The translations under genes were made by a program, and so were the position numbers. The notes below the pieces were generated by a model. The model saw nothing but the letters and a program-made list of their open reading frames with translations. It was not told the DNA's origin and made no database searches. Below, in pieces: positions 1 through 64,000 of a stretch of 64,000 nucleotides of DNA (positions within the stretch are counted from its first letter, which is position 1; the number at the start of each line of letters is the position of its first letter). The DNA comes from Eledone cirrhosa (Eukaryota), in NCBI GenBank assembly GCA_964016885.1, contig OZ024741.1:35836001-35900000 (forward strand). The letters run 5' to 3'.

Positions 1-1641
1 TCAACCCTGGAGCATAGCACAACATGAAAGAATTCATCAAGCCTATTTTAAGATAATATATCTTACACTTACTGATCAAATCAACTTATTTTACAGGAAC
101 ATATTGATCTGGAAGTTAGGCACATGTACTTATTCATCTTCAGTACTTTCAATTAAGAAACTTAATTTTTAACTGCAATCAAACAGTGCAGGCATAGTTG
201 TGTAGTTAAAGAGTTTGCATTGCAATATGGGGTTTTAGGTTCAGTTTCATTGCTTGGCACCTTGAGCAATTGTCTTCTACTCTATAGCTTTGGATTGACC
301 AATGTTTTTTTTAGGGGGGATTTGGTAGATGGAAACTGTGGAAACTCATGTGGGGTGGGAAGTGTGCAAAAAAAAGAATAAAATAATGTTTTTTTTTGTG
401 TCTTTGAAACTGTAAAGGAAGAAGTTTCAACAAGAACTATATTTGTTATAGCCCTTTGTACACCCATCTAATCAACACAGTTGCTCCTTTTGACTCTAAA
501 CTATTGCAATAGTCTACAAAGTGGATATAGGCAAGGCAATAAGTTGAACCCCTTTGATACCAAAACACCCCTAATTCTGTGGTTCCTGATACAAAAAAAT
601 CTTTATTTAAAAACGTTTATATTTATCTAAAAACTTTCCATAGTCAGTGATTTTCATTAGAAATATCTTAAATGGATTAAGCAATCCTATTTGCAATCTC
701 TTACTTCCAGGTTCAATCCCACTGCAAGGCACCTTGGCACCTTTTACCATAACCTTGAATTAACCTAAAGCCTGTGAGTAAAATTGAACATAGAGAAACC
801 ATGCATAAGCCCCAACAGATTGACTGTAGCTGCTCTTACGTAGTAGACTTAATCTTTCACTTAGTTTAACACCACCACCAGGTCCTTTGGCACAGTGGAA
901 TCAACTCTGCTGCCTACATATGGATCAGGTCTCCAACCATTCCTTTTCATCTCCTTCTCCCAACAGTCTTAGACAACTTGTAAAAACATAATTGTGCTGC
1001 CCTCTCTCCTCAGATTTAAAATTGTTTTAAATAAATAAACATTTATGCCTCAACACACCATAAATTAGAAAATGTTAAGGTAAATTTAATGTAGATATAA
1101 CTAGGTTTCTTTAATTAGAATTTAGCTGCAAAAAGAATGAAGAGTTTAAAACGTGTGTGTGGGTGGTTATATTTCAAATTAGTTATTCAACAAAAAAAAT
1201 CAATAAAATAAGTATCAGACTTGTAAAAAGATTGATTAATTGAACCAATATGATCAACTAAATCCCTTCAAAGCAGTGCCCCAGCGTGGCTGCAATTTAA
1301 CGAATAAAACTAGTAAAAGAATAAAAATAGAAAATAAAACTATAATAGACAAAAAAAATTTCATGCAAGACACTCTACTTTCACACTTTGTTATAAAACA
1401 TGGAACAGTCTAAAACTGTGGCCATTTCAAATGAACTTTTAACAATTCCTATTTTAGATTCCGGTAATTCACATTGTCTCTCAATCATCGCAATATATTA
1501 AACTCTTTTCATACCAAACTGCTAGAAACTGTCCCTGGTTCTATGACACAATAAGTAACTGTTTACTTTAAAGTGTTTATATTTATTTAGAAACCTTCCA
1601 TCATAGTTTTATCTAAGAATCTGTTTCAAATACCAGATTAA

Positions 1642-1809
1642 CCCTTTGGCATTTAAACTGGCCATATCCAGAATACATTAAGGTATTCTTCTCAAAATAA
1701 ATAACATCAAAATCTCGTAGATTTGATATTATGTGAGATAATTATGTAAAATAAACCCTTTACTGTGAAAATACAATAGTAAATATAGAGTAATGTAAAT
1801 GTTAAAGGG
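1642..1809. mobile_element. Short TTAA-flanked MITE (piggyBac-like, family A), nested in a longer TTAA MITE
   Basis: TTAA|CCCTTTGGCATTTA...TAAATGTTAAAGGG|TTAA; same family at 42177, 47465, 52460, 56543; host MITE sequence continues on both sides. Confidence 0.8.
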
Positions 1810-3581
1810 TTAATAATGAGAATGTATTACAAAATGTCTCCAAATTCTTCCTTATTCTCAAAAGTATTTGATAATCAAGTCTTTCATTAGTTAACTCATT
1901 GAAAACATAACTGAGAGATGAAGTGTCAGGAATTGGTGTTTCTTGGTCAGTATAAGTAGTAGTTATAATGATTCAACAACTCATTCTTATGACAAACAGC
2001 CCACCACCTCTGGCAACTCCAGTTAAATAACTTCCTCTCTTTCAAATATGTGCAAAATTTCTAGGTCTTCAGCTTTTGGGTATATTTTCTAGATACATTT
2101 TTCCTGTGCTTCATACATTCATATGAATGTTTATATTTCATGACAAAAAGAAATAAAAAAAAATATTATCTGCCATTATTTGTTGGAGACATGTACAATC
2201 AAATATTATTGTTTAGTTAACCCTATAACATCTATAGTTAATAATAATGTTCAACACTTTAAATATTATGTATGTTATGGAAAGAAAGTATCAAAACAAT
2301 GCTGGGAGCCCTGATGATTATATTTGAACAACATTATAGAATCATCATTGCTTTTACATCTACTTTTCCATGGTGGTATGGATTGGACAGGATTGTCTGA
2401 GACAATGTTTTACAGCCAGATGCCCTTCTTGATACCAACTCTTTCAGTCACTTCATAAAATACATAGGGATAAAGAATGAATGAAAGTGATAATAATAAA
2501 AATAATATTTGATGATAGTTGCAAAAAATATTGTTGACATTTTAGTATATATATATATAAATAACAAACACACACAGTGTTAGTGTCATGATAAAATATA
2601 CTCAAAAGCATGCAGAAATAATGTGAGATGCAGGACCCTAGGCCATCTGAAACAACAGTGGCTCTGATTGAGTGCCAACTTTGTGACTGTCTGTGACCAC
2701 CCATCCAACCCATGCTAGCAGGGAAGGGAAAATGAACATTAAATGATGAGACACACACATACTTAGGGCCTCTGTACGTCTTGTTAGACCAGAGATCTAG
2801 ACCTAGAATGTCACACAGCAGTAATCAAGTCTCTTATCATGGTGGCACCAATGTTGTCCAGTGATATCACAGGTAAACTCAGAATGTAAAGTGCCAAAAG
2901 AGATACCACAGTTATCATGTTCTTACAATTCTGCCAATTCACCACCCTAGATTTGGATAAAAGGCAAAGTTGAGCTCAGCAGAATTTGAACTGAGAGCAT
3001 AAAGAGCCAGAACAAATACTATAAAGTATTCCATCCAATGAGTCTAGCAATTTGCCCTATATATATATATGCTATAAACATCTGCTTTTCCTGCTAGTAA
3101 GGGTTGTGTGTGTCTGTGTAGATGATGATCATTGGATGAAGAAGTGCCAGAAGTTCCAATTGTAAGGAAGCTGTGGAAGAGAAATACTGAGAAAGACATG
3201 GGCAAAGGTGGTGAAAGTTGATCTCAAGAAACTACACATCAAAAAGGAAATAACAAAGGAAAGAAACATGGTGAGATGCAATACTTGAGAAAGCTCATCT
3301 AACCCATGCAAACATACTTATGTGCTATCATACCAGCATAGAAACTTTTAGCAGAAAGTAAGTTGCCAATTGTGTCTAACTGAAAAGCTGAATATTTTGT
3401 ACCAAATTTCAAAAGGATTAAATGTAAAATCTGATCTCTTGTCAACTTATAAACGGACTCCTGCATACCTATTACCTTTTAAATCACCAAAATGGATAAT
3501 ACTATAAATACTTGGAAATTGTTGTAAACTGTCTGATACAATAAACACATTCACACACACACATTTTATATATATATATAT

Positions 3582-3686
3582 CAGGGGCGAAGGGTGCGTG
3601 CATGCGTTATAGAATCTTGAGTTGATCAATTGCGTCGGTTGAAGCAAGCAGAATTTTGGCTGCTTACTAAATCGTAGACACATAAA

Positions 3687-3717
<31 letters not shown>

Positions 3718-3949
3718 TACACATACACACAAACACACGACAGCGTCAGTTGAAGCAAGCAAAATTTTGGCTGCTTGCTAAATTGTAGACACATAAAAAG
3801 ATAACACACACACACACTAGATAACACTACATGCGGCTTTGACCAGGAGGGTCATTTAGAAAGAATGGGGGGGGGGGGCTGCACAGCCTCACTTTCCGCC
3901 ATGGTGATTGGACTTCATGTCTTGCTTTCCAGGTTACCCTTCGCCACTG
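3582..3949. mobile_element. Non-autonomous hAT-like MITE inserted in (TA)n
   Basis: TIRs CAGGGGCGAAGGGT / ACCCTTCGCCACTG; flanks ATATATAT / ATATATAC resemble an 8-bp TSD; internal ~70-bp direct duplication near 3632 and 3742. Confidence 0.7.
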
Positions 3950-3983
3950 ATATATACTGTATATATATATATCTATATATTAA

Positions 3984-4036
<53 letters not shown>

Positions 4037-4499
4037 ATATATACATACATACACACACGCACACATTCTATGAAGTATATAATTGTGTAGCTTAACCTTT
4101 TAACAGTACATCAATAATTCTTAACATTTGAAAAAACATATGAAAAGGTTATTTGACAAGAGAAATTCTGTTAACATTATTGAATAAAAAAATATAGACA
4201 ACTTTAAAAACTAAAAACAGTGTTAGGGGAGAGGTGGAAATGATAGATTTTATTTATTTAGTGTTATTGTGTGTATGAGAGAGAGAATGTAGAATGTAGT
4301 TGTATGCACATTTGTATAGTTGGGTGGAAGTGAGTATGTGTGTGAGGAAGGGGAGGTCAAGAAAAACTCAAGCATCTGCACATAGAATGTTGTAATCAAG
4401 GGATTATTAAAATAAATATTTTACTATACACCCTATCATTTTTATGACTACTATGCAAGTATACAGACAGACAGACAGACACACACACATATATATATA

Positions 4500-4800
4500 T
4501 CATCACCATTCAACGTCCATTTTTCCATGCTGGTATGGGTTAGACGAGTTATCGTGTTGTGAGCAATGCTAGGTTTCTAAAGCTGAATGCCCTTCCTAAT
4601 GCCAACCTCATTTAGAGTGAGTACTGAGTGCTTTTTTTATCATGATGCCTATGACTACTTTACAGTATGAACTTGGTGCTTTTTGCTGTGACACCTACAT
4701 GACCACTTTTCAGGGTGGACTGGGTGCTTTTTGCTGTGACACCTACATGACCACTTTACAATGTGGGCTGGGCACTTTTTCCTGCGTCACCTTCACGAAT
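4500..4800 (-). mobile_element. RTE-type LINE/SINE 3' tail with 3-4 tandem 42-bp units
   Basis: Reverse complement of the GGTTGG..TTAGGAAGGGCAT.CAGC tail motif and GAT-type end; repeated GGTGCTTTTTGCTGTGACACCTACATGACCACTTT. Confidence 0.65.
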
Positions 4801-6439
4801 ATATATATATATACATTGCCATATATATAGTAGATATATATCAGGGTGGAATCAGTTTGAAACTGGTCAGACCATTACTCAACAGAGTACTCGATACTTG
4901 GGGTAGTAGAGTATGGTTATATTATGTGTCTTTATTTACATTTGCTGCTTGTTTATTATGTTCTATAATTTAGAGGCTCAACAAATAGAAATTCTTGAAA
5001 TAAGTGCCAGACTTGAAAAAAATTATGTCCTAGTGTCGCGATATGATCGACTTGGAGCTGGTGCCCCAGCATGGCCAATCTAATGGCCAAAACCAGTAAG
5101 GAAATAGAATTATGAAAGGAGGTGGAGGAAGTGAATATGTGGTTGTGAGTGAAATCTTGATATAAATTCATGTGTAGTTAAGATGGAGATATTTTACTTC
5201 CCTTAAACACTTAACAAGGAAGGATAGATCCCAGTCAGCCCAAGCTGATTAGTAACATAAGGTAATTATTTATACTTCTATTTTAGATGTTTGAAAAAAC
5301 AAAATAAAGAAAATATTGAGGTTTTGAAATACTACTATAAAAACGTTTTTCTTTTTTTTGTGTGTGTTGGAGGGGAGAGCATATTATTTCAGCAACGTAT
5401 CATTATATTCAGAATCAGAGCGCAAGGCAAGCACAGGTCAGGAATTCATATCTCTACTACATAATGAAAAAAGTATTTAGAACAGAGAATATTTGTTTGG
5501 ATAATGAGGGCTCTTAAGTAGAACACATCTTGTTATAAACACAACACAAAATGAAAAAAAAAAAACAAATAAAATCTTCCTTAACAGACATTACAAACAA
5601 ACCCTCTTTAGTATCTTGCTGAGAACCACACCTCACAAAAAAAAAGAGAGGCTTGTAGAAGATGTAAAGTAGCTAATTACAGACATGTAATATCATATGA
5701 AATGTCTGACTAGAGAGAACCAACACCCAATAAACAAGTCAGAGATAAAGTATAACATTATATATTTTCTAAATTGTTTAGTTAAATCTTATTTACTTCC
5801 CCCTGTAAATCTCACTCTCTCTCCTTTTAATGAATTAACAAAAACTATGTATACAATTCAATGTTATCTTCTTCAAAACCCTATTTTATGTAGAAAATGC
5901 TATAAATAAATAGATAAAATAAAATGTTTAAAATAAACAAATACCCAATGTAAACAAAAGATTACCTTATTATTTTTATCTCTGTTACAAAAAAGGTTGC
6001 CTTAAGTCTGGTCTGTGCAGTCACTCGGCCTACTAAAAATAGCAGCCAAGCTCCCTCAAATGGGAGGCAACCAAAACAATTGATTTAATAAAAATGAATT
6101 AAATATAGAATGTAGTGATAAATCTGGTCTTGGACAATACAATGATGACTTGACATGTTTCAGTCTTTTTAGATTTCATCAGCAAAGCATAGTTCAACCA
6201 TCATGACCAAATCTTAGAATGACTAGAGAAAAGACAGCTGGATGTCTTTCTAACACCAACCACTTTACAGAGGGCACTGGGAGCATTTTATTTCAGCACC
6301 AGCACTAGGGAGGATGTCATTCATCAACTTGACTGAAGAGCCCTCTCTGCCAAGGGAGAGGGGATGTTTTGTCCCAAGGCAGCTATGTTTAGACATGGAG
6401 AAAGTATATAATTGTTAAGAAAGCGTGAATGCAAACAAC

Positions 6440-6820
6440 CAAAATGGGGTTCCTCTGAAGGGTCTTTGAAGTAGCGTTACTCATTATAGTATGTGGTTTC
6501 GAGACAGAGAAACACTCCAGGTAGAGCCACTACTTCTCTCAATTGACAGATCACAGCTCCGATACAATAGACATGTGGTTAGAATATCTCGGGAAAGAAT
6601 CAGTAAACAGATTTTACAGGTAAAATCAACTGGCAAAAGACCCAGAGGTAGACTCCAAGCAAGATGGTTGGATTACATCAATGAGCTCGGATGGTCTTCC
6701 TTGGGGATTCAGCCAGATCAATTGGAGACAGTTGTTTCAAGCAGGACCCACTGGAAGGCATGATTGAGGACACAGCTCCCACAACCCTGCTAGGAATAAG
6801 TGAGAAGAGGAGAAGAAGAA
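6440..6820 (+). mobile_element. Decayed RTE-clade LINE 3' fragment
   Basis: ORF 6491-6763 reads QLRYNRHVVRISRERISKQIL..GKRPRGRLQARWLDYI, typical of an RTE ORF2 C-terminus; related copy at about 23700-24090. Confidence 0.7.
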
Positions 6821-6849
6821 TGTAGAGGTCACTTGATGCAGGGGGAAAT

Positions 6850-7110
6850 CAATATCATTTTTCTTTCATCATTATCATCAACAGTATCACCACCACCACT
6901 ATAATTTTCATCATTGCCACTACTAACCAATAACCTCATCACCACCACCATAACCATCAACACCATCATTATCACCACCACCATCAACATTCTCATTACC
7001 ACTACCATTGCATTTAACATCATAACCATCTCCACCACTGTCATTATCATAATTACTGTCACCACTATCACCATCACTGCCACACCCATCACTATCATAA
7101 TCATCAGTAA
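6850..7110. repeat. Degenerate (CAT/CAC)n trinucleotide low-complexity tract
   Basis: Direct reading; complementary-type tract at about 8950-9290. Confidence 0.85.
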
Positions 7111-8519
7111 ATATTCTTAGGTCATTATGTGCACCACATATGTGCCAGTTAATTTGAAATTGTTTTCTTTCCTTCAATCAATCAAGCTCTTGTAAGTGGT
7201 GCAGCCAGTCAATGGGGTGCCATTATAGACATTTGACTGTCCATCATGGTATTTCAATGGGTCTTAGAAATGCTTGTCAGTAGCCATCTTACCCACCATT
7301 CAGTCCCTCACTAAGTTTAGCCTGCCAGCAGGAGAAGTTATTGAAGTGTGGCCAAAAATGTCCCAGGGCCAAAAGTGAGAATCAGGTGAGAATCAGCTTA
7401 CTGCTATCAGAGTGGAGTTGGCTACCTGCAAGTGCAAGCCTTGTGATGTGGAGTGGCTGTTCCAGTGTGTCTCCCTTGCCATCCTCCAGGGCAATGTCTT
7501 TTCCAGTTTGTCTGCTGGGGTTATAAGGTGGAGTAACCCTCAAGTTTCATTTATGGTGGTGGCATGACGAATAAATATACTTAAACTTTAAAAAAAAGTT
7601 TAAGACTCAGCTGTCAAAACACAAAAAGGAAACTGAGGGTGCCACTGCCAAACATTACATTAAGGATTTCTCTCTCCCCAAACACCCCAGTTTTGAGATA
7701 ATATTTCTTTAAATCCTGGATAACAGCATATCTGGTATTGCATTAATGTTTCTTCAAACTACTTTAGTCTATTTTCAAAGGAACATTAGGTAATGCTGTC
7801 CAGTATTGAAGTGATATTTCTATATATCGTTTCACTTTACTTTCAAAGAGAGAGGGTAATGCTACATAAAGTTTTGAAATAATTATTCTTTAAATCTTAG
7901 ATTTTTTTCATTATGCTGATAATTCTCCATTCCACTTCTCTTTCAACACCTTAGGCTTCACTATTACGGTTTTGTTAACAATATGGAATAACAAGAAGAA
8001 ACTAGAATATTAGAGATTATTTGCCATACAAGTGAAATCATCTGAGATCATGTGTTGAAAAGTCATTTTGCCACTCAAAAAAATGCAAAAACAGTTAAAT
8101 TCACTTTGCATATATCATTCATTTTCTGGTGTAAACATTTTCACTGCAGTGGAACTGAGTCAATGATCTGGTTGCAAAACATAGAATGAAATTTTGATAC
8201 CAAGAAATAAATGATAAATGTAAAGAGAATTTAGGTTTCTGTGTATGCACATGCATGCATGTGCATGCATGTATGTGCATTTTAATGAGTAAAATGATTA
8301 TTTCACGATAGCAGAACCACTAAAGTATTTGACTAAATGCCTCACAGCATTTGTTCTGACTTCAAACCCTCTAATGGTCAATTTTACCTTTCATCCATCC
8401 GGAGTTGATCAAATAAAGTACCAGTTAACCACTGCGATCAATTATATCAAATATCCTCTTCTCTTCAAATTGCTAGCCTTGTGTCAAAAGTAGAAACTAT
8501 TACTATCATTATTAAAGGG

Positions 8520-8710
8520 AAGTGGATTGGCAGTATCGGTAGAGCGTCAGACAACATGCTTTGCAGCATAGAGTTATGGCCCTTTATGTTCTGAGTTCAA
8601 ATCCCGCCGAGGTTAAATCTGCATTTCATCCTTACGAGTTTGATAAAATAAAGCAGCAGTAATGCACTGGGGTAATTGCTGGCCTTGTGCCAAAAGTAGA
8701 AACAATCATT
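8520..8710 (+). mobile_element. tRNA-derived SINE with Nin/Deu-like core
   Basis: A-box-like TGGCAGTATCGGTAGAGC, B-box GAGTTCAAATCC, core GCATTTCATCCTTACGAGTTTGATAAAATAAAG; further copies near 8305, 25583, 28095, 46610-46890, 49690, 55620 and minus strand near 2950 and 49140. Confidence 0.7.
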
Positions 8711-9974
8711 ATTAACGTACCAGTAATGCACTGGGTGATTTAATTGACTTTACCTTCCCCCAAAATTGTTGGCCTTGTGTCTAAATCAGAATTCATTATT
8801 ATTATCATCTTCATCATAGCTCTTTATTAGTATAAAAAAGAAATTGAATTACTATCATTGTCATTGCCCAGCATCAACTGTTGTTGTCATCAACATCACC
8901 TCACTCTAAAATATATTGATTACTAATGTCAAGGCATCATCACAATGGTTGTGATGTTAGTAAAGTTAGTGGTGATAATGATGGTAGTGTTTGTAATGGT
9001 GTGGAGTGTGGTGATGGTGGTAAGGTTAGTATTGAAGGTGGCACCATTGGTCTTAAAAGTTGGTAGGTGCTTTTCATAGTGATGGTGGTGGTGATACTGC
9101 TACTGGTTGTGTTGGTAATGGTGGCAAAAATTGGTGACGAAAAGTGGTGAATGGTTGTGTTGACAATGAATTGTAGTAGCGTTGGTGATGGTGGCAAAAG
9201 GTGGTGGTGATAGTGGTAATGGTGGTGGTGAATGATTGTAGAAACAGTATTGGCAGGAATTGATGGCAATTGGTAGCAGAGGAGGAGGTGATAAAGTCAG
9301 TAGTTATATTGTTTTCTTTTATTATATCACCAGTGTTGTGTTCTGTTCTAAGTATTTGGTGGCAGTAGTGAAGTTGGCACATTACAGCTGCATATAAAAA
9401 CAAAAACAAAAAAACAAAACTTGGAAGAGGAAGCAACATTTCACAATCGCCTTAGTGTACACAGAAATGTTTCTTAGTGATAAACAAACATATAGAGAAA
9501 GTTCTACAGACAAACCACTCAACACTGGAACAGTGCCAGCTAGGAACCACAAAGACTAAAATATGTGTCAGACTCAGACTCCCTAATGGAACCAGAACAT
9601 AACATTCTGCCAAATTTGGCCATGGGGGAGGGGCCTTGAGTTATGTATATCTGTGTGTATATATATTTTATGGGGAGTAAGTAAGTACATAATTGTGGGC
9701 TTACACTGTTGTATTTTTAAATGCAAAATAATGAGTTCAATCCTTACTATTGAATTTTTTACCTACATTACTTTGGTTACCACTGCTTAACCCATTTGAT
9801 ACTAAACCATCTGAAACCACCCATGATACTACCATACAAACTATTCTAAAATAGGCTGTGTTTATCTAAAAACCTTCCATGTAAGAATATTTGTTAAGTT
9901 ATGCTCCAAACACCAGCTTCATTATGACTAAGTTATTTCATTTCATTTCATTTCATTTGAGTTTGAGTCCATGC

Positions 9975-12900
9975 TCAGGCCAAGTCGAAGACTCCACCCT
10001 CAGAGTCTGGTGTGGTTGCCAGGTTGGATTCTCTGTTTAATTTTGACATGTGTAGGAGCGATTTTGAGTCAGTTTGTGCTCGTTGTGTATATCCTGGGAG
10101 ATGGGGTTCATCTCTAATGGTGCTTAAGTATCTATCCAGCTGCAATTTGAATGATTCCACGCTGCATCCTGATAGATTTCTGACATGTACCGGAATGAAG
10201 TTGAATAGTTGTGCCCCTCGAACCAACAGACTTGACTCTCGCAGGGTTTTTGCTGCCTGGCCAGCCCTTTTGTTGATTGGTGGTAGCTGGCAGCGCCTTC
10301 CGTGGCGCAGTGAGTGGTAGGTTTTGATACCAAAGTTTGGCACCTTTTGCTCTATCATTTTCCAAATGAATATAATTCGGTATCGCTCAAATCTTCTTTC
10401 TATTGAGTACATCTTCAAGGTTTTAAGTCTTTGCCAATAGTCCAAGTCCCTCGTTTCTGAGAAGTATGAGGTAAAATTTCTTTGGAGCGATTCCATCTTA
10501 GATAGTTGGCCCTTTGTTGTTGGTGACCACAACTGAGAACAGTAGTCAATCCTCGGAAGTACCATACTGTTCCAGAGGGTTTTCATTGTTGAGGTATCTC
10601 TTGATTTGAAGGTGCGTAAGATCCACCCGCTGTATTTTCTTGCAGTAAGACAGACTGAGTGAAGGTGTTCTCTGAATTTTAGGCTGGTTCCCATGTGGAT
10701 GCCTAAATCTTTCACACACTGTTTTTCCATTATTTGTTGTCCTGATGGGTTTCTGTAGTTTGTTGTATTTTTCAGATCTTGATCTGTTCCATAGCGAATT
10801 AGTTCAAACTTCTTATCATTGAACAACATGTTGTTTGTTTCCTGCCATTTGTATATGGTGGTTAGGTCCTTTTGTAAGGCCTTTGTATCCCCCTCGTCTT
10901 TGATTTGTCTCATGACCCTGGTGTCATCAGCAAAGGATGAGACGTTGCTGGTTGTATCTTCATCTATGTCAGAGATGAGGATGAGAAACAGGATCGGGCC
11001 GAGTACTGTACCCTGAGGAACACTGCTGGTCACAGGTGATGGTGTTGAATGGGTTCCATTCACAGTGACTGAGTTCTATTTGTAAGGAACTCATGTATCC
11101 ATGTACCAACTTTTCCTCCTACTCCTAGTTTTCGAAGTTTGTGTCCCAGGATGCCATGATCTACCTTGTCAAATGCCTTGGCAAAGTCGAGGTAAATAAC
11201 ATCTGTGTTGTATCCATTCTCTAGATTTTCTAGGATTTGGTCATGGTGTGCCAGTAGTTGGGAAAGACATGATCTACCTAACCTGAATCCATGCTGATTG
11301 CAATTCATCAGATTGTTGGATTCCAGGAACTCAACCAGTTTTCCACGAACTATTCTTTCGAAGACCTTGATAATGTGTGATGTCAGTGAGATTGGTCGAT
11401 AGTTCTTTGGTTTTGATTTGCTGTCCCTTTTATGTATTGGAGTTATGTGTGCTTCTTTATATGTATTTGGTATTTTGCCATTCTCCATAGATTCCTTCCA
11501 TATCATGTAAAGGGGTTTCAACAATTGTACCTTGCAGTTTTTAAGTATCATGGCATTGAAACCATCAGGCCCCGCAGCCGAGTGCATGGAGAGCTTGTCT
11601 ATGGCTCTTTCTATGTCTTCTGGGTTGAAATCAATGTCGGATAGGGTAGGTTTAGTATGGTCGATATCCTTAAAGAATTCTCCTGGGTCATGGATCTTCA
11701 TGGTTTTAGATGGCTCACTGAAGACACTTTCATACTGTTGACCCAACATTTCTGCCATTTCAATAGGGTTATTCACTACATCCCCATTTTGTCTCTGGAG
11801 AGGTCCTATTGTTGACTTGGTATTCGAGTATTTCTTTGCAAAACTGTAGAAACATTTTGGATTTTTCTTGATGTTTTCTATGGCTCTCTTTTCTGCATTG
11901 TTACGTTCTTCATCATAGTGTTGTTTTAGATTGTCTTCTAATCTGTATATTTGGTCAAGGACTTTCTGTAGTTCATGTTTTGATGTCAGCTTAGATGTTT
12001 TGTTTCTTAGTCTTGACCTTTTGCGCATCAGGATCTTTCGCTCCCGTGGTACAGGTTTTTTTGTGGATTTGGTTTTCTTAAGAGGAATATTTTTGGCACA
12101 TATTTCTTCGATCTTGTTTAAGAATTTCTTGTGTTTATCTGGCCCAGTAAGGTAGAGATCCCAGTCAATGATTTGTAACTGGTTGTTAATAGTTTCCCAA
12201 TTTGCCTGGTGATAATCATACCTGCATAGCTTTGGCATGTCCTTTTGTTTAAGAGTTGTGGCATTGGGCTCATTACCAATGTGTAAATGCATTTCAATAA
12301 TATTGTGGTCTGAAAAGATTGTTGGGGTTGAGTGAAGGTCAAATAGCGTGTCCTCGTTGTTGGTGAAAACCAAGTTGATCGTATTATTATTTCTAGTTGC
12401 TTCTGTCATCATTTGTTTGAGGTATAATTTCTCTGTGACTTCCAACAGTTTGGCTGCCTGTATTTGTTCAGCTTTTGTCCCCAGTTTTAGTATGTGTCCA
12501 TGTGGTCAGATGATGTTAGGGAAGTTGAAGTCACCAAAGAGGATAATGTCTGGCATTGGACTCGCCATGTTTCCCAGAATTTGTTGGAGCTTTGTCAGTG
12601 GCTCAGTGAAGGATAATGTTGGGCTGTTTGGCGGTCTGTACATTATTGTTACAACTGTATTAAGTTGGATGATTTTTATGCACAGCAGGTTGCAGTAGGC
12701 ATTTGATTCATTGAAAAGTTCTATGCATGCATAGGTATCATGGATATACATGATAACGCCCTCATGGGATCTACCTTGTCTATCACATCTGAAGATGTTG
12801 AATCCATTGATTGAGATTTCGCTGTTGCGGATGTTTTCGTTGAGATGACTTTCAGTAATTCCAATTATTTTGGAGTTGTTTTCTGTTGCTAATTCTTCCA

Positions 12901-13177
12901 ACAAAGGGACTTTACACTGTTTTGTTTTCGGATAAAGACTCTGGATATTTGCCGTTATTATGTTTGTTGTACCGGATACATCTGCCCTATTGTTGGCAAG
13001 ACTGTTGTAGTTGCTGGGACTGTGCTGACTGGATATTCGGTCTGCTGGGCTGTCTGTATTTGTTGCATGTGCCCTGTAAGTCCAGGTGTCAGCCTTTGTA
13101 TCAATGTTGCCTGGTTTTGCTGAGTCATCTGTATGGAGTACAGCTGTTGTTGTAGTTGGTAGATTATGCCTAAAAAA
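9975..13177 (-). pseudogene. LINE ORF2 (AP endonuclease + reverse transcriptase) with one in-frame stop and one frameshift
   Basis: Frame open from 13177 into the APE domain; TGA at 12506-12508 (probable TGG Trp) with the same frame resuming into ORF 11060-12445; frameshift at about 11062 into ORF 9975-11063. Confidence 0.88.
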
Positions 13178-13228
13178 CTGCTTTCATTCATTACTGTATC
13201 GAATTTCTGCGAGTTTGGGTTTGTTATA
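12958..13228 (-). pseudogene. LINE ORF1 C-terminal remnant (Q/T-rich)
   Basis: ...ESSFLGIIYQLQQQ...QQT* lies upstream of and overlaps the ORF2 frame; the track's start at 13287 falls in flanking MITE sequence. Confidence 0.65.
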
Positions 13229-13577
13229 TTCCTAATTTCCTTCAAAATCTTTATTTTCAAAATGAATTGAAACTCATAGGGAAACAAAAAGGTTAAATTA
13301 ATCTATGGAACAAGAACAATTGATCAAATGAAACTTTCACTCAATATTTCTAAACAGGTGCAAGCATGGCTGCAGGGGATTAAGAAGTTTGTTTCACGAT
13401 GATATGGCTTCTTTGCTTGAATACCTTGCATGTGATATTTGGTAAACAGAAACTATGCAAAAGTTTGATGTGCATATATATATATGTAGAAGTTCTATTT
13501 AAATTGTTGGGATACAACAAGCAAATATTTTTATAACTGATATAAAGCACTCAACAAATTATTGGAGTAAAAATACG

Positions 13578-14813
13578 ATATATTAACAAATGGAAACTAT
13601 ATTTATAAAACCATATTTATTTCATTATACATATTTATTTCAAGGACACCAAGTTAAATTATGGTGTGCTTTCATCAGATAAAATATAATATAGATCAGT
13701 TTTATAAATAAATATTGACATACCCTTAAAGAATGTGACCATTCCTATGTGGAGGTTGTGTATATATATATATATATGCATACAACTCGAATGCACTTGA
13801 TTATAAAGGTTTTCTTAAGGTTCGTGATAAACAAACTTATATAATAACAGTCACAACTACATAACAGGTGGATTTATAAAATTTATTAAATAATATAAGG
13901 TTTCTATAATAACATAAGGTTTGTATAATCTTAAATTTCCTTTATTATCTTAACATTTATAACATTTAATATAAGTAAATAACTTAATTTCCTTCACGCT
14001 GTTTTGTTATTACATAGAAATGATTTTCTCCGGTTTCTCTGAAAAATCTATAAGTTTAGGAAAATTCCTATATCTTAAACATAAAAAGTCCTTTATTATA
14101 TGTATGTATATGTATGTATGTGTAGGTATATATATATTTATATGTATATATATGTATGTGTGCGTATGTATATATATGAATTTATTCTTTTAATAATATA
14201 TAGTTTTAATAATATATAAACTTTTTAATAATATATAGATCTCAATTTTTAATGTATAGATCTCAATAATTTAATGGATAATTTAATTGATAAACTAAAC
14301 ATTTAATCATATTTAAACACTGGTTAAAATTCTCCTGTTATTATTTATTTATTTTCCATTCAGACTTATTTACTCTTCTTTACTCATCCAATAAATATTT
14401 ATTTTTTCACTTCATCTTAAAAGTTACGCTAATACAACCTATCACTTAGAGCTTTCTCTTTCTCTTTTCTTCTCTTTCTCTTTCTCTTGTTTTCTTATTT
14501 TCCTCTTAGAGTTTGCTCTTTTTTTCTCTTTCTTTTCCTTCCCTTTCTCTATACCTCAACGGCTTATTTTAAATCTACTGTGATTTAAAAATATCCGACA
14601 CTAATTTGCATAATAATATAAATAAATGTATAACCCCACTATCCGGGAGCTTCCAACAGGAATGGTCGCATTCTTTAAGGGTATGTCAATATTTATTTAT
14701 AAAACTGATCTATATTATATTTTATCTGATGAAAGCACACCGTAATTTAACTTGGTGTCCTTGAAATATGTATAATGAAATAAATATGGTTTTATAAATA
14801 TAGTTTTCATTTG

Positions 14814-14823
<10 letters not shown>
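13578..14823. repeat. ~175-bp inverted repeat pair (13578-13757 / 14648-14823), each arm with a hammerhead-like motif; probable decayed Penelope-like inverted pLTR structure
   Basis: Arms are near-exact reverse complements; CTGATGA-stem-GAAA at 14726-14766 (+) and 13638-13678 (-). Confidence 0.7.
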
Positions 14824-14898
<75 letters not shown>

Positions 14899-15115
14899 AT
14901 TATATATATATTATATATATTTATATATATATATATATATATTATATATATTTATATATATATATTATATATATATATTATATATATATTATATATATTT
15001 ATATATATATAATATATATATTATATATATTTATATATATATATATTATATATATTTATATATATATATTTATATATATATATTTATATATTATATATAT
15101 TTATATATATATATT

Positions 15116-15154
<39 letters not shown>

Positions 15155-15541
15155 ATATATATTATATATATTTATATATATATATATATATATTATATAT
15201 ATTTATATATATATATTTATATATATATATTTATATATATATATATATATTATATATATTTATATATATATATATATATATTATATATATTTATATATAT
15301 ATATTTATATATATATATTTATATATATATATATATATATTATATATATTTATATATATATATTTATATATATATATTTATATATATATATTTATATATA
15401 TATATTTATATATATATATATATATATTATATATATTTATATATATATATATATATATTATATATATTTATATATATATATTTATATATATATATTTATA
15501 TATATATATATTTATATATATATATATATATTATATATATT

Positions 15542-15573
<32 letters not shown>

Positions 15574-15814
15574 ATATATATGTATATATATTATATATAT
15601 ATTATATATATTTATATATATTTATATATATGTATATATATTATATATATATTATATATATTTATATATATATATATATATATTATATATATTTATATAT
15701 ATATATTATATATATATTATATATATTTATATATATATATATATATATTATATATATTTATATATATATATTATATATATATTATATATATATTTATATA
15801 TATATATTTATATA

Positions 15815-15846
<32 letters not shown>

Positions 15847-15909
15847 CTATATATATATATATATATTATATATATATATATATCTATATATATATATATA
15901 TATTATATA

Positions 15910-15948
<39 letters not shown>

Positions 15949-15986
15949 ATATATATATCTATATATATATATATATATATTATATA

Positions 15987-16048
<62 letters not shown>
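14817..16048. repeat. Long imperfect (AT)n microsatellite
   Basis: Direct reading; similar tracts at 20122-20470 and 21623-22159. Confidence 0.97.
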
Positions 16049-16248
16049 NNNNNNNNNNNNNNNNNNNNNNNNNNNNNNNNNNNNNNNNNNNNNNNNNNNN
16101 NNNNNNNNNNNNNNNNNNNNNNNNNNNNNNNNNNNNNNNNNNNNNNNNNNNNNNNNNNNNNNNNNNNNNNNNNNNNNNNNNNNNNNNNNNNNNNNNNNNN
16201 NNNNNNNNNNNNNNNNNNNNNNNNNNNNNNNNNNNNNNNNNNNNNNNN
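16049..16248. other. Assembly gap (200 N)
   Basis: Run of N. Confidence 1.
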
Positions 16249-16250
16249 AT

Positions 16251-19200
16251 CGGGATACTATAGAGTATACCAATAGATATCCCGACAAAATTGACGGTAT
16301 CAACATGGCCGACACCTCATTATCTGAAGAGTTCAACAATAAAAATACCAACATTTATGGAAACACGAAAATAGATAATAATGAAATGTCTGTGTTACGT
16401 CTGCCACCCAAATTTGCGACATTCAAGAAGGTAAATATGATTAGTTGTCTGTCAGAAATAGAAAAATCATTTACGAAACTACGCTGGAGCATCAAAAACA
16501 AAAACAAAAGCAACAATATACGCACACACATATACAACACACATCCCAACAACAACAGACACACAGACACAAACAACAATAACAACAACAATAGCAACAT
16601 ACCCAGATACAATACCAACAATAGCAACATACCCAGATACAACAGACACGCAGACACAAACAACAATAACAACACACACGGAGACAACAATAACAACAAC
16701 ACACACATCAACAACAACAACAACAGCAACATACCCAGATACAACAACAACAGACACGCAAACACAAACAACAATAACAACACACACAACAACGATAACA
16801 CACACACACACGGAGACAACAACACACATCAACAACAACACACATCAACAACAACAACACACACACATTCAATGCCTCTCACCACCACTACAATCTTAAC
16901 AAACACACAGACACAGAAAACAAGTAATGACAGTAGCACAGAAATCAGAGAAATAAGAGAAAGTAATAGGATTAAAAGGAGTAGGGAGACTAAGGACAAA
17001 GAGAATAACCAAGACGAACACACAGACACACAAAATAGGGTAGATAACAACATTGAGCCAGTGGAAAGAGACAGGAGTAATTATGAGAGACATAGAAACA
17101 ACCATGAAGCTGAGGCTGCTGCTGTTGGTGGAAATAGAAACAACACAACTAACAATAGCGCAAGTACACATAAAGCAGCAGCCTGGAACTCTCCGTTTTA
17201 TAATCCCTCCGATAAATCATTCGACCTACGACGAGTCCACGCCACGACTTTGCCATTTAACAAACGCACGCAGTTGCCGTCGCAGGTCGATGAACAAACA
17301 GAAGCACAATTTAGTATAGCTAAATCCGAACTTAGAAATATTATAGAACAGTATAGCAAGAAGCATAATAGAATAGAGGCCCAGCAACTGGGAGAAGAAT
17401 CTGCAAATGGCTTGCGTAAGCTCATGCAGCGCTCGCGTAATGGAGAGATAGCATGCTTTCCAACAGACAAGTCTGGCAGAATGTCGGTTGACAGCCTGCC
17501 AAACTACATCCAGGCAATGCAACCCCACATCACTAACACAAGAGAGGTAACACCACAGGAGCATGAGGACAGAGAAAAAACCCTCAATGCCCATATGGTG
17601 ATGTGGACAAATATAATGCAGCCCAACAAAAGGACTGCCAACAACTTCCAGGCCTGGAACAATGACGTGCCGGCGTTGTATGGGCTTCGAAAGGACCATA
17701 AAACGGGCTGGGACCCTGTCGCGGGACCACCAACACGGCCAGTCTGTGGGGCTAACATTGCTAGTAACTACAGACTGTCCTACTTCCTCTCCCTGATCAT
17801 ACGCCCCATCATTGAGATGTCCCCAGATGTGTGTGACAGCACGGAGGACCTCCTCAGCAGAATCGACGCGGGTAACCGATCTGGGGACCTAACAAACTGC
17901 ATAATAGGCAGTATGGATGTTGTGTCCCTGTATCCATCTATTGACGTGGATTTTGCTGTGGAGAAATGCGTCGAAATGATCAGCGAGAGCAAGGTTGAGT
18001 TCCGTGGGATTGATACCAGTGAGCTGGGACTTCTACTTAAGCTTACCCATAGTAATAGTTACCTAGACACTTATGACCTTAGCAACCTGTGCCCTACAAG
18101 ACCAGCAAGAGGCAGACCACCTACCATTACCTCAATGGCCAAGAAAACCCACACAGATAGATGGAACGGGTGGACCAGAGCCATACGGACACCCGAAAAC
18201 CACGATGAACTGAAGAAAATGATTGCACATGCGGTAGGGGCCAGCATAAAATTAACCCTTAAGGAACATATGTTCAAATTTAATGGTAAAACATATGCCC
18301 AAGAGGAAGGAGCAGCCATTGGTGTTAGCATTGCAGGCGACATAGCTAACTTGTTCATGGTATGGTGGGACAGTAGACTTAAACAAAAACTTAAAGAACA
18401 ATTAGAAGACAGATTAACCCTGATAATGTACTCCCGCTACGTAGATGATATAAACATCGTAGTTAAGACACCCCCACTAAAGAACAGTCAGGAACCTGAG
18501 AAAAACACAATGGAAAGCATCCAGCAAATAGCAAACTCCATCCACCAGAGCATTAGAGTTACTATAGACTACCCAAGTAGACACCCCAACCATCGATTAC
18601 CTGTACTAGACACAGAGCTCTGGTTAGATACTATTAACAACCAAAAACAAATCCTCCATTCCCATTATGCCAAACCCATGACTTCCAAACATCTGATCCA
18701 CCGAAACTCGGCCATTTCGGACCATACCAAAATCAACATACTGATTGCGGATTTGATACGGGTGATGAGAAATGTGTCCCGCATGTGCAACCCCGAAGAA
18801 CTAGAGAGACACATACAACACTTCATCCACCGTATGCAGTTCTCTGGCTACAATCAGAGAGATAGAATCAGAGTGTATAAAGGAGCCAGAACCAAATGGG
18901 AAAAAATGGTAAATAATGACATAAATGGGACCTGCCCCTTGTATAGGAGCAAATTTTGGAATAGAATAGAAAGAACTAAGAACAAGGCCAATAGAATAAA
19001 CTCATGGTATGATAGCAATAAATACCAGAGTGTAATGTTCATCAATACAACCCCTAGAGGTGAACTAGCCTACAAATTTAGAAGGGCCCTAAAGAAACAT
19101 AATCTCAATATTAAGATAGTAGAAAGACCTGGTACCTCCGTAAAAACACTTATTAGCAAGACATACCCGTTCCAAAGACCCTCATGTATAGATAAGAAAT

Positions 19201-19568
19201 GTATAACCTGTAAAATAAGCCCCCATATTAACTGTAAAACTAGAAATGTAGTATATAGCATAAGATGTACTGAGGGACAATGTAGAAACAAAAATATAGT
19301 GTACATAGGTGAGACAGCTCGTAGTATAGGGGAACGAATAAATGAACACTGGCGAGACCTCCAAGATACTAAAGAATCATCTGTGCTCTACCAACATGCT
19401 AAGATAGAACACAGGGGTAAATTAGAGAGCATAGAAATAAAAATAGAATCCACACACAAGAAAGACGCAATGTTTAGGCAAATTACAGAGGCAGTAAGCA
19501 TAAAAGAATTAAAACCAAAATTAAATAGAAAATATGAGTGGAACAGCAACATCACAACTTACAATTAA
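16251..19568 (+). CDS. Penelope-like RT / GIY-YIG endonuclease polyprotein (5' end in gap)
   Basis: Stop-free about 1100 codons after the gap: PTDKSG, LYGLRKDHK, RPV, SMDVVSLYPSI, GAAIG, RYVDD, LPVLDT; linker CIDKKCITC...C; VVYSIRC...C...YIGET.R...R..EH...H...H; E...I...P.LN. Confidence 0.92.
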   Translation, partial: RDTIEYTNRYPDKIDGINMADTSLSEEFNNKNTNIYGNTKIDNNEMSVLRLPPKFATFKKVNMISCLSEIEKSFTKLRWSIKNKNKSNNIRTHIYNTHPNNNRHTDTNNNNNNNSNIPRYNTNNSNIPRYNRHADTNNNNNTHGDNNNNNTHINNNNNSNIPRYNNNRHANTNNNNNTHNNDNTHTHGDNNTHQQQHTSTTTTHTHSMPLTTTTILTNTQTQKTSNDSSTEIREIRESNRIKRSRETKDKENNQDEHTDTQNRVDNNIEPVERDRSNYERHRNNHEAEAAAVGGNRNNTTNNSASTHKAAAWNSPFYNPSDKSFDLRRVHATTLPFNKRTQLPSQVDEQTEAQFSIAKSELRNIIEQYSKKHNRIEAQQLGEESANGLRKLMQRSRNGEIACFPTDKSGRMSVDSLPNYIQAMQPHITNTREVTPQEHEDREKTLNAHMVMWTNIMQPNKRTANNFQAWNNDVPALYGLRKDHKTGWDPVAGPPTRPVCGANIASNYRLSYFLSLIIRPIIEMSPDVCDSTEDLLSRIDAGNRSGDLTNCIIGSMDVVSLYPSIDVDFAVEKCVEMISESKVEFRGIDTSELGLLLKLTHSNSYLDTYDLSNLCPTRPARGRPPTITSMAKKTHTDRWNGWTRAIRTPENHDELKKMIAHAVGASIKLTLKEHMFKFNGKTYAQEEGAAIGVSIAGDIANLFMVWWDSRLKQKLKEQLEDRLTLIMYSRYVDDINIVVKTPPLKNSQEPEKNTMESIQQIANSIHQSIRVTIDYPSRHPNHRLPVLDTELWLDTINNQKQILHSHYAKPMTSKHLIHRNSAISDHTKINILIADLIRVMRNVSRMCNPEELERHIQHFIHRMQFSGYNQRDRIRVYKGARTKWEKMVNNDINGTCPLYRSKFWNRIERTKNKANRINSWYDSNKYQSVMFINTTPRGELAYKFRRALKKHNLNIKIVERPGTSVKTLISKTYPFQRPSCIDKKCITCKISPHINCKTRNVVYSIRCTEGQCRNKNIVYIGETARSIGERINEHWRDLQDTKESSVLYQHAKIEHRGKLESIEIKIESTHKKDAMFRQITEAVSIKELKPKLNRKYEWNSNITTYN

Positions 19569-19862
19569 GGACAAAATGAAAACACACACACATATATAAA
19601 CAACTTACAATTGAAAACACACACAAAATGAAAACACACACAAGACAAAATGAAAACACACACACACATAGAACAAACAACCAACCAACAATAAATAAAT
19701 AAATAAACAAACAAATATAAATAGAAAAATAGAAAAATGAACACAAACACACACAGACACCCGGATGTGGCGCATGCGCAAACTGAGCACGCAACCCACA
19801 CACAAACAAAATGGCGTAGGATAGAAGAAAGGAAAGGCACAGAAACGAAGAAAGAAATCCCC

Positions 19863-19907
19863 AGTCACTGAAGAGGTCACAGAGTGTGTGACGAAAGAAC
19901 TATGACT
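19863..19907 (+). ncRNA. Minimal type I hammerhead ribozyme in the PLE 3' region
   Basis: AGTCA-CTGAAGA-G-GTCACA-gagtg-TGTGAC-GAAA-GAAC-TA-TGACT: 5-bp stem I, 6-bp stem II, core boxes present, very short stem III. Confidence 0.8.
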
Positions 19908-20122
19908 ATATATATATAAACAACTATCTGGTTGTGGAACCAACCAACCAACCAGAAATTTATAAATTTGTAAATTTATAAATATATATTAAATTAAATT
20001 GAAGTGAAAGCAACTGGTGCGTGTGTTTCTTATTGGCAACATGACCCTCCCAAAGTATAACAATATCGGTTTCAACACACGATTTCAGATAAAGAATCTT
20101 GCTAAACAAATTCAGAAACGAA

Positions 20123-20190
<68 letters not shown>

Positions 20191-20201
20191 ATATATATAT
20201 A

Positions 20202-20241
<40 letters not shown>

Positions 20242-20291
20242 TATATATATATAATATATATATAATATATATAATATATACATATATATTT

Positions 20292-20340
<49 letters not shown>

Positions 20341-20409
20341 TAATATATATATATATATATAATATATATATAATATATATAATATATATATATATATTTA
20401 TATATATAT

Positions 20410-20454
<45 letters not shown>

Positions 20455-20470
20455 ATATATATATATATAT

Positions 20471-21622
20471 GTGTGTAGGAAAGGCGTAGGTAGAAACTCC
20501 ATTTTGTGTCCTAAATGCAAAGTATGGGTGCATAAAAGATGTAGTGGGATCACAGGTAAGCTAACTAAGAACATAGATTTTACATGTGGCCGGTGTTCTG
20601 GTGCAATAAGTAGCAGCAAGTGCCCACACAATACTAGCTCTTTCAATTGCGCAGAGGGTTCTATAGAAATAGTGGACAGCTTCCGTTACCTGGGCGATAA
20701 AATCAGCAGTGGGGGAGGGTGCTCTGAAAGTACTGTAGCTAGAGTCAGAACTGGTTGGAAAAAGTTCAGAGAGCTTATACCACTATTAGCTGCTAAAGGG
20801 TTCTCCCTAAAAATGAAAGGCAGGTTGTACGATGCCTGCATACGAACAGCAATGTTGCATGGCAGTGAGACCTGGGCATTGTGTGCAGAGGATATACGCA
20901 GACTAGAGAGGAACGAAGCTTGCATGCTCCGCTGGATGTGTAACAGTAATATACGTGAACGGCAAAGCATAAACGAACTAAGGAAAAAATTAGAGATAAG
21001 AGGGATCAGATGTTGTTTACTCGAGAGAAGGCTACGTTGGTATGGACACGTGATGCGCATGAAAGTCGATAGCTGTATAACAAAGTGCAGGGCAATAAAG
21101 ATAGACGGTAGCCACGGAATAGGCAGACCTAGAAAAACCTGGGACGAGCTGATAAAATCCGACCTCACACACTTACACCTCTCCAAGACAATGTCACTGG
21201 ACCGAGACCTTTGGCGGTACTCAGTAACAGAGAAGACCCGCCTTGCCAGTAGGCATCTCTAACAAAATACACCCCGTCCCACCACCACCACCCCCACCCC
21301 ATCCACACCACCCCGTCCTATGTAAAGTTATGTTGGTGCCGCGCCATCCGGGCCGAAACAAATGAGATCGTGTAGGTGTCACGACAAAAAAACACACAGT
21401 CCACGCTGTAATGTGGCCGTGTAGGCAACACGGTAAAAACCTCCCAGACCCACACTGTAAATGTGGTTGGTGTTAGGAAGGGCATCCAACTGTAGAAAAC
21501 CTGCCAGACAGTCCTATGCGAGCAAGACAATCACTCTTGCCTCAAGTGGGACTACCCCCGTCCAAACCCATGCAAGCGTGGAACACGGACGTTAAACGTT
21601 GATGATGATGATGATGATGATG
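20471..21622 (+). mobile_element. 5'-truncated RTE-clade LINE (ORF2 C-terminus with PHD-like finger, 3' UTR, (GAT)n tail)
   Basis: ORF 20471-21262: FRYLG, LYDACIRTAMLHGSETW, RRLRWYGHVMRM, GRPRKTW; ends GGACGTTAAAC..(GAT)n. Confidence 0.9.
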
Positions 21623-21635
21623 ATATATATATATA

Positions 21636-21666
<31 letters not shown>

Positions 21667-21677
21667 ATATATATATT

Positions 21678-21711
<34 letters not shown>

Positions 21712-21728
21712 ATATATATATTTATATA

Positions 21729-21759
<31 letters not shown>

Positions 21760-21770
21760 ATATATATATT

Positions 21771-21889
<119 letters not shown>

Positions 21890-21955
21890 ATATATATATA
21901 TTATATATATATATATTACATATATTATATATATATATATTATATATATATATAT

Positions 21956-21986
<31 letters not shown>

Positions 21987-22100
21987 ATTATATATATATA
22001 TTATATATATATATATATTATATATATATTATATATATATTATATATATATATATTATATATATATATTATATATATATATATATTATATATATATTATA

Positions 22101-22162
<62 letters not shown>

Positions 22163-22292
22163 CACTCACTGTAAATGAGGTTGGTGTTAGGAAGGGCATC
22201 CAGCTGTAGAAATCAAGCCAGAATCAGTTCCCGTCCCACCCTTGCAAGCAGGGAAAAGCGGACGTAAAATGAAATGATGATGATGAAATGAT

Positions 22293-22613
22293 AGGCACAT
22301 GGCTTAGTAGTTAGAGCATTGGCCTTGCAATCGAAAGGTTGTGAGTTCAATTCTCAGACCGGGTGATGTGTTGTTTCCTTGAGTAAGACATTTTATTTCA
22401 CATTGCTCCAGCTGTAGAAATGAGATGATAGGGTCTGGGGTCCATATCATTCCACTGCAAAGTGGCCGTGGAGGTGCCACGGCAAACAACCACCCAGCAC
22501 TCACTGTAAATGAGGTTGGTGTTAGGAAGGGCATCCAGCTGTAGAAATCAAGCCAGCATCAGTTCCCGTCCCACCCTTGCAAGCAGGGATAAAGCGGACG
22601 TAAAATGAAATGA

Positions 22614-22620
<7 letters not shown>
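22293..22620 (+). mobile_element. tRNA-derived SINE with RTE-derived 3' tail
   Basis: A box TGGCTTAGTAGTTAGAGC, B box GAGTTCAATTCT, tail GGTTGGTGTTAGGAAGGGCATCCAGC..GGACGTAAAATGAAATGA; extra tail-only copy at about 22160-22290. Confidence 0.85.
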
Positions 22621-22644
<24 letters not shown>

Positions 22645-23069
22645 CTAGTCTATTTCCATGTGAGTATTGGTTGAGTGAATGTCACTGATTAAAGATTAAC
22701 AAATCTTGAAACAGTGCTGTCTGACATTGTTGACAGCTACTCACTCTCTGTGATGTGTTCACACTGGAAAATAGAGAAGAATTTTTTTGTTATGAAAAAG
22801 GCTACCAATATGTTTATTGTACATAAACATATAGTATGTGTTTTCATTACACCCTTATTATGGATCCATGTGTATGTCCATACCACTCAATTGGTGGTGT
22901 TGGTTTATGTTCTGTAACTTAGCTCAACAAATAGAGATCGATGAAATAGGCACCAGACTTTCAAAAAAAGATAGGTGAGACTAAACCTACGATGATGTGG
23001 TTGTGAAACAAACCCCTAACCACACAGCCATATCTGTGCCTACATGAACTATTTGGCAAACTCCATCTG

Positions 23070-23262
23070 GTATGTGTGTGGTGTGGTATGGTGTTGTGTG
23101 GTATGGTGTGTGGTGTTGTGTGGTGTGGTATGGTGTGGTGTTGTGTGGTATGGTGTTGTGTTGTGTGGTATGGTGTTGTGTGGTGTGGTATGGTGTTGTG
23201 TGGTATGGTGTTGTGTGGTGTGGTATGGTGTTGTGTGGTGTGGTATGGTGTTGTGTGGTATG
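23070..23262. repeat. (TGTGG/TATGG/TGTTG)n pentamer-based minisatellite
   Basis: Direct reading. Confidence 0.9.
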
Positions 23263-24214
23263 TATCTGAGACCTAAGGGGTGTATTTCAACCTACAAAAT
23301 AATTGCAAAATATTTCTGGCTTTCATCTCATAAATGCTTCTTTCTTTGGCTTTTTACAGTATTGCAATGTATTTCAGACTAACAATGCACTAGAAACTGA
23401 TCTTTGGCACTGCTATGTGATATAGAAACTTAATATGAAAAATTAATGAAAAACCAAAGACCTGACAGTGAAATCTGTTTCAGTGAAATAACACAGAAGA
23501 CAGCATTATACAAAATATCAGGTCCTTATTAATCCTGTTCATACAAAAATACTAGGAACTGCTCTTGTTTCTATGGTTGAAAACCATTTTTTAAAGTGTC
23601 CATATTTAAATTTAATATAAGAAAATTTTGTTAGTATTAATAAAATCTTCACTTCGGTCTCTGTGCTAACCCTTACCTATCATCATGAATCTTGGTTAAT
23701 GACCAAAAGAATACGATCACGAATACAAGCAGCTGAAATAGGATTCCTCTGAAGAGTCTTTGGAGTAAAGTTACTCGATAAAGTACATAGCTTGGAAATC
23801 AGAAAGTAACTCCAGGTAGAGCTGCTACTTCTCTGAATTGAAAGATCACAGATCTGATACTATGGACATGTGGTTAGAATGTCTCAGGAAAGAATAGCTG
23901 GACAGATTTAACGTGCAAAACAAACCAGCAGGAGACCCAGGGGTGGACCCCAAGAAGATGGATGGATAACATCCATGGAGATCTAGCTGGATCTGTTGGA
24001 GATGGTTGCTTCTGACACGACCCACTGGAAGGAGTGTTTGAGGACTCTTCACCCACTAACCTCCCTGGAATAAGTGGGCAAAGACGAAGATTAATAACTC
24101 CCTCAAAATTCTTGATTATTTTCAAAATGAATTCAAAATCATAATGTCTTTTATTAGAAATTTGGTAACACATCTCTGTATCTGATTTGCAGAAGAAATA
24201 ATGCATTTTTTTCA

Positions 24215-24710
24215 GAAGGCTCCATAGAGTAGCTGATAGCGTCTGTTACCTAGGTGACTAAATTAGCAGTAGAGGTGGGTGTTCTGAAAGTACAGTAGCC
24301 AGAGTGAAAGTGGGATGGAGAAAGTTCAGGGAGCTTCTACTATTGCCAACTACAAAGGTAAATTGTATTATGCTTGTGTACAAACAGCAATGCTGCATGG
24401 AAAAGAGAACTGTGCACTATGTGCAAAGGATCTACAAAGTTTGGAAAGAAATGAAGTTTGCATGCTCCAATGGATGTATGGTAGTAATGTGCATGAATGA
24501 CAAAGTGTCAATGAACTGAGAGAGAAATGTTGCATAAGAGGGGTCAGATACAGTGTGCAGGAGAGGAAACTGCAGTGGTATGGACATGTGATGCATACGG
24601 AGGATGACATCTGTATAAAAAGATGCAGGACACTCAAAGTTGGCAGAAACTATGGAAGAGGAAGAACTTGGAAAAGTTGGGCTGAAGTTGCCCAATTAAA
24701 CCTCACAAAG
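24215..24710 (+). mobile_element. Decayed RTE LINE fragment followed by a tRNA-SINE head
   Basis: Frameshifted VGWRKFREL / TAMLHG / WYGHVM homology to 20471-21262; SINE head begins at about 24711. Confidence 0.75.
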
Positions 24711-24922
24711 GCATGTGGCTGAGTGGTTAGAGAATTGGATTCGCAATCGTGAGGTTGTGAGTTTGATTCCCGGACCGGGAAATGCGTTATGTCCTTGAGC
24801 AAGACACTTTATTTCATGTTGCTCCTTCTACCTGGAGTTGCGACTAATAGATAGTATTAGCAATTGGAAAAACCGATGCAAACATTGTTTCCTCGGTCCG
24901 ATTTGACGAAAGTTGATCGCTC

Positions 24923-24973
<51 letters not shown>

Positions 24974-26124
24974 ATATATATATATGTATATGTGTGTATG
25001 TATTCTAATATAAATGTGTTGTTCAGCTGATAAGTCTATTAACCAAAAACTCCAGTTTGATAGTGACTGACTGATAACTGGTGGCAGCTCAGATGTGAAA
25101 CACAGACAGAATTATCTTTGGGTGGGGTGTGGGGTGGTGAGGTATGTTGAAAAGGAAGAGATATGATTCAACAGTGATTCTAGGGAATATACAAAGATTA
25201 TAATAGATCTTTTATGTGAGGAGGGAGATAAAATCCCCATCCCATCAACAAACTCTGGTTATCATATTCTTTCTCTTCTCATAGTCACACTCTTTCTCAT
25301 TTTTCCCTCATTTACTTAATCTCGTCATTAGACTGTGGCCATGCTGGGACACTGCCTTCAAAGGACTTAGTCAATCATATCGACCACTGTGTTTATTTTT
25401 TTAAAGTCTGATCTATCTTTTTGTATCGAACTACAATGTTACATGGCATAAATAAACACACAGATATATATATTCTTGGTATTTTTTAAAATATAAGAGT
25501 AAGTGAGACAAGTTTTCAATGAGTACATAATATATATTAGTAGAGAATATATATTTCATTAACATTACTTAACACTTATATAATGTGGATTGGCAATATG
25601 AGTAGAGCGTCAGACAACATGCTTCGTGCCATAGAGTTATGGCTCTTTACGTTCTGAGTTCGAATCCCGCTGAGGTTAGCTTTGCCTTTCATTGTTATAG
25701 GGTTGATAAAATAAAGCACTAATTTAGCACTGGGGTTGATTTAATCGACTTTCCCCTCCCTCAAATCAGAAACCATTATTTAACCCTTATATAATATTAA
25801 TAAGGTAAACAAACATGTACAAAGCTTGAACTTACAAACTTATGAAATGCTGGGGGAATAAATTTATAGATGTAGGATGCTCAAGTATAGAAAATGACTG
25901 CAAATATAGTCAGTGGCTATAAAATTATCTTATAAAATAGGGTAAAGACCCTTAGAGATGGAAAAAGAAGTAGTGACCGAGACAAGGTTTGATCCTCCGC
26001 AGTGGATGTATTTGCAGTTATTTTCTGCAGTTGAGCATCCTACATCATCCAATATATATATATATATCATCATTTAATATGTTTTCCTTGGGCAATAAAT
26101 TATTTTATATATATATATATATGG

Positions 26125-26460
26125 AGGCACATGGCTTAGAGGTTAGAGCATTGGCCTTGCAATTGAAAGGTTGTGAGTTCAATTCTCAGACCGGGTGATG
26201 TGTTGTTTCCTTGAGTAAGACATTTTATTTCACATTGCTCCAGCTGTAGAAATGAGATGATAGGGTCTGAGGTCCATATCATTCCACTGCAAAGTGGTTG
26301 TGGAGGTGCCACGTCAAAAAAGCACCCAGCACTCACTGTAAATGAGGTTGGTGTTAGGAAGGGCATCCAGCTGTAGAAATCAAGCCAGAATCAGTTCCCG
26401 TCCCACCCTTGCAAGCAGGGAAAAAGCGGATGTAAAATGAATGAATGAAAATGAATGAAT
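26125..26460 (+). mobile_element. Second copy of the tRNA-SINE with RTE tail
   Basis: Near-identical to 22293-22620 by eye. Confidence 0.85.
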
Positions 26461-27291
26461 ATATATATATATATATATGTATGATAGGCTTCTGCACAGT
26501 TCCCACCTTCCAAATTTCACTCATAAGGTATTGGTCAACCCTAGGCTCTAGTAGGAGACACATTTCCAAGGTACCACGCAGTGAGACTGAACCCAAAACC
26601 ATATGGTTGTGAGTGAACTCCTTAATCACACATCCATACCACACACTCCTCCTCTCTCTCTCTCTCGGTACCAAACCACCTGAAACTGCATCTGGTTCTA
26701 TGATACAAAACTGTTCTAAACTGTTTATATTTATCTTAGAGCTTTCTGTCATAATTTTATGTAAGAACCTTTGTTGAATTATGTTCCAATATTCACCTCC
26801 AAAGGGAAAATATCTTAGCACCTCATTTTAGCATAGATTTTTTTTTGTCACATATTTCTTGGCTTATATATGAGTATATAGGTTAACTAGTGTACCTGTG
26901 ATACTAAAAGTAGACACTTCCCATAGTTAATATAGGCTACCTATATCATACCTGTCATAGTTAAATAGCAATGTAACAATATTATTGAACTGAATAGAAA
27001 ATATGGAATTTGAACCTGCATGACAACTTCAAATTTTGGTTTTTACAAATACTTTAACCCTTTCATTACCATATTTCTAATGAATGACACTGCCTTTGGT
27101 TTTAAATCATTTTGAAAATCAACAATTAGTAATGCAACTTACATTCTCATTATTAAGTTGGTGTTTGGAACATAACTTTACAAAAGTTCTTACATAACAT
27201 TATGATGAACAATTTTCAGATGAAAATAGATACTTCAAAATAAGCAACTGCGTATCACTGAAGCAGTCATAGATGTAGGTGGTTTTATATA

Positions 27292-27541
27292 TCTCCTTAT
27301 AATATATAACCACCAATTTCTGTCTGTCTGTCTGTCCGACAGTGGAAACACGTGCGCGCGTGCGAATGTTTTTTGCGCACGCGTAGAGAGAGAGTGAAAG
27401 AAAGAGACAGACTACAAGAGGGGGATAGCGGGAGGGAGAGAGGGGGGAATTGAGGAGTGCTACAGAAACATATATACATTTCTGTGTGTGTGTAATATAT
27501 ATATATATACACACAGAAATATATATACATTTCTGTGTGTG

Positions 27542-27596
<55 letters not shown>

Positions 27597-27676
27597 GAAA
27601 TATATACATTTCTGTGTGTGTAATATATATATATATATATACACACACAGAAATATATATATATTTCTGTGTGTGA

Positions 27677-27711
<35 letters not shown>

Positions 27712-27727
27712 GAAATATATATATATT

Positions 27728-27758
<31 letters not shown>

Positions 27759-29062
27759 TACACACACAGAAATGTATATATTTCTGTGTGTGTATATATA
27801 TATATATTACACACACAGAAATGTATATATATACACACAGAAATATATATACATCCCTTAGCTACGGTACTGTATCTGTTGCTATCTCTCTCTCTCCAGC
27901 TCTCCCTCTCTTTTAGTCTGTCTGTTTCTCTCACTCTCACTCTTTCTCTTTGTTACTCACTAACATTCCTCCCCTCTATCGCTGTGACAAATGGGGAGAT
28001 GGAGGAGGAGGAGGAGGAGCGAGTCACTTTGTCACTTCACCTCTGCCTTTCTTTCTCTCTCCTCTCACTCCCTCATTACGTACAGACAGTAGGGCTGTGG
28101 ATTGGCAGAATCTGTAGAGAGTCGGACACCATGCTTCATAGCATGGAGTTACGTCCCTTTACGGTCTGAGTTCAAATACCGCCGAGGTTAACTTTGCCTT
28201 TCATCCTCACGGGGTCGATAAAATAAAGTACCATTAATGTCCTGGGTAATTGCTGGCCTTGTGCCAAAAGTAGAAACAATTATTAGAAACATTGCTTCAT
28301 TTTTACATATCTAAGCATTAGTAAAATAACTAATAATTTCAAAAGTAATTTTTCAATTCCAATTGTTATGAACAGCAAAACATTAATAATAATTTTGTTC
28401 TAAGAAATATATATACATTTCTGTGTGTGTAATATATATATATACACACACACAGAAATATATATATATACACACAGAAATATATATACATTTCTGTGTG
28501 TGTAATATATATATATATACACACACACAGAAATATATGGGCATTTCTCTGTTTGTCTGTCTGTCCGTCCCTAAAACTCAAATGTAGGTGCTACAGAAAT
28601 ATTACCTTCCCCTTCCTTTCTCCACTTTGGTACTACCAAGAGAAACACTGTCGCTATAGAAACATTACCTTCCCCTCTCCACTGACTTTGGTCACTGAGG
28701 CCGAGGGAATCGCTGGTTGCTATAGAGGCACCTTGCACGAGCCAGAAGTAACCAGTTCGAGGCGCTTCTGACCTGACACCATGCCAAGGACCATTTGAAG
28801 AAGGTTGCCATTGAATTTGTGGTTTGAAGAAGGTTGCCATTGAATTTGTAGTTGTTGCTGCTGATAATAAGGACCATTTGAAGAAGGTTGCTGCTGATGA
28901 GGTAATTTATTAATCAGATTGCGCAGTTCCATAACCTGTCTGGAGCTGCGGGATTTGATTAATACGTTTGATTTGTTCAATTTCTCATCCAAATCTCAAC
29001 AATATCAGTATATACACTAGATTTGCTAGCAGAAAACCGCCCACCGAGTGGTTTTCTGCTAG
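27292..29062 (+). mobile_element. Non-autonomous Helitron-like element with nested SINE and palindromic minisatellite
   Basis: A|TC start followed by (CTGT)n; ends CTAG|T after an inverted repeat; no TSD. Confidence 0.65.
28095..28285 (+). mobile_element. Nin/Deu-core tRNA SINE
   Basis: TGGCAGAATCTGTAGAG, GAGTTCAAATACC, GCCTTTCATCCTCACGGGGTCGATAAAATAAAGTACC. Confidence 0.75.
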
Positions 29063-29228
29063 TCTATATGGTTAATATATATATGGTCTGTCTGTAGTCT
29101 TGGTTTTACAAAAATACATGCATGGAAAAGCAGATGTAAAAGAACGGTGATTATGCCAATTGGTCCCGGAAAATTCCAAAAGAAATTTAAAAATAATTTT
29201 AACCAACAGGTATTCTTAACAGCAATCC

Positions 29229-29313
<85 letters not shown>

Positions 29314-29323
29314 GTGTGTGTCT

Positions 29324-29363
<40 letters not shown>

Positions 29364-29365
29364 GA
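29229..29365. repeat. Compound (GA)n(GT)n microsatellite
   Basis: Direct reading. Confidence 0.95.
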
Positions 29366-32300
29366 TATAGCCCCAAACTTAAATATACTGTTTACCTTTC
29401 TTTGTAGATAAAACAGGGAAAAAGTAAGAAAAGATTAATAAATTTCTAACTATAGACATTTGTAGAAATAATTTGCAACAGTTCAAGGCAGCATAGCCAC
29501 AGAAACTTAAGTAAGTTGTTGCTGTCCTCCCTCACAACATAGTATAGTCAAAGAAATGTAAGCAATTGCCACCCTCCCTCGCAACACAGCATTGCCACAG
29601 AAATCTAACAGTTGCCACCCGCCCTCACAATACAGCAGTAGCCCTCTCCTCTGTTCTGCCCAACACACACACACACAGAAAGTCCTGCTTGTAAAAGTCC
29701 TGCTTGTAAAACTTGAAATGACTGAAACAAACCTGAAATGTTTCCAGATTATCAGATAAAGTATAGAAGGAAGAGTAGAAGTATGTTTCACAGATATTCC
29801 AACACAAGGTACATATTTTAGTCCCAGGTCAGCTTCATTTGAACATACCTATGATCAAAGACATTCCAGCAGCAACTAATAACTCCCCTCACCCTGACAT
29901 CCAGTCTTCTTTTCTCACATAGTGTATCTAGCACTGCCTTATCCAATATATCTTTTTTTTATTTTATGATAAGGTGCCTCAAATCATACTCATTGTGGAA
30001 AGATGTTTGAGTGATGGAAATGAATGAGAAAAGTAGAAGAAAGGAAGAACAAGAAAAACATGGCTAAAGATGATGGAGGAGGAAATGAGAACCAGAGGTT
30101 GGTGATGGGGGGTACAAAGGAGAGGAAAGAAAGGAAAAACTTGTTACGGTGGGGTGGGGGACTCAACCACACACCACCCAAAAGGCTAACCCCTTCTTTA
30201 ACAGGGAAAATATCCTTAAATTACTTGTTATATAGGATGTGATATAATAGAAATTTGGCTGCTATTTCTAGTAAGCTGATTGCTATATAGCAGCTCTGTT
30301 GTTGGTTGGTTTGTTCACTGGATTGTAGGTAATGATGAAAAAAAAGAAGTAATCTACATTACAAACTAGCAGAGACAGTATACAGCACGGTAGAGAGACA
30401 AGGGCAGTGAATACAGAGGATATGTGAATGATGGAGAGAAACAAATTGAGCATGCTCCATTGGATGTATAAGTTAGTGTGTATAGTACAGTATGTTGAAG
30501 TGTACTGTACAATATATTGCTCAATACAAGGCAGTATATTGTACAATCTACAACAGAAGTGGTATAAGCAGTGAATCAATTAGAGGGCGGTGTGAGTGTT
30601 GGTTAACAATGTACATATGTGACATATTGTAGAGAACATAGGGAAAAGTAAGGCTGGGTAGTTAGTATAATAATGGGGGGGGGGGGATATGAGAAAGAAA
30701 GAATGAAGGGAGAATGAAAGAAAAAAAGGGAGAGAAGGAAGAGAAAGAAACAAAAAAAAAGAGAAAGACAAAAAAAGAAAAGAGAAAGAAACAAGAAAAA
30801 AGAAAGGAAAACAGAGAAATGAGCATTCATTTTCTTCTGTGATATAAAATACACTGGAGAGACATGAAAGGAAAAACAAAAGCAAAATAAAAAAAGGAAT
30901 AAGAGAAAATGTTTTCTCAGGCATCAAAGAATGGTTTCTAAGCATGTCCTTCCCTGGTGGCACAAAAGCTCTATTGAAGTGTTATAGTGATATTGAACAG
31001 AAACCAACCAGCTTAAAGTTTCTCCCCAGACTCTAGAGCTGTCTGTGACATGGAAATAGATCAGCAGAATCTACAGAACTGAAGATATCTTTCTTCAATA
31101 ACGGTTGCCTTAGTACCAGACATAGAATTTCTATGAGTAACCACATCATGAATAAAAACATCATGGGCAGGGGCAGCGCCAGGCTGGGTAATCTACAGAA
31201 TACCATCACCATAAGACAGTGGAATATATTTGGCTATGTGCTACACATGCTCATGAGAGAGAGAGATCTGTGAGAACCTGGCACAAATGGAAGGTAGAAG
31301 TGTCTGACATGGGCCTAACCTGGCATCTGGCCCATGACAGGGCATGGAACTATGTGGGATGACAATCTCTATAGGGACCCTAAAGAAGAAGGCAATACAG
31401 TTAAAATGTAATAATTGTGGACACAACAGGACTGCATGGCTAAGAAGTTCACTTCACAATCATTAGGTCCCAGGTTCAACCCCACTGGATATGTTATTTT
31501 ACATAGTTTCAAGTTAACCCCAAACCTTGTGAGTGAAACTTAGTAAGCCTGTTAGATAGATTCTACCTATAATTCAAACAGTCAGCCATGTCATACACAC
31601 ACACTCATGCTAAATCTCCCAGAGAATTATGTTAAGGGCACATGCATCTGTGAAATGCTCAACCACTCATATTATACTACAAGATAGACTGTACTTGTAA
31701 TTCAAAGGATTATCCTTGTCACACACTGTGTCATGCTAAATCTTTCTAAGAATTACATAAAGAGCACACATATCAATGGAATACTCAGCCACTTGCATGT
31801 TCATTTCAGGTGTAGGCTCTTCTGTTGATCAAAAAAACTGCAACACACATTGTTGAAACCAACAGAGCTCCATTCCATCAGAGTAATATTTACAGAAAAA
31901 AGACTACTTATTGGTTCCCTCAGTCTCATGAGGTTATATTTACAGAATATATAATATAGTTGGGTGTGTCGTTAATGCATTCACTTCACAACCACAAGGT
32001 TTGGGGTCCAATCCTGCTGCATATATATATATATATATATATGAGTGTGACCATGTGTGTGTGTGTATGTCTGTTTTATGTCTAGTGGTTTGACAAAAAA
32101 TAGATCAATAAATTAAGTACCAGTAGTGTACCAGGGTCGATATGATGAACTAAATCTCAACTAAGCACGGCCGAGGGCTAATGACTGGAGACAGTAAAAG
32201 TATACAAGAAAACTATCCAATAATGAAAGGGGTCTTTCATCTTTTGAAAGCTTTTGATTTTACTTCTGATAGCAGAGAGAATTTTATTATTCAACATGAT

Positions 32301-33590
32301 ATTTACAAAAAACATGCTATTTACTGGCTTCCCCTCAGTCCATTGTGGTTTTATTTGCAGAATATAATAATAAGATGAGATGTAGGAGGAGAAAACAAAA
32401 CCAAAGGAACATGTTGGTATTGTTTTGTTTCTGAGAGTGGATGAATATCATCATTAGAGTAACTAAGTTCTAATGAGAGAGAGAGAGATGAAGGGTCCAC
32501 TCTGTCAGCTTGTTGACAGTTAAACAATAATGAGCTGGAGCTGCTGCTAATGTTCATTAGCAGTACCTGAATATGTAATGAAAAAATAATGACACCATGA
32601 ATGATATAATTGTATGTATGGCTATATGTGTGTATGTAATTTATATACACACATACATGTGTGTGAGAGAGAGAACATGTTATTCAGTAATTTTGTTAAT
32701 TAGTGGAGGTGGCCCCAATGTGAGTACTCAATGCTATAGCAGAGTGTATAAATGAAGTATCACTTTTAATTGTTATTTTATTGTATATGAACCATTACAT
32801 ATTTATATTCATTTTTTTTTTTTTACTTCCCTTATTCTTGCTTGTATCTTGCAAACCCTAAAAATAATCTTCATCTCGTGACACAAGGGAACCCCACATA
32901 AACTCACACAACAAAACAAAACAAAAATTCTATATCCACTTTTAGCTATTTTCACAAACCCACAGAATAACTTGACCTTTTGACACAAACTTTTGATACG
33001 ATTGAACCCTACCTAAATGTCACACACACACAACAAAAATGCCCTCTGAACCATTATTATGAATAGTAAAAGAATTTTCTATTTCAACCCAGAGAATTTT
33101 CTAGTAAATTCAATTGAATCCTGACCTGTTCAACCCCACTTCCACCTTTACCCTCCCCTCACCTTTATAAAGAACATATATATATAAGAAGAATTTTGAC
33201 AGAAAACTCACATTATGTTCTAACTGGCCACAGAATATGAGAACAAACTTTTTCAATACTTGATAAGATTGATATACCAATTGAAACCATTAATATTTGA
33301 CAAAATTCAAATCCATTAAATGTAGCAATTATAAAAATATTCATTCTGTCGGATTTAAGAAAAAATAGTCTCACCTCTTTCTATTCAAACCGGCCGTATC
33401 TGGCTGCTCATACCTACATTAAGGTATTGTTCTCAAAATAGAAAACATCAAAATCTTGTAGATTCGATATTATGTGAAATAATTATGTAAGATAAACCCT
33501 TTACTATGAAAATACAATAGTATATATAGAATAATGTAAATGTTAATGGGTTAAGTATACCTCTGTACTTTTCTCTTTTACTTTTTACCT

Positions 33591-33621
<31 letters not shown>

Positions 33622-33624
<3 letters not shown>

Positions 33625-34100
33625 TGAAAGGTCGGTTATATGATGCCTGTGTGAGATGCGCGATGCTGCATGGTAGTGAGACATGGGCAGTAACTGTGGA
33701 GGATATGTGACGGCTGGAGAGAAATGAAGCAAGCATGCTCCGATGGATGTACAATGTCAATGTGCGTGAATGACCAAGCATAGATGAGTTGAGAGAGAAA
33801 CTGTGTATAAGAGGGATAAACGGTAGTGTGCAGGAGAGAAGACTGCATTGGTATGGCCATGTGATGAGCATGAAAGATGACCACTGGATGAAGAAGTGCC
33901 AAGAAATCCTGGTGGAAGGAAGACACAGTAGAGGAAGACCATGAAAAACATGGACGCAGGTGGTGAGAGCTGACCTCAGATCGCTGAAACTCATGGAGGA
34001 GATGACAAAGAACCATGATGAATGGAGAGATGCTGTGCTGAAAAGGGCCCATCCCACCCTTGCAAGCAGGGAAAAGTGGATGTTAAATGATGATGATGAT
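33622..34100 (+). mobile_element. Decayed RTE LINE 3' fragment
   Basis: MKGRLYDACVRCAMLHGSETW...WYGHVM with stops; (GAT)n tail. Confidence 0.8.
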
Positions 34101-34464
34101 ATATATACCATTACTAGCAGGGAAAATGGATGTATGATGATGATGACAAAGACAAATGCACACACCAATCAATACCATCCTGGTTGTATGCATTTTATCA
34201 TAGACAATAATTACCTAAATAAAAGAGAGTTTCAATTTACCATAGTATGGGTGCCTTATTATTGTAAACAAGCACTCCCATATAATTAGCAAGAAACAAG
34301 AGATAGGTGCAATTATGGTTGTATACTTGAGGATTTTGTTTCACAACATGGCTCAGATTTAGTCTCACTGCATAGCATTTTGAGTAAGTGTCTTTTACTA
34401 TAAACTCAATCTGACCAATGCCTTGTGAGTGGAATTTGGTAGACAGAAACTGTGCAGAATCCCA

Positions 34465-34498
<34 letters not shown>

Positions 34499-34811
34499 AC
34501 GTACAGAAAATGTACAACAAATTACCCTTCCAGTCATCTTTGTACCAGATTCAAAATTTCAGAGCTACAATGACCAACATTGGTACAATGAAGGGTGGGT
34601 CCAACGAAATTGTAAAAATACAACAGCAGAGCTATTTTAGAAGTGTACTGAGTGAGAGAGGTAAAATAGAAAAAAGCCTCAGCCAGACTCCTCATAGCCA
34701 AGGAACATGCTAAGTAGAAATTCTTCTGGGTGGGTAGCAGCGATGGGGTAAGAAAGCAATAATGTATGAAAGTAAACATATGATGGTAATGATGGCGACG
34801 ATAATTATATA

Positions 34812-35075
34812 TGTAGTGGCTGAGATGGTCGCTTGGTAGCTAGCAGTTGCCTCCCCTTAACAACCCTTCAGGGAAGGGAGGCAAAAATACACCCGGACAC
34901 AGCCACAGGTTCACACACTCTTTTTGGACCACGGACATGAACAGACGTGGAAAGACCCGCTCCTCAAAATATTGACGTTGTAGGAAATTTACTAAATTAT
35001 TGCATTAAATAAAATGATTGTTAGACTTGATTGTGCATTTATTTATTCGACAAAGAGAAACATCACTTTTCTTTA
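34812..35075 (+). repeat. 5' LTR (TG...TA)
   Basis: Matches 40004-40267 except one C/T; contains AATAAA. Confidence 0.95.
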
Positions 35076-35076
35076 T

Positions 35077-35087
35077 TGGCGACCCTG
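35077..35087 (+). promoter_or_regulatory. Primer binding site
   Basis: TGGCGACCCTG 1 nt after the LTR (TGG complementary to tRNA CCA); tRNA identity not assigned. Confidence 0.8.
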
Positions 35088-35254
35088 ATGATAAAGAATG
35101 AAAACGCAGCCTATTGGAGTCCGAAATTCTTTTTAACGGCAATGTGGAATGGCTTAACATTTGGAATGTCGGAATCACTTAGCGTAAGTCCATAAAATTC
35201 ATTATATTCCATTTGTTATAGCACGCATACAGACAAACACAAAAATACAACACA

Positions 35255-35289
<35 letters not shown>

Positions 35290-35611
35290 TTCTCTGGAAA
35301 TAGAATTTTGCTTCCAACATTCTGTGGAAATTACAAATGGAGATATTTCGTTTTCCCGCGTTCAGCCTGTCTTCTCCAATCCCAGCCATCTGATTGGCTG
35401 CATCGTGCCTCATGACGGCTTCATCACGGACACATTTTTAAATCAGCCATCTTGGATTATCTTACCATCAATTTTCATGGAAAATGATTTTTTTTTATTA
35501 TTAAAATTTTCTTTGGAATATTTTTTTTTAAAGAAAAAAATTACCAGCAATCAGCAGCAACACCTGGCTAACTATTGACCAACACCAAAAAGTCATCAAA
35601 TACGTGGCACC

Positions 35612-36397
35612 ATGAGTCAACATCATTTGCCGTCCTTCGCAGGCGACATCAAGTTGTGGTTTGCGCAGCTGGAATGTTTCTTCGAATTGACGAGGACAAA
35701 GGAACAGCATAAGCTGAAGGTCCTGATCAATGGCCTACCTGTTTCCTTGGCATTCTCGGTGAGGGACGTTGTGACGGATTTAGACGCCGACGTTACCTAC
35801 GGCTCATTAAAAAAAGAAATCCTTCGCCGAAATACCAAGTCGGTAGAGAGCCGTTTTCGGGAGTTGTTGGACGATGCTCAAATGGGTGACAGGAAGCCGA
35901 GCTCCTATTTGCGACATTTACGGGAGTTGAGCGACTCCCAGGGGATTGACACCCCCTTCATAAAGCAACTTTTTTTCTCACGCCTACCACCAAGTGCGCA
36001 AAGAATATTGGTCAATAGTTTAGAGAAGGATTCACTGGAGCAACTTGCCGCGTCCGCGGATAGGATACTTGAGGTGGACTCGAACAGCAATCAGCATAAC
36101 CCATATGTGGCTTCAGCTTGCGTCCCTCCACGCAGTTCTTCTGTGGCCGACGGCAAACTGTTGGAGTTGATTGAAGCTCTCACCAAAAAGGTAGAGGATT
36201 TGACGGTACATCAGAGAGAGCCTTCTCAACGTTTGAGGTATCGTTCGCCGCCGTCCTCTATTCATCGCCAGCACTACAACGCAGGCAACAATAATTCTTC
36301 GTTGTGTTGGTACCATGCTAACTTCGGCAGTAGGGCGCAACGTTGTCACACGCCCTGTGATTATAAGAGATTGGGAAACGCCAAGCAGAGCCACTAG
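35612..36397 (+). CDS. gag: Gag
   Basis: 261 aa; LWFAQLE..F, GDRKPS..LR and C-terminal CWYH..FG..A.RC..PC knuckle typical of this Gypsy lineage. Confidence 0.9.
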
Positions 36398-36416
36398 GAG
36401 CGGCTAGTGAACTCTG
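36373..36416 (+). promoter_or_regulatory. -1 ribosomal frameshift signal
   Basis: In-phase G_GGA_AAC, 6-nt spacer, hairpin CAGAG-c-CACTAG-gagcgg-CTAGTG-aa-CTCTG. Confidence 0.85.
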
Positions 36417-39400
36417 GGAAAACCGACCGAACCGCCATCTTTTCGTATACGACCTGCGGTCAAAAAAATTTTTCCTTGTCGATACTGGCGCGTCGCTGAG
36501 TATTTGGCCAGTCAGTTATCTCAAAAAAAGCCCAGCCGAAGCAGATATAAATCTACGAGCAGTCAACCACACGGCCATTCGAACGTATGGGCAAATTTCG
36601 CTTCCTCTTTGGTTAAAAAATTTGCGGCGTGATTTGAGGTGGAAGTTTACTGTCGCCGACTTGCCATACGCCATTTTGGGAGCGGATTTTCTCCACCATT
36701 TTTCCTTGTTGGTGGACATTCGCAGACAACGCCTTGTTGATGCTGAAACAGGCCTTTCTTTCGAGGGTTCAGAGCCGGACGTCGCCACCGTCAGCCCTTC
36801 CTTTTTCTTGGCTGAAGTGGGCAACCAGTATCAAAGCCTGCTGCATTCATTCCCTCAGTTGACGCAGGGAAAGTTACGAATAACTAGCCCGGACCATGCG
36901 ATTGAACACTTCATATCCACTACAGGTCCACCTGTTTTCTCACGTCCTCGAAGATTGTCTACAGAGAAGTTGAAAGCTGCACGTCTTGAATTCGACCACA
37001 TGCTGGAATTGGGAATAATTCGGCGCTCCACAAGTCCTTGGGCATCGCCTCTGCATATGGTACCTAGATCTTCTGGGGATTGGAGACCGACGGGTGACTA
37101 CCGACGCTTAAACGCGATTACTGTGCCTGACCGTTATCCAATCCCGCATTTGCAGGATTTTGCGTCGTCATTGCAGGGTTGCAGAATCTTTTCTAAGCTT
37201 GATTTGATCCGCGCTTATAACCAAATTCCGGTTAACGAGGAGGATATCCCAAAGACTGCTATTGCCACTCCTTTCGGATCGTTCGAGTTCCTCACTATGC
37301 CTGTCGGCCTTAGAAACGCTGCAAGTACCTTCCAACGATTTATGGATGATATTACTCGGGGCCTGGATTTTGTGTACACGTATATCGACGACGTGTTGAT
37401 TGCTAGTTCTTCCCCTCAGCAGCATTCAAAGCATCTGGATCTCGTATTTCGTCGTTTACAGATCTATAATGTTCGAATTAATGCTTCCAAGTGTGTTTTC
37501 GGCTCGACTTCACTAACATTTTTAGGCCATCTGATTGACGCCGATGGTATTCGACCTCTTCCTGAGAAGGTTAAGGCAGTATCGGATTTGCCTCCGCCAA
37601 GTTCACTGCGTCAATTGCGTCAATTCCTGGGCCTTGTAAATTTTTATAGGCGATTCGTACCTGGTTGTTCCAAATTGCTGTTCTCGTTGACAGAGATTTT
37701 TAAGGGTTGCCCGCGTAAGAATATGGACATTTCCTTAAATGAAACGCAGCTTGATGATTTTAAAAAAGTGAAAAAGGCGTTAGCGAACGCGTCTTTGCTC
37801 GCCCACCCAGTACCCAACGCCGAGCTATCGCTCTGTGTTGATGCTTCGGACAGCGCCGTGGGTGCAGTCTTACAGCAGAAGGGTGATGGGGTACAGCAAC
37901 CACTCGAGTTCTTTTCGAGGAAGTTAAAGCCTGCAGAAACTCGCTATAGCACCTTTGGAAGGGAGCTATTAGCAATTTATTTATCAGTGAAACATTTTGC
38001 TCATGTACTTGAAGGTAGAACATTCACCATTTTCACTGATCATAAACCCTTGACGTTTGCTCTTCGAACTAAGGCAGACAAATACTCGCCCAGAGAAACG
38101 AGACATCTGGACTTCATCTCACAGTTCACGAACGACATTCAACATATTCCGGGTTCTTTGAATACAGCGGCCGATGCGCTGTCTCGCCTGCCGATCGCAT
38201 CGATTTCGTCTTCCGAGGAGATAGATTTACATCGAATGGCAGCTGCCCAACCCACTCTCGAATCGTTGGATGTTACATCGCCAGAGTTTGTACATTGCAA
38301 ACTGAAATACATTCCGATCTCAACTGCTGACGGACAGATACTGTGTGATGTTTCGTTGGACTCACCACGACCTCTAGTCCCAGTGGAACATCGACGAACT
38401 GCGTTTCTCGCTTTACATGGCATTTCTCACCCAGGAGTATCAGCCTCAGTAAAACTCATAACAGCCAGATTTTTCTGGCCTGGTATGAGACGTGACATTG
38501 CTGCTTGGTGTCGTTCCTGTGTCGCTTGCCAACAAGCGAAAGTTCATAGACATGTTAAGGCTCCTCTCGGAACCTTCACCTGCCCCGATGCAAGATTTCG
38601 TCACATTCATGTGGACATCGTCGGCCCGTGGCCGGTTAGTCGTGGTTTTTCGTATCTTTTGACGATTGTTGACCGTTTTTCGCATTGGCCTGAAGCCGTC
38701 CCTATAACAGATATCACCGCCGAAACCACAGCCCGTACCCTCGTATCTTCGTGGATCGCTCGTTTCGGTGTACCAACCACCATAACAACAGATCGTCGTC
38801 GTCAATTCGAGTCTAACCTCTTCCGAGAGCTAACCCAAATCCTGGGGGCTACTCGAATAAGAACCACGGCTTACCACCCAGCCTCAAACGGAATGGTGGA
38901 AAGATTCCACAGGCAGCTCAAAGCCTCCTTAAGGGCTTCCATGGACTCTTCACGTTGGAGCGAGTACCTACCCATTGTATTGTTGGGTATTCGGTCGACG
39001 GTAAAGGTGGACCTTGGGTTCTCCTCTGCCGAATTAGTTTATGGTACGCCTCTGGCGTTACCGGGGCAAATGCTGGCCCCTTTTGACCTGACTTCGCAGG
39101 ACCCCGCTTCCTACGTGTCCCGGCTTCACTCTTATTTCAAGGATCTACCACCGATGGGCACTAGGAAGCAGACTGTAAAAACTGCCGTCCCAAGGGATAT
39201 TGCCTTGTGGACCCATGTGTTCGTTAGAGACGACGCCGTGAGACCCCCTCTTCAACGGCCGTACTCTGGACCCTATCGTGTGCTTGCTCGCACAGACAAA
39301 CATTTCACACTGGACATTCGGGGTTCCAGGGAAACGGTTTCCGTTGATCGTCTCAAACGAGCAAACCTGGACAATGACACAATGACACTTGAAACTCAAA

Positions 39401-39528
39401 TGCCCCCCTCTTTTTCTTTGCCACACAGGCCTATTTCTTCCCCTCCCCCACCATCAACACACAGAACTACGACCCGTTCTGGGCGAAGGGTGCATTGGCC
39501 CCGTAAGCTATGCAGTAATATAAACTGA
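36373..39528 (+). CDS. pol: Pol (protease, RT, RNase H, integrase), in the -1 frame relative to gag
   Basis: Frame open from 36373; LVDTGA at about 36475-36492, SPWASP, YIDD, DASD, HHCC, D-D-E, GPY motif, terminal TRSGR; the track start at 36622 misses the protease N-terminus. Confidence 0.95.
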
Positions 39529-40003
39529 ATTGTATTTTTTTTTTTTTTTGTTTGTTTTGTTTTGTTATTTTTTTCCTTCCAATTGTTTTTATTGTACATT
39601 GCATTTTGTTACCTTTGGATTCTTGACTGCCTACGGCAGTGTCAATATATTATATTTTGCGTAACATTACGACTGTTGTCAATTCTGACACAGTCCCTTT
39701 TTTTTTAGTGCATTTTTATAACTATGCTACATATGGCATTTTCATTGCCTAGCAAAACATTTTTTTTCTTGTTTATCGCATCCGGGGCCCCTTTATTGCG
39801 AAGAGTGTTATCTTTTCATGCATTTTGCATCTTTTACTGTACGTTTTTTTTTTTGTTTTGTCTGCGTTAATGCTTGCAAACATGAACCTATTTATTATTT
39901 TTTTTTTTAATTTTGAATTTGTTGATACATCCTTCTACATTTTGTAAACTACCTTCGCTTCATTGTTAACGATTTTGCGACAAAAAATCTGCTCCGAGGT
40001 GAA

Positions 40004-40267
40004 TGTAGTGGCTGAGATGGTCGCTTGGTAGCTAGCAGTTGCCTCCCCTTAACAACCCTTCAGGGAAGGGAGGTAAAAATACACCCGGACACAGCCACAG
40101 GTTCACACACTCTTTTTGGACCACGGACATGAACAGACGTGGAAAGACCCGCTCCTCAAAATATTGACGTTGTAGGAAATTTACTAAATTATTGCATTAA
40201 ATAAAATGATTGTTAGACTTGATTGTGCATTTATTTATTCGACAAAGAGAAACATCACTTTTCTTTA
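40004..40267 (+). repeat. 3' LTR
   Basis: Direct repeat of 34812-35075. Confidence 0.95.
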
Positions 40268-42176
40268 TATATATATAATCATCATTGCCATATGTTTAAA
40301 AGGGTTAATCTGCCTAATCCTGTTTTCATGTGGTTTTAGGAAGATTAACCCTTCCATTATCATAATTCTAATGAAATACATCACCTATATGTGTCAATTA
40401 ATTTTGAAAATAATAAAGAATTTAGGAAAATTTGATAAAACATTTTCATTAGCAAGCTGATGTTTGGGACATTACTTAAATATTTCTTAAATACAACTAT
40501 GGTGGAATGTTTTCATATAAGCACATGTTTTAAAATGGTTACTTTTGTATCATAAACCAGGGCAGTTTTGTATCAAAAGGGCTAAATATTAAATAAGAAT
40601 TTGCTTATTCTCATTAGTACAGTTTTAGAGGGGGCATTTGTCACTGATTTAGAAAATAGATTCCAATTGAAAGCTAATAAAAATTGTACTGTAAGAATCT
40701 AGGTGAACATCTGACCTAGATGATAGGTTAAAATGCCAAGCATCATAAACACACCATCTCAATTTCATATACATTGCACACACAAAAAAATTCATCATAA
40801 TAAACAATACAAATAAACTAAAAGTGATTTATTTGAAAGACAATTCAAACATTTAGTCAAAACAATGAAAACATACCAGTTATTTACAAATATTTCTAAA
40901 CTAGTCTAGCCTTCCAAACATTGTATTTTTTTTTTTATTACAAACTACAAAACTATAAATTATTTGTGACTAGGACATGACAACCTGCCTAGTACTTGTT
41001 CCATGATAAAATACACCCAGTAAGCTTTGTAATATGGTTGGCATTAGGAAAGAAATCCAGTTATAGAAACTATGCCAAACATAAAGAGAGTTATGTTAGG
41101 CAGACATGGACCTTCAACAGTCTAAGAGGACAGTAGCTTTGATTAAGTACTTGACTTGGTCTGCAATGACCCATCTCACCCATACTAACAAGGAAAATGG
41201 ATTGATGATGATCTTGATGATGAAAGCTTTTATGTGGTCACTTGGTCTGCTAGCTATAGCAAGCCATATCTCCCTCATATCACATCCTATTGGGTTAACC
41301 CTTTCATTGATAGATTTCTAATGAAATACATTGTATTTCAGTTAATTAGTAAATAATTTTGAAGGATTACGATGATAGTATTTGTAATAAATGCTTCTTA
41401 AATAAAGACATGTTAATTTTTTTTTGTAAATAGAAACCCTTTAAAATGTGTGATTTTGTTTCATAAAGCCAGAAGAAGTTTTGGGTGGATTGGCATCAAA
41501 AGGAGTAATAGAGGAAAGACATGTTAAATAACAATCATGTACGCCCACTGCTTCACAGAAAGATGGAATGACCAGGGTATGAATTTATAGTTTAAAAAAT
41601 GTTACCTTCATCCTCTACAAAGCATTGTGTACTTAAGATTTATTTTAGGAAAAATTAGCATGTTCAACATAAGGAAATATGGTAATTCTAGATCAGGAAT
41701 CATGCAAATGTTGAGACTATGGATGCCTTAATGGAATCCTTGACCCTGCCTCATCAACCAAAATAAATAATACCAAAATAAATAATACCAAAATATACCA
41801 AAATAAATAAGCAAATAAACAGTAAAAACTAATTATGCATAAATCAGAAAAATGTATAAGAATACAACTGGCAGGTTCAATCACTCCTTGGGGATCAATA
41901 TCAACTACTTTGGGGACCTCTGTTCTAAATATATATATATATATATATATATATACAAAGATGAGAAAATCAGAGCTAGAATGCCTTTAATCATAAACCT
42001 GGTCAAACAGGTCTGTCCTAAGACCAAACAACAACAGAAGCATCAAGAACGTCAGAACTTTACTATAATCATTTAGATAAGTAATGCTAGTGTGCATAAA
42101 TGCTGAAGCACAAATGAGCTGTCACAAGCCCTAAGGCTCATCATGCTAAAATCTATCCCAGTTTCATTAGCATTAT

Positions 42177-43389
42177 CCCTTTAGCATTTAAACCAGCCAT
42201 ATCCAGCCAGAATTTTCTCACCACCTTCTGTTCGAAAACTGGCCATAACCAGCTGCTCATACTGATGTTAAGGCATTGTTATTAAAATAAATAATATCAA
42301 AATCTCATAGATTCGATATTATGTGAGACAATCAGGTGAGGTAAAACTTTTACAGTGAAAATACTATCTATACTATAAAGCTGACGACCGTATGTAAGTA
42401 ACAAACTTTCCGCCAAGCGGCTGGACCTAACGGCATCAAATTTGCACCATAGATGTAACTTTTTCCAAGTAAGAAAGTGAGGGTATTTTTGTCTACTGAA
42501 TTTTGTTAAAAGATTAAAGACATTTAAATATTCACTTCTTTAAACTTTCAAATGTCAACACTTCCGGTTATGCAACATTCCTAACGTCTTCATGAACCAA
42601 AGTATCATCTTCCTGTTTTCTTTCAGTTACAACGTTTTTCGAAATATTTACTTCTGCGTTCACAGATTGATTTTTTTAGTTTTAGAAGATCCTGTTAAGG
42701 GTGAAAGCAGCGATTCTTTGCCTAAACTTTAATCTGTTATTTTAATATATATATATAATTATACATTCGTGTACAGATATTCTTGCATACACAAAAACAA
42801 AATATAAACAAATGTATTTATTTCACGAAAGCACAGACGGCTTATCATTGTTACTGCCGATATGCCACCCAAAAGTTCTAGCCTGGCCGCAAGATTGATA
42901 CTAATTTTATAACACCAAATAAGAAGAAAGACATACCACGTATGCTAACCAACGTGACTGCTATTTCTAGCAGGTTGGGAATCAACCATAAGGGATTCTC
43001 TCTCAAGTTCGTTGTCAGTGATGATCGTGTTCCGCGGCCTATGTCTCCGATTCCAACAGTGGATTACACACACACACACACATACGCGCACACACACGAA
43101 CACAGGCACACACAGACATATATATATATACACACACACATATATATATCCTTGCAAGCAGGGAAAAAGCGGACGTAAAATGAAATGATGATACACACAC
43201 ACACGGACACACACACACACATATATACATATACACAAACACATACAAACACACACACACTGTAAACAAGACAATGCATTCAATACAGACGTTTTCTCTT
43301 CTGCCAGTCTTCTCTTATCATTTGTTAACCTTGGCGAAGCTGGGTACCTCAGCTAGTAGTAAATATAAAGTAATGTAAATGCTAAAGGG
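42177..43389. mobile_element. Family A TTAA MITE split by a Helitron
   Basis: TIRs CCCTTTAGCATTTA / TAAATGCTAAAGGG; the two halves rejoin to the consensus seen in uninterrupted copies. Confidence 0.85.
42367..43356 (+). mobile_element. Non-autonomous Helitron
   Basis: 5' TCTATACTATAAAG, 3' hairpin CCTTGGC-GAA-GCTGGG then CTAG; inserted between A and T with no TSD. Confidence 0.88.
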
Positions 43390-43517
43390 TTAAGCAACAG
43401 AGTACACAACTTCCCTTTAGAGGAAACAGTCTATTGCAGAGTAAACTCCTCACCACCACCCAACCAGCTGCTTCTAGTGTTTATTTTTCTTTTCAGCAGA
43501 GTGAACCAAAGTAAGGT

Positions 43518-43835
43518 GAAATGAAGTGTTTTGCTCAAGGACAGACTGTGCTGCCTGGTCCAAGGAAATACAGCCCACAACCTTATGATAAATGAAGTGT
43601 AGTACTCAAAGACACGGTTTGTTGCCTGGTCTAAAGAGTAGGAGGAGGGGGGGGCATTATCAAAACCACAACCTCATGATAAATGAAGTATGTTGTTCAA
43701 GAACTCAATGTGTTGCCTGATCCAGGAGGTGGGGAGGAGTCGAGCCCACGACCACATGATAAATGAAGTGTGTTGTTCAAAGACTCAATGTGCTTCCTGG
43801 TCCATGGAAGGAATTGAAACCACAACCTCATGATA
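43518..43835 (-). repeat. Tandem array of about four degenerate 65-90-bp SINE-head-like units
   Basis: Repeated AAATGAAGTG..TCAA.GAC....TG.TGCCTGGTCCA...CCACAACCTCATGAT; reverse complement resembles the B-box region of the SINE at 22293. Confidence 0.6.
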
Positions 43836-44903
43836 GATGTACTATACACTCCAATCATGAAGTATTTCTTGAGTTCACCTATATTTTCAGATAGGTTAAC
43901 AGAAGTAAACCAATACAAATGGCCTAATTGTTTGTACACCCCTGTAGTGAGTGAGTAGTCCAATTCTTTAAATTCTCACCCACTTACAGCTGCTTTAACA
44001 CTTCAACAGAAAACACCTGGCTTTACCCAGTAGTCATCAACTGAACTATGAACTAGAAATGAGGATGGAGGGGGGGGGGGGGGGGGGGTAATTCAAGAAA
44101 TAATTAAGAATAAGTGTGTTTTGTTAATATATCTTGTAACTGAAACCTATAAAAATAGACAGCATGAAAGAAAAGTCAACATCTCTCACCTAATTTCGAT
44201 ATCATTCTACATAATTCTTTTGATACTAAACCAAACTGAAACTGGCCCTGATTCTACCATTAATTTTAAAGTTTGTATATATCTAAACACCTTCCATCAT
44301 AATTTTATGTAAGAACATTTAAGTTATGCACCAAACACTAGCTTTACAATGAGAAAGTTAGTTATACTAATAAATCTATCCAAATTTTAGATTATTTTCA
44401 TTAGAAATATGGTAATAAAAAGGGTTAAATTTATGTCAGACAGATAGAGCAGACCCCTGATGAAAAGCATTTCAACTGTAACCATCCCTCATTTTTTATA
44501 AAACCAGACAGACAATGTAGACTGAGAGGAATCTATGTCAGCGTTTCCCAAACTGATTTTATGGTAGACCCTTATATTATTTTCCAACATTTTATGGACA
44601 AACCCCACCACCCAAATTTTAATATCTGATATATATTTGTGAAATGGGTGGTGGTTGAAATTCAGATGTGCATAGTTAAATGGTAGTAGACGTCGTCGGA
44701 CTGACATGAAAATTTACACACCTATGTAAAAAGTGCCAAGGAAGCAAATAGACGAGGTTTCAAATCTCTAACTTGAAAAATGTGGTTCCTAGGGCCCCAA
44801 AACTATCGCGTTCAGTGACTTATTTCCCCCTGTTCTAATACAATTTCATACAAATAAAGCAGTAAATAAAGGATTATGAGTTCATGCACTTGACTTATGT
44901 TTC

Positions 44904-44948
<45 letters not shown>

Positions 44949-47464
44949 GAAAACGCTTTAATAAAAATAAATATCAACTGTAATGTATGTATGCATGTAT
45001 TTATGTGTTTATATGAGCGGGGATATGCAAGTAAATCTTACTTTGTGGACAGCTTATCCTTAGCATAATATTCATGCTAGAACAGCATATATTTGAAAGT
45101 TTCAGGGAGTTGAATTACTGATTTTGGATCGGCAGCTTTAGCTTTGAAAAAATGAAATGTGCAGTGTAAACATTTTTTATTATTCCTCCGGGGATGAATC
45201 TTCTCTGCATTTTTCCATCTCTTTCTTTCTCTCTGGAAGAAATCAGCCGTAGTAAGACCTAAAAACAATGGTTAGATACACCATGACGCACCGTACATCA
45301 CGGTGGAGTTGAAAAGCAGACTCAGAACATGGCGTTGTGTGGGGTGGCGCGCAGCCCAATGTTCCAGGGGGAGCAAAAGAAGAAGAAGAAGAAGTGAGCT
45401 AGAGTCCTATCAAATATGTAGGTTGTGTCTTAAATTGAAGGTTTAGTATTCTATTTAAAATAACAGAATTATTTCCAGCCCCGGAGTTTAAGAATGATGT
45501 AAATAAAATTGAAAACGAAAATGACAGAGGTTATTAAAATAGTAAAAGTAAATAGGGAAGATTTAGGCCAGTACATACGTATGCCCCGACAGATACCCAC
45601 CCACACACACACACACGAACGCACACGCGTATGTATAAACCTTATGCATTTCTACAGTATTTTCACCAAACTTAAGACATAGGTTACTTATGTACTCCGG
45701 ATGGTCATGGACACTTTCATTTTTCCAGATATTTTTTTTTTTTTTTTGAGGAAATTTATTCATATACGAAAATACAGCTTGTTCAATTTTATTAAAGGAC
45801 ATGTCTTGCAGAACCCCCAGAACTTTTTTTACACAAGACACTTCGAGAAACACTGGTCTTATAATTTCAAAATTTCAATCAATCTAATTGGAGCTATCTC
45901 CTTTGATTTTGAACATCTTTAGATTTTGAACATCTCTGGAGGGAGTTTTTGCCTACCAACTGAATAATTTCAGTTGATCAAAGTTTTTCAACCTACATAT
46001 GTGAAACCCTACTGTTAGTGTATTTAATAAGCAAAATGGCATTTCTACTTAGCCCTATTGTTGCTAATCATAAGCATTGTGATACTCGTATTGATACATA
46101 TATTATACATATACTGAGTACAATGCTTTGCTGAGGAGCTCTAATTAGCCCAAAACATGTCTGTAGCTTTCCCCAATTGGCTTTAAAAACAAGAACAACT
46201 CATCTGCATTGTCTATATTGCCCAAACATTCAATCAATTTATCTTAAAGTTATCTACCTTGCTTCTTAGTTCAGATTTTAAACAGCCTTAGACAGAGGTT
46301 TGTCTATTAATTGCTATAATCATCTCAGTTGATCAACATTTTTCAACTTACTATATTACATATGTGAGATCCCACTTTATTTGTAATGTATTTGTTGGTA
46401 ACCATTTTCTCTTTTATCTACAAAACAATTTTATTCTGCTTCTTGATTTAGAATTATTCACAGGGATCTGTTGTGATGTGAATATCTGAGTCTAAATCAA
46501 GGCTGCCAAGCTAATATTAGGGTAAACCCACTCCCTCATACTAAAAGTAACATAACTTGCTATCTTCCAATTGTTATGTTTAATCTCACAAAATTCATAA
46601 AGATAGAGTGGATAAAATGTTTTGCAATATTACTTTTGGCTCTGTATTCTGAGTTCTGATCCCACTAAAGTGAACTATGCCTTTAAGTTAAGTAGTAAGG
46701 TCAATTTAATTGAGTTACTCATCCCACAAATTGCTGGCCTTCTGCCTAAAATTAGAAACCATTATTTTGAGAAAGAGTTCAAATCCCGCCGAGGTTAACT
46801 TTGCCTTTCATCCTTATGGGGTCGATAAAATAAAGTACCAGTAATGTACTGGATAATTGCTGGCCTTGTGCCAAAAGTAGAAACAATTATTTTGAGAAAG
46901 AGCAGAGCCCATGATATTTGCAAGAACCTCTAGATCGATAGATCGAAAAGGGGGTAAGAAACCATAACTGATAGGCTACTGTTAACTACTACATCAATCT
47001 TTGTAAGTAGCCATGTTTGGAGGTCAGTGGCTGCAAACGGGCAGCCAGCCTCTTTGACATTATTCACAGGGTCTGTGCTGGTCTCATATCTTGTGACAAG
47101 CCCTAAATAGAAAACTTCTTCCACCCATACCTTTTAACAAGCTGTGACACAACATAAAGGTATGCATAGTAGAAGATAGCACTGTTATGCTCACACCAGA
47201 GAATTTGTCTTAACCTTTTCATTACAAAATGTCTAATGAAAGACTGCCTATGATTTTCAAATAATTTTTTAAATAATGAATTTTTGGAGAGATTTAGTAA
47301 TATAACTAACTTTTTCATTATTAATTTGAAGTTTAGCACATAAAAGTCCTTATAGATTGGCTACTTATCAAAATCTAGAAGATTATGATGAAAAGTTTTG
47401 AGTTAAACATAAGAAACAGCTTTGTATCATAGAACCAAAAGTGGTTGGATACCAAATGGTTTAA

Positions 47465-47688
47465 CCCTTTAGCATTTAAACTGGCCGTAGCTAGCCAGAA
47501 TTCTCCCACCTCTTTCTGTTCAAACCGGCTGTAACTGGCTGTTCATACTGATGTTAAGGTATTGTTCTCAAAATAAATAACATAAAAATCTCGTAGATTT
47601 TCATAATATGTGAGATAATCATGTGAGGTAAAGCCTTTACCACAAAAATACAATAGTATATATATAGAGTAATGTAAATGCTAAAGGG
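47465..47688. mobile_element. Family A TTAA MITE
   Basis: Perfect 14-bp TIR, TTAA on both sides. Confidence 0.9.
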
Positions 47689-50600
47689 TTAATGCTTGCA
47701 AAACTATATTTCTAATGAAAGGCTGTCTATGACTTTCAAATAATTTTTATTTAGTAATCTAACTTTTTCATTATTCAGCTGGTGTTTGGGACAAAATAAA
47801 ATTGTAATTGAAGGTTTTTATCCAGATATAAACACTTTAAAATAAACAGTTTTGTATTGTAGAACCAGTGGTAGCTTCAGTCAAATTTTATCTACCATGC
47901 AAAATTTTGCCATGATTTACACTCAACCCACATTAAAATGAAAGAACTAAAATGGTAAAAGCAATTCACAATTAAAAAAACATATATTAAATAAAAGATG
48001 ATGAATTTAAATCAAATTAAAATAGCATACTAAAGAATTTGGGAAGGTGTTTTGTTTGTTTGGAAAACAAATAGTTGTGTAAAATTAATTTACACAGACA
48101 TAATGGACACTGAAATAGATTGCACTGTATTATCTGTTAATTCTTCCATGGAAGAATTGACATAAAACTGGGAAAACACGGTATGTAAAGACCAGCATGT
48201 GCTGTGAAGTGTTTTGTTATTATACAAATAATTGTGCTGTGACAAACTGGTTAAAAAATGTAATTTTCATTTCATTATTTTCCTTCAATTTTATTCATTT
48301 ATATATTTATTTATTTTCTTAATAGATTTTCGCAAAATTTGAATATTTTATCTGAGGGAGAGAGAAAACAAAGTGAAAATATTTACGCAATACAATAACG
48401 GAATAAATAAATAAATATTTTTACAATTTAATAATAAAATAAATAAATAAATGTTTTAACAATCTAATAATGGAATGGAAATGCAAAGAAAAGGAGAGAA
48501 AGCTGTTTAATTAAAGGCTGTAATAACAAACTCTAAATTTAAATAGGAAGTCCTGACGTCACCATAAGGAAAACAATTAACTCAACTAGATTTGAAGCAG
48601 TTAAGAGGTGAATATTAATCGTTTTATTAATTTAGCATCCGGAACAGTCTACTTGAGATAAATACAGTTAGTAAAAATAGATTGGAAATAAAGAGGTAGA
48701 GCTGCTAATGGAAAAATAAAATGGCTCAAAGGATTTATTTAGAGAAGAGAAAAATTGCTAGAGAAAATTATATTGTTTCCTCAGATTCTGGCATTATGAA
48801 AGATAAATTATGCTGCACAAAGTTCTATCACTAACTAACCTTATTATTGGTAACTTTTAATGGCATGACTCATGAAATTGAGACAGTATGTATTTACAGG
48901 TTCAAACGGTATAATTTTCTTGCTTGAGAGAGAGAAATAATTGTATAAGCAAAGATCAATACTACCAATATTAAGTTTACTTCAGAGCTGAACTTTCTGA
49001 TATTTCATTTCATTTTCGAAATTGGTACAAATATTTGTTAATTCTTTCATACCAACCCACCAGTTATGTTTAATTTAACATTTTCCATCATAGTTTTTAA
49101 ATAAAAGCCCTTTTGATAATAAAGATTTTGTGGAGAGAAGAGAGTCAATTATATTGACCTCAGTACTTGACTGGTATTATATTTTATCAACCTCAGAAAG
49201 GTGAAAGGCAAAAATTGACCTCAGCGGACTTTAAACTCACAAAGTTCAACACACTAAGGAATCTGCCAATACATTGCCCCTTCTTAACATCCCAATAATG
49301 AAAAGGTCAGTTATTTTATAAAATCTTTCCAAATTCTTACATATTTTCAAATTTCCTTGTAATACATGGATAGTGTCTGTCATTAGAAATATGGTAGCAA
49401 AAAGATTAAAATATTCAATAATACAAAAGTGTAACAAAAAAATGTACACGCACCACTCCTAAAAATGTTTTCATAGAAACAATCCAAGTTTCAGGTGACA
49501 CATGACAAGGTTCTCTGCCTAAGAATTGTCAAGATATTTGAGGAACAACAGAAGGTATATTTGATAAGGACTTTAGACTCCTTTAACTTATGGGTCATGA
49601 TTTTGTATGCTGTCTTCAGTACTGTTCTATCCCTCTTTAGGTAAAATGTTAGTCTTCTTACATCAATCAAGAAACCAACAAATTTACAGAATGTCAGATG
49701 GAATGCTTTGCAGTATTCTTTCCAACTCACTGTGCTCTGGGTTCAAATCCCATTACGGTCAAGTTTGCTTTTCATCCTTTCAAGGTTGATAAAATAAGTA
49801 CTAGCCCTGTACTAGTGTCAATTCTTCCTCTATGGCTCTCTCTTCCTCTCTCTCCTCTCTCCTTCTTTTGATGAAATTGCTTGTGTTCAGATTGCAAGAG
49901 GGGTAGGCCCCACCAGGTTTAAAATGCTCAAGACAACACCCCTATGACTCCATCTGGAGTTACAGGTTCATAAATACATCGACCAAATCAAATTTAAAAA
50001 GAACTCTTTGTTTGGGGTGAGTAGGAATGCCTTTAATCAAATGTCTGCTCAATCAAGGTTAACGTTGGGCTAAAAAAGAGGAACAAGCTCTTGAACAGGA
50101 ATGATCAGAGTTGTAATAACAGGCTAACAGATGGTGTTAGTTCAAAGAGAAGTTGGATAATTATAACGATAATGAACCTTGACTGATATACACATACTGG
50201 ATACTAGACTGACCCTTTTGATTAACATTTTTTAAATGTTTTTTTCACTTTTGGTCTCATGTACCTTAGGTTTACTGGGATATCCCTGAAAATGGGATCT
50301 ATGGTGAAATGAGATGTAACAAGATATATATAATTATTGGCTATACATAAATGTCTTTACAATGAAAGAAATCACAAACACAGATTTAATCTATATAATA
50401 CCACACCACCCAAAACAGCCTCTTATTCTATGATACAAATCTATTTATTTTAAATTGTGCACATGCATCTAAGAAGACTTCCATTATTTTAAAATGAACA
50501 AGTTCTATTAAATCCCTCAAAATTCTTGTTATTTTCAAAATAAATTGAAAATCATAGACAGTCTTTCATCTGAAATATGCTAATGAAAGAGTTAAACGCT

Positions 50601-51570
50601 GCTCAAACCATAAGTAAAGAACTTACATCAACAGACAATGAAAATGCATAACAGTAAGTTGTGTTATATTCTAAGTAGCAGAGAATTATTCAGTCCAGCT
50701 GAACTAATAAATAAACTGAGCACTAACTGAGGTCAGATATTTCAAGAGGCTACTCTAAATGATTCATCTACTTCTTCCAACAATTCTTCTTTTGAAGTAA
50801 TGACTATTATCTTTGAGAATCTACTCTTAATTTTACTCATTCTTAGACATAAACCTTAATCAACAGCTTTGTTTTATTTTTGTTTTCTCTGATTTGTATT
50901 CATATTTTTAATTGCATTTTTTTATAAGATTGTTGTAAGAATTATAGTTTAACCATTTTGCTACCAAACTGCCTTAAAACACCCCTGGATCTACAATACA
51001 AAACTGGTTGTTTTAAAGTATTTAGAATTATCTAAAAATATTCCATCATGATTCTATGTTAAATTATATTCCAAACACCAGCTTAACTCTTGCTGTATGA
51101 AACAGCGTTAGCAAGACACTTTTAAAAAGTATAAAACAGCACTATAACAACATAACATTACTCTAATACTGCAAATTTTCAACAATCTGTCCACTAATAA
51201 AGTTACTATAAACATTTAAATTAACAATGAGAGTCAACAATGAGAAAGTTGATTACTTTACTTAATCTCACCAAATTCTTGATTATTTTCAAAATTAATT
51301 GAAAACCATAGACAGTGTATTTCATTAGAAATATAACAAAAAAGTTAATACAAGAGCAACAAATCAGAAATGACTGTATAAACAATCAGACAAAAAAGTT
51401 ACACAATTACTTATATTTAGATATTTAGTCTTTAGTGGCAGTAGCACTGAAAAATTGAGAGAAGATTTAAACAAGATTCTACAAGGGATTCATTTCTGAA
51501 AATATTTTAAGTAGTCGAGTTAACTCTTTTTTTGAAAGCATGTTTCTAATTAAATACACTATCTCAATTA

Positions 51571-51737
51571 CCGTATTTCTAGGCGCCGAAGATGATTCGT
51601 CCTCAAGGGCGCACCCTAATTTTGACAACCAAAAATTTGAAAAAAATAATAAACAACCCTCGCCCTCCAGGACGCATGATAGATTTTTGAGACTTATTTT
51701 AGGAAAAAAGTAGCGTTTATGATGCCGGGAAATACGG
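51571..51737. mobile_element. Tc1/mariner-pogo-like MITE
   Basis: TA|CCGTATTTC...GAAATACGG|TA, with the TIR extending imperfectly; interrupts another repeat. Confidence 0.8.
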
Positions 51738-52459
51738 TAATTAATGAAGAATTATCATTTCATTTCTAAAATAGTAACTTAATATAGGGTTCTTATACAA
51801 ATTATGTTGGAAGTTTTTAATTCAAAAAGGAGCTCTTTAAAATGGTTGGTTTTGGGTGGGTTGGTATCAAAAGAATTAAAACAGATATGGCAACAAATTG
51901 GCAGAGTTGTTTCAGCATCAGATTAAATACTTTGCCCTATTTGTTCTGGCTCTTTGCACTATGAGTTCAAATACTGTTGAAGTCAACTTTGTTTTTTATT
52001 CTTCAAAGGCCAATAAATTAACTTCCAGGAGGGACATTGGTAAAATTGGTAGAGCATTCCGAATTCAAAATTCACGTGATCTACACCTTAGTTCGCCCAT
52101 TTGATACCAACCTGCCTAAAACTGCTTCTGGTTTTATGAAACAAAACTACCCACTTTAATGGGTTCCTGTTTAAATTCATATCTTCCAACATAATTTTAT
52201 ATAAACTTCTTTATATTACAAATACCATTTTAAAATTAAGTAATTATTAATTTTATAATAAACCCCTTTAAATGTTTCATTAATTAACAGTGTGTTTTAT
52301 TATAAATGTAATTATAAAAGAGTTAAGGTAGTGAATTGGCAGAATTGTTAAAGAATTGGATTAAATATTTAATGGTATTTGTTCTGGCCTTCTTTCATCC
52401 TTTCAGAACTGATAAATAAAGTACCTGTCCAGGGACAGTGGAATGGCAGAATTGTTTAA

Positions 52460-52678
52460 CCCTTTAGCATTTAAACCAGCCATACCCGGCCAGAATTCTC
52501 TCATCTCTTTCTGTTCAAACTGGCCATAACCGGCTGCTCATACTTATGTTAAGGTATTCTCAAAATAAATAATATCAAAATCTCACAGACTCAATATTAT
52601 GTGAGATAATTATGTGAGGTAAAGTGTTTACTGTGAAAATACAATAGTAAATATAGAATGATATAAATACTAAAAGGG
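52460..52678. mobile_element. Family A TTAA MITE inserted in a SINE head
   Basis: TIRs and TTAA; flanks rejoin as TGGCAGAATTGTTTAA-GCAACAGACAAAATGC. Confidence 0.85.
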
Positions 52679-54945
52679 TTAAGCAACAGACAAAATGCTT
52701 TGCATTTCTTTGTGTCCTGAGTTCAAATTCTTCACCCTGTACATATACAAAAAGTAAAGGTACACTCTGGAAAGAGTGTGCCATGAAGACAAAGTTAAAG
52801 CACAACAGTATGACTATCATTGGCTATCTGTTGCAGTATAACCAATACAATTAAGAGGGATTTTTAAAAAACAGCAACAAAAACAGCTTTTTGAAATTTC
52901 AAAAAGCAGCTGATGCAAACGAACTAAATAAGAGATGTGTGTTTTTCTTTTTTTCTTTTTTAGTAGAAAACAAACACAAAACAAACAAAAATTGACAGTT
53001 GAAAAGTATTTGAACTATTTTTTCTGTAAAAGTCTTCAATTAAAATGACTTGATTGTGTCACTGTGTCATTTTTATATATTATTCATTTGTTTATATAAT
53101 AATAATAGTGTTGGTTTTGATTTAAAAGTTACAATAAAATGAACCTAGATAATAATTAGTGGTGGCTGGTAGGTAACACTAGATATGTGACCAACAATAT
53201 GTTTGCTTGTTAAATGGAAAAGGTGGATCAGACTTGGCAATGGTGAATAAAGTGAGGCACACATGGAAGAAGTTCTGGGAACTGCTGAGGAGGGAGAGTG
53301 CCACTGAAACTGAAGGGATGATGCATGGGTGAGAAGTACCATGATTTATGGGAGCAAGCTGTAGGTGATGAATGTGGAGCAACAGAGAAGGTTGGAAAGA
53401 ACAGAAATGAGTATGGTCTGGTGGAGTATCGTGGAAGGAAAAGACAACAAATAAAGAAATACAGAGTATGGTAGTGATAAATGTGTAGAGAAAAGGTTGA
53501 GGAAGGATGAAAGTAATTGCAGGAGAGGAGTAATTGAAATGAGTGTGAAAAGAAGTAGAGAAAGCATAAGACCCAGAGAACATGGATACAGAAAATAGAG
53601 GAGAAAATGAAGGTTGGAGATTGGTAAGAGAGGATACAGACCATAAGGTAAAATGGAAAAATTGTCCTGAGACATACAAGGTTAACTACTGTTTTAGTAT
53701 AGAATATGACCTTAAAATGCTTGTTGTATTGTTGTCATTACCAACTGCAGTTTTCAAGCTAGTTGGGTATTACATGAAATATGAGCATTAATGGAATGTT
53801 TGCACTAATTATATAAAGACCAGCATGAATGCCCTGCATTTACACAAAACATTCAAGTAATTGGCTGACGTATTTGCTTTGGTTTACTAAGCAAACAACC
53901 ACAACTAAACAAAACAAAATGAAGCTATTTAACAAGACTGGGGCTTTATATAGAGAGAGTGGTACATACACTCCCTTGTAACCAAATGTAAATATATTCA
54001 ACTGAAACATATACATGCAGATTTTATTTAAATTCTCAGTATTTTTATCATTCAAACCTTAATTTAAATTCAACGCACTTTTATGATTTAAATAAACAGA
54101 ATTCTGAATCATGCTGTGTTAATGTTATCACTAATTAATACTAGCTGGTCAAGCTTGCATTATATGTAAAAAAGCCTTCACAAAATCTATAAGATGATTT
54201 TGTTTTTCAAACAGCAGCATCTAGGTATAAGTAAACAAGGGCTGGTAAACTGCAATGATTTTGAAATGCAAACATCTAACACTCATACCCCAATGTTGAG
54301 GGAGCTGTGACATGAACATAGCTTAAAATATTCACAGCAAAATTAAATGCCTGTTTCATATATGTAAACATATTGCATAGAGATTCATATACACCTTTAT
54401 AAATAGTAATATTTGAATAATGTTAAGAAAAATATACAAAGTATGACTGTGTCGTTAAAAAGTTTGCTTTGTAGCCACATTGTTTTGGGGTTCAGTCTCA
54501 CTATGCAGTACCTTAGCCAAGTGTTTGTTACCATAGCTTCAGCTAGACCAAAGCCTAGTGAACAAAATTTGATAGACATAGAACACCAGCATCTATATAT
54601 AATACATGCTAGCATAGAAAGTGGATGTTAAACGATAATGATGATGATTATATATAGTTGCTTATTCTAGTAAGCCACGCAACCACATTGTAGCTTTTGA
54701 AGTTTTCTCATTAATATGATATGTAGTAAATAGTTAAATCCAATGTATGATGTGATACAGTTGTGATAAAATCTTAAAAAGTTAACCCTTTCAATACCAT
54801 ATTTCTAATGAAAGACAGTACCTAACATTCTCAAATCATTTTGAAGATAAAGAAGTTGAAAGGATTTAATAATAGAACTAACTTTCTCATAATTATGTTA
54901 GTAATTATTTTGGAACATAAAAGTTCTTAAAATTATAATGGATGG

Positions 54946-54981
<36 letters not shown>

Positions 54982-56542
54982 ACTTTAAAAGAAACAGCTT
55001 TGTATCATACAACCAGGAGCAGTTTCAAGTGGTTGGGTATCAAAAGACTTAAACTACTTTGATGAAATGATGGTTTAAAACCAGATGGAATGAGCCTAAC
55101 TTTGCTGAATACTCTGCTGTGTGGTTATCATCAACATCTAAAGGAATGTGATCAAAATCACTGATGAACATAAACATTCTCACTAAACATAGGGGGATGG
55201 ATTGGCAAAATTGTTGAAGAATTAGATGAGATGCTTAGTAATATTTGTTGGAGCTCTTTCTGAGTTCAAATACTGCTGTGACCTACTAGGGTGGTAGACC
55301 TAATCTGTCACCTAGTTTAACTCAACACCTAGCCCTTAGGTACCTTTAGCTGAACCCACTCTGTTATAACCATTCAAACAAAGTCTCTGGGTTTAGGACA
55401 TCTTCCTCCCTACCTCCAACTAACCCAAAAGGTCCTGAAAAGGATCATGGTAAATGGTAAAAAAAAAAGGAAAACCTAGATCGTCTGCTATTCCTTCTAC
55501 TGTAAATTGTTCCTGCTATTTTAACTGTACTATATAATAGAATGTACGGTATATTCTAGTATGATTACCATTTAATCTAATATCAGACACATTCTGGTAT
55601 AATTGCTATAATGCAGGCAGCAATTGGCAGAGTCATTAGAACATTGACTAGAATGCTTTGTGGTATGCGTTCTGGCTCTGTACCCAAATTCAAATGTCAC
55701 TGATGTTTACTCTGCCTTTCAACCTCCCATGGTCAGTAAATAAAGTAGCAGTCGAATACAGGACTCCAGTCTTCCTCCATCTCTCTTTCTCTCACAAGCT
55801 CTCTTTCTCCTGAAAACAATAGCTGTCTTCAAACTATGCCATTCATCAAGATGGTGCTTCTAAGACTCCACTATGAGTTTAGGATCCAAGGATAAAATTT
55901 CTAATGCAGTCATTTGGCAAGTTAGACATGGCCTGGGCTAACACTGGCCAAAACCTATCAAAGTTATATTTTTGTGTGTGTATCTTGACGTGAGCACATT
56001 ATATATATATAGTGACAAAACATAAGTCAATTGCATGAACTCATAATCCTTTATTTACTGCTATATATATTTTGATGATAGCCATTGAATGGCTATGACC
56101 TCATCAGGCAGTTAGTCAGTTCTTAGATATGCCAGCTCTGTGTTTATGGTGTTGATGGTATCAGAGCCTTGGGACATTCATACAGTATTCCTTATATATA
56201 TATATATATATATATAAGGAATACTGGATATATAAGCAATCATACAAACTTTGTTTTGATAATGGTTTGTGTAAAAGAAAACCTATAGTTTATGTTGATT
56301 ACTCACAGAAAGAAGTGATTAAAAATACGAAATATATTTTAATCATTTATTTCTAGGATATATAGATGTTCAGCACATATGTACAGATGACATACACATA
56401 CAGGATTAAATGCATGAGCAACTTTGGAGAAAAATATATATTTTACAGGAATAAACTCAGGACCTTGTAATTGGAAAGCAACATGACTGAGACAGGAAAT
56501 CCATTCTGTGCATGTGTGTGTGAGTGTGTGTACAAATTTTAA

Positions 56543-56762
56543 CTCTTTAATGTTTAAACCGGCAAAAACCGACCAGAATTCTCTACCTCTTTCTGTTGAA
56601 ACTGGCTGTAACTGGTTGCTCAAACTGATGTTAAGGTATTGTTCTCAAAATAAATACTTTCAGAATCTCATAGATTCGATATTATGTGAGATAATTATGC
56701 AAGGTAAAGCCTTTACCATGAACATATAATAGTATATATAGAGTAAAGTGAATGCTAAAGGG
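56543..56762. mobile_element. Family A TTAA MITE
   Basis: Homologous body, TTAA flanks, slightly decayed TIR. Confidence 0.8.
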
Positions 56763-57321
56763 TTAAAGAATTACAGACAAAGATATATATAAATAAATAT
56801 ACAAACACACATGGTGTACAATTATGGTTGATAGTGTAACAAAAGGTTTAAGGGGTTAATTCACAAAACAACCATAATACAACTTAGAAAACAAATTTAA
56901 ATGGTATTTCTTGCTATATGTATAGACTATTGAAACAGTTTTGATGCTATAACCTTTCTTAAAAGTCAGTTTTATTTAAGAGTAGGACTGTGCCATAAAT
57001 ATGTAACACATAGCATCACAACCTTGGCTTTTTGTTTAAACAGCTGGAATGTTTCTCTCTGCCCAGCATGTGTGTGTGCGTATGTGTGAGCACATGCTAA
57101 TCATTTGATTTACTGTATAAACAATAATACTGTGAAATACCATACAGTTTTTAACCTATGAAGCAACCACCATAAAGACTATGTCCAACCAGCCAACCAG
57201 CCTTGACAAATACAACAGATACTATTTTTATACCAACAGCCCTGGTTTATATTTACATAACTGTAAGGGAGCAGTTTGTGTAATAACCTTTTACATATTT
57301 CATATATATATATATATCTAA

Positions 57322-57552
57322 CCCCTTTGATATCAAGCCTCCTGAAACCACCCCTGGTTCTATAATACTAAGTTGGTTATTTTAAAATGTTTATAATTAC
57401 CTAAAAACCTTCCATCATCATTTTATGTGAGAACTTCTGTTACGTTCCAAACACTGTCTTTAACAATGGAAAAGTTAGGTATAAAATCAAATTCTTGATT
57501 ATTTTCAAAATTATTTGAACATCATATCACGGGAAATATAGTAATGAAAGGG
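57322..57552. mobile_element. Older TTAA-flanked MITE (family B), representative of 10 or more decayed copies
   Basis: CCC.TTTGATA.CA...GTAATGAAAGGG|TTAA; related copies near 548, 1503, 9789, 26670, 27055, 40345, 44215, 47210, 50950, 52100, 54783, 63080. Confidence 0.7.
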
Positions 57553-58279
57553 TTAAAATTTAAAGATTTGGAGATTATATATATGTATAACATTTGGAGA
57601 TAACACTACCATCATCATTAATTGTCTGTTTCCCTGCTAGCAAGGGATGAACAGGTCATCACAGATCAGGCCAGTACTCAAGCAGAGCTATTGACCACCA
57701 ATGTTCCTGGGCTCTACTGAGTGCATTTTATCATGACACCAGCACTAAGGAAATTGCCATGTCTTTGACACAACTGAGAACTCCTCCTAACCCTTTGTTT
57801 GACAGATTTTCTATAGCTTGATGTCTTTTGTATCTACCGATCACTTTAAAGAGCATACTATCTGCATATATCATGTAGATCTCCAATACTGGGAAGGTTG
57901 TCATGTCTTTGACACCCCCGAAGAGTCCTAACATGTGTAATTTGTATATTTGGAATAGTGACAACAACCACCATATACCAGCCACCAGCAAACAGACAAA
58001 TAAAGTCAAGTTTCAAGGTAAATGATGGTCTGACTATATATCCCACAGTGTGGCACAAAAGCCTTGTGGCTGTAAATGCAACTATATTGTCAAAATATAT
58101 CGTAACTGTACCGTCTTTATACTCATCTATCTCGCAAACCTTAAGATCCATCAAAAGCATTCTAAAATTATTTTAAATTTAAGATTTGTTCTAAAGACAA
58201 ATTCATTCTATCTCTCTATCTATCTATCTATCTATGCGTGCGTGCGTGCGTGCGTGCGTGTGTATATACCTATACACGA

Positions 58280-58775
58280 AGGATGACAGCTGCATAAAAA
58301 GGTGCAGAGCACTAGAAGTCAATGGAAACTGCGGAGTGGGGAGACCCAAGAAGACCTGGGATGAGGTGATAAAAGCTGACCTTACCCAATTACACCTCTC
58401 AAAGGCGATGACACACGACCGTGACCTCTGGCGTCACGCAGTAATACAGAGTACCCGACCTCCCATGGGTACAAGCTGAAGCATATAGACAATATGCCCC
58501 CACACCCTCCCACTGCAAGGTGGTTGTGGAGGTGCCACGGCAAAAAAGCACCCAGTCCACACTGTAAAGTGGACATGTAGGCGCCACGGAAAAGCACCCA
58601 GCACTCACTGTAAATGAGGTTGGTGTTAGGAAGGGCATCCAGCTGTAGAAATCAAGCCAAATCAGTTTCTGTATGAGCAAGGCATGGTCAGCCGACCAGA
58701 CATTGCCCACAACAGGACAACCCGTCTAACCCATGCTAGCGTGGAAGAACGGATGTAAAACAGTGATGATGATGA
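58280..58775 (+). mobile_element. RTE LINE 3' end
   Basis: DDSCIKRCRALEVNG..GVGRPKKTWDEVIKADL; 3' UTR with tail motif and (GAT)n. Confidence 0.8.
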
Positions 58776-59374
58776 CACATGCGCATATATATATATGTGG
58801 TTGGTGTTAGGAAGGGCATCCAGCCGTAGAAAACTTGCCAGATAGTCCTATATGAGCGAGACACGGTCACCCGACCAACCTTGCTTCAAGTGGGACAACT
58901 CCCGTCTAACCCATACTAGCGTGGAAAATGGAGGTTAAACGAAGATGATGATGATGATATATATATCATCATCACCGTTTTACGTCTGTTCTTCCATGCT
59001 AGCATGGGTCAGACGGGTTGTCCTGTTGTGGGCAATGCCAGGTCAGGTGACCATGTCTTGCTCATACGGGAACTGATTCTGGCTTGATTTCTACAGCTGG
59101 ATGCCCTTCCTAACACCAAACTCATTTTACATTGGGTGCTTTTTTTCCTTGGCGCCTACACGTCCACTTTACAGTGTGAGCTGGGTACCTTTATATATAT
59201 ATATATAATGTGAGTAAGAGATAGTGTACTGGATGCATTTTGTTGTAGCACCAGTGCTATGTAAAATATAGGCTATCTAGTAGTAAAAATCATGCCAAAG
59301 ATGGAACTATGACCAGTCTAGTCTCAGACCATTCTAATCTGGTCCAACTCATGCAAGCATGGAAAATGTATGTA

Positions 59375-60575
59375 ATCATCATCATCATCGTCGTTTAACG
59401 TCCATTTTCCACGCTAGCATGAGTCTGGACGGGAATTGTCCCACTTGAGGCAAGATTGGTTGTCTTGCTCAGGACTGTCTGGCAGGTTTTCTACGGTTGG
59501 ATGCCCTTCCTAACACCAACCACGTTTACAGTGTGGTCTGGGAGGTTTTTACCGTGTTACCTACATGGCCACATTACAGCATGGACTGTGTGTTTTATTG
59601 TTGTGATACCTACATGTCTGGCGGGTTTTCTACGGCTGGGTGCCCTTCCCAACGCCAACCACGTTTACAGTATGTACTGGAAGGTTTTTACCGTGTTACC
59701 TACACGGCCACATTACAGCGTGGACTGTGTGTTTTTTTTGTCGTGACACCTACACAACCTCATTTGTTTCGGACTGGATGTTGTGGTACCAACATAACTT
59801 CACATTTAAGGGGGTGGTGTGGATGGGGTGGGGGTAGTGGGACGGGTATGTATTTTGTTAGAGGTGCCTATTGACTGTAGGTTTCGCTTTGTACTTAGGC
59901 AAGGCGGGTCTTCTGTATAACTGTGTAGCGCCAAAGATCTCAGTCCAGTGACATTGTCTTGGAGAGGTGTAAGTGTGTGAGGTCCAAATTTATCAAGTCG
60001 TCCCAGGTTTTTCTGGGTTTGCCTACTCCGTGGCTACCGTCTATGTTTATCGCCCTGCACTTTTTTATACAGCTGTCGTCTTTCATGCGCATCACGTGAC
60101 CGTACCAACGTAGTCTTCTCTCGAGTAAACAACATCTGATCCCTCTTATTCCTAATTTCTCCCTTAGTTCGTTTATGCTTTGCCGTTCACGTATATTACT
60201 ATTACACATCCAGCGGAGCATGCAAGCTTCGTTCCTCTCCAGTCTACGTATATCCTCTGCACACAATTCCCAGGTCTCACTGCCATGTAACATTGCTGTT
60301 CGTATGCAGGCATCATACAACCTGCCTTTCATTTTTAGAGAGAACCCTTTAGCGGCCAATAGTGGTATAAGCTCTCTGAACTTTTTCCATCCCGTTCTGA
60401 CTCTAGCTACTGTACTTTCAGAGCACCCTCTCCCACTGCTGATTTTGTCACCCAGGTAATGGAAGCTATCCACTATTTCTATAGAACCATCTGTGCAATG
60501 GAATGTGCTAGTATTCTGTGGGCACTTGCTGCTACTTATTGCACCAGAGCTCCGGCCACATATAAAATCTATGTA
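59375..60575 (-). mobile_element. 5'-truncated RTE LINE, same family as 20471-21622
   Basis: ORF 59940-60473 is nearly identical in protein; the 3' UTR block is duplicated; (ATC)n tail at about 59375-59392. Confidence 0.9.
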
Positions 60576-60860
60576 AAATGACGATTATATATATATATAT
60601 ATATATAATTAGATTATAATCTAGCTTAGTTAAAGTTTTCTGATGTAACTAAATAATAATATATATGTATATATATATATAATCAGTTACAACAGTGACA
60701 TATGCAGGTACTTAAGATTCGTTGGGATTTTACTCATCATGAGTTGGCATAAAAACCAAATGAAACTTAAGTATCTGCATATGTAACTGATTATACATAA
60801 CTCATACCATGAACTGAGTGCTCTAAATCCTTGGATATTTATACCAAGTTTGTACTACAT

Positions 60861-60935
<75 letters not shown>

Positions 60936-63900
60936 GATTATATCATTAGCCGCTGATTTCTGTCCTTTGAGGTAAATTTTACCAGACGCTGTCATTGGTG
61001 GCATTTTGCTGTTTTAGTAGCTTCCTTGCATTGAGTTCTTCTCAGTATTCTACAAATTCTTATACACTCATGCCCCAACTTGATCTTCAAGATAACTTTG
61101 TTGGTGCATATATATATATATATAATTAGATTATAATCTAGCTTAGTTAAAGTTTTCTGATGTAACCAAATAATAATTATACCATCTCTAAATCAATGGG
61201 CTATGTACTAAGAATATAAGTATTTACAGATGAACAGAGACAAAGAAATTGTCTATATCAGACAATGAAATGTATAGACAGTCAATCATCCATATATAAT
61301 GAAAGCTAGGTGGTTACAAAAGATATTTTATTACATTGAAAAAAAAAAATATTATAATCTTAGTAATCTATTTCTAAATATTAGATACTCAGTATAAAAT
61401 GATAAATAATTAGTTATTTATAAGTGATTAAAAATGAAGGCAATAACTGGAAATATACAACTTTGACAAGTTGATAACAAGATAGTTGATGTTCTAAAAT
61501 TGTCTCATCGAACATTCTGGTATGTTAAAACTAATCTAACCCATGCTAGCATGGAAATAATGAATGGACGTTAAATGATGATGATAAGTGTAATTACACA
61601 GTTTAAAATAAAGATAATGGTCTTTGTCTCTTTTACTGTTTAGTTGTAGATGGTGAGGATGAGCAGTGCCCAAAACCCTTTTCAGAGCTTTCAAAATTAG
61701 AGGGGGGGGGGGGTATCTTCAAACCAAAAATCTTGTCCAAATGCTTGCAACAGAGTGGACTCCACTGAAGGTACCAAAGAGTGAGGTGATGGTGTTAAAC
61801 AAGGCAACAGATTAAGTCTACCAAGCAATGGATTAAGTATACCAGCTATGATCTTACACAGGTTGTTGTTGTTGCTGTTTAGCTCCAGGCTGGCCTAGTG
61901 GAGCAAAAATCAATTGAAAAAGAGAATCAGAAATAAAGGTTCTTTACAGATTTAATGATGATGATGGATTCTCTATTGGTTTTAATGAGGAGCAATCAAT
62001 ACTTTGATCAACTGAACATCTGACTCATGAATTAACATGTAAGTGGTTGGATATTCCAAAGACAATGTAATTCTCTAGTAGAATCAGCATGATACAATGT
62101 GTGACAAGGCCAGACCTTTGAATTACAGGTATAGTCCATCCAATAGATTTCAGTCTACCCAATTTCACTCACAAGACTTGGGCCAACTCACCGAAAATAC
62201 ACTCACCGAAGATAGGACACATCAGGATTAAACTCCAGACCTTATGATTGCAAATAGCACTTCTTAACCATTCAGCTAGGCTGCGTCCACTGACAGATTT
62301 ATATCCATGTTTTCAGGTGTTTTGACTCTCAAAATACCTGAAAACTGTAGCTTTTATTTTGGTTTTTGTTTTGACTTTTTAGTTTTTATTTGACATACAC
62401 ACAGAATGTTTGCCATATTTCATACAAAGCTGTCAATTTATACTGTAAGCTTATTATCAGGCTATGGACAGAAGAGGAAACAAAGATATTTATCTTGGCT
62501 GAAAATGTTTCCCTTTATGACAGGAAACTCTAAGGAGACATCACCAGATTTCAAGTGGAAAATGGGAAAATGTCCCCAACCTCACCCTCAAGAGAGATAG
62601 ACACTTATAGTGCTGTGAGGGAAAATAATAACCACAGAGAGAGTGGGGAGAAAGAGAGATGATTGGAGCGCTCTGCAGAAAGCAACATTGAAGAAACAGT
62701 AAATGAGCAACTGTATAAAGTATTTTGTACAAGATGCCACACAGTGAGATCAAACCCAAAGCCTTATGATTGCAAAGCAAACTTCTTAACCACTCAGCCA
62801 TGCTGTGCCTAAAGATTTAAACACAGAGATTGGCTAAATCCATTCATTCTAATATGGAAAATTAAAATAATAAATGGATGCAAACTTCATGAAAGTAAAC
62901 AAGATTAAATAGCATAGCAAAACAGAAATCAATCCTTACCAAAGAAAGATTTAACTGGCAAACAAATATTTATTTATATTTCTATTTTCTTAAAATTTAA
63001 TCTTCCATAAAAAAATTATATCATTTATGATAGAAAACTTTTTATTTTCTAAAAATCATAATAAAAGACTTTGTAATTTTTAAACCCTTTCATTAACATA
63101 TTTCCAATGAAAGATACTGCCTACGGTTTCCAAATCATCTTGAAGAAATAAAGAATTTGGAGAGAATTACTAAAATAACTTCCTCATTATTAACTCTTAA
63201 CATGAAGCAACATCATTAGCAAGACATTCTTGAAAAATATAAAACAACATTGCCTGCATTACATTAAAAATTCAATACTGCAAACTTTTACAAAGATCGA
63301 GTATAAAGTTATTATAAAAATTTAAATTAACAAACCTGTTTTTAGATATTTTCTGCTAAATCATTAGAGAATGTTATGAGCTAAGCTGGTGTTTGGTACA
63401 TAACAAATAAGTTCTTACATAAAATTATGATGGAAGAACAAACAGGGGTGGTTTCAGGTGGTTTGATATCAAAAGGGTTAATCTTCAACTGTAGAAACAA
63501 GAATAAAATGGATCTCCGTCGGTTTCAATGATGAGTGTTCCAGTTGTTTGATCTATGGATAAGCCTGCTCATGAAATTAACATGTAAGTGGCTGAGCATT
63601 CCACAGACACATGAACTCTTAATATAATTCTCAGTGATTCAGTATGACACAATGAGTAACAAGGCAAGCCCTTTAAATCATAGGAACACTCAATCCTGTA
63701 TTATCAGAATATGTGGCTGTGTATTCCACAGATGTTTACTCTTGATGTAATTCTCAGGGATGACCTTTCAACAATCTAGTATCCAGTCTTGTACACTGTC
63801 ATTTAATGTCACATGAACAGATTAACTTTACTGAACTATGGAATTCCATCTTGTACTTTTGGTTACTTAACACCACGTGGAACTGGGATAAGCTTCAGCA

Positions 63901-64000
63901 TGATGGACATTCTGGGCTCCAGAAAGACTTACACTATCCAGTTTTAAGCTGATAGGATGTGGGTCAGAGAGAATATATGTCATTTAGATGATATGTCTAG

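Follow-up and report, generated by a model that had tools for sequence, protein, structure and literature searches.

A conserved HIV-1-type slippery sequence in a LINE clade points to expression of ORF2 by programmed -1 ribosomal frameshifting

Our analysis of a 64,000-nt stretch of the Eledone cirrhosa genome (contig OZ024741.1, positions 35,836,001 to 35,900,000; hereafter the window) suggests that in a clade of LINEs ORF2 is reached through programmed -1 ribosomal frameshifting, with an ORF1-ORF2 fusion as the product, a reading of the sequence data to which we assign a probability of roughly 0.8. An in-phase slippery sequence identical to that of HIV-1 stands where the two genes overlap, so the ORF2 enzyme is likely made when ribosomes slip one base back. 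The heptamer, its phase, the G on its 3' side, the open -1 frame, the blocked +1 frame and the conservation of codons across families are visible in the sequences themselves. An ORF1-ORF2 fusion had been proposed in a preliminary description of this DNA, and the comparative data support it, with frameshifting as the step deduced from them.

The LINE copy in the window lies on the minus strand, running from about 13226 to 9937, and consists of a 3' piece of ORF1 followed by ORF2. Truncation has removed everything 5' of about 13226, a point 49 nt before the heptamer, so only ~16 of its own ORF1 codons precede the slippery site. The ORF1 fragment (12958..13226) contains the Phe-Leu site, a putative helix and a Q/T/P-rich tail, and ends in a TAA at 12960-12958. 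As the preliminary description stated, ORF1 reads AGT TTT TTA GGC through the heptamer (TTTTTTA at 13177-13171, U_UUU_UUA in the RNA), and a TGA two codons upstream (13186-13184) closes the -1 frame; a conserved G at 13170 completes the signal (13170..13177). ORF1 stays open through the overlap, earlier put at ~215 nt and here measured as 72 codons (216 nt; 12961..13177) open in both the 0 and -1 frames, and the -1 frame continues without ATG into the APE domain, as also claimed, the first in-frame ATG being at 12751-12749, within APE. ORF2 (-1 frame, 9975..13177) comprises a linker, an APE domain that begins near 12960 (Pfam Exo_endo_phos at E 4.6e-4, short of the curated cutoff) and then RT (RVT_1). 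The +1 frame contains six stops across the equivalent of the overlap in copy L035, to which the window copy is 97% identical in amino acids. The window copy itself is dead: a TGA (12508-12506) and a frameshift (near 11063-11072) disrupt its ORF2. About 20 nt past the ORF2 stop lies a microsatellite 3' tail, (ATGAA)4 at 9937..9956, without poly(A). The order of APE and RT in ORF2, the dispersed 5'-truncated copies and the common 3' tail identify the element as a LINE, and its overlap combines an in-phase X_XXY_YYZ heptamer with a -1 frame that is closed shortly upstream and open into a domain, the arrangement of a programmed -1 site.

The window copy belongs to a young two-ORF LINE family (the focal family). 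A DNA search of the source genome (3.0 Gb; 40 of 187 candidates scored, 94-100% identity) found the heptamer intact in all 30 loci compared; 27 of them have a 72-codon overlap, 29 a -1 stop two codons upstream, and 28 their first -1 ATG at codon 142-143, a lesion coming earlier in the remaining two. A second genome search, with only the sequence downstream of the site as query, gave 30 loci, every one unspliced and with the heptamer present; together the searches yielded 35 distinct copies, all with in-phase U_UUU_UUA_G (35/35). The heptamer and its phase are thus kept across copies, and so, bar individual lesions, is the ATG-free overlap open in both frames, in agreement with the earlier proposal. 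In one copy (L024, G000:C8:46946919-46947343), the overlap has lost 2 nt and the two ORFs share a frame, probably through a post-insertion lesion confined to that copy. Full-length ORF1, present in other copies, encodes 452 aa with a PHD finger, three CCCH fingers, the Phe-Leu pair, a helix-like segment and a Q/T/P-rich tail; among named proteins, those of Octopus vulgaris come closest, at 91-97% identity. Agreement among copies as young as these is little guide to selection. Taken by itself, the focal family has a -1 overlap that is open in 55% of synonymous resamplings (P=0.55), and the slippery 8-mer is expected by chance 0.62 times per 6.5 kb. The features of the focal family are by themselves not beyond chance; across diverged families they are far beyond it.

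Protein searches found 19 relatives, and each of the 16 homologues extending into the region retains Phe-Leu, with flanks that are unalignable. Scanning metagenomes with patterns drawn from the CCCH fingers only returned 24 loci: 16 hold a single in-phase T_TTT_TTA_G after the third finger, identical to that of the window copy, and three hold G_GAT_TTT or G_GTT_TTT at the homologous place. Five were left uncounted (L049, where the contig ends; L052, degenerate; L058, with the site deleted; L059, diverged and lacking ORF2; L061, a broken copy one T short). From the site, the -1 frame is open in 19/19 loci, reaching APE in 17 of them and running off the contig in two, with an unbroken -1 ORF of 1103-1125 codons in three; the +1 frame has 2-10 stops in each of these 19 loci. 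The nearest upstream -1 stop is 0-48 codons away in the distant loci and two in the focal family. Collapsing four near-duplicate pairs left 15 non-focal families; in the 14 families whose APE sequence was long enough to compare, APE identity is 26-78% overall, and 29-47% when measured against the focal family.

A profile search of 1.84 billion representatives gave 996 clusters at E<=1e-30 and 2671 at 1e-10 (clusters at 50% identity), and matches in the atlas search were unnamed zf-CCCH clusters only. Among the best 150 profile matches, 135 had scorable tails, and the protein-level tally, which is in part circular, the motif having been included in the search profile, was F[LF] after the third finger in 133 of the 135. 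The residue before F[LF] was one whose codon cannot end in U (K/E/Q/M/W) in 1/133 (background 25%), and the residue after it had a G-starting codon in 118/133 (background 23%). Viral contigs gave 27 pattern matches with no relative among them, and a weak search of 2398 candidates (proteins of 1071-3055 aa) found no natural in-frame ORF1-ORF2 fusion in a single ORF. A 2A/StopGo-like motif occurs near the ORF1 N-terminus in P0011, P0013, P0015, P0016 and 34 of the best 150 profile matches, so some elements may combine StopGo with -1 frameshifting; 2A sequences are known in LINEs, and PMC3708506 found one within ORF1 only once. Another ORF1 relative, P0053 (921 aa), has a long N-terminal extension that by eye is like a ubiquitin-specific protease domain.

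Conservation beyond the source genome, which bears directly on the earlier proposal, extends to the exact codons at the homologous place in diverged families. Synonymous sites between families are saturated: in the conserved third finger, the same codon occurs at shared residues in 42% of 1857 family-pair comparisons, with 41% expected at saturation. At the slippery site, all 14 Phe-Leu families use TTT, TTA, a T-ending preceding codon (seven different ones among the 14) and a G-starting next codon, whereas none of 51 other Phe-Leu pairs uses the site's codons, so nucleotide-level conservation exceeds what the protein needs. The chance of the site codons is about 0.017 per family. The -1 overlap is open in 15/15 non-focal families against 2.6 expected from synonymous resampling (joint probability ~1e-15 if independent); since the families share ancestry, such joint values are indicative only and the independence assumption overstates them. 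These data bear on whether Phe-Leu might be kept only for the function of the ORF1 protein, with the open -1 frame simply following from the Q/P/T-rich tail. That Phe-Leu begins a conserved helix-like segment fits such a view, as does the resampling result for the focal family alone, but selection on the protein has no means of preferring TTT to TTC or TTA to the five other Leu codons, or of holding a T-ending codon before them, in 14/14 families, and we consider this explanation very improbable.

The variant sites are informative about the signal itself. In an APE-region tree of 18 rows with a midpoint root (L044, L045 and L048 were too short and were excluded), the three G-type loci form one clade (98/98 support) nested among T-type families. 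This clade, the only one to have lost U_UUU_UUA, carries instead G_GAU_UUU, the -1 site of pea enation mosaic umbravirus (PMC5009743), or G_GUU_UUU, that of cardioviruses (PMC4524249), with a predicted stem beginning 8-9 nt past the new heptamer. Transcriptional slippage on the T run, adding a base that brings ORF2 in frame in some RNAs, would produce proteins resembling those of a -1 frameshift and would account for the conserved T6 run. Slippage of this kind could work in any codon phase, yet the phase never varies; the variant sites offer T4-T5 only, no T7 exists among the 35 genomic copies, and contigs guessed to be RNA show no indel at the site. It is accordingly a very unlikely source of ORF2.

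Splicing could also join the two frames, if the conserved UUUUUUAG with its following G were a 3' acceptor through which a spliced RNA connects the 5' part of ORF1 to ORF2. The motif does fit an acceptor, the variant UUUUUCAG followed by G in L051 and L056 fits still better, and P0002, an automatic Octopus vulgaris model, joins ORF1 to the -1 frame at the site. However, eight contig sets guessed to be RNA contain no joint into the AG, and six of the eight bridge the site unspliced, though contigs drop rare forms and thus leave room for rare splicing. No processed copy exists among the 35 genomic copies, 30 of which were found with sequence downstream of the AG only; pyrimidines make up 38% of the upstream region on average, below the ORF1 background in most loci, and competing AGs are present. 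The acceptor phase differs between heptamer types (2 versus 1), and L053 has a purine at -3, a poor acceptor, yet keeps G_GAU_UUU. With data at the contig level showing no polypyrimidine tract, fixed acceptor phase, junctions or processed copies, we regard splicing as quite improbable. A single contig has a non-canonical 232-nt skip near the ORF1 start, unrelated to the slippery site.

Canonical -1 sites have a stimulatory RNA structure 5-9 nt downstream, and we compared the 45 nt after the site with resampled sequences that preserve the ORF1 peptide and the open -1 frame. The native sequence had a better predicted fold than the resampled ones in 8 of 16 families (p<0.05; Stouffer z -6.8), while five control windows had mean z of -0.31 to 0.59. 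The predicted stems begin 6-13 nt downstream of the site, in several registers. No single consensus stem serves all families: RNAalifold, applied to 14 loci, predicted no structure, and covariation in a fixed register across 12 loci was not significant against shuffles (122 of 500 scored as high). All eight stem families fall in one 13-row clade, with the focal family, L038, L057 and L060 outside it and stemless, which makes the focal site the least canonical one in its clade. The focal family has no proximal stem (p 0.23), nor has its nearest relative (p 0.78). The preliminary description had named a CUGUA-cucca-UACAG hairpin as the nearest structure; this weak 5-bp hairpin (13129..13143), 27 nt downstream of the heptamer, does occur in the MFE fold but is no better than shuffles (z -0.35; p 0.23) and is absent from the nearest relative; it is probably not the stimulator. 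Long-range duplexes in the focal family were also unconvincing (best -5.9 kcal/mol). Without a proximal stem, the rate of frameshifting in the focal family is probably low, or a stimulator has escaped MFE folding; low-level slippage on a bare U_UUU_UUA_G, as this sequence would provide, may suffice for a LINE.

Termination-reinitiation, or translational coupling at the ORF1 stop, would yield free ORF2p from an AUG or near-cognate codon and leave the heptamer vestigial or otherwise used. Alisch (2006) reportedly described AUG-independent translation of L1 ORF2. In all families the ORF1 stop is at or shortly before the start of APE, L055 has a TGATG stop-start and L054 an ATG at the APE start, and the UAAUA at the focal ORF1 stop is one base from the UAAUG through which SART1 couples its ORFs (PMC3708506). 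The lack of a proximal stem in the focal family also suits reinitiation. The earlier argument from the absence of ATG holds in the focal family and is weaker beyond it, as an in-frame ATG precedes APE in 4 of the 13 relative families whose sequence extends that far, once in the form of TGATG. Reinitiation nevertheless leaves unexplained a codon-exact heptamer 50-100 codons upstream together with an open -1 linker in 19/19 loci. From about -35 nt before the ORF1 stop to 45 nt after it, 13 of 15 loci have no -1-frame ATG, and initiation at the AUA would probably cut into the first APE strand. Reinitiation is therefore an unlikely route to ORF2, although the two mechanisms may coexist in elements such as L055, where a TGATG overlap at the ORF1 stop (near 2312) accompanies a perfect heptamer and stem.

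Under programmed -1 frameshifting, ribosomes translating ORF1 would occasionally slip at U_UUU_UUA, presumably by tandem tRNA slippage, and would then read the 72-codon linker followed by endonuclease and reverse transcriptase, with a predicted transframe peptide of ...SSF(L/F)RHNLP.... The predicted fusion has ~1,450 aa and might arise at a few percent or less, most ribosomes finishing the 452-aa ORF1p. The overlap would then double as ORF1 tail and fusion linker; by eye, no alignment can be made between the -1 linker peptides of L035 and L038. In half of the families, a stem 6-13 nt downstream may play a stimulatory role.

This arrangement is that of HIV-1 gag-pol, with an identical heptamer, a 3' G and a structural ORF followed by an enzyme ORF in the -1 frame (PMC5009743). 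The HIV-1 site combines U_UUU_UUA with a 3' GGG and a nearby stem, and many LINE relatives have a predicted stem ~6-9 nt downstream. Unlike HIV-1, the LINE is a non-LTR element (APE and RT) with neither integrase nor a protease that could free enzymes from the predicted fusion; it also has a 50-102-codon dual-coding overlap, and its focal family lacks the proximal stem. Among LINEs, our literature search found only one precedent for -1 frameshifting, a statement on TRE5-A and TRE3-A. In these APE-type non-LTR elements of Dictyostelium, ORF2 requires a -1 frameshift according to a figure legend (PMC5911963); their ORF1 and host are unrelated, and the accessible part of that paper gives no slippery site, stimulator or experiment. 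The mechanism is thus a known one, in a class where it has already been stated, and a conserved signal was not found documented there. SART1 (UAAUG coupling) and mammalian L1 (reinitiation) share with the focal LINE a bicistronic RNA and low ORF2 (PMC3708506, PMC5009743) but make a separate ORF2p begun at or after the ORF1 stop, whereas the focal signal lies 72 codons before that stop and predicts a fusion. In other elements, frameshifting is given for HeT-A, the mechanism for TART as unknown and that of L1 as not by bypass (PMC5009743), and +1 frameshifting or reinitiation was suggested for Paramecium LINEs (PMC5405496).

A microsatellite 3' tail in place of poly(A) is typical of the CR1 clade, and the focal tail, (ATGAA)n, is of this type. 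By eye, the focal RT motifs match CR1 entries of RTclass1 (PMC3708506 supplement). On motif likeness judged by eye and tail type, and not on a tree, the focal LINE is likely CR1-like. It resembles the PHD-ORF1 CR1-clade LINEs of Metcalfe and Casane (2014; PMC4120745) in its PHD finger, its ORF2 with APE and RT and its microsatellite tail, and might correspond to their CR1 subgroup 2 (PHD, otherwise unclassified); the survey differs in that its accessible text has no CCCH-finger ORF1 and no mention of frameshifting. Zenon, which has no ORF1 and a poly(A) tail (PMC13343379), is ruled out by the 452-aa ORF1 and (ATGAA)n tail, and the octopus element RTE-2_OV by its single ORF (PMC9115989). No account of a slippery site in LINEs of the CR1 group emerged from the literature searched, though Repbase Reports, subscription papers or supplements could hold one, and the word 'frameshift' has no match in the accessible text of PMC4120745, PMC13343379, PMC11203168, PMC10294476 and PMC9115989.

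At the level of the whole clade, we lean, somewhat less firmly, towards a broader proposal: in a large undescribed CR1-type clade (~1,000 ORF1 clusters at 50% identity, E<=1e-30), retrovirus-style -1 frameshifting may be the standard and ancient route to ORF2, giving a Gag-Pol-like fusion with its own PHD and CCCH RNA-binding fingers. Along the tree, heptamers would have been swapped for other viral types, and stemless lineages may use a protein stimulator, possibly ORF1p. The worked-out routes of LINE ORF2 translation are reinitiation (L1) and stop-start coupling (SART1), to which a clade-wide slippery site adds a third candidate. If true, a fused ORF1-ORF2 protein would account for cis-assembly and set the ORF1:ORF2 stoichiometry as in retroviruses. 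The families also add many natural eukaryotic candidate -1 cassettes, with heptamer swaps and stem-bearing as well as stemless versions. For annotation they carry a warning, since such junctions get read as introns or broken ORFs. P0002 (746 aa, 'fission process 1', Octopus vulgaris) is an automatic model made wholly of LINE ORF1 and ORF2 pieces joined at the slippery site, and is probably a mis-annotation.

Other elements occupy the plus strand of the window. A Ty3/gypsy LTR retrotransposon (35579-39528) has a gag-like ORF (DUF7041) and a pol of 1053 codons in the -1 frame (RT, RNase H, integrase); its in-phase G_GGA_AAC (36373-36379) is a -1 site of a common and known kind. At about 16260-19568, behind an assembly gap and an AT microsatellite, a long open frame without Pfam match resembles, on visual inspection, a Penelope-like element in its RT motifs and its GIY-YIG-like C-terminus. 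A 268-codon frame at 20456-21262 begins with a PHD finger (Pfam E 1.7e-5) and is possibly the 5' part of another LINE.
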